Source: Patellaria atrata CBS 101060 (lineage: Eukaryota). Taken from it: DNA of 64,000 nucleotides. The stretch is taken from contig MU006098.1 in assembly GCA_010093705.1 (NCBI GenBank), positions 107,981 through 171,980 of the forward strand, read 5' to 3'. Made by a program: the position numbers and the translations under genes. How positions within the stretch are numbered: position 1 is the first letter of the stretch; each line of letters starts with the position of its first letter. Below the pieces are notes generated by a model that saw only the letters and a list, made by a program, of their open reading frames with translations, was not told the DNA's origin and did not search any database. This document shows, piece by piece, positions 1 through 64,000 of the stretch.

Positions 1-526
1 CGGTAGGTTCTGTTTCGGTATCGGTGAAGGCGCTTTCAGACAATGTACCAGTTTCAGATATCTTTGACGTCCTCCGCAGCCTTTCTAATTCCAGATCCTC
101 CTGCACCGTCTCCTTAGCAACAATCTGCCTAGTTGGAGTGGACATAGCTTCGGTATTCGGAGACCAGAAAAGTCGGGACAGCGTCTGGGAAGAATCACGC
201 CGATCCTCCACGACATGAACAAAGGAAGGATATGCAAGATGTGAATGAACAACACCAGTAGATTCACTCGTTGAAGCTTCCGGGACGGATTCCATTGCTA
301 GGTCTATGGAGGTCCTCGTTTCGGGATTTGAAGATGTAGATAGTCGTCGTGCTGACTTCAGAACAGAACCTCGCCGATTGCTACCATCTTCATGGAGGGC
401 CTGCAAAGAACGTTCTTCGGGAAAAATAATGTTTCTTGAAGTATCTTTGGTGTTATTACCACGGAGGTCAGGATCGAGAAGAGGTAGAAATTGAGAATTC
501 CCGATTGTAGAACCCTCGACAGCCAT
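1..526 (-). CDS. Hypothetical Ser/Glu-rich protein, 5' part; runs off the window start
   Basis: ATG at 526 (MAVEGSTIGNSQFLPLLDPD...). The frame stays open for 175 codons to position 1 on manual translation. No recognisable domain. Confidence 0.55.
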   Translation of the reverse strand, partial: MAVEGSTIGNSQFLPLLDPDLRGNNTKDTSRNIIFPEERSLQALHEDGSNRRGSVLKSARRLSTSSNPETRTSIDLAMESVPEASTSESTGVVHSHLAYPSFVHVVEDRRDSSQTLSRLFWSPNTEAMSTPTRQIVAKETVQEDLELERLRRTSKISETGTLSESAFTDTETEPT

Positions 527-1137
527 CTTCAGATGTACGTTCAGTATTCTTTACACCTTGAGGGTTTCCTAGAGTGTAGTTTAGGGGATACAGTTGTGAA
601 CAAGCAAAAATTAGGAACTTTTTAGGGAGAAGGAAGTTGAATTGACTAAGAATGAATGTCAATCGTAGTGGAAAAGAGATAGAGAGGTTGAGGGTAGGTC
701 TAAAATTTCCATGTTCAACCCCGAAGACAAATACTTGAATGAAGAATATAATGAAGGAAAGAGCAGCTACCATCTGGTGACATATTGTTATCTTGAAGGC
801 AAGAGCTTTTGGATGCCTTAGCCTTAATAAGACAATGACGATGTTCGAAAATTATTAGCTCGGGAGCCTTACACAATGAGAGTGGGTGCTAAGTAGGATC
901 CATTCATCAAACGGATACAAATTTCAATTAAATAAGTAAATCGTTGTGATATTTGCTCGGAATGGAAGATGAGAACTATGATTCCACTGGGTTGAATCAC
1001 ATTTGCCATATTTCGAGTCCACTGAGCGAAATACACCACCGTCTTCAACGTTCATAAGGTATCCATGGCAAGATTATAGTAGAAGGAGGGTTTAAGGGTG
1101 CTGAGGTTAAGAAGAATGGAAAGGAGCAAATGACATA

Positions 1138-2927
1138 ACGTGCTTCACCAGTCAGTGAGCCACCCCACCAAGATCAACCCACGTCTTCAACAAAATCAAC
1201 AATGCCACTAACACAGAACCTCCAGAAGCTCCGGCAAGAAGGTAGATTACTTATTGCTACTAAGTCGCTTCAAGAAAACTGAATTTCAAGTATCCGGAAG
1301 GCCGCTACATTGTACGATGTTCTAAAGTCTACACTCCGTCGTCGAGTATACGGGGTAACACCTCAGAGCGCGTCTAACTCACGAAAACGAAAGCTACAGC
1401 TATCTAAAGAGCAGGCACTTGTAGAATGGATCCTCGACCTCGACCGATGCGGATTTCCGCCCCATATCATTGACGTACGCCGAATGGCAGACCATTTACT
1501 CGCCGCGCGGGGCCAGACTCCCACACCCGTCGGTAAGAACTGGGTATGCCGCTTTATCAACAACCAGCCAGACCTACAGACAAGATGAAATAGGAAGTTC
1601 CATTCTCAACGCGCGAAATGCGAAGATCGAGACGTATTTCGCGAGTGGTACAAGCGCGTAAATGAGACGCGCCAGAAGTACGGCATCCTAGACGACGATA
1701 GCTACAACTTTGACGAGACTGGATTCATGATGGGTGTATCTGCGACATCGAAAGTCGTTACAAGCTCCGATACTATAGGCCGAGCAATTCTTATACAACC
1801 GGGCAATCGCGAATGGTCGACGGCGATTGAGTGCGTTAATGCGACTGGGTGGGCAATCCCGCCCTTCGTTATCCTTCCAGGAAAGCTCTACCAGTCAAGC
1901 TGGTATCGGGGACTTAGTGACTGGATGCTCGCTGTTAGCGATAATGGCTGGACAACAGTTAAACTAGGGTTTGAATGGATTAAGCACTTTAATAGCTATA
2001 CAAAGTCTTGTACGAAGGGGGTCTACCGTCTACTTATACTTGACGGTCATAGTAGCCACGCGACGCCTGAATTCGACCAATACTGTACGGAAAACAAGAT
2101 AATTACGCTCTGTATACCATCGCATACGTCACATCGTCTTCAGCCGCTTGACGTAAGCTGCTACTCCTCTCTAAAGGTCGCGTACGGTCACGAGGTTCAA
2201 AAGCTCGCCTATTATAGAGTCCCCTATATTGATAAAGAAGACTTCCTAGCAATATATACTAAGGTGCGGCTATCTATCTTTATAGATCAAAATATTAGAA
2301 GCGGATTTCTTTCTACGGGCCTAATGCCGTACGATCCTGAGCGCGTTATATCGTTACTTCCAATCACGAAGACTCCGACTCCACCAAGCACGGCTAATGG
2401 GGAAGCACCCCAATGGACTTCAGAAACGCCATATACTACTACCCAGCTAGAGCAGCAAGCAAAGCTCATACGGGACATCCTTCGGCGCCAGTCACAGAGC
2501 CCTACGAGCCAAGCAATCAATCAACTTGTTAAAGGATGCCAGATGGCGATGCGTTCCGCTACCATACTCGCAAAGGAGAATTCAGAGCTTCGTACGGAAA
2601 ATCAACGCCGAAAACAGAAGCAGCAGCACCGCCGAAGGTATATCGCACATGGAGGGGCTTTACAGGCTCAGCCGGCTCAGCACATAGCTGAGGAGTTGGA
2701 AAATATGGAGCAGGAGGCCGACCAGAGCTGGGCTGATCAGACGCGACAGCGAGCACCACCCACGTGCTCTAACTGTCATAACCAAGGCCACACAAGGCGT
2801 CAATGTACTAGTATCTTAAGTAGCTCTTAAGCATAATTTTTTTCGAATATATTTTGTTGTAGTAGAGTAATCGTGCGAAAACGCGGGTTGATCTTTGTGG
2901 GGTGGCTCACTGACTGGTGAAGCACGT
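1138..2927 (+). mobile_element. Fot1/Pogo-family (Tc1/mariner superfamily) DNA transposon, full length ~1.79 kb
   Basis: 43-bp terminal inverted repeats at 1138-1180 (ACGTGCTTCACCAGTCAGTGAGCCACCCCACCAAGATCAACCC) and 2885-2927, with one mismatch. TA target-site duplication at 1136-1137 and 2928-2929. Internal transposase frame. Confidence 0.97.
1202..2830 (+). pseudogene. Pogo/Fot1 transposase with two in-frame stops
   Basis: One frame from ATG 1202 with TGA at 1280-1282 and 1586-1588. It contains an HTH/CENP-B-like N-terminus (EQALVEWILDLDRCGFPP), catalytic Asp motifs NFDETG, LILDGH and LQPLDV, and a C-terminal zinc knuckle CSNCHNQGHTRRQC. Confidence 0.93.
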
Positions 2928-3039
2928 TATTCAGAAAAGGTGTGACTAAGCAAACTCCAATAGCAATCTGGCTGGAAGCTCTCCCAAAATTAACACCCAC
3001 AATCACCACAGCTCCTGGAGAGCGAAGGAACCCAGCAAA

Positions 3040-4853
3040 ATGAAGGAGAGTTTTCTTGGACAATTGGCCCTTCTTGGATCAATTGTCAACCCGAGTTTGG
3101 CGGCTTCAGAACCGTCAAGGCCTCGTGGTGTTAGCCCCGAATGTAAGCTTCGACAAATTCACTTGACGTAAACATTGCATTTCTTACTAACTCCATTACA
3201 GTTTCTAAATTCTATAAATCTACTGATGGGTTCGCTTGCATATCAAACCCATCAATTGAAGTTGCGTTATCACAAGTTAATGACGATTACTGCGACTGTC
3301 CAGATGGTTCAGATGAACCAGGAACATCGGCGTGCTCGCATCTTTCCCCTCTATCGCCACGATCCCCAATAATCATTACCGATGACGATGATAATATTAC
3401 AGTTTCCTTACCGGGATTCTATTGTAAGAATAAGGGGCATCAACCAAGTTATCTACCTTTTACGAACGTCAATGATGGAATCTGTGACTACGATCTATGT
3501 TGTGATGGTTCCGATGAGTGGGAGGGAGTAGGAGGAGTAAAATGCGAAGATAAATGCAAAGAGATTGGCAAAGAATGGCGGAAACATGATGAACAGAGGC
3601 AAAAGTCTATGAGTACCGCGAATAGAAAGCGCAAAGAGCTCGTACTGGAAGCTGCCAGGAGACGTATGGAAGTTGAAGACAGAATCCGGTCACTCGGTGA
3701 AGAAATTACGGCGTTAGAATTCAAGGCAACTACCCTCGAAAAACAACTTGTTGAAGTAGAACGTAAGGAGAAATTCAAGGTTGTCACGGGTGGTGGCCAA
3801 GGAGGAAAGTTGGGCATTCTGGCTAGCCTTGCCAAAAACAGGATTACGGAGCTGAGCAGTTCGTTGAGTAGAGTTCGCAATGAGCGTGACTCTACTCGTG
3901 AGCGTCTAAATGAACTTGAGGGCATACTCACTAGGTTCAAAGAGGAGTATAACCCGAATTTCAATGACGAGGGTGTTAAGAGAGCTGTACGAGCATGGGA
4001 GAATTATGCGGCACGCGACAAAGGATCGGATGACAATGCTGCACTGGATAGAGATTTGGATGAGATCCTCAAACCCGATGCTGAAAATGGCCTTAACTGG
4101 GAAGAATTCGAGGAGGCGGATCAAAGTGATGTTGACGTCTGTAAGTTTTGTGATTTGGGTATTGCTACCATTGACTATCATTCTTGCTGACCCCTTATAG
4201 TGTATCAATTTGAAGCATATCTTCCTGGACCTGTTAGGGAGTGGGTTGACCAGAAACTTCGTGATTTGAGGACCACCCTTATTGAAAACGGCATTCTTGC
4301 AGGACCCAAAGATGATGCACAAGAATCAAAGGCTGTGATAGAAGCTAGACAGGCGGTCACAGATGCAAGAAATCATGTCGAGAATTATAAGAGGGACCGC
4401 CAGAATCACAAGGATGACCTAGAGAAGGACTATGGTCCTGATGACGTATTCCGAGCGTTAAAAGGTCAATGCATAGACAAAGATGCCGGTGAATATAATT
4501 ACGAGTTTTGCTTCTTAGATAAGACAACTCAAAAACCGAAGAAAGGTGGTTCAAACACTGGAATGGGTAACTTTGTCCGCATTGAGAAGGTTATGGTGGA
4601 TGAAGATGTTCCCCCTGATGGTAAGGGCTTGGGTTCTGGCGAAAGGATTGCTCTAAAGTATGAGAACGGTCAACACTGTTGGAACGGACCGAACCGGAGT
4701 ACTACAGTGATCCTGGCATGTGCGGAGAAAGATGAGCTGTGGAAGATTGTCGAGGAAGAAAAATGTGTATATCGTATGGAGGTGGGTACTCCGGCCGCCT
4801 GCGGTTATGATTCTAGTGGCAAAACATCACCACCACCGAGGGATGAATTATAG
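3040..4853 (+). CDS. GTB1: Glucosidase II beta subunit (PRKCSH/Gtb1 family), 3 exons
   Basis: Signal peptide from ATG 3040. Introns 3143-3201 and 4141-4200. Motif VNDDYCDCPDGSDEPGTSAC, a coiled coil, a C-terminal MRH domain (YENGQHCWNGPNRS) and the ER-retention signal RDEL. Confidence 0.95.
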
Positions 4854-7800
4854 ATGAGTATGTCTTTAAAATGTTGTATCAAACAAACAACAATATATCT
4901 TCAATATCTCATTCATCTACGCACTATCAACCGCACCTTTCGTTGTCTCTTCAATGTTTACCAGAAGCAACCATTGACATACTACAAGCTCCCGTTCATT
5001 ATGTTGGTTGGTGGCAAACACTCTCCTTACACCTCGTAGATGATCTAGCCAATTATATGGTACAAGCATACCTTTTATAACTGGCCGCTTTTCGTCTGGT
5101 CATTCCATCCGTCACAAGGTGGCAGTCAATCCGACATGTACGAAAGACATTTCCCGAATATCCATGTACAAAGACATACAACATGGTCTTAATTGTAGTA
5201 CGGAGGAGGTTACGCAGGCATTGTGGACTCGAGATGGGTAGTGCAACGATCGGAAGGACGATTACTGTCCTTGTGATGCCCCTTTTAGTATCCAGGGTGA
5301 TAATTCTTGAAGTAGTGTGTGATGTTGATTACTTGACATTCTACATCAATTTGACTGGGAAATAAAGTGAGCTATCGAGATAGATTTCCCAACCGATTTC
5401 AAATGAGTTGCGGAGCTATAGAACCGTAATGTGTTCGAGACAAGTGACTCTCAAATGAATACCTTACCTTACAGTTTTTCCGACACTATTCAGTGATCAC
5501 TGGGATTTCTGTTGAGGTAAGATAGGCATGCTAGGTCAATTCGGCAGGGACTTCTTCCCACGTTGGCCAGAACTAACAACATCTTCTGATCGTGACGACT
5601 GGCCAAACTCCACTTGTTCTTCCCATAAATATTTGCTTCGTGGGAAAAAGGGTCTCACTACGCATCTGAATAATCAATCTCGCCCCTCTATCAAGATACG
5701 CAACTGACGCGCGGTCAACCAATCTGCAGTAGAACGGAATAGTTTCGGTGTTTCTTCTTTTTTATTCTCCTGAGCTCGCCGCTGACCGTAGTTCTAGTTG
5801 CAGACTTTGCGCTGATATGAAACATCTATCTGACGCACGCTATTCCCACGTTCAACACTACGCTGACGCCTCTCTATTTCACTCAGCCGCTTCTGCATTT
5901 TCAACGGAATGCTCAGCCAGCACCACGGACCTCATCACGGTTTCTTTTGTTTTCAGGACCTCACCAGTGATAAACATGACGTTGGATCTGCAAGAGATGG
6001 AAAAGTAGATCAACTGGTACCGACTTTTAGCAGAGACTGGTACTGGGAATATGGTATTATTCTCCGATTATCCAGATGCAGTTTCAGATGCTTGTTTAGT
6101 TCTTATTATTGCTGAACGGAAAGGGTCATAGCTATAATACACAACTTGAGCACGGTAACGTGAGCCCTACTGCTGTACGACGCTCCTCGACCTGGATATC
6201 AGTTATTACGCAAGCATGGAAGTTCCTTGCACCAACCAAGTCCTAGACCGGATATGCAGAATCTCTTTGGCGGCTGCTCACGCCAGAGGTCCCACCTTAA
6301 GCCAACAGATTATGAGAAAGAGTTCCCAAACGATGGCGTGCGGCATACAGGAGATGTGCATCCGTAGGTTCAACTTTGCTGAAAAGCAGTATGAAACTGG
6401 ACGATCGACAAATCCAAGCCAGGGACTCTCGTGGAGGACAGGTACCGACGATGATTTCTTTAGTGATGGTGATCGGAGTTGCATCCATCACGCTGGGAGA
6501 GAGTTAAGGAGGTTTGGTTTTAGCGCTGATTATTGGAATCGCTTCTGCCCGGTTTCCCCTGTTCATCTCCCTTGTTCCGCGCTTCAAGATGCAGGGCCGG
6601 GGGATCCACCAGAGGGCTTATGGAGGACTAAGCAAATAACATCAGAGAAAAACCTGGAATTTCCCTGGGCACCCCTATTATCCCTCTAGGGTTGACTTTC
6701 ACTACTTTGTTGGTTGAGCTAGAGTGCTTCAACTACTGTGTACAATAGGAGAAGTATAAGCAAGAGAACTGTATGGAATAGAACTTCAAAACCCCTAGGA
6801 TTGTGACTGTTTGACGATGCGACGCAACTCACGACAGAACCACCAAGGCTTCGTTCTCAGCACAAGATGGCGGGTCGGGTGTGGCTAGAGCTAGAACCAA
6901 TGTTTCGCTGCAACAGCGTTCTGCACATGGTGTGTCGTTTGATCTCCTTTTGGTGCTTCCGTTAGATAGACGATACCGTAGGGAAGTGATTGGCGTTATT
7001 CTCGCTTCAGGGGGAAGGACTGCATATGTCTCAAACGAGGAGCGGGAAGGGGGTCCCTATTCGGGAATTTTTCATGTTTGCTTTACGGGAGGATATTTAT
7101 CGTCCACGAAGGACATGACACGATTTGATTATGATCGCAAAGGAGAAGGGATGAATATCTTGGTGCATCCTTTGATACCTTAAGTTAACATTTATACATC
7201 TATAATACCATCTTTTGGTGAGACGATACATCATTGCGCATAGTTGTCTGAACTGAAAAGTTGGGGGTTAAGCGTACCGAGAATTCCTTGCCGGTTCCTG
7301 CAGTAGTTAGTCGATTACCCCTTACCACACCGGGAAGTACCCGTTTTTCCCTTTACAACGCTGTCAGGTACCTTATCGATACGTTACTGCACGTCTACAC
7401 ACCTCAGCACTTCCAGGTTCTACTTCTCTGCCAACAAACATTTCGCCATTTCGCCATTTCGCAAAGCACCAACGATCCTCATCATCTCCACGAACCGCAA
7501 AGACTTGTATAGGATTACCTTGCATCTCGTTGCCCCGATTATCGACAATTGATCGAAGATTAGCTCTTACAAAGTGGCACGGCGGCGTTTCCAGTTTCCC
7601 GGCTCTACGTTGGAACTACAACGGTACTACCAGGCGCTAAGCTCATAACGCGCATAGTAAACGGTATGTGGGAAATTAATTGAACGCTCTGAGCAAGTGA
7701 GCAATAGGCGAGCAGTCATGGACTCCATGGCTCAAGGGGGGGGGGGGGTACCCCAGTTGTCGTTTTTTTGGGCGTCGAAATGAGATGAGCACCGCCTGGG

Positions 7801-8819
7801 GTCTCCCTTATGGCTGCCATTTAGCCCAAGACCCCCGTGGCTGCAAAGAATCCCACGATGGCTCCTATGCCTTTTCTTCCATCCATATTTCCTTCACGTG
7901 TGTGATTCGCGATCTTCCCACAACAACTTCACTAACACTTCATTTCTTGCTCTGGCAGTTTTGCAGAGATATTCGTTCCTTACATTCCAACTGCATCTCG
8001 TTCTTTCGACTTCGTCGCCCGTGCTGGATTCGTCACACAAAACTTGCACCTTCTCTCCTTTAACCGCAAACACGCACCTCCTCGAGGATTGATTCCATAA
8101 TCGTCAAACTTGGACACTCTACCACCGCTCTCCTTCACAGTTCCACTTACCAAGGTCATCATTGTCGCCTGGACCTCAATCAATCGACTCCTAACTGCTC
8201 ACGGCCAGCGTCCATTCGTTCCTATTTCCATCCGTTGCTCTTTCGCGCACGAAGCGGACGCGAATATATTCTCAACACCCTCTCGACAAAGTCGATACAT
8301 TCTCTACAGCGTATATGGAGACTATCATAACTAGAAACACATCCATTGGCGTAATTTCAGGCTCTTGAAATACCAGGCCTGGTGGCTAACAAGGTACGTT
8401 AGTCGCAGCAGTTGTAGCGGTAGCCCAACGTCTCCACGGTTCCTGAACCATAGCATCAACACATTACGAGAAGACTGACGTATTAATAGACCCGGAATAA
8501 GTGTGTTCCGTTATACCTTTTTTTTTTTCTTTTTCTGTGGGAGGGGGGGTCCATTATTCTCCTGAATAGACCTTGCCGTGCGTTCTCTTCGATAGAACGC
8601 TAAGCGCCCTTTGAATCCTGGTCCCTAGACTCTGATCTTCAACGAAGAACTCATATCTTGCAAATATTCCTTACCCCTGTATACTATAATCACCGTATGT
8701 GCTTTTCATTCTAATCAATGAGTCTACCGCCACCATTCTCCTTGCCGATCAATGGCAAAGAATCAAGACAGCAGTTCACACTGCATAACGTTCGTCTCAC
8801 TAACCTCTATAAGGGAACA

Positions 8820-11800
8820 ATGAATCGAATGTTCACGAAAAAGAAGGCGAAGGTCGTCTCAGAAGATGACTCTTCGGGATTCTCCATCCCTTCAAAGAAG
8901 AACAAGAAGGGAAAGAAAGGTGAACCTGAAATGAAGCCTCAAGTAGATCTCTCGACAGCATTACCTTCTTCCGACGATTTTCGTACAAGTCTTCTGATGC
9001 CAAACCTTTCTGCTCGATTTAGTATGCTCAGAGAGCAAGACGACCCGAACTCGAAAATAGGTAAAGCAAGTGACGATAGTGTTCTGCAACCGAAACGACA
9101 ATCCCGGCTGGCTGATTTTGGATTTAAAGCTGGAGCACTGGCTGATATTGACGAGGTGTCTTCTATCAACAGCTCCATCAGACCTCCATTTGCATATGGT
9201 CGACAAGGGTCGGTGGATAGTTATGCGACAGATGATGAAAATGCTCAAAATGGAAGTGTAATGAGCAGGTCTAGACCTGGTGAAGGAAATGTTCTCTTTG
9301 GCGGGCGTCAAAAGATTTACACATTGAACGACCGAGGAATGGGACGTGCTCTCTATGAAGATGATGTGGCTTTATCCTCATTCCAGAGGCTACGACAAGA
9401 AGAAAGGGAAAGAGAGAGACAACGAGTGGAGGCAGAACTCAATGCTGAGCTTGAGGAACAGGATATTAGTCCTAAGGAATCCGCGAACTCTCCGTCTATA
9501 TCGGGGCTTAGCAAGAGAGAGACATCATCTTCCACAAATTCTGGGCCATCTTTCACGCGCACATCCACCGCAGCAACTTCAATCGCTTCCCAAGGGGCTG
9601 GCGCAATCCCGCCAAGTCCTCCCACCGTACCAAGTGCTCCATCACAATTCAACGCTGCTCCCAATTTGGACCGGTCAAAAACTCGACGGCTGTATGAATC
9701 GGGACTTGACCGTGATATTCATGATCAGCAATCCTCAGCGATGAATCGACTCAATTCGATACAGAAACAGCGAATCATGAATACAATCCCAACTCCTCCC
9801 TCTCTTTCCCAGGTGAGAAGTAGTCCCAACTTACAGGATCGTTTCAACCGAGCAGGCCATCCCATCCGAGCTGCCAGTCCTCCGCCTTCGGCACCCTTAA
9901 TGAATGTGGCAAATTTTGAGATTCGCAGAGATACCGAAAGGATTGGCCAAACATCAATATTACCTCACTCCCCTCCTATGAGTCCACTGGGAAGCGATAG
10001 TGAAGAGCACAATCCGCTCCCATCCGCCATCAGACCTAGTGATCGAGGTAAAGCTACGGCTATGGGCGCCTTCAACAAACCAAAGCAGTTCGATGAGCAA
10101 CAGTATTTGCAACGAACACTGCAGATGCAACGTGGTAGGGAAACACCACCCATAAGAAAAGAATCACCATCACCTTCCAGACCTGTACAGACGATGCGAG
10201 CAGAATTCGAAAGGAGACGAGCAGAATCCAATAACACTAGTCGATCAAATTCAGTCAGCCAACCTGAACCACCATCGGCATTGTCAGTCTTCCAGAAAGC
10301 TGCTAGTCAACTGAGAGCAAACGTATCTGAAAGCCCGGAGGCAAAATCTGCTTCCAATGTTCAGCAAACAAGCGTCGCTGATACCCCTAATCCAGAAATC
10401 AAGCTTGATTCGCAAAGAACTTTCTTTGCTTCACCGGATGATAGCGAGGTTGAAGATGAATCTTACATAAAGACGGAGACTAAGCCCGTGGTTCCTAAAC
10501 AAGAGCGACGCAGAGTAGTAGATCCACGAAATATCCCAACCACAGATCTTCCAGCCCCCCCTATATATGAACATCCTGCCCTAAGGTCAACAACATCCCT
10601 CGAACATTCTCCACGTGAGGAGAGAGCAAATAAAGATTTGCCAGAACTACCCCAGTCTTCTCTTTCCGATCGTGCGTTATCTGTTGGAACGCTAATTAAG
10701 TCTGATGCAACGGATGTAGATTCACCTACTTTAGGTCCGAATACTGGTGGTTTAAGTGGTCTCGTCCGTCAACATCTCCGCAACACGAGCACTCAATCTT
10801 CAGTTTACGGTGATGTCCCAGCCCCGCTAGCTCTCAGGACTCAGGATGTTGGTTTACGACCTACACAAGGCTCTGAATCAGAAACTCCTGCACATTCGAG
10901 CTATAGCTATTCGAATCCGTGGGATCTTGAGGATTATGATCGTTCTTATTACGGTGAAGTGGATAGCCGAAGCTCTGTAAGCCCTGTTGATAACTCTCAC
11001 GTCAAAGTTCAGACGAACGAAACAACCAAACCAACCCCCCGCGCACATCCATCGTCAGGAACGGATTATAACATGACTTCTCCATGGGAAGAAGAGTTAC
11101 AGAAGAAGCATTCTAGAGGAGCCAGCACTGAGACCACTCATGAACGAGAAGCTCTTGCTAATGAATTAGCTGAACGTAGAAGACAAATACAGGAGAGTGT
11201 GCGGAACAAGGTCGCAAATCAAAGCCGGTCTGCTAGTCCATCTCCTGGTCCATTCAAAGCGTTGGGAATACTCCGTAACAAAGTCAGCAGAGATTCCATG
11301 GCGGTAAATCAGGATGTCCCGGTAGCTTCTACAAAGGCCATGAAAATGCTTGGTATAAACGCTTCAACAATGAACACCAGCACGACATCACTAAGTGGAC
11401 AGGGTTCGCCAGATGATAGATCTAATAATACTAATGAAGGTCGCGAGGTACCAGAGGGGCCATCTCGACACCCTATGTCCCATTCGATCCAATCTAGGGT
11501 TCCTCAAGACGACTCTGCAATCCCCTCTGAGGTTGGGACACCTAAGAAACGTGGTCCCAGCGAAGAAGAACCCAGGGATATACGACCAAAGGGTAAATCC
11601 CCACCATCTTCAACAAAGAGTTCGATCCGAAACCGATCTAGCTCTGATATGTCGTCTGGCCGGTCCAGAAGCCGTGCTGTTCCTTATCGGGATGACGTCG
11701 AAAAGTGCATGGCTGGGGGAACTAACTCTGTTATGACAATTCCCTCACCCCAACCAGTAGCTCCACTTTCTCCAATCGTCCCACAAAGCTTCGTGCATTC

Positions 11801-12653
11801 GGCTCGGCCGATAGGAGAAGTAGAGGCTAAGCTCCATCACAAGTTGACTCCCGAAGAGCATACTGCCAGAGCGAGGACGAATAGCAAATCCGGGTATTTT
11901 GATCAAAGGACTCTTCTTCCTATTCAGACCTCACATAGCAATACATCGCTACCTCGTTTGTCCCCAGGTATGCTAAGTCCTAATCCTGGAGTCTCACCTA
12001 TACCGTCACCTCGACCATCTCCTGGACCTTTCAGTCCTTCACTGCGATCTGGAATAGGTGCAGGACCGTACTCTGCGAATTCTACTCCTCCAATTTCGGC
12101 TTCGACGACACCAGTCGCTCCTGCTTTCGATCGTACTGGTACAATGCCGCAAATGTCACGGATACCGACTCATCGTAAGAAATCGGTTAACAAACACGAT
12201 ATCTCCGAGCCTACATTGATCTCCAAGACCTCTACCGTCGACCTCGTTTCTCTTCCGCCTGGTGCGTCACTTGCTAACGGTGCGAATGGACCTCCTCCTC
12301 CATTACCGCCGCTCAACCCTCGCCGTCGTCGCTTCGGTTTTGGACGTAGTGAAAACGGTCAGGACAACACACAGACCGTGTCTCCGATACAAACCTCCAT
12401 CCCACAAGCTGTTCCTGAGACCAGTGCTTTTTCGGACGAAGATGATAAACCCCGTCAACGCCAAAGGCTTCGAAAGAGCTCGAGTGAGGGTCGTAGTCTC
12501 CACGCAAAAGCCATGCAGCCACCGGTTGGGCTACCGCGCAGCCCAGCAATGCAACCACCGGTCGGTTTACCACGCAGTCCAGCCATCTCTCATGGGTTTG
12601 CAGGACCAAATGGCTCCCCTCCCAAGCCCGCGCCAGAGGGTGGCATGTTCTAA
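8820..12653 (+). CDS. Large, mostly disordered Ser/Pro-rich fungal protein (~1277 aa)
   Basis: Uninterrupted ORF 8718-12653. The likely start is ATG 8820 (MNRMFTKKK), because a GTATGT(8695)..CTAAC..AG(8813) UTR intron precedes it. Conserved-looking blocks: ALPSSDDFRTSLLMPNLSARFSMLREQDDP and KSVNKHDISEPTLIS. Confidence 0.85.
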   Translation: MNRMFTKKKAKVVSEDDSSGFSIPSKKNKKGKKGEPEMKPQVDLSTALPSSDDFRTSLLMPNLSARFSMLREQDDPNSKIGKASDDSVLQPKRQSRLADFGFKAGALADIDEVSSINSSIRPPFAYGRQGSVDSYATDDENAQNGSVMSRSRPGEGNVLFGGRQKIYTLNDRGMGRALYEDDVALSSFQRLRQEERERERQRVEAELNAELEEQDISPKESANSPSISGLSKRETSSSTNSGPSFTRTSTAATSIASQGAGAIPPSPPTVPSAPSQFNAAPNLDRSKTRRLYESGLDRDIHDQQSSAMNRLNSIQKQRIMNTIPTPPSLSQVRSSPNLQDRFNRAGHPIRAASPPPSAPLMNVANFEIRRDTERIGQTSILPHSPPMSPLGSDSEEHNPLPSAIRPSDRGKATAMGAFNKPKQFDEQQYLQRTLQMQRGRETPPIRKESPSPSRPVQTMRAEFERRRAESNNTSRSNSVSQPEPPSALSVFQKAASQLRANVSESPEAKSASNVQQTSVADTPNPEIKLDSQRTFFASPDDSEVEDESYIKTETKPVVPKQERRRVVDPRNIPTTDLPAPPIYEHPALRSTTSLEHSPREERANKDLPELPQSSLSDRALSVGTLIKSDATDVDSPTLGPNTGGLSGLVRQHLRNTSTQSSVYGDVPAPLALRTQDVGLRPTQGSESETPAHSSYSYSNPWDLEDYDRSYYGEVDSRSSVSPVDNSHVKVQTNETTKPTPRAHPSSGTDYNMTSPWEEELQKKHSRGASTETTHEREALANELAERRRQIQESVRNKVANQSRSASPSPGPFKALGILRNKVSRDSMAVNQDVPVASTKAMKMLGINASTMNTSTTSLSGQGSPDDRSNNTNEGREVPEGPSRHPMSHSIQSRVPQDDSAIPSEVGTPKKRGPSEEEPRDIRPKGKSPPSSTKSSIRNRSSSDMSSGRSRSRAVPYRDDVEKCMAGGTNSVMTIPSPQPVAPLSPIVPQSFVHSARPIGEVEAKLHHKLTPEEHTARARTNSKSGYFDQRTLLPIQTSHSNTSLPRLSPGMLSPNPGVSPIPSPRPSPGPFSPSLRSGIGAGPYSANSTPPISASTTPVAPAFDRTGTMPQMSRIPTHRKKSVNKHDISEPTLISKTSTVDLVSLPPGASLANGANGPPPPLPPLNPRRRRFGFGRSENGQDNTQTVSPIQTSIPQAVPETSAFSDEDDKPRQRQRLRKSSSEGRSLHAKAMQPPVGLPRSPAMQPPVGLPRSPAISHGFAGPNGSPPKPAPEGGMF

Positions 12654-12885
12654 TCTCCTTTCATTTTTTTCATGCTTGCTTGACGCCAGCCATGAGTTTC
12701 TTTCCCTTCAGTTCACGTGTCGATAATTCTACTTGCTCTTTTGAACATTTGATAAAACAGCCGGTCAATTCTAAAAAATGAAACCTTTTTATCTTGGGCC
12801 AGAGGAGTTTGTTTTCTGGTGGGGCCGGGAAAAGAAAATAAGCATTTGATCAGATACCTAGGGGGTTGCATCCTTCAGGAGCTCC

Positions 12886-12905
12886 TTTTTTTTTTTTTTT
12901 TGTGT

Positions 12906-12942
<37 letters not shown>
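12886..12942. repeat. Poly-T run followed by a (TG)n microsatellite
   Basis: About 15 T followed by ~21 TG units with one interruption, downstream of the large ORF. Confidence 0.95.
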
Positions 12943-12946
<4 letters not shown>

Positions 12947-13481
12947 TGGGTTCTCCATTAGATACCTGCAGTTTGGTCTGCATTTTTGGGGGATATATGG
13001 TTTCTTTTCTTTTTTTTCTCTTTTGAACCTCATGGGTTTTATTATAACTGTTGCATCACGAGCTAGACTCTATGAAGATCGTTTTGATGGTATCTTGAGA
13101 GGTGAAGGTTGTTAGGTGGACTGATACTACTTACTACTCGTAAACGAATAATAGTAGATGTAGTACTGAAGAAAAGAAATTGCTTTTTAACTTTGATCTT
13201 CTGATTGAGCGCCGGAAGTCTCATGTTCAACGATCCCCCGTACGTACGATTGCCGAGACATAACTGTTCCGAGTAACACGACGTCCATGCAAGGGGAGTC
13301 AAGAGATTTACGAAATGTTTATTGTTTATTATTATCATTCACGAAATGCGTGCCCCCTTACATACCGCCCGATTACAACTCCATATCAACTTCCCTTCCT
13401 TCCCGCCTTCCTTCCACTCCCATCAAAGAGGCCAAAAAAAGAAAATTTAAAAAAAAAAAAAAGAACAAACCACTACAAACG

Positions 13482-14213
13482 ATGCGAAACAACACTCTTC
13501 CTCACCTTACTAGCCTTCAGCGCAACGGCTACAGCACAGGGCTTGCCCGAGTTTCCGGGGTGTGCTGTACGTTCCTATCCCCTGTCCCCCATCATATCAA
13601 ATAACCTCTCCTCCGCAACCAAATAATACCTCATGAACCCCCCTCCTCCCTAAGCTACAAAACTAACCCGAACGGAAATAGCTCAACTGTCTCATCACAG
13701 CCGTAATAGCCGCTGACTGCGGTCTCACGGATCTGACATGCCAGTGCGATCCGACCAAACGCGTTGCGATCACGGCGAGCGTGACGCCTTGTTTGGCGGG
13801 GAGTTCGTGCGGGCCGGCGGAGTTGGCTTGTTCGTTTTACCTTTCTCTTTTCTGCCTTTACCTTCCCGTTTTCTGGGTTTGTGCTTATGCTTGTGTATGG
13901 GGCTGACATGGGTGTTACAGCGATCCAAAATATAGCCGAGAGCGCGTGTGCGGGTGTCGGAGGGAGTTCGTCGGTTCGGGTGTCGGCGTCGGCTTCGGCG
14001 TCGGCTTCGGGGGCGTATGAGACTGGTAGTGCTGTGGTTACGGGGACGCATGCGTCGGCGACGGAGACGAAAACGGAAACGGATGCGGTGGCGACGACGA
14101 CGGGGGATGTGGATGTGGTGCCGGAGACTTATGAGGGGGGTGCTAGGGTCATGAGGGTGGGGACGGGTTTAGGGATGGGGGTTGGGGCTGCTTTGGCTGT
14201 GTTGGGGATGTAG
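13482..14213 (+). CDS. CFEM-domain, probably GPI-anchored cell-surface protein, 3 exons; apparent +1 frameshift just after the ATG
   Basis: Signal peptide TTLFLTLLAFSATATAQ. Introns 13567-13681 and 13830-13920. Eight-Cys CFEM pattern PGCA-LNC..DCGLTDLTCQC..PCL..SC..AC, a Ser/Thr stalk and a hydrophobic C-terminal tail. Confidence 0.8.
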
Positions 14214-14406
14214 GACGGAGTGAGAGTTGTGGGATGAGATGGCATGGTGGTTGTCTTCCTCCATGTCCCTGGGGATGAGGGATGAGATTCCCTTATCTGT
14301 CGTCGTCTGTTCCAGTTCATCTTTGGGGAGGAGAGTGTGCGAGTATCTTGTACGATGGGGGGATTTGTCTGTATTAATGGTCATGTACTGTACTTCGAGG
14401 CTATAA

Positions 14407-15531
14407 TCACGCATTCGTTATCGCCTCCAACCACCTCGCAGACCAATCCGTGAAGACGTCTTCGTACCCGTCCCAATTGAGGTTGACGACCGCGACCGCT
14501 TTCGAGGCTTCGAGACAGCTCTTCTCGAGGTACTTGTCCGCTTCTTTGGCGTCGAGTTCGTAGAATGCGCTCGCGAGCTCGTCGGTAAACTCTGGGACTG
14601 CTTTCAGGATCTCCATCAGTCGGTCCAGCGTCGCGAGCCGGGAGCTACTCTCGGCCTCTGTGCTCGTTGACCCGCCGGCAGCAGCGATTGGGGGGAAGGT
14701 CCTGAGCCTTCTCTTGATAAGGGCTTGGTATAACATCCCGATCGTTTTTAATTTCTTCAGTGTGCGTTCCAATTGACCCCTCAAATCCTCGTTCCCAGCC
14801 AGCTTATTTGGCGCTCCTAATATCTGATCTTGTATCCTCTCCTCAGCACCAGTCTCAGTATCATCATCCTCATCATCCATCTCATCCTCCTCATCCGCCC
14901 AATCCCGTAATTCCTCCACCGCATCTGCCAACATAGCCCTATACTCCTCGGCCTTCCTAACCACAACCCCCACAAGCCCCATCCGCTCAAGCGCGACCAA
15001 CGCATCGCACGCCTCCCACACAACACCAGTGCTAGCCAGACTGTCGCGGCCCTCCTTCCCACCACTCCTCGCCTTCTCCTTCCCCTTGATCCTCTCCCCG
15101 CGCTCAAACCCCTCCACCACGCCCCCGGTCTCGCGAAGCAGATTTTGCACCTCGCGCACCACGCGCCCGACCCGCAGCCGCACCTCGTGGTTCATGGTCG
15201 CGCCCCAGGATGTGGCGCGGCAGATTTCCACCGCCCCCATCATCGCGGGGAGACAGGTACCGCTGATGTCGCGGACGACCTTGGCCACTGCGGAGGGAGT
15301 GAAGGGGTCGTTGAGGAGGAGGAGGGAGAGTTTGGTCGTGTGGGCCTTCAGCAGGGTCGCGGCGTCTCGGAGGACGGCAAGGGGGTTTGGGGGGTTGGCT
15401 GGGAGGGGGGAAGGACTGGTTGGCCTGGAGGAGGATGTGAGGGAGGTTTGGAATTGCGTCAGGAGGGCGAGGGTTGTGTTCGTGAGGGATTTGAGGGATT
15501 GGATGTCGTTCTGGGGACTGGAAAACGCCAT
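14407..15531 (-). CDS. GCIP (Grap2/cyclin-D-interacting, CCNDBP1-like) domain protein
   Basis: Intronless ORF with likely start MAFSSPQ at 15531. Motifs LLKAHTTKLSLL, STGVVWEACD and DAVEELRDW followed by an acidic stretch, as in this family. Confidence 0.75.
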   Translation of the reverse strand: MAFSSPQNDIQSLKSLTNTTLALLTQFQTSLTSSSRPTSPSPLPANPPNPLAVLRDAATLLKAHTTKLSLLLLNDPFTPSAVAKVVRDISGTCLPAMMGAVEICRATSWGATMNHEVRLRVGRVVREVQNLLRETGGVVEGFERGERIKGKEKARSGGKEGRDSLASTGVVWEACDALVALERMGLVGVVVRKAEEYRAMLADAVEELRDWADEEDEMDDEDDDTETGAEERIQDQILGAPNKLAGNEDLRGQLERTLKKLKTIGMLYQALIKRRLRTFPPIAAAGGSTSTEAESSSRLATLDRLMEILKAVPEFTDELASAFYELDAKEADKYLEKSCLEASKAVAVVNLNWDGYEDVFTDWSARWLEAITNA

Positions 15532-16160
15532 TTCGTTCGACAGTGTTGGGGAGAGTATAGTAGAGTATAGTATAGCCAAGTAATGGTGGGTTTGCTGTGA
15601 AGAAAAAGTTGAGGTTATCATAAAGGAAGCAGTTGTGGTTTTTTATCTTTTTTTGATATCGCGAGCATGTGGGGTAACCGTAAGGCTTCCTAGGGCTTCC
15701 TTCTGATTATTCGAGGGGCATCTCGTCTGCATGTCGTGCAGCTCGAATACGAGCCGAGATTTGGCGAAGGTGTCAAAGCTTACCCTCGTTTCGCACCCGA
15801 TGTTTCACTTTTACCTTCATCCTCCCTCGCCTACGCACATGGAAGTTCTGTTGCATGCAAGCGATGTATCAGATCAGAGAGCTTCCATCTTGGTAACCTT
15901 CTCCCGTCTTACCAGAACAGATAGTCCTACACCTCAACTTGGCTAACATCCTCAGCGGCATTTGGAATTCTGCACTGGGGGCTGGCTGATGAAGGAGTTG
16001 ATAATGGAAAGGCCCGATTGATAAACTGCTTGTAACTGGAATATCCGGAAAATGCTATTACACGTAATGAAGAGTCTAATATACCCGCATCAGCCCCTAT
16101 TTTCGTACTCTGCAACTTTTAGATAGGAAAGGTAAGAACATGAATTAACACCGTGGTGAC

Positions 16161-16207
<47 letters not shown>

Positions 16208-16253
16208 AGAAGAAGGAGGAGGAGGAGGAGGAGGAGGAGGAGGAGGAGGAGGA
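16161..16253. repeat. Compound (GAA)n/(GGA)n trinucleotide microsatellite
   Basis: About 93 bp of pure purine GAA then GGA repeats just 3' of the GH16 gene. Confidence 0.95.
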
Positions 16254-16337
16254 AAAGAAAGAAATGAAAGGAAGTTAGGATATGCTCGACACTACACAGG
16301 TATTACCAAACCTTTAGTCCAACTCGAATTCCCACAT

Positions 16338-18206
16338 TTACAACATAATCAGCGCTATCAAACCAGCAACACCAACCCCAACGCTCATCTCCGCCCCCAT
16401 CCTCCATCCTGCCCGCCGCGCCTGTAAACTGCGATAACGGTCCAGTACCCGTCTTGGTCTTCATCGGAGCCGCTGTCCCATCAGCTGAGACCGCGCGTCC
16501 TGCTCCGGTAGGGTAACCTCCATGCGTCCCATTACCGCTTGGATGGGGATACGGAGCGTACGATCCATGTTCGCCATCATCGTCCCCATCGACATCTTCA
16601 GAGGGTGAATCATTCTCCTCAGCGTGAGTCTGGGTTGGCTGGTTGGGGTCCGCGGTGACGGTGTAGTACTGGGTAACGGTAGCGGTCTTGTCGACGCAAA
16701 CGGATTCCGTGGGTTCCAGGGGATTTTGTTCGGGGGCGTCGGTGCTCTCTTCTGGTTCCTCGTAGCTAGACCCTTCGTCGCCCTCCTCGTCATGATGGTC
16801 TGGGGTAGGCGTAGGAGTTACGGATATCAGGGTGCGGGTCGTTGTATCTGTTGTAGGCTCGCCGGTACTTGTGGGAGGGGTGCTCTGGAGGAGGGCTTGA
16901 TGTGCTATCAGTGGACTCTGATGCACTCTCGGTATGCTCATGGTTATATCCGCCAGTGGGCTTGGAGGTGTTGTCAGTTGGCTTGGAGGTGTTCCAAGTA
17001 GGTTTGGAAGAGGTATCCGTAGGCCGAGAGGAAGCCCCGGTCCCCTTGGAGGTGGTAGTGCTATCTGTACATGTAGTACTCTCCTCGGACTTTGTAGTTC
17101 CAGTGGGTTTGGGAGTGCTCTCTGACGCTTTATTCGTAGTTTGAGCGGACTTCGTCGTGTCCGCAGACTTGGTTGTCCCAGCAGACCTTGTAGTTTCAGC
17201 AGACTTTGTGCTTTGAGTAACCGGTGTAGTTGTCGGCTCAGTGCATGTAGTGTAATCATAATCATCCTCAGAGTCATCCTCATCGCCGGGATCGGGAGTC
17301 TCAGTATCATCCCCTTCATCGACACCACCATCCTCGAGGATCTCAATGCTCTCCCAAGTTCCAGATTGATCACCATACCGATACTCGTCTGCAGGCGCAT
17401 AGTTCGTAATCGCCACCTTTGATACACTCATCGTGAAAGGAGCTTGAGTATAGTTGGTCTTTCCGCCCGCCCACTTGACGGTACCTGCATTGGGAGAGTC
17501 ACCTCCAGCCCAGATCCCGAGGCGGATGTTCATGGGGGTTTGAGGGTAAGACTTCCCGCCGGCTGCGTCTTCCTTCTTGAGCGTTCGAACGGTAACGTCG
17601 TCGATGATCCAGTTGAGTTCGGTATCAGTCCATTCGATCGAATATGTATGAGAGTCCTTTGTGAAGTCTTGAACTGCAGAAAAGCCTCCTCGATCATGGG
17701 TTGTGGTGTTACCTCTGCTGAAGTAGTTCGTTTGGACTTCGTTGGGTTTATTACCGATGAACTCCTTTGTCATGTTAGTACAAGACGTCTACTTCCGAAG
17801 TGTAATTTGGTTAACTCACCCAATCGATTTCGTCAAGGTCGTCAGATTGTAAGACAAGGCTGCTTACGATACCAGTTCCTTTCGACGCCTTCATGGTTAT
17901 ATCTACTCTACCACCGAAGATATAGAACGGTGTTCGGATTGTGGGTGACTCTCCGGTCTTATGAATCGTAAACTCGGTTCCATCGGCGCCAAAGTCAACC
18001 TTGCCGTTGGTGACACTCCAGTCTCCAATTTTACCTGTTGTGAAATCATGGACCCTGGTGTCTTGGTCGAGAGCTTTGTTGTTGGGACAATCGGTTTTCT
18101 TCAAAGGATTGCAGTCAGACCATGTCTGAGTGGAAGCCAAAGGAGCGGCTATCGCAACGATGCCAACGGCGGTCGCGAAATAGGTACGCATATTGTACTG
18201 TTTCAA
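16338..18206 (-). CDS. GH16 Crh1/Crf1-like cell-wall transglycosylase with a frameshifted C-terminal tail
   Basis: Signal peptide, TWSDCNPL, and catalytic DEIDWE split by intron 17765-17819. VQTNYF and PQTPMNIRLGIWAGGD follow, then a Ser/Thr stalk. The main frame stops at 16790, while the stalk and GPI signal continue in two other frames to the stop at 16338. Confidence 0.85.
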
Positions 18207-18963
18207 TGTAAGATTCTGTAAAGAATGACTAGGGTTAGGAGGGATAGAGAAAGTGATGAAGGTTGCAAACGAAAGGAGGGGGTGGTAGAATAGAAATTCA
18301 GTAACTCGAAATTACATTACGCCATTTTATGAGATAGAATCGAAGTTACTCGACAAAGCCGTTGTCGCAGTCTGGGCAAATTTGCAATTGACCCTCTCAA
18401 AGGATTTCAAGCCAAGTCATCGATCGACTCGAAATGTGGCTTCTCCGTATTTGGATCAGACAAAGAGCATCTCTCCTAAATCTGAAATAGCCAGAGGATA
18501 AGAGTTGACAAAGATATCTACCTTGAGCCGAATCCAAATCCCCAGTGAGGTATCAATTATGAATTGACTTGACGAGATAAAGTGCAGTTGTTGATATCTG
18601 TGAATTGATAAATCGACCTACCCAGCAGTACCGACGCGTGAGCCTTTGTAAGGAATGGTTTTGGAAATATGACTAAAGGTGAACCGTAGGCCACTATCAT
18701 GCGAGATAAAGGTTGATGGGTGATGGTAGAAGATGAACTGTGCTATTTCTTAGTGACGACTTTTACTGGAGGTTGTCTTTAACAATATCCAACACCTGCT
18801 CTTGTCTCTCTGAGCTTAACTTCCCACCGGCACTGAATGTAACAAAGAAGCATCTACCTTTGAACCAAAAAGAAATATGTAACTTCTATACCTCTTACTT
18901 ACCTCATTGTTTCCCTTTACCTTTAATTAATTCCCTTCTACTACATCAAAAGAAATCCTAGCC

Positions 18964-19200
18964 AAAAAAAAAAAGAACTTAAATAGCAAAACTGAAAGCC
19001 ACGCTCGCCATTCAGAAACCCCCCGGACGGGTTTTTTCCGCTCGCCCTTAGAGGGTACCGCAACCGCACTGACCTGAACGTGACTGCGTATTCCACGCCG
19101 CTCGGGGTAGGGTTTCTCTAAGGTGGTTGGTGTGAGATTCGAACTGGGGACCGACCGATAGGAGGTTCGGTTCGTCGCCACTAGACCATATGATTAATTG
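18964..19200 (-). ncRNA. Candidate RNA polymerase III-transcribed structured ncRNA (not a tRNA)
   Basis: On the minus strand: A box TGGTCTAGTGG (19188-19178), B box GTTCGAATC (19144-19136), a GC-rich helical body and a T11 terminator (18974-18964). No cloverleaf can be formed. Confidence 0.55.
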
Positions 19201-19676
19201 TAATGGGAATTGGCGGAAAGAACTTATAAGGCGCAAGGCGAGGGGCAGGTACAATGGACAGGTTTTTACGTTGTTCAAGTTTTTTGTGAATAGGAGAAAC
19301 GTGACATGTCGTTGGAGTGGGAAATAGAAACCTTGGCATTCTCGAAAGGAGATTTCAAAAGGGGCCACTACTATAGAAGCTTAGAGAAACTTGGTACTAT
19401 GTCTTGCGATATACTTATGCCGATTTTTAAATTGGTATAATGACTGGTAATACGGCACTTTGAAATTCATTTATGAAAAAGCGTTGATACAAGGAAAAAG
19501 TTTTGATCACGTCAAAGTCAATATGAGTAATTAGACAAACATAGGATCATGCATTTCATGCAACGAGTAAATTACCAGTCCTGGTAAAGCGCAACTATAT
19601 GCGTGTCCAACGCCTTTTCCGAACGCCTTGAAACCGATGGACACTTCCCTAGTACGTCTAGAAATAATACAAGTGT

Positions 19677-22556
19677 CTAATGTAGGAGTTTATCTGCCGC
19701 ATTGGCTAGAATATCCGCGGCCTTCTCAAGTTGTGCTTGAGCTGCTTTCCAGTCCTGGGCATCAATGGCATCTCGAATAGCTGGGAAGTATGCCTCATCA
19801 TACCCTGACCACGTTTGTGGTGCAAAGAGGATATGTTTAAATTGTTCACGTCCGGGGACCTGTGATGAGTTAGCTGGGAAATTTCTGAAGTGGAGAATAT
19901 TATAGAGTGAATACATACGCCGTGCTTCTGATTGTCCGACCCGCTCTTCGGTAGGTCCAGAAGGTTGGACTCGAAGTCAGTCATCCTAGAATTGTGCATG
20001 ACTCTCTCCATCGCGAGTGCATTACTTTCTAGACCGGCGCGGCCATAGACTTGTCCGTACCAATAATCCTGCCAGTTTTCGAATTCCTTGGCTGTCTTTT
20101 TAAATTTGGTGGCTGCTTGCACCAATTTTGTCGTGTCGAATTTGGTACCATGCTCGTCTGGCTCCCAAGGCGCACCTTTGGAGTTTGCGTATTGCTCCAT
20201 ATCGTTGATATAGCCAGTCACAGCTGACGCGTAAGTCTTGAGATCGAAAGGGATGATAGGTTCCTGGGAGAGCTCCAGGATAAGTAGAATCCAGACCTCA
20301 GCGAGAGTACCATGATAGATAAAGCCTGGATCGCCGAATGTCTCCATCCACTCGAATGTCTCATAACAACTATGATATGGGTATCCTGGTCCATCGAATC
20401 CGAAATCTATACTTGACGTCCCTGCCATTGACTGAAATGCAACATAGTCGCTTCCAGCGCCTAAACCTTCAAGTCTACTATCAGATTCCTCCCAGATAGT
20501 TTTGAGAGTCTTATTCTTGAATGGATCTCCAACACGATCTAAGACCCGGAGAAGCGCTCGCTTGAAGATGGGAGATGCTGATGCTCGAAATTTGTTTCCG
20601 ACCACACCAACATCGACATTAAGATATGCTACACCATTTGCACGTAAATCCTCTATGTTTTCTTCTACGTGCTCCGTAGAACCAATGAGGTTGTATTCTT
20701 CGGCGTCCCAGGAAGCGAACTCGATAGTACGGAGCGGTCGCCAGCCTTGTTCGCGAAGTAAACCTAAAATAGCGACAACTTCTAACATCACCGCAGTTCC
20801 ACTGTACAGAGTTAGATCGTTTCCGCTCGTTCTCAAAGGAGACTACTCACCTGCCTGGATCTGCAGCACCAAAGCACCAGGAATCTCGATGGTTACCTAC
20901 GACGATTTTCTTTGCCTTTGTCTCCAAGCCCTCGATTACGCCCAGAACGTTATAGATTGGCTGTTTTTCTATCTCATCCTGCTCGTTTTTAAGTTGTACG
21001 ATTGGCGATGTTTGATCACCGGACCAGAACTCATCGATATCTGGTATCCCACCAACCCATTCAATGGGGACTTCCTCACCATGTCCTTTGAGGACGCTTA
21101 AAAGCCTCTGAGCATCTCGCCATGCGAGCGGAATGCTAGGGATATTGACTAGTCCAGGATTGTTCTCTTTGCTAAGCCTTTCAACATCTCCCCTACTTGC
21201 CCAACCAGGAGTGAGAACATCACCGATAACCCAGCTCATAAGACTGACTGCACCTCTCTGTACACTATCACTGGGTCTCCATCTACCTGTTGGCCAGACG
21301 TCCCCCTTTCCGAAGCCGTCTTGTTCAGGGTCGGAGTATATTATACACCCAATTGCACCTGCAAGCTCAGCAGCTTTAACCTTTAATGCTCTATCGCCTT
21401 GCGTGCCATAATAGCGGACCAAGACTACTGAGCCAGTAACATTGATGCCATGATCTTTCAATAGTTTGAAATCTTCCCTGGACCCATAATTGGCGTAGAT
21501 AAGAGGCCCCTTAACGTTGCCTGATTTTGAGTGACCATGAAAGACCATAGTCTGCTTTTGTTGGGGGGTAGGATTGATGTATACGGATTCTTCTTCAATT
21601 TTCGCTTCCCAAGCAAGCTCCGGTGGGTCGATGATCGCAACTCTTCGCCCTCCCTCTTTTGGATAGTTGAGATAAACCGCGTAACTAACCTATCATCAGT
21701 ATTCGTGTAGATATCGATAAACTCTCAACGCTCACTCTTCAAGTCCATATACATCCATATGTCCATCCTTAAACAAGCCCTCGATCCACCGAGCAAGATA
21801 TAGACTACCTTCCGAACCAGCAACATGATCAAATGAAGAGATGTGCTTAAGATTATCTCTTATTCTTCCAAGATCAATGTTACTTTGCGCAAACCCACGT
21901 ACCCACTCAGAATTGAATGGTTGACCTAAGCCACCATATTGAGAGGGCATAATCTCCACCACAAGCAATGCATATATGGCCGACACCAAAACGAACAGTC
22001 CGAATAATCGCGCTAGGACGGACCAACCAGGTCTATACTCGTCCGGGATATATGGTAACCTTGAGCTTATGATGTCAAAGGATATCGAAGGGAAAGGGAT
22101 TCGAAATGACCGAAAGGAGGGAAAATGTATGGATGAAAGTGTCATCGTAATACTCGAGATTCGTTTTGAAAATGTTCTACGTAAACGTGCTCTCCGTTGT
22201 GCTGCTGTCTCTGAATCCTCTGGATCTAATACTTCCAGTTCCTCCATGTCCCTCCGTAACGCTTCATCTTCGTCCTCATCCTCATCGTCACTTGGAGGTG
22301 TCACCTCGGGTAGATATAGGTCGCTGTCAACACTCGATCGCACCGATTGGACTGTTGGAGGGTGGTAACCATCTCTTCTTCTTGGATGGGTTCCGCTGGA
22401 GTCGCGTCCTAGGAGACCTTGCCGCTCAGCATCGTCGCTGACTTCTTCTGGACCGAGGCGGGATTGAGAGGATGGAGGGCGTGAAGACGTGGCCTCTTCA
22501 TATGTAGGTATTGGAAGACTCTCGTACTCTTTATAGACATGCTTCTCGTCCACCAT
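19677..22556 (-). CDS. Glutamate carboxypeptidase II / transferrin-receptor-like M28B membrane protein (Tre/Vps70 family), multi-exon
   Basis: N-terminal PTYEEA motif and one TM segment. PA domain (YANYGSREDF), M28 motifs GNHRDSW..GAADP, SWDAEEY and YHSCYE, and a TfR dimerisation region (FKHILFAPQTWSGY). Confidence 0.9.
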
Positions 22557-23068
22557 TTGTACGGAGGTGGAGGGACTCTAGGTCCTCTGAAGCTGGGACT
22601 GAGGCCAAGGCTGGAGGAATGTTCAAGGACAACTATCTTGCCATAATCTGGGGGTTCTGTTTCCTAGGATCGACTGCGGAAGGTAAAACAACTGGAATAT
22701 TTTTTCAAAATCAAAGGAATATTCAGATACTTTTTGCCCGAGCTGCCGTTCAACATCCTCCCTAAGACGTCCAAGACCTTGTCGTGATCTGGCTGCGTTG
22801 CCTTTCAGGGGTCTGTGCTGCCGAAATGCCCGATGTCACTTTTTTGATACAGGGGCAACATCAGACTCCGACTTCACTTATTTTGCTCATAAATTGTACC
22901 CGAATTCTACACGTAAGAGAGACTGATCAAAATCGTCGCATTTAATTTTCTGGATGCTAACTTTAGCATTACAGGCGCCAATGACATAACCATCACCATT
23001 TTCATGTGCAAGCCACTTTCAGTTTTAAAACATTAATATGATTATCTATATACAATAACCTTGCCCTC

Positions 23069-24484
23069 TCAAATAGCATAGGCTTTCATACTTGGTTCTT
23101 TCTTCCCTTTTATGACATACATCAAGATGTTTAGTGCGGCGTTAATGTTCGTTGACCCGTGGGTTGCGATCACGTCCACAGCAGTGAGACCAGGTGCTGC
23201 AGCCTGTTTACAAACTTTACTAAGTGAGAGTCTGCTCGTCTTCCCGGGACCATCGTGTGTTAGGGCATCCTCGATAAGGGCCCACGCAAGTGCATTGTAG
23301 AGGATTCCTCCGTGCAGTACAGTCTTGCCAGCCACTTGCCCAGGACACAAATCCTGAACATAGTTATTCGACACACCTATGCTTCGAGAGTCCTGTATGT
23401 AACCTGAAGCAGTTTTACCCCGCTGAGGTTGAACAACCTCATCTGTACCAGAATATACCGTTGTGGTAGGTACGAAAGCACTATCTCCCCCTTTCCCTCG
23501 CAGTGTTGCTATGAATTTGCTGTTGTACCTCTGTTGCATGACGCTAGGAGTGCATCCGAACAGGCCGAGTAGTGGACAGAGGATGTCTGCCGTCATCGAA
23601 CCATGAAAATCAGGACTCAGAGCAACAAAGTCGGAGACGGCATCCCGGGTGGACGGCCAATATTTAAGTCCCCATTGTGTATTAAGGGAGCCTTGAGACC
23701 AGGTTACGACAGCTACTTTCCTCGACCCGCAGATGCTGCTAATATAGTTGATAGCGTAAGCCACGTATTCAGCGGAGATCTGAACGTCGCCTAGGCTTGT
23801 TCCAGGGATATTGACCCACAGAGGGTCCGCAAAGCTAGAAGATGCAAGAAGAGGTGAGAGGTTGTTTTCGAAGCTTGAACCAGCAGAAACGGCGGTGCCT
23901 GGTACTAAGATTACTGGGACCTTGCCGTTGGCACCATATTTGAAAGACGACGGAATATATAAAGCCGCTCGAAGAGACGCTTCAGGGACTGAGTACGGAG
24001 CATCTGTAGACGACTTCTTCGGATAAATTGTGGCTGAAGGGTTCTTTTTATTATTATTCAAATAAGAATCGATCCCTCCAGGTCGTCGCTTCTGAAGCTC
24101 TGTGTCAGATGTCGTACCTTTGAGCTTCAGCTCGGCTGCATAGCTTATGATGTTGGGAGGTGTTGCCTGGGCGAGTGCTGCAGCCGCTAGTGATATAGCT
24201 TTTTCAATCGAGCTTGGATCAGTTCCTGCAACGACAGCATCAAGGACAGAAATGTACGCTGCTGATGCATCCTCGGCAGAAACACTGTTATTTGAAATGG
24301 CAGATGCAATAGTGGTAAGGTTCGAAGTAAGGAGAGATTCGTCTTCAATGGAAGATGATGGTAACGAGAGGACTTGAACGACTGGAGCTGGAAGCTCCTC
24401 TCTTCTAGCTATAGGACTTGCCCTAACTAGCGTTTCGAAAAGAAAGAAGATAAAGAATGTAATAAAGAAATGAGAGTAAGCCAT
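23069..24484 (-). CDS. Secreted lipase B (CalB-like) alpha/beta hydrolase
   Basis: Signal peptide, pro-region ending KRR, PVILVPGT, nucleophile elbow TWSQG, SPDFHG, catalytic Asp in TDEVVQPQ and His in LHGGIL. Intronless, 471 aa. Confidence 0.92.
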   Translation of the reverse strand: MAYSHFFITFFIFFLFETLVRASPIARREELPAPVVQVLSLPSSSIEDESLLTSNLTTIASAISNNSVSAEDASAAYISVLDAVVAGTDPSSIEKAISLAAAALAQATPPNIISYAAELKLKGTTSDTELQKRRPGGIDSYLNNNKKNPSATIYPKKSSTDAPYSVPEASLRAALYIPSSFKYGANGKVPVILVPGTAVSAGSSFENNLSPLLASSSFADPLWVNIPGTSLGDVQISAEYVAYAINYISSICGSRKVAVVTWSQGSLNTQWGLKYWPSTRDAVSDFVALSPDFHGSMTADILCPLLGLFGCTPSVMQQRYNSKFIATLRGKGGDSAFVPTTTVYSGTDEVVQPQRGKTASGYIQDSRSIGVSNNYVQDLCPGQVAGKTVLHGGILYNALAWALIEDALTHDGPGKTSRLSLSKVCKQAAAPGLTAVDVIATHGSTNINAALNILMYVIKGKKEPSMKAYAI

Positions 24485-25437
24485 GAGGGCAATGAGAGAC
24501 TGATACTATTCAGCTGAGAGATTTTCAGCTGGAATGAGCTACAATATGAAGCCTTTCCCGCACCCTAGCATCTTTTCGGATTACTTCTCGACATTGTGAT
24601 CTATTCAAGTGCTGGTAGGGATATGAAGCCACTATCACGGGTGTTTGGAGCGCTTGAGAATCGAGAGGACGTCGTTCTTCGTGTGAGATTGATCGTGCCT
24701 GCCAAGCAATTTTCTCTGGTCCACTCAGAGCTTTTTTTCCGCAATTCCCATCACGCCCACCTTTACACCAGATATGGCGCAAGACCGGGGAATTTGGGAA
24801 CATTCGGAGAAAGAGAAGCGGGCACAGAATAGGGTGAGTGTGCTCGAAAGCACCAATCCATATGAGATAAGTCTGATCTTAATATCTGGTATTATGGAAT
24901 ATCTGGGGTTGAAACGAAATGCCGGCCGCCTCCATACACATTCACTTATTGGCATATATTTTATCCAAATCTGAATGGGATGTAATAATAATATTATTAT
25001 CAGGATTAAAGCATATTTGAGACATTTCAGACTGTTTTCTAAAGAAAAAAAAAGATAAGTTCAAACCTAAGAAAGGGGCTTTCAAGTTTCAAGTCTTCAA
25101 GTTGATGCTGAAATGTACTAGCCTCCCGTTTTGGCTTGGCAACCAACCACACGATCATCTATCCAGCCTCCCGTTGTTATTCACTCTCAACTTTACATAT
25201 TCAAGTTCCAGCCACAATAATCTCATCTGAAATACAGATGGTAGGTATATTTCTCAAATTTGCCTGTTCCACTTCAATTATATTCCCAAAAACGCTACCA
25301 ACTAACTCGCTACCACCGTTAACAACCTAAATCACACCGTCATCTTCTCCTTCCAAACTGTTGATAGCAATTTACAGCTTTCTTTTCTACTCACCCAGCG
25401 AACTACATTTTCTATAATCCTCTTCAGGATTGAGATC

Positions 25438-25902
25438 ATGTTATGTGCATACCTCATCTCCCTCGCACTTTTCTTTACTTCAACGACATCTTTACCCTTA
25501 GCGGATGTACTTGTTGGACAGCTCATTGCGCGTGCCTCTCCACGGTATTCCGTTGTCAATGTTGATGGCGGCTCCTCTCAAGCTCCAATTCCTACAACCG
25601 TTATACACACCATCAAACAATCAGTAACTAAGACCGCGGACACTGTTCCTACTATGGTGATGAACGAACCACCGGCGACAACCATAATCATCCCACCAAT
25701 GTCCACCGTTACTCTCCCAGCCACAACGGTTGTCATAGTGGAAACTCAATCTCCGGGCACGACGGAATACTACGATGATGGTTTGTGGCATACCTATTAT
25801 GCCAAAAAGACCTGGACAACTGAATTAGTGGGCTCTCCGACCATCACAGCCGCTAGCTACGCAACATCCTCTTCAAGCCAATACTCAACCGCAACTCCAT
25901 AA
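25438..25902 (+). CDS. Small secreted Thr-rich protein (154 aa)
   Basis: Signal peptide, YSVVNVDGG, a Thr/Val-rich middle and YYDDGLWHTYY near the C-terminus. Confidence 0.7.
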   Translation: MLCAYLISLALFFTSTTSLPLADVLVGQLIARASPRYSVVNVDGGSSQAPIPTTVIHTIKQSVTKTADTVPTMVMNEPPATTIIIPPMSTVTLPATTVVIVETQSPGTTEYYDDGLWHTYYAKKTWTTELVGSPTITAASYATSSSSQYSTATP

Positions 25903-26528
25903 CCTATCACCTAAGGGGCAATTTCCGGCTCTAGGTGATGCTTCTTTTTCGAAGATTTTGGTTCAGCCGGAATATTTTATATTTCGATGTGCGCTGAGGT
26001 GCTCTCGAACGATTTTTATTCTCGAACATACTTCAATTTAACCTGCACGGGATTCTGCAGAAATCTACTACTCTAGGAATTGTACGGTTGGCTAAGACAG
26101 CAACTTTTCCTTCATGAACATACCTTACGGTAAATGATTAATGGGGTATGGATACTGGGTGACTAGATGGGTTATTGCATTGGGAAGGGAGTTGAGCATA
26201 GCATAGCGTTGTCTTTAATAGAAATTGATTTATTTTACTCTCTAAAGCTGTGAACAACTTTAAAGATTGATAATGAATCGATGACAACAAAGTTGATAAC
26301 CAACAAAGGAGCGGTATTGTATGCCAATAATGATGTACGTAGGGCTGCGTCAGAGTGGCTTGAAGTCGTACTTACACCCCGAAATGTGGCTAGTGAGCTC
26401 GTCCAACCCGACCTTCCTCACTCGGGATCTCCAGCTATATCTAAAAGTGGTGTATGGCTGCAAGACATCCCACAGCTTACAGAGACCCTAGGGCCCCAAA
26501 GTCAACATTACCTTCGAGCGGTTACGGA

Positions 26529-29463
26529 ATGGCGTCGCCACCACCAGTAGAAGATCAGGGTCGCCTGCTAGAAGATGCCCTCGTTGTGGTGAAGCATCAG
26601 ACAGCTCTCATGCGAAAGTGCCTGGAGACACCGGGGAAGCTTATGGATGCTCTGAAATGTTGGTGCGTGAGCTTGAACTTGAGTTTCTATGAGACGACCT
26701 CTGGGTTATGCTTCAAGTTTGTCTAATCTGTCTATAGTTCTACATTGGTATCAGAGCTTCGAACGAGTAGTCTTGGCCCTAAGCAATACTACGAGCTCTA
26801 CATGGCCGTGTTCGACGCATTGCGGCACCTATCTGTCTACCTACGAGAGAACCACCCCGTGAATCACCTTGCAGACTTATACGAGCTCGTCCAGTATGCG
26901 GGCAACATTATCCCCCGGCTTTATCTCATGATTACCGTTGGAACAGTCTACATGGCTATAGAAGATGCGCCTGTGAAGGAGATAATGAAGGATATGATGG
27001 AAATGAGTCGCGGAGTTCAACATCCAACGCGAGGTCTCTTCTTACGCTATTATCTCTCCGGACAAGCGCGGGATCATCTACCCACTGGCGATGGAGATGG
27101 GCCGCAAGGCAACCTTCAGGACTCGATCAGCTTTATTTTGACCAATTTCGTCGAGATGAATAAGCTTTGGGTACGTCTACAACATCAAGGTCACTCGAGG
27201 GAACGCGAGCAGAGGACAAAAGAGAGACAGGAACTACAACTTCTGGTCGGAAGTAATTTGGTGCGGTTAAGTCAATTAGTGGACCTAGAAAACTACAAGA
27301 AGATTCTCGCACCATTGCTCGAACAGGTCGTACAATGTCGAGATGTACTAGCCCAAGAGTATCTCTTAGAAGGTAGCTCACTCCATTGTTGTGTTTATGA
27401 AATCTTCTGACCTAGTATTATAGTCATAACTCAGGTCTTCCCGGATGATTTCCACCTCCACACCCTCGATCAATTCCTCTCCGCTACTGCAAGATTAAAC
27501 CCCCACGTAAACATAAAGGGCATCGTCATAGGACTTATGGATAGACTTTCTGCTTATGCTCAGCGAGAAGCACAAAGTGAGACTCCCGAGGCAAGACAGA
27601 AAGCAGAAGAGGACGCGACTGCAGCACTTTTAGAAAAACTACAAATATCAAAGGAGTCAAAAGAGACGCCCAAGCAACAGAATGGTGATACCTCAAGCAT
27701 TAGCTCTACAGATGCCGAATCACCTCCTTCGGATACATCATCAGACACGGCAGTAGCGCCACCATCTATAGCAGAAAGTGATACCACTGCTACAGAGACG
27801 GACGGGGAAAGCTCGAAGAAAAGAGGAATACCGGATAATGTCAAACTGTTCGAGATATTCTACGAGCAAGTCGCAACACTTGTCAAGCAACAACGACTGC
27901 CTATTCAAGACACGATTGCTCTGTTGGTCTCGTTAACGAATCTAGCTCTGTAAGAGTTACTCCGAATATCATAAGACACAACCACTGACAGACACAGTAA
28001 CATTTACCCGGAGCATTTGGAATATGTCGATCAAGTGTTAGCATTCGCTAACGAGAAGGTCACTCAATTCGCAAATAGCGCTGACTTACATTCTCAAGCA
28101 TGTCAGTCAAACATACTCAGCTTACTTCTTGCCCCTGTTAAAGTATATTTCTCACTTTTCACTGCTCTCGCCTTACCTAACTTCATCCCCCTATTACACT
28201 CCCAACCATACCCTACCCGACGTGCCGTAGCCGGCGAAGTAGTTAAAACCCTACTCCGAAACGAAACCAAAATCTCCACAGTCTCCCATCTAGAGGGCGT
28301 CCTCGAAATTGTCAAAGTCCTCATCAAAGAAGGGACCCAACAATCTTCCGGCTACCCCGGCGGCCCCCTCCAACGCAAAGGCGTCGAGACCGACGAAACA
28401 ATTGAAGAGCAAGGCTGGCTCGCCCGGCTCGTCCACCTCATTCAAGGCTCGACCAACGACACCCAATTCCAGCTCCTCCAAACCGCCCGTAAAGCCTTCA
28501 ACGAGGGTAACGAGAGGGTCAAATACACGACCCCAGCTTTCATAACCTCAAGCTTGAAACTTGCAAGAGGATTCAAAGCTCGAGAGCACTTCGACGACAA
28601 CACATCAACCCAGCTAAGCGCCCTTTACAAATTCGCCCACACAACCATCTCAACCCTCTACTCCCGCGTCACGGGTTCCGCAGACCTTGCACTCCGCCTC
28701 TTCGTCGCGTGCGGCCAGATCGCCGACCAAACGGACACAGAGGAGGTCGCGTACGAGTTCTTCGCTCAGGCCTTCACCGTCTACGAAGAAGCGATCAGCG
28801 ACTCGCGCGCGCAATTCCAGGCCGTCTGCGTCATCGCCGGCGCGCTGCACACGACGCGCCATTTCGGCAAGGAGAACTACGATACCCTCATCACGAAGGC
28901 GGCGCTGCATGGGAGCAAGCTGCTCAAGAAACCGGATCAGTGTCGTGCCGTTTATTTAGCTAGTCATCTCTGGTGGGCGACAGAGTTGAGGACTGCCGGG
29001 GAGGAGGGCGAGGATCCGAAGAATGTAAGTAGGAGAGACGGCTGTACTGAGGGAGATGATTGCTGATTTTTGACCTAGCTCTACCGCGACGGCAAACGCG
29101 TCCTCGAGTGTCTCCAGCGCGCCCTCCGCGTCGCGGATGCGTGCATGGATACAGCTGTCTCTGTTGAACTGTTCGTAGAGATCTTGAACCGTTACGTTTA
29201 CTACTTCGACCAGGAGAACGAAGCGGTGTGTTTTCCCCTCTCCATAAAAACCCCGCCCCCGTTCTCCTTTTTTGGGGTAGAGATACTGACGGCATGTACA
29301 GGTGACGACGAAATATCTGAACGGCCTCATCGAGCTCATCCACTCTAACCTCCAGACCAACGAGGCGACATCCAGTCTTGAAAACCCGCGCAGGCATTTC
29401 CAGCGCACGTTGGAGTATATCACCAGCAGGGAGTATGAGGGCGTCGTCACGGATCCGAAGTGA
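26529..29463 (+). CDS. VPS35: Retromer cargo-recognition subunit Vps35, multi-exon
   Basis: [48 protein letters not shown] and [20 protein letters not shown]. Spliced to the stop at 29461-29463. Confidence 0.98.
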
Positions 29464-29937
29464 ACCAGTGCTGACGTACGTGGGTTTGCAAGAAAGTCGT
29501 CACTGCGCCTTTAAAGGGTTACGGGACTTTGTGGGGGCTTTGCGAAGGGCCTGCTTTGATGTGAGGGAAGGGAAGGACGGCCTTAAGAGGTATGTAATAG
29601 TAGATATTGGCCATGTGGTATTTTGCACCATCAGCACTTGGAGGAGCAGGATGACGAGATGGGTAAAGTGAGAGGGAGACTGTAAGTAGAGATAAAAGGA
29701 TGGGTCAGATAGCGAAGTAATGCTAAAGAGGGAACCTGCAATTGCTGGTACATGCGGTTCTGCCATCCATCGACCTTTGAATCTATGACTATGTCCTTGT
29801 ATGGACATTCCCTTCCAATAATGGTCTTTTGACCATTGCTATGCTCCTATCGATGGGAAGATATCCACAAGTAGTCTAAAGCCCGTTCCACAAGTCTAAT
29901 CCCAAAGGCTCCTAAAACGACACGACCCAAACCGAAC

Positions 29938-29993
29938 TCAGTCCCTTAAACCTCCCTTCCTTATAAACCCCATCCCCTCCCCTTCACCCCCCC

Positions 29994-30032
<39 letters not shown>

Positions 30033-30654
30033 CCCATTTCCCAACCGCGCCCAAAACCCCCTCCTCGTCCTCCTTAGCTCTATTCAACCTCTCCCGCTCC
30101 GCCGCCGTCCCGTCCGGATACGGGTTTTGCACGTATCCCGGCGGATGCTCGATCGAATGTCTCCCCATATCTGTCTCCTCACCTTTACCCCTGTCCATAT
30201 CTCTCTCTGTGGAATAGCCGGATTGAAACGGCGAAGGCTGCGGTATCCCCGCGATTGTGGATTTGGTGCTGAGATGGGTCTGTTGAGGCGCGGGGAAGGA
30301 GAGTTGAGGTGGTGGAGGAGGTTCGGCGGCGCGGGTTTCGGTCACTGTGCGCGTTTCCGTTATCACAGGCGAGGGCGAGGGACCGGCGTGTGGGGCTGGT
30401 GGGATGGGTGTGGTGCCCGTGGGAGCGGGGGTTGAGGAGGTAGGTGGGCGGGGACGGGCTGCTGGTTGTGGGGGAGGGGGATCGAAGGTCGCGGTCGTGG
30501 TTGCGGGGATGCTGGCGGGAAAGGTACGGGTTGGAGGCAGTTGTTGATGATGGGGGTGGTCGGAGGAAGAGGAGGCCGTTTGCGGTGTTGTGCCGTCTGG
30601 TTTCGCGGCTGCGGTGGATATTGGGTCGTTGAGGTGGATTGGGATAGGTGGCAT
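29938..30654 (-). CDS. Pro/Thr-rich hypothetical protein (238 aa) with a poly-Gly tail encoded by a C37 run
   Basis: ORF MPPIPIHLNDPI...SIEHPPGYVQNPY. The run 29995-30031 is 37 consecutive C. Confidence 0.65.
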
Positions 30655-31489
30655 CGTGGAACTGAGGGACGCAAAGTCTCGATTGTTCTGTTATAGTTGT
30701 TTTTGGGTTTATCTGAAGCTGGTGACTGATGGTCGTGGGTGAATGTGTTGTTCTACATTTCGGGATCTGAGCGTGTCTTAAGGTAGTTGAGCTTTAAGGG
30801 TTCCTTTGAAGGTGACTTCCCGAAGTGTTACTGATGACATCATACCATGAAAGGGGAAGGAATGCGGATCCCTAATTTGTGTCGGACCGAAATATCGAGT
30901 TCCCAAACAAAGAATCGAGAAATAGCAGCGCACGTAAATTAGTTGTTGCAGATCCATCTGTACCTGAATGTGCATCTCGTGCGAGGGTTCACGCGACGTG
31001 TACTGTACTGTACATCAACACATGAACATCAGGAGCAAATAAAACACTTTTTGAACCAACGGAAATTCTATACTAGAGCTTGATCAAACCATCGCCACAT
31101 GGACCGCCGAAACCCCCAATGCCGAAAAATGTTTCTATCGACAGAAGAGAGCACCCGCGCGCTGATTGACCAAAGCAGAAGAAAATCAACTAAGACAGAA
31201 CAAACCGGAGGAAAGTAGCAAATGCAAGCTTATGGAGAGGGACTAAGGTAGTACAAGTTTCGATGTGCTTTGCAGAGATAGGTAGAAAATTGTGCCAGGC
31301 AGTAAAGTACAGAAGGCAGGGAAAAGAGAAGATTTCATCCTTCGCCCCAGAGCGCTTTCGTGACCAGAGCAATCTTCCACCACGAACATAGGCTTGATAT
31401 TGCTCCTTTTCCAGATCATTCTATCAATCAACCCTCTTCACTTCATTACATCTCCAACCCCCTTCCACACCATTCTATCTTTCTCTCGT

Positions 31490-33064
31490 TTAACCTGACC
31501 CACCCTTGAAGGCCTTGCCGAACATGAGCAGCTGGACTTGGTCGTAGATGGAAAGAACACCAGCACCGGCGACACCACGGAGAATGTTAGCACCGGCACC
31601 CTTGAAGAGAGACTTGACGCCCTCAGCAGCGATAATCTTGCGGGCAGCATCCATAGAAGAGCTATACTTGACGGCCTGTGGAAAGAATGTTAGTATTTGT
31701 TGTTTGTCGAGGATCAGGGAAGCTCGATACATACCTCACCAGATGTCATCATCATACGACGACGGATAGTGTCCAATGGGTAAGAAGCGATACCAGCACC
31801 AGTAGTGACAGTCCAACCGAGCAAGAAGGAAGCAAGGAAGTTACCCTCAAGAGGACCAACGAGGACGACAGGCTTGATGGAATCGTACATGCCGAAGTAC
31901 AGACCACGGTAGACGACGATACCAAGAACGGAGGGCATGAAACCACGGTAGAGACCGGCAATACCGTCAGATGCGAGGGTCTTCTTGTAAACATCAACGA
32001 GACCGTTGAACTGGCGCTCACCACCCTTCTTAGCGTTCTTGGCGTCATTGGCAAGACGGGTACGGGCATAATCGAGAGAGTAGACGAAGAGGAGAGAAGT
32101 AGCACCGGCAGCCTGTAGATATTTAGTTTTGTATTATCACATTGCTTTTGCGATCGTGACTTACACCACCGGAAGCCAAGTTACCCATCATCCACTTGGC
32201 ATAACCATCACGCTCCTTCTTGAAGGCGAACATCGACTTGTAGGTATCGCGGAAAGCGAAGTTAAGAGCCTGGGTAGGGAAGTATCGGATAACGTTGGCA
32301 GTGTTACCACGCCATAGGGAGACGAAACCCTCATCGGCAGTGGTGCGGCGGAAACAGTCGGCGATACCGTTGTACTTGCGGTCAAGACGCCCTGATTTCA
32401 ACATCTCATCCTGTTGACAGATACTGATTAGCCATGTTCCTTGATAAAGGATTGGTAAGGCTAGATGCAACTCCGGAGCAGTTCCGACTGTTATTACGGA
32501 CAAGATCCGTCACAACCTTCGTAACGAAACTTGGGAAACTATCGTTTGAATAGCAATTGAGGTTTTATAATGGACTTACTTGATTCTGGATGAGAAGCTT
32601 GACACGCTCGATGGGAGCGGCGGCGGTCTTCGAGACGGCAGCGGAGACACCACCCACTGGAGATAAGGGATTAGCGACCGCAACATATACACAAATTGTC
32701 CGGAAAAGAGAGATATCGATGAAAAGCCATCAATGGCATCGACTGATGATAGAATCAGGTGTGGACATACTCAAGAAGTCGACCACGAAGCCCTAGAAGA
32801 GATTATGTTAGATGCATGTCGGAAAAAAAAAAAAAAAAAAACTTCGAATCAACAACAAAACACAACTCTGAGCCATCGAAACGTGCTGAAACTGCATTTC
32901 AATCTTGTCGCAGTGTATTCCGTTACAATTGCAAAGCTATTACTTGCAAGTCTCAATGGCGCAAAACGGTTTCGGTGTAGCTGTAGTTGAGAATAGGGAG
33001 AAACGGACTGTAGACCTACCGGCATGCCCATAAAGGACTTCTTGGGCTGAGGAGCATCTGTCAT
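31490..33064 (-). CDS. AAC: Mitochondrial ADP/ATP carrier, 6 exons
   Basis: [47 protein letters not shown], the signature RRRMMM and [20 protein letters not shown]. Confidence 0.99.
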
Positions 33065-33848
33065 TGTGATGGATTAATAACAACCGCTGCTATTATGGGA
33101 TAAGGGAATGAGGGGAGATGGGGATGAGGTTCTTTCGTGTAGAGAAGTTGTAGATGAGGATCGGAGTTGTAGGAATTGAGGAAGAGGTTTTAAGGGAGCT
33201 CTGCCAAGGCGCAAAGTTCCAAGGGAGCAGGACCGGGCGGGAAAAATCGGTAACCCAGCGAAAGACTATTTAAAAATTTTGAACTCGTATAATTTTTAAA
33301 TGGTCCCCTAAATATTCGAATTATTCTCAATAATAATTCTAGGCCTTCCTTTTCCTGTAACTGCTACCATGGACCTTACAATTATAAAATGTAGAACTAA
33401 ATAATGGTCAAGCTGAAGAGCTGTAGATCAGAACTTTCCGAGCCGACATCTCCCTTTGACCGCTCGCGCCGTTATCAACCTCACGTGCCCCGGACTCCTA
33501 AGGTATTGGTCGTTAATCGGGTACTCATGCTTATTTTGTAACTATTTGAGGTATTTCATACATATGCTCCTATCAACCATCATGCCCCACAGGTTGCATC
33601 TAGGATCTGAATTCTGGTGAAGCATTTATTCAGATCTTGAGCTACGTGAGCTAGTATCGGCACCCGTATGCGACACATTATCCGTTCCCCGAGGAGCCTC
33701 AACCTCGCTCCGCACTCCTCTCACTATCATTCTCCCTTTGCACCACTGGAACTATTATAAATTTATACTGGAAATTATTTTACAGAAATGAAAATCCCCC
33801 GAGCCCCCTTGAGCTACCTTCGATCCACTATTCCTTGGTCCATCTCAT

Positions 33849-35442
33849 TCAATAAACACCAGGTACAATTCTCCATGGAACCTTTTTGCAATAAATGTCC
33901 CAGTCCGCTCCGTACTTGTTTCTGCACTTCTGCTCGTCTCTTCTTTCACGATGAAGGAGCAATATTGCAAAGTACAACATGAAGAAATATGTCACGATTA
34001 TTCCCCATCCTTTAGCTTCTCCGGGAACCACTTCTGCCCTCACGGGTTGACCTCCAAAGATTCCCCCATCCGCAGGTGATGTGCCATCGAAGTCTGGTGA
34101 GGCTGGTCTTTGCTGGATAACATACCCGGAGATCAAAGTCGGGAGACAATATGCCCAAGACATAAACCAATCCCCGAGATAGTTGATGTGACGAGCAGTC
34201 CCCCACCAACCAGAAGTGAGGAGCTTGCTTCCCGATTTTGTCTCCATGTATTCCAAGTGAGCGATCTTAGGGTCCTTTGGATTGTTTCTGAATCGATTTT
34301 TCTCGTTATTTGTGGCACGGAAGATATAATATCCAGTTGCCTGGACTGCCATTACCAATGCAGTGCCCGTTACACCTAACTGGACTGGATGAACGGCCAG
34401 ATAACGTGCCGGTAAGACGTATATGAAAGGCACCCAGACCAAATCGCCGAAAGACAGCATGAATCCGAAGCCATCCGTAATGATGTCGATCGTTGTTAAA
34501 ATCGCTGGTTCCATATACAGCGCATCAAAGACGTACCAGCTTTGGGCGAAAACAACAAGTAAAATACTGGCGGTGATCGTACCATGTGTCCTGTACTGGC
34601 GTGCAATACTGGCCAGGCCAAGAATGACCCAGAGCAGCATACCAGGCCGAAGCTCCATCCAGGTCTTGATATCGACCTCGCCAAAAAGAGGTAGGGTGAC
34701 ACGGGGGTTCATTTCACGGCCAATGAACCAATCGTAGACAATATTACCACTGATACCACCCGGAGCATGTTCACGCTGATTGGGATTGGCCGGCTTGATG
34801 GAGAAGCTACGCACATAAACAAAAGTTGCAAGTGCGTAGGAAATGATCATATTGCTCGTCAAAAGGGGAATCTGGTTCTTCCATATGAAGACCCATGGGA
34901 CCCAATTAGCACCGTCGAGGAACGTGCCCGCTGCTGCAATTGCCATGGTGAATAAAGCCGAATAGAATGCTTGGTAGTACTGTTAGCAGGGGAAAACCCG
35001 TTTGTTCACATCATAACTTACCATTGAATCTATATGTGAGACGTCCAAAGGATCCATATTGAAGCTCCGTACCTTGTAAGGTCTGAGCCGGGAGAGTGGC
35101 ATATAGCACGAGACTCAAGAAGTAGTAGCCGATAGTAGCAAGGAAAGATTCTGTATTCAGCAAAGTAGAAGGACCATGCCAGCCAACCTCTTTCTTGAGC
35201 CTCTCAAGGGTCAGAGTAGATGGATGTAATAAGGATGGGGCTGGACATCCGGAAACATCGTTGCATAGAAAGTAAGCTGCATAGCAGATTATAGGCAGTA
35301 CGATAGTGATAAGGCTTACTCCTGGCCTAGAAAGAATTAGATGCTTAGCAGTTGTTTTTGTAATGTCCACTTACGGGCCGAAGAAATGATAACCATGGGC
35401 TTCTTTGAAGCTCAATGGCTTCCCGTCCTTTCCTTTCGCCAT
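33849..35442 (-). CDS. ERG24: Delta14-sterol reductase, 3 exons
   Basis: ATG 35442 (MAKGKD..GYHFFGP). Motifs YDWFIGREMNPR, DGFGFMLSFGDLVWVPF, LLTSGWWGTARHINYLGD, HRERRDEQKCRNKYG and the end VPWRIVPGVY. Confidence 0.93.
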
Positions 35443-35859
35443 TCCTACCTCCTGTGTTGCTTAGGGTGTGGGTGGCCTTAGGGAAGACAAATAAATAAAC
35501 TGTTTAAGGTAGTGTAGAAGCTCCAGTTACCCTCACAGCGTTCTCAGGTGCGGGACTGATATATCCGCCGCAAGCAATTGAACCTCGTATGATTTCGCTT
35601 GCACCGGGCTCTTACTTTCCTTCCCTCTCATCAGTCAGCACTTTTCTCGGAAGTGCATGCAGCCGTAAGGAAAAAAATTTGGTGACGAGATGCTCATTAA
35701 TTAGTTCCACCTCCTTGGCCAAGACATCTGGCACCGCGTAACCCCCTGCAGACACGGTTACCATTACATTAGGGGGACACGGCGAATTTAACGAATCAAA
35801 CCCAAACAACCATTTCCTTTCGTCACCGCAAGGGTAATATAATTGATCACAGCTTCATC

Positions 35860-37149
35860 ATGAGGCTCCTTTATTCTTCCCTCGCCTTCTTCCTCCTACA
35901 TGTCGCCTCCGCGGCCTCGGACGATAAGAAACCGCTCAAACCGTGCACTATACACTCCCCTCATAGCGAACGCTTCTTCGATCTCAATCCTATCGCTGTT
36001 CTCCCGCATGAGGAGGGCAAACCGGTACATAAGGATGACAGGACGGAAAGTTGGCATGCTAAGGGTCATGACTATAACACGAACTTTACGATAAACTTCT
36101 GCGCGCCGGTGGTGGAAGAGCTGGAAGATGTAGTGGGCGTAGAGAGCTCGTTGTGGAAGAATGTCAGCGCATACTACACGAAAGGGGGCAAGACGTATTC
36201 AATAGGGTGAGTGGAAGCATAGAGGGCAATTGTTCCGTGTTAGAATGATGGTTTGCGCAACGTCTAGTCCGCATATTGCGGAAGGCGCAAACTGTCTGGT
36301 CGAAGGGATGATGTTTACGGATCATGATGTTGGCAGCTCAGTGTACAGAAAATAAAAGACTAAGGGTATCCTCGCAGTCAAGCAAATACCGAACTCGTCT
36401 TCCGCGGCCGCAAACTCGTCCTCAATTATACCGACGGCTCTCCCTGCGATATTTCCTCATCCAAACGCTCCCTCTTCCCCCGCCAACTAGACGATCTTCC
36501 CTCCGATCCCCGTGACGACGACGACGAAGATGAAGATGAAGACCCACCCTCCGAATCGACCGAAAAGAAAAGACGAAAATCCACAATTTTCTCCCTCCTC
36601 TGCGAGAAGGATCCCCTAGCGCCAAAAACAACCGTCTCCTTCGTAGGTGCCAGCCCGGACGAGTGCACATATTTCTTCGAAGCCAGGACAGCCGCAGCGT
36701 GCGGAGGCGTAGAAATCGAGCAGCAGACTTTAAGCCCTGGCGGAGTATTCGGCGTGATGTACGTTCCTACAATACCCCAGATCCCCTTACCAGCGTACTA
36801 ACGCGGACACTGCAGCGCTCTTATCGCGATCCTTGTATATCTCATCGGCGGCTGCGTCTACCAGCGCACAGTAATTCATCAACGCGGTTGGCGCCAACTT
36901 CCTAATTACTCCATGTGGGCCGCGATCGCCGGTTTCTTCAGTGTAAGACCCCCTACCTCCAGACGAAGCAAAACCTAACATCGGTAATAGGACATCTTCA
37001 TCATCCTAACCTCATCCTGCGCACGCCTGCTCCCGAGCCGACGCGGCTACAGCAGGGTATCCTTGAACGGTAACGGGAGAGGCAGGGGTAGAGACCCGGA
37101 TGCGGAAAACAGACTCATAGACAATTTGGACGAGTCATGGGATGACTGA
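35860..37149 (+). CDS. MRL1: Mannose-6-phosphate receptor-like (Mrl1-like) vacuolar sorting receptor, 4 exons
   Basis: Signal peptide and MRH domain (SWHAKGHDY, FTINFCAPV, VLNYTDGSPC, CTYFFEARTAAAC). TM segment, HQRGWRQLPNY and C-terminal ENRLIDNLDESWDD. Divergent from ERG24. Confidence 0.88.
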
Positions 37150-37946
37150 CAGTGTTTTCAAATGAGCATTTATGGCGTCTGAAAGAATCTAAATCGGGGC
37201 TATATGGTATGGCGTTTGGTTTATATGGATATGGATCACAAATTGTGGTAGAAATTAGAGGGTGCGAAGTTGAGTATTGAGGTATGTATTGTATTAGTAT
37301 GACAAATGAATATATGCTAGAGTGCAGAGTGTATGACATTCCCGCTGAGACAAGGGAAAAGGAAGCTCCCGCTGCACGTCTTTGCACTCATCTTTCCCTA
37401 TCATGGTACCTTTTGACTCACTGGACGAGTACGGCCTTTGTGAAGAGTGTTCGCTGAGTGGACTGTACAAAAAATCACTCGACTGTACCCATTGCCAGAA
37501 AGTATCAAGTAGCCCCAACCGTACAAAATTACCAGATCGTACACAATCACTCAACTGTACAGTCCACCTCAAAAATCACTTAAGAGAATATGCACAATAC
37601 AAGCCAGGGTAAGGTTATCGGAACAATAGTTATGAGAATGCGGTTGTATATGTGGTACTCACTTCCTGGTCCCTAAAGCGTAGTTAAGCAGGGTGGTGTC
37701 TACTACCCGAGCATGTATATCGTACAATTGCAACAGAGTGATAAAGAGTCCAAAGATGATGATACGCCGTATATACCAAAGAGCAGATATACATATATAA
37801 AGGACACACCAGTATCACGTAAACCAAAGCCCAAACTCGAAGTATGCAAAGATGAAGAACAAGAGTCAACTCCTACCCAACGCCGGCGAATGCATAAACA
37901 CGCCAGGCCAAAACAACATACAACGATCCAGCTCAGCACTCACCAC

Positions 37947-39375
37947 CTAATGATGCTCAATCGGCTCCTCTGGCAACAAGGGCTCTCTCTCCCCGGTCCT
38001 TGCTCTCGCCCACCCCATGAGCGTCTTCATCGGCGGCCTGACGAGATCGTTGAAAAGGAACGTGCCGTACACGAGCAGGGCGAAGCCGAGGATCTGCAGA
38101 GGCTTGAAGGTCTCCCAGCCCAAGCCGAGCGAGACGATCCAGATAAAAAGCGTGCGGCAAGTGTCGATGGTGGAGCGGGAAGTGGCGGAGACGGTGCGAG
38201 TTACTGAGAGGCCGAAGAAGTTGAAGCCGCTGGGGGTTAGGTTAGCACGTATTTTGATCTAGAGAGTTGAAGGGGCTATACCCGATACTGATCATAATCA
38301 GGAAACTGGTGAGCCCAATCGCCTTGAAGTGTGTCATCTCGTACAAACCCTCTCTTGCGTCAAAGTAGCCATAGCGGCCTTGATCGGTGCGGCCGACGGC
38401 GGCGTGGAGGATCCCCATGCAGATGACGGTGACGAGGAAGCCGAAGATGCCTTCCCAACCGACTACTTTGAGGGGTTCCAGTTCATATTTCTCCATGATG
38501 TTTTCCTCGAGCACGAATTGGACGGCCGTGAAGATCTGAGCGCCGGCGATGAGTAAGACGCCGATGATGGTCCTGAGCGCCGCCTTAGAGGTAGCGGCGG
38601 CATGAAACCCATCCCCTTCGATAGCTCTTTTAGCGACATCAAGTACAGCCTTCCCTCCCTCCGCCGCATCCTCTTTCTTCCCATCCAAGAACCCCGCCAG
38701 TCCTACGATCGCCACACCAGCCACGACGACGAACAGCGCAAACCATTTATAACCGCCTAGCGTTCTCTTAAGAAACAGCACGCTGAACAGGCCGACGAAG
38801 AGCACCAGCGCACCCCTGGTCATCTGGTAAATACTCGCCGCCACAAACAACAATCCCACATTCATAAGCGTGGTGCCGGTGATATCACAGCATGCCGGCA
38901 GGGCCAACATCAGCACCTTCCACCCGGTCAGCGGTGTCCTTACCCCCACATTCTCGTGTGCAGGTTTCAGCGGATTCGCCACCTCCCCGGACTCAGAGCT
39001 TGTCTCGGTCCCGGGCAGCAGAGTGGCGGACACGCTGCTGTCTTCGTCCTCGGCGACAGCGGCGACGGGTGAGTAGCCCGTCTTAGAGACGAAACGCTTG
39101 TAGAGCGAGTAGCCGAGGACGACGAGCCAGCAGCCCATCTCCCCGACGAACATTTGGGCGGTTTGGAGGACGGGTTGTTCGAAGCGTTTGGGGTTCGGGG
39201 TTTCGCAGTCGCGGACGCATTGGTTGTCCTGGGTATGGGGTTAGTAAAGGGATGGGAGTGGAGGGAATAGGGGTGGGGGATGGGGATATACTTGGTATTT
39301 CGTCAGGAGAGTGTTGCAGACGCCCGTCACCAGCATCATGGCGACGAGGAAGGGGACAACCGCTTTTGCAGCCAT
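37947..39375 (-). CDS. SLC35F6-like (drug/metabolite transporter superfamily) putative nucleotide-sugar transporter, 3 exons
   Basis: MMLVTGVCNTLLTKYQ, FEQPVLQTAQMFVGEMGC, ALPACCDITGT, SIYQMTRGALV and FNFFGLSVTRTVSATSRSTIDTCRT. Confidence 0.88.
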
Positions 39376-40243
39376 GGTTATGGTGTTTGTGGTCCGGAGA
39401 CCGGACCTTGAAGATGGGAAAGATAGCTGGCGAAAGAGCAAAAGTATAGGAGAGAGTTTCTAATGAGATATTCTTGTATTGAGAGCTTATCGAAGCTCAA
39501 GCTGGCTCGTTTTAAACAAATAGCCACACGAGGCGGCCTGTTCTTGTCTCGAGTTGTTGTCTTTTGAGGTGACGGAGGCGGAGCTATCTTACGAAAGCTG
39601 GCCATAGCTCGGTTACTGGAGGAGATGGTTTATGATATAGTATCGTACAACTCAGAAGCGCATCCACGGGAGTCCAGTTACGTTTGGACAGTCCTTTATT
39701 CGGAATCAGGTAGGAACCAACCCCAACTCAGCAATTCTTCTGCTCAGTGAGAATCACGAAGGGTGTCGGAAGTTGTGTTCCAAACCACCGTGTCGACTCT
39801 AAAACTGTCGCGGCGATGTGAAGATGCGGCGAAATCCATGACATACAATATCATGGAGTGAGCTATCGGGGTACGCAAACATCATGGCAGATGCGTTAAT
39901 GTACTGCGCGCAGCTTCCGCTCTCTAAATGACACGATGGTGGTTAGTCCCTTAAGACACGTCGTCCTAAGTATACCTTCTACATCCCCTCTGCTCGCTCT
40001 ATACGCTATATTTCCTATTATGAAGGATAACTGGATAGATCTCAAGCAGAAATGGACTTTAGGTGGGTCCAGTTTTTCCCTATCTTGGGGGTATACGGGG
40101 GTATATCAAATCAAATGATAAGAGGCATATGTTGCTGTGATGTTGTGCTTACAAGACGGGGGGTACTGTAAAACACGAAAATGGTTACCTTTCTAGCCAA
40201 CGCAATACGAAAACAACTTTTGAGACGAGCACACATTCCCAAT

Positions 40244-41852
40244 CTACAAAAACCACCTGAAATCCGGGCTCGCCGGCCCATCCCTCAAACGCTCAGTTGG
40301 CACATCCTTCGCCGTCAACTTAACCCCCTGTTCCCTATTCCTCCTCGCGTTATCCAGGACCATGAACGTACCCAACAGAAGCGTGATCACCGCGCCCGTA
40401 GCTCCAAACGCAGCCGTCGTAGCAAGCGCAGGAATATACTTCGGCGCATCCTTATTCTGGAAGATATTGCTACTGACGACGCCCATGAGGTTCGCGAGGG
40501 GCACGCCCACAGAGGTGAGAGTGACGCGACGACCCTCGTGCGCGATGTTGTTGTTATACCAGGTCGACAAGAGCACCGAAGGGGCGGAGGTACCCCAGGT
40601 CATCATGAAGCAGGCGAAGTAGGCGACGTTGAGCTGGTGCTCGACGTCGATGGTCACGTAGATGATGAAGCCGATGAAGGTGAGCAGGAAGCCGAGCGCG
40701 ATGAACGGGAAGCGCAGGCGCATGTAGTCGGAGGTGAAGGCTAAGATAAGCAGGACGACTGCGCCGACGATGTTGGGCGCGACGGTGTAGAGGTTCGTTT
40801 TGATCTTGTCGTAGCCTAGTCGTCCGACGATCTGGGGGAGGAAGAGCGAGACGGATTGGAGGGGGACGCCGAGACAGATTTCGATGCCGAGCCAGGCGTA
40901 GACGGCGGGGATCTTGAAGGCTTTGAGCGCTTCTTTGAGGTCGAACTTTTCGTTGACGATTGAGGAGCTGTCGAGTTGCATGCGGGCGAATGCGATTTTG
41001 CGTTCGTCTTCACTTAGGAATTTTGCCTCGGAGGAAGATTTGGGAAGATACCAATATACGAATAGGGAGACTGTGTACTCATTAGTTCGGTGAGATTCGG
41101 CAATAGTTAGCTGTCTCGACGACTTACAAGAAACCGTGACCGCCCCTTCTATCAGAAACAGATATCTCCATCCTGGCAGACTAGACTCGATCTGGAAGAC
41201 ACCAAAAGCCAAAAGTCCACTGAAGGCGTTGGCGATATTCGAAGCAGCGTAGAAGATTGCTAAGCGTCGAGCAAGCTCACCCCTTCGATAGAATGTGGTA
41301 AGATAGTAGATTACAAGAGGAAAGAAGGCGGATTCAGCCATGCCTAGTTTGAATGTTAAATCGAACCTTGCTGAAAGTGTTATAGAACTCACCCAGGAAC
41401 CATCTCAGCGTCATCATCCCCCCGAAATTCCTCACACTGGCTCCTAGCAGCGTACATGTACCGAAACAGAACATCATGATGGGAAGAACTCTACTCGGAC
41501 CGTACTTCTTCCCCAGCATACCAATAGGAGGTGCAAATATGACGTATGGTACGAAGAACACGCTGAGGATGATGTTATACTGGCCGTCTTTGAAGTGCAA
41601 GTCATCCTCCAAGCTGTCAGTCTTCGCATTCCCGAGATTCCCCTTGTCTAAGGCATTGCAAAGATACATGAAGGCAAGAACGGGCAGAATCCGAAGGTCG
41701 AACTTGAGCACTAGCCGTTTCTCATGTTCGTATGTCGGAATGTAGTTCCCACTCGCCACGAAGCCTGTTTCTGGCGAGGGAGTATTGCTGAGCGAGGATT
41801 TGAGCGAAGCATCTTCCACGCCTCCTTTCGTAATGTCACTTGCGACGCCCAT
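40244..41852 (-). CDS. MFS transporter, anion:cation symporter (Dal5/Tna1-like) family, 3 exons
   Basis: KFDLRILP..LDKGNLGNAK, GMAESAFFP, TTFYRRGELARRLAIFY and GWRYLFLIEG. Confidence 0.92.
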
Positions 41853-42966
41853 AATGGCAAATCTACTTGTATCCTTTGCTATTCAAGTAGACTGGGGGAA
41901 AAGGAACAGATTAATGATGTCTTAGGATATTCTTTGACCCACAGGTTCAGCAAAACAGCATGACTGTTTTGAAAAGAGGGGTTGACAATTCAGTTGATCA
42001 AGACATAAGACGCCATGTGCGTACGTACTGCTTTATAGATCCTTCGCATGCTGGTAAGACGTAGAGTTCTGGTTACATCTAAACCTAGACTATGCTTAAA
42101 GACGCGAAGAAGCAATATTGAAAAGAGAGATAGAGAGTAAGGGCTAACCTTGAGGTAGCCCTGGGAGAATTCTAAGTACTAGGTATCATTAGGAAAAAGA
42201 GTGTCCCCTTGCTGATGTCGTAGTCCGCTCCTAGGAGAACCACACGGCCTAAGAAACAGATTCTCGACAGAGAATGACAAGTGTAAACGCTTTGATCGGG
42301 ATGCCGATTGGTTACCGCCACCGATCGGGAATGCTAGGGTGATGCATGAAGGGGATCCTTTTGGGTTTTTTGGAGATAAGAGAAAAGAGGAGAATTATAC
42401 TTGAACCCTTACCTGACCTCATCGTATGAGCGCGGGACACATCCTTGGCGTCCATCACCGTTGATACCACCACTTACTGATTGAGCGCCCTGGACATGTG
42501 GCAAATTGATCCTTCTACTCTTAAAAATGATTCTTGGGCACTTGCACAGGAGGGACCACGAACGAGAAAGTGATATGTAAGAACGGGATTCGATGTTCTA
42601 TGTTTCTGGCTGGCTGGTTGAAAGCATGCCTTAGTTGCCCATAGGTCATGCAGACTTCCATAGCCGAGGCTATCAAAGTGGATTGATATTGATACAAACG
42701 GGGGGACTGGGGGCTACAGACGTCCAACAGATAAGAGATCTTGAAAACCATTGGCGCTCACCATGCAACGCCGTACAATGATACTATCCAAGCAGCAGTA
42801 TGTCCACCTTTAAGATACCGAAAACTCCATGTTTGGGTATTCCCTCCATGACGACCCCAGGCGCTTTTGAAACGCCGTTGCTATAGACGTGAAATCAACA
42901 AATGAGATAGTGTAACGTAGGTGGACTATAGTAGGTAGATGTCTGGTAAAACTGCGACCGCTTCCT

Positions 42967-44508
42967 TCACGCTGAAGGTCCCTGCTGGGTGTCCTTATCG
43001 TTCGTATGTCGGTGTAGAAGGTTGTTAACCTTCTTAGGGATTGGAGGGTACTTCCACTCTGACACTGTCCACGAAACCGGCTCCTTTGGTTTTTGAGGCA
43101 GCTTCCGCTTGGAGCGACCTGAAACGTACCGAGGAGCACCGCTGGTGGCGCGTTCTCTCAGAGCGGGTTCTGAGCCTTTGGGACGTAGCTTGAGTTTCTT
43201 GTCTCGATGCTCGTCGTCTGAGCCATCGAGCTCGAAGCTGCGAAGGGACATGGCGGCGCGGTCGTTTGGGGTGATAGGCGATTGTATCGCGGAGGAACGA
43301 TGGGAAGGGAGTAACGACGCAGATGCTAGGACGTCAAGAGCTGTCGGTGACCTGATAAGGTCGCTGTGAGTGCGCGAAGTGTAAGGCGGAGGGTCCGAAG
43401 ACTCGTACATCAGCTGATCTCCCATGCTCTTTACATTCTGCGGTTCGCCGTCCAATTCGCTGTCATGCGACCAACATGTCTGATCCACCCCGTACATGGC
43501 GGGTAAGCTGTGTATCTCTTCCCATGTAATGTCCTGAAACACTAAGGAGATATAAAGTACGTCGCCTTGCAACTTATCGTGGCATATGCAATGTTCTTCG
43601 AGGTACGATTTATCCCACATTTGATCTGATTCGTCTGTCGCAAATTCTTGGAGAACTATTCTGCTTAGAAATTCTCCCTTGGTGAGGCGATATGCTTTTA
43701 ACGGTATCCACATCCTCCCTTTGAGAACGTTCGCGAAAGTTTCATGTACAGCTTTCGTAAACGAGGTGTGATCGGTATTAGCTATTGTTAGTTCTTTGTG
43801 AAGACCACGGGACTCGCATCGCTTGTACGCGGTACTGCTGAAGTCGAAGGCGAAAGGTTGCTGTTTACTGGGGACAAAGATTGTACGGATCGTCCAAGAC
43901 TGTGATTTGGGCCTCTCGATTCGTATCGGCAGTTGTGTAATAACCTGGTGCTCGACAGACTCGAGGACAGGCGTGAGGGAGCGAGTACTTCGTCCAGGAT
44001 CTACTCTTTCCATCCGATTTTCGAGATCCATGACTACTTCGTCGACCTTGCTGAGATGTTCACGGATAGTCCTAATATCATTAAAGCACTCGGTGACCTT
44101 ATCAACAGCTTCCTCAGCCTTATCGTCCAACTGTAATTTGAGATTTGTCATGTTCGAATACACCCCCTGAGATAAGGCTTCTCTTAAACGTCGTTCATCG
44201 TCAAGTTGACGCTTCAACTTCTTCACCTCCGTCAGTACCTCCTGGAACTGTTCTGCTGATACGCCGCTCTGAGCCGCTCTTCTCTCATGTACCCATGCTT
44301 GATGACCACAACCACACATCGAGCCCGGCTTCTCCTTGTTTAGCATATAGCTCTGACAACAGCATCGTTCGCGCGCTCCATTAGCCTGAGTGAGGATATA
44401 TTGACATGCTCCTTGCGGTAAGTCGGGATCTACGCTCGCTCTTGGGTTTCGCGGAAGGTGTACCAGATTGTGTTGCCCGTTAGAAAACATCGGGGGAGGA
44501 AGAGACAT
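42967..44508 (-). CDS. Hypothetical protein (513 aa) with an N-terminal Cys/His cluster and a coiled coil
   Basis: Intronless ORF with CQY..CCCQSY..CGCGHQAWVH, a heptad-rich region and a low-complexity C-terminus. Confidence 0.8.
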   Translation of the reverse strand: MSLPPPMFSNGQHNLVHLPRNPRASVDPDLPQGACQYILTQANGARERCCCQSYMLNKEKPGSMCGCGHQAWVHERRAAQSGVSAEQFQEVLTEVKKLKRQLDDERRLREALSQGVYSNMTNLKLQLDDKAEEAVDKVTECFNDIRTIREHLSKVDEVVMDLENRMERVDPGRSTRSLTPVLESVEHQVITQLPIRIERPKSQSWTIRTIFVPSKQQPFAFDFSSTAYKRCESRGLHKELTIANTDHTSFTKAVHETFANVLKGRMWIPLKAYRLTKGEFLSRIVLQEFATDESDQMWDKSYLEEHCICHDKLQGDVLYISLVFQDITWEEIHSLPAMYGVDQTCWSHDSELDGEPQNVKSMGDQLMYESSDPPPYTSRTHSDLIRSPTALDVLASASLLPSHRSSAIQSPITPNDRAAMSLRSFELDGSDDEHRDKKLKLRPKGSEPALRERATSGAPRYVSGRSKRKLPQKPKEPVSWTVSEWKYPPIPKKVNNLLHRHTNDKDTQQGPSA

Positions 44509-47500
44509 CTGTCCCTAAGCAGCGCAGTTCAAATATGTTCATTGAGCGGAACGACGGGTCGATAAGGGGTGAGGAGTGGCACTGCGGTCAGAAATGACGC
44601 GAGGCTCCAGATTTCCTACGGTGGGAAGTGTCAGTCGGTCTGGGGGCGCGAGAGTTATATCAAAAGTTTCAGAAGGGGGAACCGTGTGGGATAACCGGGG
44701 CGAGGCTACGCACCTGATAAGGGTGTGGAAAGATGCAGAAGAAACCGAAAGAGCAGATCCCAGCGGATGCTCCCGTGGGGCGTATGTTTTAGGCGCTGGC
44801 AATGTGCAATTCCAGCAGGAGAACGAGCGCCTTGTTTCTCTTAAAGCGTGGATATGGACGGCTTCGAAGTCGCAGGGCAGGTGAATATTTGTTCGAACAC
44901 CAGGAAGAAAGTGTCGAAAAAGGCCGGTGCAGGTACTATCATCCTTTTAGGAGATATAGTTGGCCCATCCCGCACAAGGCAGGGCTAGTTCCCGCGTTAG
45001 GGGTGGGAGACTGGGAGTGTTCAGTCATGTTGCGGCATCCCCGGCGGAGAGAGGTTACAAGGCTAGATTCGATCATTTCGGGGTTAGGAAACATTTGGCA
45101 TCCAAGCCCATCTTTGTTGCTCGACTGTGACATGCGCCGCCTATCTCAATTCTAATGAGAAGTGGGTTGGGTGTCCTAGGGGACCGTGCAGAGCTGGGTT
45201 TTCTGGCGTTGCTTACAGGTCAGTGGATGGAAAGGGGAGAGAGGTAGAGATAAGGAGCGCGGGGCGTTGATGTCCCAGCAGACGCCTGAACAAGGACGAG
45301 AGAACGATGTCGGACAAGCGGGCGTGGGATTTTGAGCATTTTGCAGCACATTGTGGAACACCGATACGATATCATGGGGGTAAAGGGGGGGGGGGGGAAT
45401 TGTGGTATACAGTACGTCCACTCTGCCGTGTACACCAGGGTTCTCATGATGTCCCAGCATAATAATACAAAGAGTCATTTTGTTACGCTCTGATAGTACT
45501 CATCCTGGAAAACATTTGTGTCATTTTCAACGTTGATCGTGTTATTGTTGAGCATGTTATGTTGTGGCTGTAGGAAAGGTGTTCGCGGCGCATCTTCAAC
45601 CCAAAGGTTCGGTCCGTTTGTCAAGGCATCCCACTGTTCCCACTCTCCTCGCTCCACCTCATATAAAAAAAAGGCGCTGAATATTATAAATTCTCTCCAT
45701 CCCCAACGGCTCCGAAAGAGACATAAAGTTCAAGTTGGAAGTCTGGTATGTCGATCCGGGATTATAATTGCCAGAATCGGGATGGATATATTTCTGAGAA
45801 ATTTGTATAGGTTACTTGTAGTCCTCGGTCCTTGAATTCCATGGGAGCCCCCAGAAGGTTCACTTTCGCCGAGTGAATCTCAGACCAGGTCTTGATCAAA
45901 TGGCCATGAGTTGTGCCTGCACATGCACCCGTGGCGGCGGGGGATATTCTCAGGGTAAAGCGTACGAAGTAAAAGCCGTGAAGCATGAAATTCAATTCCC
46001 ATGGAGAATACGGCACTCTATGCCGTATGCGTATGGGGGTGTAAGGCTTGAGTAGCTCTACAGACTACAGTACGGTGCTACTCCCGGTAGGGGCTAAACT
46101 GATCAAACTCGTTGATAACCAACAGCCCCTTCTGTAGACTACCGGTACCTCCGTACTGTATCTAGAAATAGATCCTTATCCGTCTCTTCTCAACACGACC
46201 GCCTCCAACAATAAAGCGCAGGTCGAGGAAAGCTTATTGAAAGCCAGAAAGAGTGAGAGGTACGGAGAATGTACTGTACACTTTGTAACACGAACCGAAA
46301 GATGGAATTATTTGCCCTTATCTTCGCAGTTTCGCACGCCTAGTAAAGTATCATACCGGACTCGTCGAGCACTTTGGCGAGGGTTTTTCTTGTGGGTTTA
46401 TCCCACATGGTGCCATTGTTATGGACTCGGTCCCCGCTTGGTCTATCCCTGCCTTCATCTACTGTACTGAATGTATATGATCGGTTAGCATGAAGTACGA
46501 AAATGGTTTCTCGATAATTGATACGCTTGAGAAGAGAATGACCTGAAGACGCTGCAAATAACGAAGATGACGACTGAAGATCGAAGACAAGAAAAGGCGA
46601 GCAGAAGCCGGATTGCCGATGATGCTGATTTGACGAGGTATGAAACGGTAGAACTAAAAGAACAGCAAAAAAAAGATGTGATGTATCAACGTGGCTTTTC
46701 TAGAAACTCTAGGCCTCTTCTAACAGAACTTAACCCTTTGTGGCCACGAGGCTGAAACATATATTTATGATGGTGTAAACTCAAAATATCTGATACCTCC
46801 CATTTATTTGGCTTGGGAGCCCAGCGTCGAGCAGGTCAGCACCTCAGGAAGCAGGGCGATGTGCCACGCAACCTGTGCCTGGCCGATCATTGGAACTAAA
46901 ACGTCTGTAGGATTCACCATTAGATTTTTAAGATCCCATCACGGTATTCGGTATTCACAAGGTACCCAAGTATTTCAGTTGTCATGAATTGCCTTTTGAG
47001 CTCCACCGCAGCATCAGCCTGAGATGACACCTCATACAATATCCCACGTAAAGCACATCTTCTGGGCTTCTTGACAATTTTCTAGCTCTCTGTCTAATTC
47101 ATCACTCATTCTGAAAATAAGGCCAAGAGATGGTTGAATTTGCCGACGGCGTAGGGAAGAGCAAAGCGAATCCCGTTTTGGGAATTGAGTGGATGTTGAA
47201 AAAGTCATCAGAATCTGTCATCCACGCCGACGGAAAGACGCCATGCATCGTCTACAGTAGCCTATCGACTTGCTTGCCTCTACATCGTGTCAACCTCTGA
47301 ACGGTTGGTAGTTCTCCAGGTCTTGCTAGGGCTTCAGTTCTGAAAATTTGCGCCGCGATTCTCTCAACTCGTGAGTGACGGCTTTCTTCCTGACGATAAT
47401 CTCACGCCCACTCTGAGCTCTTCTAATTGCAAAATCTTCTTCGCAGCTCGTTCGCATTTGATTCTGGACTTTCATCTCCGTGAGCATGAAAATATGTTTA

Positions 47501-48840
47501 TTCACCGATTGGGTATCTTCTCCAGCCTCTTATGCACTAACCGATGTGATATGGCAGTAGGTCCGATCTGGTAGGTGCAGAACGCTTACTTCCCATTTTC
47601 TTCTTTCCTTTAGCTGTACTGAACCTTAGCAAACTCCAGTACGCTCTTCTCCATATCCATATCAACGGTCACCTTTCTTTTCTTCTCTCGCTTCTGCTTC
47701 TGCGGCTGTCCTTCCGCGACCCATTAGGCACCGGTCCACGTCCCAAGAACATCGTTGACATCCAATATCTTGGAGCTCATAGGATAAGCGTTACTGAAGA
47801 CCTGCTCCACGCGGCTCGACCCGCAGATCGGGTAGACTATGTCTATTCGGACCTTCTGAGATCAGCACGGATCAGATAAGCTCCATCCCCACGCAATGGT
47901 TGGTACAGCGCTATGAAGAGATAGGTGTTCATAGACCTCCTGAACGCCTCCGTGTGACGTCGTCCCAAGGCACCGGGTCTAGAGTTGCATTGAAGCAGCT
48001 GATAACACGGTGGAAAGCCCGTCCTCATTGTTGCCTGACAAACTAGTCCTTGATAATGTCCTCCCGCATTGAAGTGTAGTATGGGGGAAATTTTGCTTTT
48101 GGTCCTGGAGACGAGATACGAGTATGAAGCCAAACATCCAAACCTTGAGAGATAGACAAAAACAACTATCAGCGTATGGTAGCAAGACCTTTTACCCTTC
48201 GAAACATGCGATCCAAAAACTTTGGACGTGAATATAACAACCGGGGGTGGAACAGACCGTCGCGTAAACTACATTCCACTTAGAATAGCAAGGCGCCTCA
48301 TGCTTTACATAGCTTATAGTCTAAGTACAGACATTTTTTCTTAGCTGTTAACCTACTTTAAGGGACCTCAATGTTTTCTCGTCAACGAAACATACAGAGT
48401 CTACATGCAACCCGCGGAGGCGGGTTGGAACCTGCAGTTTACAGCACTTCTACCGGGATACTCGCTTTCAAAAGTCCTTAGCCATGCATCGGAGAACGCG
48501 GGCCTACCGCTTTTCTGCATGACAATCGTCTCTGTAGTGTAACTATAGAAGTTTGGTTACCGATTTGCACATGGATTCATGGGACCTTTCACGGGAAAGC
48601 GGTCTGACATATCAAATTATTGGAACACCTGGAGAGCTCTCTTATCAAGGAATCAGACTATAACTTTTATTATGTCTTCAGCCTTGGTTATCATTACATA
48701 AGATATTTCTTTTTTCTGCGTGACCACTCGATCAATATCGATTGTTCTTCCTTAACCGCCAGCAACGAGACAGCTTTATCACTCGACATAAACAATGAAT
48801 ACGAGAAGAATACAGACTCCAGCTGAGATATTGAAAGCCA

Positions 48841-49910
48841 CTACATCAGGAAAGTTGGGGGTAATTCAGGGCCTATCATTATCAGCATGTGCTCATCGGA
48901 AGGTCGTAGTTTTCATTTCTCACTCACCCCATATGTGTAGATTACCGGGACCCGCCTTTGTTCGCGAAGTGGGTGTTGTATCATCAACAAGATCTCCATC
49001 GACATAATGTTCCATCATAAACTTCGAAGGATCCCACCTAATAGAGTCAACAAACGTTCATCAAACTCTCGATTGCTATCACTCACCAGTAATCGAATAT
49101 CTGTGACCCAAGGACATGGCGCCCAATACCCCAAACAAGGTCATACCCCTTTTCTCTCAACCACTGATGTCCAAGACCTTGGATATCGAAATCGTGGACC
49201 TCATAACTGGAATGATGTACGTGAAACTTCGGACCTTCGAAGAAGAAAAAACAGTGGTGGTCTACTTGCTCCTTTCCTCTATCAAGATGCATAAAAGTGG
49301 TTATATCTTCATTCGTGTCGCCATCATACACCAGGTCTGTCGACTTCAAGTTGAAATGCTTCGTATAAAACTCGTACGCCTTCTTGTAGTTCGTCGTACA
49401 GAGGCCGAAGTGACCTAGCTTATGTATCGGTGCCGGGCCATGCTTGAATCGCTGTGTATGGTTGACGGGTCGGTTCTTGTGAGTAGGATAGTTGTAGTCG
49501 AGTTCAGGTAGACTGTCATCGACGCCTTTCTCGCTTTGGCCATAGATCAGATGCCAGGGGCAGTTGTCGATAGGCTCATAGAACGTTACCCGTTTGCCGC
49601 CACCCGGTGCGTCGAGATCCTCAATCTTTGATGCACCCGGTAAGGTTTCTGATGCGCGTTCTAGGTCTTCTAGTGAATCGACCACGAATCCTGCACCGCT
49701 GAATTTACTTTCCGAGCCTTTAAGTGAACAGTACACGAAAGGTTCCTTGCCATAACCCTTATAGTAGGTTCGGTCTTCCTTCTCCTCAGCTACGGTGAAA
49801 CCAAAATCTAGCAGGAACTTGTGGGCCGCTTCATGATCGGCGTGGGTATAATTAATATGGGCGATGCGTTTCAGGGAAATCTTTGGGGGTTCGGTGGCGG
49901 CTGGAGACAT
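48841..49910 (-). CDS. VOC-family (type I) extradiol ring-cleavage dioxygenase, trihydroxytoluene-oxygenase-like, 3 exons
   Basis: Two glyoxalase-like domains. Metal ligands KLGHFG, HVHHSSYEV and MMEHY, plus WGIGRHVLGSQIFDYWWDP. Two GTGAGT introns near the 3' end; stop at 48841-48843. Confidence 0.9.
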
Positions 49911-50895
49911 GATGTCAAGATGTTGAAGCTATTTGGGGACAGCTTCTACTGGAATTTCGAAATCAGATTTAACTACCTATCGACGAACACAGCTTATCAT
50001 ATATAGGTTTATAGCAAATGTTCGAGGCCGTGAGGCGACCAAGACGGCAAATGAAGTCTTTCCTTCCGACGGCAACCAAGAAAGCAAGCACTTCGATCTG
50101 GTCAAGTGAGAGGTGGAGAAGAATTGCATTGACGGGCTAATGTGAGAAGAGCTATCTAACTATGCCGGACTAATGTTGACTCTGATAGGGCCGATCATAG
50201 AACGGCTTTTTCTGCTCCGCATTGTTTGATGTGGGGTTGACGCGATGGAAGTGTTCATCATTCCAGTCGCGGGGTCCTCTTGGTCATTTACTCGATCCAG
50301 GTCCTAATCCTTTACCATCCTCTATACCTAGTTCTCATGTTGTGGCTATCTCCTCTCGGTCACGGCTAGCATTCCTTAGTTACTGCGATAAAGTACCGTG
50401 TGCCTGCACACGTCAGTGTACTATCGAGTTCCAGTGAATAATGGATTGATACCGACAGTTATTCTGGCCCAATTATGCTGAGTCCTTCAAACAATCCTGC
50501 TGTCCTGCATAGTAGAGCTGGATACAAACCCAAAGAGACACCGTACAGTGGTTTTAAGCCGGGAGAACCATGACCGGATGGGATATAACACCACTTTCAC
50601 TTGGTTCTGTTTTCCAGTCATGGGTATTGCACGAGTAATCTTCCGGATATGGTACCGATACCGACGTCTCGCAAGAGTAGAATCAGGACGTACCCTTTTA
50701 CGAACATGTTAACCAGGTGCCTCGTTGGAAGCTCCCCTGTTAGAGAGCCGCGAGGGATCGTCATAGGACCTCTACTTTCATGATGATGAGCATACCTCCG
50801 CAGGATCGAAGCTGAAGAACATATAAAATACTTATTTGCTCGAGGAGTAGTTTTTCTGGGGATTTTTCGTACAATCTACTCGCCCGATACTCACC

Positions 50896-52948
50896 ATGTC
50901 TTCCACTGAACAGTTCACCGATGTCTCCACTATGATCGAAGTTGACCACCTCATCATAGGTGCTGGGCCAGCAGGAGCTTCCCTAGCATGTTTTCTCGCG
51001 TCATATGGTGAATACATGTATAAAAGTCAGATTTAACCATCGTACTAAACTTCTAAAGGACTTAAGGGGTTGGTGATATGTGCCGCACCAGGTACAGCAG
51101 AGACACCAAGAGCTCATATTACCAACATGGCAGCATTAGGTACAGTAAATCGCCTCCTAGAATGCTCTCACAGACGGCTGATGGTTAAATTCTAGAGTGT
51201 CTAAGGGATATCGGACTGGAAGAAGAAGTACTAAAGAATGCAACACCCAACGAATGCATGAGCCATACGAGATGGTGCCGGTCAATGGCCGGAGAAGAAT
51301 ATGCGAGAATCTATTCGTGGGGAAATGATCCCAAGCGGAAAGTACGACTTCCACATCCGCCTTTCAAAAGACTATAGGAACTTACTAGAGGATTCTAGGG
51401 CGACTACGATTCGGCAAGTCACTGCACGCACGTCGATATACCGCAAACGATTCTTGAACCAATCCTCGTCCGTAGGGCAACGCATAGCGGGTTCAAATGT
51501 CGCTTTAATACAGTATTTCTTTCTTTCGAACATGAAAAATCTGGCAAGGTTGTAAGCAAACTCCAAGATAACCTTACCGAAGCCGTCTACTACGTACAGT
51601 CCAAATACTTATATGGTTGCGATGGTGCACGGAGCCGTATTACGCGCCAATTGGACTTACCATTGATGAAAAAACCGGGTCAAGGGGTAGCAATGAACGT
51701 TTTAGCAGATGTCGACCTATCCAGGTATTTGAAAGATCGAGTCGGCAACCTCCACTGGGTCCAGACACCTGACGAGGAATACCCTGATTGGGCTTGGAGC
51801 ATAATCGTTCGGATGGTAAAACCCTGGCATGAGTAGGTTCTCTTTTCAGATGGCGTCACCCCGATGCTGAGTGTTCTAGGTGGATGTTCATCGTTCTGCC
51901 CAAACCCGGTACCGAGTTTGACGACTCGTTGACAGAGGACGACTGGATGCCGCAGCTAAGGAAAGCAGTTGGAGACGATTCTCTTCCAATCAAGATACTA
52001 GGCATCTCCAAATGGACCATCAATGAAATAGTAGCCGAGAGCTATTCCGAGGGGAACATGTGAGGGCTCGTTATTCTCTGTCTGCTGAACCTTGATTGAT
52101 CCCTTATTAGATTCTGCCTCGGAGATGCTGTGCATAGGCATCCTCCTTTCAACGGCCTTGGAAGTAACACATGTGTTCAGGATGCTTACAATCTTGCCTG
52201 GAAAATAGCATATGTCGAGAAAGGACTTGCTGATCCCAAGATACTCTCTTCATATTCTGCTGAGCGACAGCCCGTCGGTGTAGGCGTGGTCACTCGCGCT
52301 AATCAAGGTCTTCGTGACCACTTCCCCGTCTGTGAAGCGCTCGGCATGCTCGACGACGACGTCAAAGTCCGCACGCAGAAGTTCAACGAGCTGGCCGAGA
52401 ACTCGCCTGCCGGCGTGGCTCGCAGAGCAGCGTTGCAAGAGGCGGTTTATGGGACTCGTCGTGAATTCCATGGGGTTGGACAGGAGATGAATCAGCGGTA
52501 TGAGTCGAGCGCTGTATACCTTGCTGACGAAGGCTCGCGACCACCCCTACCAGAGGACCCAATTTTAGAGTATCAGATGACTACATACCCGGGAAGCAGG
52601 CTCCCACATGCGTGGTTGAATACGAGAATTCCCGGAAAACGGTTTTCAACACATGATCTTGCAGGTCATAGCCATTTTTGTCTTTTCACGAGTATCGGAG
52701 GGGACGCATGGCGGGAAGCTGGGATGAAAGTAGGTAAGGAGTTGGGTTTGGAAATCAAGACATTCTCAATTGGGTGGAAGCAGGATTATGAAGATGTCTA
52801 TTCGGATTGGACGAGGAGAAAGGAGGTCGAGGAGGATGGAGTGGTGCTCGTTAGACCAGATCGGTTCGTGGCGTGGAGGTCGAAGAGCATGATTGCTAAT
52901 TGTGAGGAAAAGCTGATGCTGGTTATGAAGAGTATACTTTCGATATAG
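50896..52948 (+). CDS. FAD-dependent phenol hydroxylase (PheA/TfdB-like, FAD_binding_3), multi-exon
   Basis: IIGAGPAGASLA, TPRAHITN, GCDGARS, LGDAVHRHPPFNGLGSNTCVQDAYNLAWK, PGSRLPHAWL and VLVRPDRFVAWR. Confidence 0.93.
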
Positions 52949-53523
52949 GAGGGCGGTAGTGCGTAATATTCACGACCAATGCTGTAATATTATCTGTTAT
53001 GTTATATACAGATATAGACAGAATAGTAGGTATTTTCAGGGGCAACATGTAGTCATACAGCTACAATGGAGGATCGTGCGTACTCGTACTATAATTCAAC
53101 CTCCAGAACTCATGACTTCTCCTATCCAAACGAATGGATTTCAAAGCAGATAGAAACAACACATGGGGTATACTGCATTTTGAAGCATTACGAATGCATA
53201 CCGCTGGACCATACAGTAAGCTTCGAGAAGCCGGTACCTCTCCCAAGGACAGACGGCAAACTCTCAAGTTATTACACCGAGAACATTAGCCCGGCGGGGG
53301 TCACATCATCACATCTCGTATGGAGCTACGATTCGCGCAGCTCAACCACTATAGCCAACGGTTCTCCCGGCAGTTGTTACGACTCTGGACTTACCCCACG
53401 TCAACTGGAGTAATAGCACGAAAGGACCCTGGTATGATATTTTCCAGTGACATACTTCTAGCAGTTATGTGGGACTTTACTTCTACTGCTCGTACGCCCG
53501 AGTTTGCTTAACTTTTGCCCACC

Positions 53524-54518
53524 ATGTCGGAGTTCCAAAGACTCATACGGTTCGAAGATGAGAGCGGGAATGTCATCTACGGTGATTTGAACGAGGAGTT
53601 ACCCGCCGCGCAGATTGTGGGTAAGACGGTATCGGTGCTGGACGGGCATGTGCAGTCCGGGTTCACGAAGACGGATAAGAAGGCTACGGTCAAGAAAGTA
53701 GGCTTTCCATGTCTAAAGATGGGTTGGTTGTAACTAGAACTGATCGATTAGCTCCTTTCTCCTCTCCCGAAAGCGCACGCCATCATCTGCGTCGGTCTTA
53801 ACTACGCCCACCATGCTAAGGAAGCAAATGTACCTCACCCTTTCCTCAAATACTCCCCATCCCCCCCCCCCAAAAAAAATATATCACACATACAGCAACA
53901 CAGCAATACAGAATCTAACACACACCCCAGCTCACCGTTCCCCCCTACCCCGTCATATTCACCAAACCCCCCGACGCCCTCGCCGGTCCCCTCGACGAAG
54001 TCCCAGTCCACCCCTCTGCCCAAGAAATGCTCGACTACGAAGGCGAGCTCACAATCATAATCGGTAAAGACGCAAAAAACGTCTCGGAAGCCGACGCGCT
54101 AAACTACATCCTCGGCTACACCTCCGGCAACGACGTGTCGGCGCGAAACTTCCAGCTCCCCGAGGTCTCCGGGGGACAGTTCTGCTACGCCAAATCGTTC
54201 GACGCCTTCGCGCCCATCGGTCCCGCTATCGTTCATCCGTCGCTCGTCCCGGATCCCCAGGGCTTGAAGCTCTGGACGAAGGTTAATGGGGAGGTTAGGC
54301 AGGAGTCCGGCACTAATGATATGATTTGGAGCGTGGCGAAGATCGTGGAACATGTTACTAGGGGCACGACGGTGAGGAAGGGGACGGTGGTTATGACGGG
54401 GACGCCGTCCGGGGTCGGGTTGTTTATGAGTCCGAAGGGGTTCATCAAGGATGGGGATGAGGTTGAGGTTGGGATTGAGGGGGTCGGGAGTATATCTAAT
54501 AAGATTAGGTTTGAGTGA
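53524..54518 (+). CDS. Fumarylacetoacetate-hydrolase (FAH) family protein, 3 exons
   Basis: Exons 53524-53697, 53752-53829 and 53931-54518. Motifs CVGLNY, PVIFTKP, DYEGEL, GNDVSAR, AKSFDAFAPIGP and MTGTPSGVG. Confidence 0.95.
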
Positions 54519-56506
54519 TTGGATGGGAAGGGATGAAGAGGAAATAGAGAGAATCCTTTGAGATAGTTAGGGCCAATAGAGAAAAATTCTGATCGATGGA
54601 GCTTGTAGATGGCAGTACCCACAGATGTACCAAAACGCCATTGGTTCTGTCCTGACCTATCTTAAACCCATACTTACAAGTCAACTAAACAACCCGCAAC
54701 CCTTTCGAGCTTCCAACCTCCCAAACCATCTCGTCTAGACACCTCAGTAAAACAACCCCCAAATCCCGCGAATATCTTGGCCAGAGAAAAAGATTAGTAC
54801 ATACGGCCGCAGAACGAGAGCAAAAACAGGGAGAATAGGGACATTGCGTTCGTTCCGCTGTACGGTACCCAAGCGTGCTCTGGTAGTTGAGTGTGTGTGA
54901 TTATGGTTGCTGGTGTGTACCTTTTTCTGCTTTTATTTTCTTTTGATCTATTTTTTTTTGGGGGGGAGGGGGGGGGTTGGGAGGTGGGGGAACTTAGGGG
55001 TTGTGGTTGTAGTTGGAGATGTGTGGAATTTGCTGTTATGGTTGGAATTTGGAACCGTCGAGGGTGTGATCACAGATGGGGTGAATTACGGACGAAAGAA
55101 GACTGGTAATCTTTAGATGGTTGTGGGATGGTTCGATTCCTAAAAGAGGGTAGGGAGTGAGGGAATTGGGTTAGGGATTACGTTGAAGGTATGGTGTTGG
55201 ATATTCTGGGAGTTGGCGTGGCCGGATTGGGTGGGGACCTGGTATATCGGAGGTAAAAAGTTGGATTTGAAAGACGGGTCATTGGTATCTCATAACTATT
55301 GCCAGACAGAAATTCCGTTGACAAGTAGATATCGGAAGTAGTATTTATGCCATGACTATAACTCCTTAGCTTGTTGTCATCGACTGTACATCGAGCCTGA
55401 AATATGGTAAAGATCGCTATTGTCACAGTTGGACTCGGATGCGCTGAACTGCTCAGATCTTATTAACATCAACTTCTATCCAGTCAAGCAATCGGAAGTG
55501 GATGGAGGAATTTACCCCACAATCTTGCTACCCTCGAGCGCGCCGCACAGCGATAGCTTAAGAATTGTCGAGTACACATACTGGTGGCTGATCCCTTCGA
55601 TCAAGATGAGGCGTACTAATTCGCAAGTGATATAGTGCGAATCGGAGATAGAAATTGCAACTCGAAGGCGCATAGCTTGCTTTGGGGAAGACACATAGGT
55701 TAAAATACGCCACTAATGATCGATGGAGGATTAAGAGTGCCCAAATTACTTATGCGACCATAACTTAGACTGCTTAATTGGTGTGGTGTATATATAAGTA
55801 GGAGATGCAAACAATAACAGCGATTTACGGTGAACTTATGGACTATTTTTCCAGCCCTTGGAATCGGTTTTCCCATATACGCAAAAGGTATTATGAAATG
55901 CAAGCTGCTTATTGGCGAGCTTAATGATGAAGAATGCTTCCGCCGTCACGGGAGTTCTAACAAGGTATCTTAATAACTGGATGAGCAACTTCAAGTTGAG
56001 TAGAAACTTAGCCAATTTGACTATCGGCACGAAATTCGAACTTGAAATAACTAAGAAATGTTATTATGACGTATAACAAGAAGATAGAAGAATATGCTAA
56101 TGACTGAGGGTATGGAACACACTACAGTTTAGGATACAGCGATTGGGTTGAGTTCTATGACTGTGGTGCTGGATAATATAATACTTTTATGTACTCGCAG
56201 TTTAAGGGTTGAAATTTTCGCATTTCAGCATGGAAGTCGTACGTTTAGTGGTAAACGTAGATGGACTATCCAGTACACTCATGGGGGATACCTCTTAATA
56301 TGGAGCAGGATAGAGAACGATGTTCAAATGAAGGTAGAGCAAAGTAAACTGAGTTGAGCAAGCAAATGAGGACAGTCGAGCAATCTTCATCAGTAAGAAG
56401 GACCAACCAACGAACCAGTCGAGAGTACTCAAGACAAATACTGCCTTACAGTTGAAGGACTGAAGTCCCCTTCTCACTTACGGGTATCTTGTCGTGGAGT
56501 TGAATG

Positions 56507-56679
56507 TGTCACGGGTTAGACCCGATAGGTATAAGTGCCTTGAATGATCCAGCGGCTTAGTCATACTGTACTTTAGTAGAACAGCATATGCTGTCCCAAC
56601 ACTTTCTTTCCTTAAGTTTAAGCTTCATGTACATATAGCAATATACCTTTCAGCTTCCATCTGAGGTTGAGCCATAACA
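56507..56679. mobile_element. Solo LTR (173 bp), probably of a Ty3/gypsy-type retrotransposon
   Basis: TG...CA ends with short inverted termini TGTCACGG / CCATAACA. Flanked by a 5-bp near-duplication, GAATG (56502-56506) and AAATG (56680-56684). No internal retro domains nearby. Confidence 0.7.
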
Positions 56680-57692
56680 AAATGACGTTATACTCCGCAA
56701 ATATATCGGACTATGTGGACAGGGGAATGCTGACAACCGCATTGGTCACATCGAACCGGACCGAATAGTGATAGATCTGACGAAAATACGTAGGTAGTGG
56801 GGTTCAAAAGTTTTGCTCTGACGCTGAGAGCAGAAGTGATATGAAACAATGTATTCACAAGGACATGAGTTTCTCTCTGGATACTCCTAGAGATACCACG
56901 GACTTCGGTTTACTGTTACGCAAGGAGCTCTCGAAATGGAAGAAACAATGACAATGTGATGAATGTCCATTGTACAATTGGATCATTTGGGTGAAGTCGA
57001 CCTGGGGGATGGGTTGGAGAAGGTTGGTTTAAGTTTAGGACGGAACAAGGGCTAAGCGAAAAACGGGGACCATAAGCGCTTATAAAGGGATGGTTTTCCA
57101 CCACCATACACTCCGTATAGTATATATGATGAAGTTGGGGTTGCAAATCTCGGTGCATATCTTATCGCCACTTTTCCCAACTGCCAAAATAGTATCCCTT
57201 GACCGAGCCTGGACATTTTGTAACTGCAACTCCCGCATTAGCTGTGGATCAAGATGCAATGTCGCTAGATATCTTCTTCGATTGGCTGCTCCTTAATATA
57301 AACAATACCTGTCTCTATAAACCACTATTCTGGCTGAAGATCTCAACTAACAGAAGTAATAGTATGCTACTTTAATGATGACCGCAAAGGATAGTAGACT
57401 TATATTCTCCGGCACTGTGTATCGATCTTTAGTCATTCGGCGAAGTGATTTGCGTCACCTTCCCTGATAGGAACCCTACATACACGTTCATTCACGTCGA
57501 TCAGAAGTCTAGAGATGTCTCCTTGCGTACAGTTTACAGTCTTCGTCTTGATGTTACGCTGCAATGCAGGTAAAGTCAGCTTTAGGAATAGATCTATATA
57601 AAAAAAAATGGGTTGCTAAGAGTATTGCTTCAACCCTGTAGTACGAATTATTAAGGGGATACGTCATGAAGCTTTCAGCACTTACGATAGAA

Positions 57693-57700
57693 TATAAAAA
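57693..57700 (+). promoter_or_regulatory. Probable TATA box of the secreted peptidase-like gene
   Basis: TATAAAAA about 60 bp upstream of ATG 57761. Confidence 0.5.
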
Positions 57701-57760
57701 CCATCAGTCCCTCAGAAGTTTAAAAGGCTATATTCAAACTTGTACTGACCTACCACAACA

Positions 57761-58345
57761 ATGAAGGTTAGTGTCTCCATATCCCCTTTAGTTGCGCCGA
57801 GTTAATATCATATAGTTCTCTACCGCCATCTCTATTGCTCTCACTACCTTCTCACTGGCTCAAGCCAGTCCCATTGAGTTGGAGGAGCGCTCTGGTACTC
57901 CACTCACTCAAGCTCAAGCTGCTAGCCGTCTCACCAATGCCGGTATTTCCTCATACTCCAGCGGAGGCTGCACTACCCGCAGCGTCAAGACCTGCACATC
58001 CTACGAGGGCGTCCTTTCAGGGACTGTTGATGGAGCCATCACGCTTAAAGGTGCATGCGGATGCAGCCTTGTGATCACTGGTGGTACCGAGGTTGGCCAC
58101 GCCGATGGCCCGTATAGTCATTATAAAGGATATAAGTTTGACTTCCGAAAAAACACTGCGTTGGATTCGTATGTGAAGAATTCGTTTACGAGGATTGCGA
58201 ATCGCGGCGATGGGTATCCTCAATGGCAATCAGCAGCAGGCAATATATATTGTGTAAGTGAAATACCTAATCTAGAGTGTCACTATTCACGGCTGATATA
58301 TGAAACTAGGATGAGGGTAATCATTGGGATGTTACTTACTATTAG
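57761..58345 (+). CDS. Small secreted protein (159 aa) with a LAS/peptidase-M15 (Hedgehog/DD-peptidase)-like Zn-ligand signature, 3 exons
   Basis: Exons 57761-57766, 57816-58253 and 58310-58345. Product MKFSTAISIALTTFSLAQASPIELEER-SG...ITGGTEVGH..YSHYKGYKFDF...YCDEGNHWDVTYY. Confidence 0.85.
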
Positions 58346-58865
58346 AACTATATAGAGAATAAATAGTCGAGTACTGTATTTGGATAAGGGCGTAGGAAGA
58401 GAATGGACCAGCCATATACACCTGTATAATAGCACCCTTTCTTTAATCAATATACAACGATACCGTACAGTGACCTGGTGTAGTACAGAGAAAACGTATA
58501 ACTCCACAAATTCTACTCCAACCTAGCAAAATACGAATGATGGCGTGATATTCAAGTATTCACACTATAGGAATTAGGGACCAGAACGAACCACTGACAT
58601 ACCCAAGAGGGCATTGTAATTTATTTATATGCTACATGAATGCCGCACCGCAATCCTGAGTCTGGTATTAAGTAGATATATCGACGTAAACTTACATGTG
58701 GTCGCATAAGGACTTCAGCCACCATTCTCCGCATAGAGTAGATTATGTAGGTTGGATGAAGCACCTGTAGCCTCGGGTAGTTACGTGGCTGCACGTAGTG
58801 CGTCCAGTCTAATGCTGATCGATTGCTCAATACCTTCAACATAAAGGAGACCCTAGGACGTGCAC

Positions 58866-60116
58866 TTAAGTAAGCGCATCGTGGAATGAGTAGATGCCGT
58901 TGGGGCCATCATTCCATATTATTTCAAGGTACTTTGTGTACTCTTCGCATTGTGCAGCATCTCCTTGGATTACTTCGCTTGAAGGGAGCACAATATATCC
59001 AGGGGGTACATATTTCGCTGCAGATATCCTCTGTTTTCCCCAAATTAGCCAAAATAGCAGCTCACGATTCGGAGGATTTGTGTAAGTATCCATCTCCCCT
59101 CCATGGTGTGGGATCAGTAAAACGCAGTATCACTTAGTGAAGCTAATGCGAAGTGCTCGGCGGCCCTCGGCACGCACCGTGTTCCAGAACTGTCGAGTGA
59201 AAATGTTTTCGATATACGATGGGGGTATTGTCCAGATTACCGTTAATTTCAGGGAATCCCTACGGCGCTGCTGTTGAAAAAGCAGGGCCAGATCCAAGGG
59301 GTTCTTCTCGTCAGGTCCAGGGAAGATCTCTATGAGATCCGACGGCCATGGCTGTAGAGACACAGTGAATATCCCAGTCATTGACCAGAATTTTATCAGT
59401 CATTTTCCAATACCAATCCCCTTTCAAGAACCCCACACCTGCGCATCCAGAGTAGAATTGTTGCGACTCATAACCTGCCTCTCCGAATCCACTCTCCTCG
59501 AAATAACTCTCGTGACTGCCATACACTCGTGACTCACATAGAAAGCTTATAGCATGTGCGAGCTCATGGACAAGAGCCTCAGCTGCTTGAAAGGGATATT
59601 CAACCTCGGTAGGCTCTCCCTTTTCATTGATATGTAATTTCCCGTAGATCCTCGACCCATAGAATATAGTGGAGAGGTAACCCGGAAAGTGCGTAAGACG
59701 AGGAGGCAACAGAGACCTCGAGGGGCCACACTCGGCGGCTTTATTAGAGCTGGGGTCGCATAGGTTCAATGTCATGTAGTCAGCTAGAACATTGAAGACT
59801 TCCATGGTATCTCTCATATCCTGATGAGTAAGGGTTGAATCTTTGCGGTGGTAGCACTGAGTCTTTACAACGTTTTGTCTCTTATCATCTCAGCGCACAA
59901 TCCATTCCCTTCTCCCAAACATCATTGCGTGCTAAAATGACAAGAAACATGATTCTGCAAGTAGTAGTCATGCCAGGCGTAGAGAGGGTTTCCACCTCTG
60001 GCATTCGACGTTCGGAAAGTTCTTCTCAGCGAATATAGAAAGAATAGGATTATCGAGATCGTACTTTGTCGATCAGCACGAACATTTGCTCCAGTACTGG
60101 ATGATGCCGTACTCAT
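58866..60116 (-). pseudogene. Fragmented gene with a zincin-like HExxH motif
   Basis: Consecutive minus-strand ORF pieces in differing frames (60116-59922, 59817-59311, 59381-59130, 59093-58866). The core is EALVHELAHAI..ESYFEESGFGEAGY. I could not find clean splice sites to join them. Confidence 0.4.
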
Positions 60117-61452
60117 CGTAATAAAGAGAATTACTCAAGAGAACTGTAGCGTGATAGCTGTTGATAGTTAAAGTAATGGAGATAATAGAGCAAAATCTTT
60201 TAGTCTCGAAAAGACGGGGAGATGAGAGGTATGTTTATAAGAATTTCTCGAGATGCATAGTGTTACAACAAACCGATATCCACCAAATATTATGTGAATA
60301 CAATAAATCCCTGAGACAAGGGTAAATAGGATAGTGAATCAATATCTAGACTTGTGTCTGAAAGAGGGGGATTCATAATTCACGAACCCATCTTTTTCTT
60401 TGAATGATTATTCGATCATACACCGTAGAACTCCCGGCTACTTACTTCCCCTACTTTTGACTTCACTGACTCCGAGGTCAAGAGCAGATCTATAACCCGC
60501 ATCTGTGATTCAACTACCATTCCAGGCAATGCGCCTAATATGTCCATAGACATTCGAGAAACTTCCGGTTACACGTAATTTACTTTCCGGGACATATATG
60601 CCGGGTGCTCGTCCCATTAATAAGTTCATATACGAGGGAGGTCGTTGTGGATAACTTATTACCGTTTCCTGTAATATATTCACTGGATTCATAAACGCTC
60701 AGCAAATTCTCGACATAGCTTGACTGCTCGAGTAATGATTTTGCTTAACATATTTAATTAAATAATTTGTAATCCACCAAAGAATTAGCTTGATCAACGA
60801 AGAGGTTATATTGATGTAATGGCTACTCCTCAACCAGTTTTAGTCGAATTACCTTTGCACATCGTGACAGTTAATGGCTGTTGGCATTTCGGTTGCTGGA
60901 AAGACGTAAGGTGGTCGTAAGGAGAAATGAGAAGGATTGCGACCGGGCGAAACCACTTTATAGAGTTGAGAAAATCATAGCACGTATATCTAAAGGCCCG
61001 TCTAACATGAAGAATGTCGTGTGGATGGCTGAACGTTGATTCAGAATATATCTTGTGCTGACAAAGCGGCTTCATTTGGTCGGGGACGGAAGCTAATTCA
61101 CCCCGCCTTTATACAGTAGTTCTCGACCTGCATAAGCGGATTCCATCTCTACCTTACACTTGTACAGTTAGGCTTCACAAACTTATTCACACACGATATG
61201 TGCGCCATCCAAGTTTGATTCCCTGGTACAGAAAGTTTGACCGCCATGCTTCTCTCTCCCATGAGAGATCTCGAACTTCACCTCAACGCATTCGCATATC
61301 GGTAAAGAGAAGATATATCTGTAAATCCCTATGTTATTCGCCTGTGCGACCCTCAACTATCAGGCAAGTCATTTTTCAGGCGAGGTTGAATCTACAAATT
61401 ATTATCTGTGATCCATACCAACGATCTTTGTTAAAGTACAATATTGCTACGT

Positions 61453-64000
61453 ATGGCGGAGGGTACAGGAAGCGGCGAGAACTCGCCCGCCCCTCGGCCA
61501 TTACTGGCGTGTTACACGTGTAAGAGGTATTGACAATAGGTCATTCTATAGCCAAGGGGACGACGCTAAGAAGAGGTTAGGAGAAAGATCAAGTGGTCCG
61601 TTCATAAAATATTGCGAACTAGTCTGCGCTGTATTGAGACTGAAGCTCGATAGTGATCATGGTCGCCCAGCTTGCTCGCTTTGTGTGAAGACAGAGCAAG
61701 TTTGTGAATATCCTCTGACGTCGGCAAAACCAGGTCCCAAAATTGGTTAGTGTCCAGTGTGTAGATTCCGCTTTACTTGGAATGATATTAAACATGATAC
61801 TATTGTTCATCAGGTGCTCCTCAGAAACGGAAACAACGGCGATTACTGGATGGCTCTGCAAAGCCGACGGATCATACCCAAAGTCCTCCTGAATATCCCC
61901 TTAAGAAACCTCCGTTATCTTCGATTGGTAGTGTGGTTCCACAACAAGATCAGACTGTTCAACCCCTAGCTCAGATCTATGCCTCAGGCACCTCTTCCAC
62001 AACCGGAGTACCTGAGATAAATAGGTCCCCACTCAAGAATGTGACTGTTTCTTCATTTGAGAGAGCGATATCTGATGAGCGTGTACTGTCTCAAATAATG
62101 CACCCCTCTCATGATCCTGTTGAGGAGCATGAGAAGGACTCACTCGATAGCTCCTCTACGGAAAGGATGGACAGCGCTGACCCGGGTACCGTAGTAACAG
62201 GAATGCTTATTGAAGCTTGTAGAACTTTTAGAATGAATCTAGGGAAAGTCCAACTTATGTGAGTAAATTCTCATATGAGATACTGCTATTTTTTTGATCT
62301 AGTCGCGCTGGATTATCGCTAAGAGGGGATCCTTTCATTAATATGGGCCTAGCCACGAATGAAGAAATGCCATCGTTGATATTGTGGTTTTACTACTCAC
62401 TGGAGATATTCTGCTGACTGGCTTGCGCCTGCTAGGATCGATAGATATTTCGAGAATATGACATCCTTCTCTTTGTTTCGTCGACCAGCTTTCGACACAA
62501 AACTCCAAGGGATCAAAACCCAACGTCATGCAGAGGCGCTCCTAGCTGCAATGTTTTCGTTCTCCGCACGTTTCTGTAGTGATGCTGAACTCAGACGGAC
62601 AGGTGATGAGACAATGCCAGCTACCGAATACTTTCACAAGCTTGCGAAGATAATGCTAGACAGTTGTCTGGATAGTTTCGTAGAAGATACACCCCCTTTA
62701 TGTCTGCTACAAGCTTTAATTCTCTTAACCTTCCAACAGTTGATCGACGGAGTGCGAGGGCGAGCTTGGAGATCTCTCGGGACTTGTGTCCGGATTGCCC
62801 ATGAGCATAGCCTACATCTCATTGATCTGGAACGGAGTAAGAAATCTGGTGTTGATCTTGACGTATCGCAATGGATCTTGGATGAAGAGCGGAGAAGAGC
62901 TTGGTGGGTCATCTGGGAATTTGACGTCTTCGCTAGTACAGTCAGGAAACTACCTACAGCTATCGACTGGGCTCAGAATAATACCTGGCTTCCGGTGGAT
63001 GATGAGGCCTGGTATGCCGGAATCTACCGACCAAGTTGCGTTTTGGCAATAGATCCAGCCATCCGATGGAAACAACTAGAGAGCAGTGGAAATCAGAGCG
63101 CTAAAGCGTGGTTTATCGTGGTAAATTCACTCATGCGAAGCGCCCAACTCGTATCATATCCGCAGTTCTTTTCGCATTCCAGTCGGATAATGTTAGACTT
63201 GGAGAGTCAAAGACCATCCGCTGAAGGGATTACTCTATTACCAGAACTCACAGATACCGCTCAAATGGACCTGGATATACTGGCCAACTCACTTTGCTGC
63301 GTCATCATTGCTCTACCACCTGGTTTAGCTTTCAGGGGCGAAGCACTCAACTTCGCTTACTATCAAACCGCTCCAGTTCTTCCGAACTCTTATCAACAAG
63401 CATTTGACACGTACAGTTTGCACATAATGATTCAACTTACGCGCTTTATGATATACCACAACCACGTATCACGCCTCTCATGTAACAACACCTCGGTCTC
63501 TACTCCCGGTTCCTCACAATCACTCGGAACATCGCCCACCATCAATTCGGCGCCACCAAAAACTATCTCACCTTCCGCGCGTGCAGCATGGAATCACTAT
63601 CTTACGGCAGCATCTGAGATTGTATCTCTCCTACGATCATCTCCCCCCTCGCACGTACAACACGTAAATCCCTTTCTCGGAAGCACCATCTGGCTTACCG
63701 CCGCCACCCAGGTCGTATACCGATTTTTCGACCCCCCTGCGCATCAACGCCGAGCAATAGACTCAAATCTGGACCTTCTACGCCTGACCTTCAACCGCTA
63801 CGTAGCCTTCTGGAACATTTCAAAGGCGTTACAGGAGAACTTAGAAGGTGTGGAAAGGAAGCTAGAGCGATTGCGGCGTCACGAGCAGAAAGTCCAGACG
63901 GAGCAGAAGAAGGATGAGCAGGTGCCCTTGGGAATTGATGGAATGATGTATGGAACTGGTACGACTAATTGGACTCCGGGCATGGCTTGGAATCTTAATT
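61453..64000 (+). CDS. Zn(II)2Cys6 transcription factor with a fungal-specific TF domain; runs off the window end
   Basis: ATG 61453. The zinc cluster ACYTCKR-RKIKC-DHGRPACSLCVKTEQVCEYP is assembled across two introns. The middle-homology region reads LLQALILL..AWRSLGTCVRIAHEHSLHLID..EERRRAWWVIWEFDVFAS. The last exon, from 62436, is open to 64000. Confidence 0.92.

What the first reader, a model, noticed from the sequence alone, without database searches (positions are those of the whole stretch)
18964..19230. Orphan Pol III-type transcription unit encoding a structured non-tRNA RNA
Seen (minus strand): a TATA-like TATAAG near 19225 and a consensus A box TGGTCTAGTGG (19188-19178). A B box GTTCGAATC (19144-19136) follows at tRNA-like spacing, then a ~150-nt GC-rich body, a T4 (18991-18988) and a T11 run (18974-18964). 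The T-arm and acceptor stems do not pair, so it is not a tRNA. The body folds: CCUUAGAG (19123-19116) pairs with CUCUAAGG (19053-19046), enclosing UACC/GGUA and a GCGU-ggaau-ACGC hairpin. The unpaired AAACCC after the first helix is complementary to a downstream GGGUUU, a possible pseudoknot or switch. Established: fungi use A/B-box promoters for non-tRNA RNAs (RNase P RNA, snR52, SRP RNA, some Neurospora milRNA precursors, tRNA-derived SINEs). I do not recognise the conserved motifs of RNase P/MRP, SRP, U5/U6 or C/D snoRNAs here. Inference: this may be an undescribed Pol III ncRNA.
Basis: partly seen in the sequence, partly recalled or inferred. Interest (0 to 1): 0.78.

Follow-up and report, generated by a model that had tools for sequence, protein, structure and literature searches.

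The report
Lone tRNA-derived Pol III-like unit
A 235-base stretch between two fungal genes has intact tRNA-type promoter boxes and a long T-run terminator but is not a tRNA. It looks more like a tRNA-derived, SINE-like insertion than a proven new structured RNA gene.

Summary
The A-box/B-box pair at tRNA spacing is beyond chance: it occurs once in the window, against 0.0033 per simulated 64-kb window. The element is not a tRNA. The acceptor stem pairs at 1 of 7 positions and the T stem at 2 of 5, and ARAGORN and Rfam find nothing.

The "structured RNA" claim is not supported. The folds are no more stable than shuffles (z +0.54 and +0.32). The 8-bp helix is matched in 57 of 500 shuffles, and the structure containing it is 4.7 kcal/mol above the minimum-energy fold.

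One new feature: a perfect 10-nt direct repeat, TAAGTTCTTT, brackets a 235-nt GC-rich insert. A repeat that long occurs in 13 of 2000 shuffles and at 7 of 1676 same-geometry places.

I found no second copy, no homologue in 677 kb of related fungal DNA, and no RNA data. The lineage has no close sequenced relative, so conservation is untestable here.

Best reading, at about 0.4: a transcription-competent, tRNA-derived SINE-like insertion. A lineage-specific leader-type Pol III ncRNA gene is not excluded, at about 0.2-0.25. Interest is modest.

The parts
19223..19228 (-). TATA-like TATAAG. Its first T lies 40 nt upstream of the A box, a plausible TFIIIB site. Its last four bases lie inside the 5' direct repeat.
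   Evidence: sequence. The geometry is inferred from established type-2 promoter knowledge (recalled).
19217..19226 (-). 5' copy of the 10-nt direct repeat TAAGTTCTTT, a candidate target-site duplication.
   Evidence: family D5, 100% identity. A repeat of 10 nt or more occurs in 13 of 2000 shuffles and at 7 of 1676 same-geometry places.
19125..19195 (-). tRNA-like head in positions 1-72 of tRNA numbering. The D stem (3 of 4 pairs) and anticodon stem (5 of 5, 8-nt loop ACCTCCTA) are kept. The acceptor stem (1 of 7) and T stem (2 of 5) are not.
   Evidence: ARAGORN finds nothing down to the ps80 threshold. There is no Rfam tRNA hit at E<=10.
19178..19188 (-). A box TGGTCTAGTGG
   Evidence: It is identical to the A box of the real tRNA-Val in L015.
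19136..19144 (-). B box core GTTCGAATC (tRNA positions G53-C61)
18992..19124 (-). GC-rich body unrelated to tRNA. It holds the 8-bp inverted repeat, GGCGAG twice and CGG-N11-CCG. No T4 run lies inside it.
18988..18991 (-). T4, a possible weak or leaky Pol III stop
   Evidence: Its weakness in fungi is recalled, not tested.
18972..18981 (-). 3' copy of the direct repeat TAAGTTCTTT. It overlaps the first three T of the T11 run.
18964..18974 (-). T11, a strong Pol III terminator-like run
   Evidence: It is one of 5 minus-strand T runs of 9 or more in 64 kb.

Best explanation
This is a tRNA-derived, SINE-like insertion that still has everything a type-2 RNA polymerase III promoter needs.

A 235-nt GC-rich segment (19216-18982, minus strand) sits in AT-richer intergenic DNA. 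It is bracketed by a perfect 10-nt direct repeat, as after insertion with target-site duplication. Its 5' part keeps the core of a tRNA gene (positions about 8-62): the A box, D arm, anticodon arm and B box. It lacks the acceptor and T stems, as SINE heads and leader-type promoters do.

Inferred mechanism, none of it shown here:
- TFIIIC binds the B and A boxes.
- TFIIIB sits on the TATA-like or AT-rich DNA about 40 nt upstream of the A box.
- Pol III starts near 19200.
- It reads through the head and the roughly 130-nt body.
- It stops partly at the T4 and finally in the T11.
- The product is an RNA of about 210-235 nt with an oligo-U end.

If the repeat is a true duplication, then the TATA-like element and the T run were neighbours in the empty site. 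They serve as promoter and terminator context only by accident of where the element landed. Nothing here indicates that the RNA itself has a conserved or structured function.
For: - The A/B composite at exact tRNA spacing is far beyond chance, and its only other instance in about 740 kb of fungal DNA is a real tRNA.
- The acceptor and T stems pair at the random level (3 of 12) while both boxes are perfect and the D and anticodon stems hold. This does not fit even, neutral decay of a whole tRNA gene. It fits a derived head.
- The 10-nt perfect direct repeat flanks the unit. A repeat of 10 nt or more occurs in 13 of 2000 shuffles and at 7 of 1676 same-geometry places.
- There is no extended similarity of the flanks to the unit, so it is not a tandem duplication: 144 and 256 of 300 shuffles score at least as well.
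- The insert is 54.5% GC and the rest of the intergenic DNA is 39.3% (profile).
- There is no fold signal, no Rfam family and no similarity in 80 related loci.
- Literature (PMC5063351; abstract and sections 14, 16 and 20 read): putative tRNA-related SINE-like sequences of Aspergillus fumigatus are 140-493 bp with 4-14-bp TSDs and a tRNA-unrelated region. Their heads do not fold as cloverleaves. They occur in 1-5 copies, three of them as single copies.
Against: - No second copy lies in the 64-kb window; the best other blastn hit has E 0.36 and sits on the T run.
- In both DNA runs a single contig bridges the unit and both flanks, and no other contig was laid at 95% or more. Both runs come from one sample and are probably the window's own source. 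This is weak evidence, because contigs show presence rather than absence.
- A perfect 10/10 repeat suggests a recent insertion, yet no near-identical source copy was seen.
- The 3' end (...GCTATT) has no A-rich or simple-repeat tail.
- The 5' repeat lies 28 nt before the A box, further than in typical SINEs (typical value recalled).
- No reverse-transcriptase ORF was found among the 37 ORF translations scanned in the window.
- The GC-rich stretch runs about 40 nt beyond the 5' repeat.
- The repeat has about a 0.5% chance expectation and was one of several features examined.
Confidence: 0.4

Rival explanations
1. A single-copy, lineage-specific Pol III ncRNA gene with a tRNA-like leader promoter, built like RPR1 or SNR52. 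The head serves only as the promoter. The roughly 130-150-nt body is the functional RNA, released by processing.
For: - The A and B boxes are perfect while the tRNA stems are lost.
- A TATA-like element lies 40 nt upstream of the A box and a strong T11 lies downstream, with no internal T4 run.
- Only 4 other minus-strand T runs of 9 or more occur in 64 kb, so a run within 250 nt has about a 1.6% chance.
- The unit appears to be single copy.
- The body is GC-rich.
- A precedent exists. The first 84 nt of RPR1 hold a tRNA-like promoter. The sequences upstream of mature snR52, RPR1 and Zod1 hold regular A and B elements that do not fold like a tRNA (PMC2566860, passages read).
Against: - The folds are not more stable than shuffles (z +0.54 and +0.32).
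- No C/D or H/ACA box pattern is visible in the sequence (read).
- There is no Rfam hit.
- No similarity was found in 677 kb of related loci, though synteny is lost there, so this is weak.
- The flanking 10-nt direct repeat would have to be coincidence.
Confidence: 0.25
2. A relic of a tRNA gene that arose in place, comparable to yeast ZOD1 or an extra-TFIIIC site. The 3' third was replaced or lost, but the boxes are kept because TFIIIC or Pol III binding matters for chromatin or for the neighbouring genes. The long read-through RNA would be a by-product.
For: - The tRNA core from position 8 to about 62 is intact, and everything after position 62 is unrelated.
- One relative (L015) has a real tRNA-Val(CAC) about 304 nt after the stop of a 55%-identical gene of the same family. 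It is on the same strand and has the same A box and spacing. The window unit starts 485 nt after its gene's stop.
Against: - Only 1 of 60 loci with at least 1200 nt downstream has such a tRNA, which is compatible with coincidence.
- Outside the boxes there is little identity between the head and that tRNA-Val.
- This reading does not explain the flanking direct repeat or the GC-rich body.
Confidence: 0.2
3. Not a Pol III unit in vivo. The region is promoter or enhancer DNA of the downstream GH16 Crh-like gene, or neutral intergenic DNA, and the motifs have no transcriptional role.
For: - The T11 end of the unit lies 773 nt upstream of that gene's ATG at 18191.
- GGCGAG occurs 3 times in 351 nt against 0.22 expected, and there is a CGG-N11-CCG site.
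- Across very many scanned windows some chance A/B composites must occur.
Against: - The composite expectation is 0.0033 per window.
- The D and anticodon stems pair as well.
- The TATA-like element and the T11 add to the pattern.
Confidence: 0.1

Closest known systems
AfuSINE2, the putative tRNA-related SINE-like sequences of Aspergillus fumigatus (PMC5063351)
   Same: - It is in the Pezizomycotina.
- The length falls in the 140-493 bp range.
- The head carries Pol III boxes and does not fold as a cloverleaf.
- There is an extended tRNA-unrelated region.
- The flanking direct repeats fall in the 4-14 bp range.
- Copy number is very low, or single.
- The location is gene-rich.
   Different: - The A and B boxes here are perfect, whereas those of AfuSINE2 are described as degenerate.
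- No sequence comparison with them was made.
- Transcription is untested here.
- No ACT-repeat or LINE-like 3' end is seen.
Leader-type Pol III genes of yeast: RPR1, SNR52 and ZOD1
   Same: The A and B boxes lie in a 5' segment that does not fold as a tRNA. A non-tRNA RNA follows, and the unit ends in a T run (PMC2566860 passages; other details recalled).
   Different: - Those RNAs belong to known families (RNase P RNA, a C/D snoRNA) and are conserved.
- Here the body matches no Rfam family, shows no box motifs, and has no demonstrated conservation or transcript.
[quoted passage not shown]
   Same: An upstream tRNA-type promoter drives a downstream promoter-less RNA of unknown function, such as RUF70 (PMC2566860 abstract and passages).
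   Different: - There the leader is a real, processed tRNA, and the units are multi-copy (13 and 48 genes).
- Here the leader cannot form a tRNA, and only one copy is seen.
Classical fungal tRNA-derived SINEs such as Mg-SINE and Foxy (recalled; Mg-SINE's roughly 100 copies are cited in PMC5063351 section 20)
   Same: A tRNA-related head with A and B boxes, an unrelated body, and flanking duplications.
   Different: Those have tens to hundreds of copies and characteristic 3' tails. Neither is seen here.

Membership tests
tRNA gene (Rfam RF00005) | Cloverleaf with paired acceptor and T stems | tested here: not met
   The acceptor stem pairs at 1 of 7 positions and the T stem at 2 of 5.
tRNA gene (Rfam RF00005) | Recognised by tRNA finders or the covariance model | tested here: not met
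   ARAGORN finds 0 in the window and nothing down to ps80. Only junk calls on both strands appear at ps70 and below. There is no Rfam match at E<=10 on 801 nt or on 111 nt. tRNAscan-SE was not available.
Type-2 Pol III transcription unit | A box and B box at tRNA-like spacing | tested here: met
   The spacing is 44 nt start to start, identical to a real tRNA-Val. The composite is expected 0.0033 times per window.
Type-2 Pol III transcription unit | Downstream T-run terminator with no earlier T run | tested here: met
   The T4 is at 18991-18988 and the T11 at 18974-18964. No TTTT lies between the A box and 18991.
Type-2 Pol III transcription unit | Pol III-dependent transcript; TFIIIC/TFIIIB occupancy | not testable with these tools
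   No RNA run was listed. There are no ChIP data.
tRNA-derived SINE | tRNA-related head with an internal promoter plus an unrelated body | tested here: met
tRNA-derived SINE | Flanking target-site duplication | tested here: met
   The 10-nt perfect repeat lies at 19226-19217 and 18981-18972. Its chance rate is 13 of 2000 shuffles and 7 of 1676 places.
tRNA-derived SINE | Several dispersed copies in the genome | tested here: inconclusive
   No other copy lies in the 64 kb. One bridging contig per run was laid and no other at 95% or more. No whole genome is held, so diverged copies cannot be excluded.
tRNA-derived SINE | A-rich or simple-repeat 3' tail, or a 3' end shared with a partner LINE | tested here: not met
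   The insert ends ...CAGTTTTGCTATT with no tail. No RT or LINE ORF was found in the window. Relation to a LINE elsewhere in the genome is not testable.
Leader-type Pol III ncRNA gene (RPR1/SNR52 kind) | The body is a conserved, functional RNA processed from the leader | tested here: inconclusive
   There is no Rfam family, no fold signal and no similarity in 80 loci. Those loci are 48-69% identical at protein level and are not syntenic. The nearest named relatives share only 71% ERG24 identity.

The most novel reading that the evidence does not exclude
The unit is a genuine single-copy gene for a previously undescribed Pol III RNA of about 130-230 nt in an isolated Pezizomycotina lineage. It would be expressed from a degenerate tRNA-like leader promoter as RPR1 and SNR52 are. 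The alternative AAACCC/GGGUUU and CCUUAGAG/CUCUAAGG pairings would form a switch.
Probability: 0.2. Interest if true: 0.6.

Novelty: new member of a known kind. Interest (0 to 1): 0.3.

Why it matters
Few Pol III transcripts beyond tRNA, 5S, U6, RNase P and SRP RNA are known in filamentous fungi.

If this is a transcribed single-copy unit, it would add either a new small RNA or a clean case of a tRNA-derived element landing between a TATA-like element and a T run and so becoming a complete transcription unit. If it is only a relic, it is ordinary. tRNA-derived low-copy elements with short flanking repeats are already described in Aspergillus (PMC5063351).

It has one practical use. The head is a compact candidate Pol III promoter, and it may also mark a TFIIIC site between two genes.

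Tried and rejected
- **Own genome:** not held.
- **Sequencing runs:** no RNA holder was listed. The 2 runs come from one sample and one study. Laid on 17000-21000, they gave one identical contig each (32,024 and 7,936 letters). They are DNA, probably the window's own source, and carry no expression information.
- **Junction pattern (B box, N6-18, first 14 nt of the body):** 0 matches in metagenome contigs, genome contigs and viral contigs.
- **Synteny route:**
  - 80 metagenomic loci were fetched with the neighbouring M28/TFR-like gene.
  - blastn and nhmmer of the unit and of the whole 1.5-kb spacer gave nothing better than E 0.5.
  - No GH16 Crh-like gene lies in any of the 80 loci, so the neighbourhood is not kept.
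  - The weak A-box-region hits in L007-L009 are not tRNA-like.
- **Rfam below threshold:** only MIR5298 (22 bits, E 0.84, downstream AT-rich DNA) and bacterial suhB/mmgR (11.4 bits, E 5.4). Both were rejected as chance.
- **Tandem-duplication origin of the flanking repeat:** rejected.
- **Protein-coding reading:** the stop-to-stop ORFs across the unit are 41-110 aa and look like noise on reading. They were not searched.
- **SRP-like motif:** a CAGGUCAG plus GGAA-loop resemblance was recalled but has no Rfam support.
- **Format errors:** one search was redone. Searches failed, and the count was made instead.
- **Not done:** a covariance-model search of the loci and any covariation test, because no homologue exists to build them on.
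- **Literature:** searches gave no paper describing this RNA. Only listings were seen, except for PMC5063351 and PMC2566860.

Full report
**Observation.**
- TATAAG at 19228-19223
- A box TGGTCTAGTGG at 19188-19178
- B box GTTCGAATC at 19144-19136
- T4 at 18991-18988
- T11 at 18974-18964
- an 8-bp inverted repeat, CCTTAGAG at 19123-19116 and CTCTAAGG at 19053-19046

I scanned with a degenerate A-box/B-box composite, TRGYNNARYGG-N28-50-GTTCRANYC.
- It occurs once in the 64-kb window, at this site.
- It occurs once in 676,930 bases of related fungal loci, where it is a real tRNA-Val.
- It occurs at 0.0033 per simulated window, that is 1 hit in 300.
- The A-to-B spacing equals that of the real tRNA.

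So the promoter-like module is not a chance match within this window.

**Not a tRNA and not a known family.** In tRNA numbering the stems pair as follows:
- acceptor stem: 1 of 7
- T stem: 2 of 5
- D stem: 3 of 4
- anticodon stem: 5 of 5, around an 8-nt loop

ARAGORN finds no tRNA in the window and none in the region down to its ps80 threshold. At ps70 and below it only gives overlapping junk calls on both strands. Rfam finds the following:
- Nothing at gathering scores in the 64 kb.
- No tRNA or other credible match at E<=10 on 801, 111 or 181 bases.
- Two sub-threshold hits, MIR5298 and bacterial suhB, which are chance.

**Structure.** The minimum-energy folds are no more stable than dinucleotide shuffles. 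The 229-nt fold has z +0.54, and 144 of 200 shuffles fold at least as well. The 146-nt fold has z +0.32, with 112 of 200.

However, a Watson-Crick stem of 8 bp or more occurs in 57 of 500 shuffles of the body. The best fold containing the helix is -45.3 kcal/mol, against -50.0 for the MFE. The MFE uses the competing AGAGAAACCC/GGGGGGUUUCU pairing instead. The word "structured" therefore has no support beyond chance. It is also not refuted, because covariation could not be tested.

**Context and lineage.** The unit lies in a 1.5-kb spacer between two minus-strand genes.
- Upstream is an M28 peptidase / PA / transferrin-receptor-like gene. Its stop codon is at 19682-19680.
- Downstream is a GH16 Crh-like gene with its ATG at 18191.

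The rest of the window is ordinary fungal gene space: Vps35, ERG24, MFS transporters, a pogo-type DDE transposase, and no reverse transcriptase among the ORFs scanned.

The best named relatives of the ERG24 fragment are only 71% identical. They are Coniosporium apollinis and Aplosporella prunicola, followed by lichen-forming fungi and Xylona. The organism is therefore a Pezizomycotina without a close sequenced relative in the collections I could reach.

**A new feature: flanking direct repeats.** A perfect 10-nt direct repeat, TAAGTTCTTT, lies at 19226-19217 and 18981-18972. It brackets 235 nt (19216-18982).
- A repeat of 10 nt or more between flanks of this size occurs in 13 of 2000 composition-matched shuffles.
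- It occurs at 7 of 1676 places with the same geometry elsewhere in the window.
- The flanks show no extended similarity to the unit, so this is not a tandem duplication.
- The bracketed segment is 54.5% GC against 39.3% for the rest of the spacer. The GC-rich stretch runs about 40 nt past the 5' repeat.

The 5' repeat overlaps the last four bases of the TATAAG. The 3' repeat overlaps the first three T of the T11. If the repeat is a target-site duplication, the TATA-like element and the T run were adjacent before the insertion.

**Copy number.** No whole genome is held. Within the window the unit has no second copy; the best other hit has E 0.36 and sits on the T run.

Two DNA runs hold the region. 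Both come from one sample and are probably the window's own source. In each run one contig bridges the unit and both flanks without a difference, and no other contig was laid at 95% or more. This argues weakly against near-identical extra copies. It says nothing about diverged ones.

**Conservation.** A junction pattern found nothing in the metagenome, prokaryotic-genome or viral collections.

Using the upstream gene I fetched 80 metagenomic fungal loci at 48-69% protein identity. Of these, 60 have at least 1200 nt downstream of the match.
- Neither the unit nor the whole spacer has any similarity there; the best hit has E 0.5 and nhmmer finds none.
- None of the 80 loci holds the GH16 neighbour.

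Synteny is therefore lost, and this negative result is weak.

One locus, L015, carries a real tRNA-Val(CAC) about 304 nt after the stop of its 55%-identical gene. It is on the same strand and has the same A box and spacing. At 1 of 60 loci this may be coincidence.

**Expression.** This could not be tested. The attempts are listed under Tried and rejected.

**Interpretation.** The stems that define a tRNA pair at the random level (3 of 12). Both promoter boxes are perfect, and the two internal stems are intact. Even, neutral decay of a whole tRNA gene does not produce that pattern. There are two alternatives:
- The element descends from a source that already lacked the stems, that is a SINE-like head or a leader-type promoter.
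- The boxes are under selection.

With the flanking repeat, the compositional contrast, the lack of any fold signal and the lack of a known family, I commit to a tRNA-derived, SINE-like insertion that is still a complete type-2 Pol III unit, at confidence about 0.4.

The mechanism follows established knowledge of type-2 promoters and is not shown here:
- TFIIIC binds the B and A boxes.
- TFIIIB sits on the TATA-like DNA 40 nt upstream of the A box.
- Transcription starts near 19200.
- It terminates leakily at the T4 and fully in the T11.
- The product is an RNA of 210-235 nt with an oligo-U end.

Several observations count against this reading:
- no second copy
- no 3' tail
- 28 nt between the 5' repeat and the A box
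- a roughly 0.5% chance that the repeat is accidental

**Rivals.**
- A single-copy leader-type ncRNA gene, about 0.25. It explains the perfect boxes, the TATA-like element, the T11 and the single copy. It needs the repeat to be chance and has no structural or conservation support.
- An in-place tRNA relic kept as a TFIIIC/Pol III site, ZOD1-like, about 0.2.
- No Pol III role at all, about 0.1. The GGCGAG motif occurs 3 times in 351 nt against 0.22 expected, and a CGG-N11-CCG site lies here. Both could be transcription-factor sites for the downstream gene.

**Comparison with the known.** The nearest published kind is the set of putative tRNA-related SINE-like sequences of Aspergillus fumigatus (PMC5063351; abstract and sections 14, 16 and 20 read).
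- They are 140-493 bp long.
- Their TSDs are 4-14 bp.
- Their heads do not fold as cloverleaves.
- They occur in 1-5 copies.

In function the unit would work like the leader promoters of RPR1, SNR52 and ZOD1, or like tRNA-led dicistronic units such as tRNA-Trp-RUF70 (PMC2566860; abstract and passages read).

I do not file it as a SINE. The multi-copy criterion is unresolved and the 3'-tail criterion is not met.

**Verdict.** The "structured ncRNA" claim is unsupported. The element is most likely a new member of a known kind, a tRNA-derived Pol III unit. Interest is 0.3. The bolder reading, a new Pol III RNA gene, keeps a probability of about 0.2.

Noticed in passing
L015 7436-7507 (+): A real tRNA-Val(CAC) lies about 304 nt after the stop of a 55%-identical gene of the same M28/TFR-like family. 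It is on the same strand, with the same A box TGGTCTAGTGG and the same 44-nt A-to-B spacing as the window unit. It is seen in 1 of 60 loci with enough downstream DNA. This may be coincidence, or a hint of an old tRNA gene at this place.
   Followed up: partly
window 19046-19041, 19009-19004, 19242-19237; 19040-19024: GGCGAG occurs twice in the body and once inverted upstream, so 3 times in 351 nt against 0.22 expected. A CGG-N11-CCG site also lies here; there are 10 in the 64 kb. These may be transcription-factor sites about 800 nt upstream of the GH16 gene.
   Followed up: partly
window 8715-12650 (+): An uninterrupted 1312-aa ORF with no Pfam family at E<=1e-4.
   Followed up: no
window 23072-24505 (-): A 478-aa ORF with no Pfam family.
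   Followed up: no
window 1589-2827 (+): A pogo/Tc5-type DDE_1 transposase ORF (E 1e-28). A DNA transposon or its remnant lies at the window's start.
   Followed up: no
L015 7508-7600 (+): The tRNA-Val in L015 has no T run directly after its 3' end. The first TTTT is about 45 nt downstream, so extended Pol III read-through may be common in these fungi.
   Followed up: no

What the first reader, a model, noticed from the sequence alone, without database searches (positions are those of the whole stretch)
57761..58345. Secreted bacterial-like LAS/M15 zinc peptidase candidate, possibly an antibacterial cell-wall hydrolase acquired horizontally
Seen: splicing reveals a 159-aa secreted protein that the ORF track misses at both ends. 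It has a signal peptide, an LEER pro-site, five Cys, SH-YKGYKF-D (H-x6-D) and a terminal H-W-D. Established: H-x6-D plus a C-terminal H-x-H/D is the zinc-ligand arrangement of LAS enzymes (VanX/VanY, M15 DD- and LD-peptidases, Hedgehog N-domain), most of which cut peptidoglycan. Inference, from recollection only: the sequence (ITGGTEVGH, GDG..Q..S..GNIY.DEGNHWDVTY) resembles uncharacterised secreted actinobacterial proteins. That would suggest an old transfer, since domesticated by two introns and a TATA box, in an accessory region near a solo LTR.
Basis: partly seen in the sequence, partly recalled or inferred. Interest (0 to 1): 0.72.

Follow-up and report, generated by a model that had tools for sequence, protein, structure and literature searches.

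The report
Fungal secreted Hedgehog-fold cell-wall peptidase
This fungus has a real gene for a small secreted protein shaped like the bacterial enzymes that cut cell walls (and like animal Hedgehog), from an unnamed family that fungi probably took from bacteria long ago, so it may be an overlooked antibacterial weapon, though its activity has not been tested.

The parts
57761..57766 (+). Exon 1 (Met-Lys)
   Evidence: matches P0002; same two-codon first exon in 7 of 12 homologous loci tested
57767..57815 (+). Intron 1, 49 nt, phase 0, GT..AG
   Evidence: same position in homologues
57816..58253 (+). Exon 2 (residues 3-148): rest of the signal peptide (to about 19), pro-piece ending LEER (24-27), most of the LAS-fold domain
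58089..58142 (+). E94-x2-H97-x6-H104-x4-K109-x-D111: active-site loop and the first two predicted metal ligands
   Evidence: E94, H97, H104, D111 in 120 of 120 near homologues, K109 in 119; E94 and H97 in 100 of 100 diverse members
58254..58309 (+). Intron 2, 56 nt, phase 0 after Cys148
   Evidence: same site in 13 of 80 metagenome loci
58310..58345 (+). Exon 3 (residues 149-159 and stop): E150-G-N-H153-W-D155, last beta-strand with the predicted third ligand
   Evidence: E150 94, H153 93, D155 95 of 100 diverse members; D155 superposes on the third zinc His of Shh, VldE, 1lbu
57693..57699 (+). TATA-like word 68 nt before the ATG (function untested)
56507..56679 (.). Solo LTR, 173 bp, neighbouring but not shown to be linked to the gene

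Best explanation
A single-copy, three-exon fungal gene for a small secreted metallopeptidase of the LAS (Hedgehog/DD-peptidase, M15-like) fold, from a family without a curated model. Shown: gene structure, family, fold-level match, conserved residues. Inferred: the signal peptide (about 1-19) and a short pro-piece ending in Arg27 are removed, giving a 14-kDa domain. A metal, presumably zinc, is held by H104, D111 and D155 (Asp where LAS enzymes have His). E150 activates water, and H97 and H153 stabilise the transition state as H135 and H181 are said to do in Sonic hedgehog; the Arg of M15A and VldE is absent. K109 may bind a substrate carboxylate. The substrate is most likely the peptide stem or cross-link of bacterial peptidoglycan, so the fungus would use it against bacteria or to feed on their remains. 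The gene entered fungi once from bacteria, probably near Actinomycetota, gained two introns, and was then kept patchily, with losses and probably fungus-to-fungus transfers.
Confidence: 0.6

Rival explanations
1. Same fold and origin, but not an enzyme: a peptidoglycan- or metal-binding protein (a pseudo-peptidase, like Drosophila Hedgehog) that binds or masks muropeptides or scavenges zinc.
For: Third ligand is Asp and the catalytic Arg is missing; best match is Hedgehog; some fungal-looking paralogues have lost ligands (P0174, P0236).
Against: Eight polar cleft residues are kept at 93-100% across 100 diverse members. The domain sits beside wall-binding and lytic domains, where a catalytic domain is expected.
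Confidence: 0.15
2. An active metallopeptidase whose substrate in fungi is not peptidoglycan, for example D-amino-acid-containing bacterial lipopeptides or a plant or fungal wall protein.
For: Fungal and nearest actinobacterial forms are stand-alone, without a wall-binding module; 74 of 95 longer relatives give no Pfam clue; many carriers are plant-associated (names).
Against: Most of the recognisable partner domains point to the bacterial envelope, and the solved non-Hedgehog matches are peptidoglycan peptidases.
Confidence: 0.13
3. The C-terminal register is VanX/VanY-like: zinc is held by H104, D111 and H153, E150 is the base, and D155 pairs with K109. It would then be an ordinary H/D/H M15-type enzyme. 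This rival concerns the mechanism only.
For: hhalign to a VanY set aligns E-x-x-H-W with E-P-W-H (not significant); K109 and D155 are both conserved; H/D/H is the rule in LAS enzymes.
Against: Two high-confidence models put D155 on the ligand in the LAS chains whose ligand numbers I could check; P0130 has H-F-H in place of H-W-D. The two models share many alignment rows, so they are not fully independent.
Confidence: 0.25
4. No transfer from bacteria: an old eukaryotic gene lost from most fungi, or passed from fungi to Actinomycetota.
For: Fungal copies are not nested in a supported actinobacterial clade; the root is unresolved; only 5 of 300 sampled Actinomycetota carry it; unnamed eukaryote-looking members and a nematode record exist.
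Against: The family has far more architectures outside fungi (pilin, WXG100, PG-binding, phage); 70% identity between a fungus and a bacterium is too high for descent from a universal ancestor (inference); fungal genes carry introns that bacterial copies lack.
Confidence: 0.15

Closest known systems
Hedgehog N-terminal domain and bacterial Hedgehog-like peptidases (BacHh; PMC6027127, PMC8052667)
   Different: 15-19% identity, no HH_signal hit, Asp instead of His as third ligand, no Hint domain; stand-alone secreted fungal protein; calcium site not tested.
MEROPS M15 / clan MD peptidoglycan peptidases: Streptomyces DD-peptidase 1lbu, VldE (MT3 tape-measure motif), MepA, LdcB, VanX/VanY, Ply500, T5 endolysin
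   Different: No Pfam M15 hit; no catalytic Arg; third ligand Asp; conserved Cys54/Cys62 pair and GGTE motif; bond specificity unknown.
Cell-wall hydrolases passed from bacteria to eukaryotes: GH25 muramidases (PMC4241558, abstract read), Trichomonas NlpC/P60 (PMC6299479, search listing only), Coprinopsis GH24 lysozymes (PMC6461984, passages; antibacterial, origin not checked)
   Same: Same proposed logic: a secreted bacterial-type wall hydrolase kept by a eukaryote against bacteria.
   Different: Those are glycosidases or cysteine peptidases with shown activity; this would be a LAS metallopeptidase and is untested.
'Peptidoglycan-binding domain 1 protein' of Agaricomycetes (database label; three C. 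cinerea loci listed as defence genes in PMC4082614)
   Same: Many fungal members carry this label in UniRef.
   Different: The fungal members have no PG_binding_1 domain; the label looks inherited from fused bacterial hits (inference). Whether the three C. cinerea loci belong to this family was not tested.

Membership tests
LAS superfamily (Hedgehog/DD-peptidase fold) | Core fold with antiparallel sheet and helices superposing on Shh, VanX, 1lbu | tested here: met
LAS superfamily (Hedgehog/DD-peptidase fold) | H-x(3-6)-D first two metal ligands | tested here: met
   H104-x6-D111 in 120 of 120 near homologues; D111 lies on strand 109-113
LAS superfamily (Hedgehog/DD-peptidase fold) | Third ligand is His (H-x-H, or E-x-x-H as in LdcB) | tested here: inconclusive
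   Superposition puts Asp155 at the site, so canonical H/D/H is probably not met; a two-residue shift would meet it; 1 of 392 members has H-x-H
LAS superfamily (Hedgehog/DD-peptidase fold) | Zinc binding and side-chain geometry | not testable with these tools
Pfam Peptidase_M15 families, VanY, HH_signal | Sequence match to the family model | tested here: not met
   No such family for the query or any listed for 116 members at E<=1, nor for the three UniRef 'M15'-named members; hhalign not significant
M15A / VldE-type peptidases | Transition-state Arg in the loop before the first His | tested here: not met
   1lbu has Arg after its G-G-F and VldE has R294; this family has invariant E94 and H97 and no Arg in that loop
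Peptidoglycan hydrolases | Cleaves peptidoglycan | not testable with these tools
   Only indirect support from fusions
Gene acquired horizontally from bacteria | Eukaryotic clade nested inside bacterial diversity with support | tested here: inconclusive
   Named fungi form one side; fungi plus main actinobacterial group is one side at SH-aLRT 89 in a quick tree; root unstable
Gene acquired horizontally from bacteria | Truly part of the fungal genome, not contamination | tested here: met
   Two spliceosomal introns, GC3 0.49 within the 0.39-0.73 range of 10 neighbouring ORFs, fungal genes around it, orthologues with the same introns

The most novel reading that the evidence does not exclude
An unnamed branch of the LAS superfamily has a Hedgehog-type catalytic set (H97/H153/E150) on a His/Asp/Asp metal site and is an active peptidoglycan peptidase. 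It is used by phages, by pilin- and WXG100-bearing bacteria and by Actinomycetota, and was taken up by fungi and separately by other eukaryotes as an antibacterial enzyme. It would be a LAS-type antibacterial enzyme of fungi that I found in no paper, and a small, tractable model for the disputed peptidase chemistry of Hedgehog.
Probability: 0.35. Interest if true: 0.78.

Novelty: new variant of a known kind. Interest (0 to 1): 0.58.

Why it matters
The fungal antibacterial wall enzymes I found in print are lysozymes (GH24, GH25). A secreted LAS metallopeptidase would add an enzyme class to fungal-bacterial competition, in a family present in mushrooms, Rhizoctonia, Xylariales, Cercospora and Mortierellales that now carries a misleading or empty label. 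The domain is small (14 kDa) and easy to test. Its likeness to the Hedgehog active site, with a different third ligand, gives a natural comparison for the open question of whether the Hedgehog fold cuts anything.

Tried and rejected
Pfam, NCBIfam, PHROGs and PDB sequence searches gave nothing relevant. Foldseek on the PDB gave no match at E<=0.001. On BFVD it gave one uncharacterised phage protein at 5e-4, with GH19-fused, 'Sonic hedgehog'-labelled, M15 and tape-measure rows weaker. No close phage relative by tblastn in 50,697 phage records or in the first viral scan (0 of 46 pattern hits); a looser scan found 2. No RNA holder was listed for this locus; the two runs laid were probably DNA contigs and may be the source of the assembly, so they say nothing on expression. 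No bacterial Hedgehog was found in 201 Actinomycetota, with a silent control, so no residue-level alignment to Hedgehog was made. My first reading of the C-terminus as E-x-x-H with H153 as ligand was demoted. Conserved bacterial neighbours were regulators, transporters and metabolic genes; the two most widespread clusters were shadow frames over the gene itself. No synteny with 16 short fungal-type loci. A contamination reading was rejected (introns, neighbours, orthologues). Taxon names for unnamed relatives could not be looked up. Literature: 10 full-text searches found no description of this family; the library lacks most subscription papers. Term look-ups in PMC13127573, PMC10796067, PMC6461984, PMC4794925, PMC13413494, PMC11526942 and a lichen preprint (10.64898/2026.09.03.749242) found no M15 or Hedgehog-fold fungal protein in the main texts. 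Supplements were not seen (none readable for PMC4704728; not requested for the others) and could list members under other names. Earlier scan notes held nothing on this gene.

Full report
Observation. A search with exon 2 returned an identical 159-aa protein annotated in Patellaria atrata CBS 101060 (P0002), probably from this same genome. It is single-copy. Exon-2 GC3 is 0.49, inside the 0.39-0.73 range of 10 neighbouring ORFs. A 173-bp solo LTR (56507-56679) with 43 other matches in the genome ends 1081 nt before the ATG; 58400-64000 is unique. Nothing links the LTR to the gene.

The splicing is backed by homologues. Of 80 metagenome loci, 76 showed the motif before the last exon: 62 run straight through, 13 have a GT..AG intron at exactly the Cys148 site, and 1 is cut off. 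The best named hits of those 13 are ascomycetes for some and Agaricales for others. The intron after codon 2 was found in 7 of 12 loci tested, two of them agaric-like. One pair of contigs is the same gene with and without both introns (472 of 477 coding bases identical; L164, L167). L164 is probably a spliced transcript, but its molecule type is not known. 32 of 120 near proteins end in an unspliced read-through at this site, including named Eutypa, Marasmius, Sphagnurus and Rhizoctonia records. There is no expression evidence for this organism.

Family. 367 proteins of similar length matched among 402 candidates. Of the 120 listed, 58 are named fungi (Dothideomycetes, Sordariomycetes, Agaricomycetes, Mortierella; the query included), 9 are named Actinomycetota and 53 are unnamed. 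A second search added Cosmosporella, Clonostachys, Botryobasidium and Actinomortierella. A profile search found 2,016 clusters at E<=0.001, of which I saw 150. Only 5 of 300 sampled Actinomycetota, besides the centre genome, carry it (the sample includes four genomes flagged unpublished, none with a match). No Pfam, NCBIfam, PHROG or PDB sequence match was found. UniRef calls many members 'peptidoglycan-binding domain 1 protein' and three 'Peptidase M15(-like)'.

Active site. E94, H97, H104 and D111 are kept in 120 of 120 near homologues. Among 100 diverse members: E94 100, H97 100, H104 99, K109 97, D111 96, E150 94, H153 93, D155 95. I first read the end as VanY-like E-x-x-H, and a non-significant profile alignment agreed. 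The superpositions say otherwise. The last model residue, Y159, falls four residues after the third zinc His of mouse Shh (187 vs H183), VldE (379 vs H375) and 1lbu (201 vs H197) (numbers; that H197 is the 1lbu ligand is recalled). In the second model, which ends one residue after the Asp, the end falls at ligand+1 (human Shh 183, VldE 376, 1lbu 198). This reading assumes no gap in the last strand. One pilin-fused relative (P0130, hhalign 99.5% to the family) has canonical H-F-H there, 1 of 392 held members. The Arg that stabilises the transition state in VldE (R294) and lies after G-G-F in 1lbu is absent. H97 and H153 match the stacked H135/H181 pair of Shh, and E150 matches E177 (PMC8052667 passages); this match rests on spacing and fold, not on a residue-level alignment. 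Side-chain distances could not be measured.

Substrate. I scanned 95 longer relatives (88 picked by length from the 150 listed, 7 of the 19). Five carry PG_binding_1, 9 T4SS_pilin (3 below cut-off), and one each SH3_3, WXG100, eCIS_core, glucosaminidase, peptidase C39, PAN_4 and B_lectin; 74 had no hit. In tape-measure-like proteins a partial match of the domain follows a glucosaminidase (P0133) or a phage tail lysozyme (L163), the glycosidase-plus-peptidase layout of virion wall hydrolases (established knowledge). Actinobacterial neighbourhoods gave no clue. Peptidoglycan is the likeliest substrate, by inference only.

Origin. In a 106-row tree (132 columns) the 36 named fungi lie on one side against 25 named bacteria (93/90; 100% of 200 bootstrap trees), though the bootstrap had not fully settled and two fungal-looking unnamed rows fell on the bacterial side. 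A 50-row mixture-model tree gave 98/85, with the fungi joining next to short-branched stand-alone actinobacterial proteins; long unnamed rows fell on the fungal side, so the root is unstable. A FastTree run kept the main actinobacterial clade apart from fungi. Rows were chosen by hand or dereplicated from 344 domains, and 21 partial matches were dropped. The mature domain is 83% identical to Microdochium and 70% to Psychromicrobium and Amycolatopsis. Inside fungi the tree departs from taxonomy: Mortierellales group with Agaricales (99/98), and Basidiomycota as one clade is rejected (p-AU 0.015), but Dikarya is not (0.305) (both tests chosen after seeing trees). One old entry from bacteria, intron gain, then loss, paralogy or fungus-to-fungus transfer fits best; donor and direction are not proven.

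Literature. Ten full-text searches found no description of the family. Seen: passages of PMC4082614 (three C. cinerea 'peptidoglycan-binding domain 1' genes listed as tissue-specific defence genes; membership not tested), PMC6461984, PMC8052667, PMC4087270, PMC6403190, PMC11667670, PMC11526942, PMC4794925, PMC13413494 (a Tulasnella small secreted protein with the same label, role unclear; 105), PMC13127573, a lichen preprint, PMC10796067; abstract, part 2 of 4 and passages of PMC6027127; abstract of PMC4241558; search listing only of PMC6299479 and PMC4704728. No supplements were seen; they may list members.

Verdict. A real, intron-bearing fungal gene for a secreted LAS-fold protein of an unnamed family with a Hedgehog-like, probably His/Asp/Asp, active site. 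It most likely cuts peptidoglycan (about 0.6) and most likely came from bacteria in one old event. Bacteria-to-eukaryote transfer of wall hydrolases is a known kind; this enzyme class and site in fungi is a new variant. Interest 0.58.

Noticed in passing
window 59311-59889 (-): 192-aa open frame with an H-E-x-x-H word and no Pfam hit, in DNA unique in the genome; possibly an exon of an orphan metalloprotease-like gene.
   Followed up: partly
window 49083-54518: Glyoxalase/dioxygenase, FAD-dependent aromatic hydroxylase and FAA hydrolase ORFs side by side, like an aromatic-catabolism cluster.
   Followed up: partly
window 53855-53886 and 54944-54975: 32-nt inverted arms (84% complementary, mostly homopolymer runs) around the FAA hydrolase ORF; may be chance.
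   Followed up: no
window 1589-2830 (+): DDE_1 transposase ORF.
   Followed up: no
P0125, P0166, P0195, P0221: Unnamed secreted members with long pro-regions form their own clade (100/90), apart from fungi. They look eukaryotic (protist-like, my impression); one has an SH3_3 domain. A possible second uptake by eukaryotes.
   Followed up: partly
P0129: Partial family domain at the end of a record named as a protein of the nematode Acrobeloides nanus; a gene fusion artefact or contamination is not excluded.
   Followed up: no
P0174, P0236, P0186: Fungal-looking paralogues with Asn in place of D111 and changed C-terminal residues: possibly inactive copies.
   Followed up: partly
L162:1849-5856 and L163:739-3525: Large phage proteins that carry the domain: one of 1335 aa with a DnaJ hit, one tape-measure-like with a tail lysozyme.
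   Followed up: partly
P0202, P0218, P0230, P0242, P0258, P0265, P0277, P0130, P0131: Domain fused behind a T4SS pilin, a layout I recall from Patescibacteria; taxa not checked.
   Followed up: no
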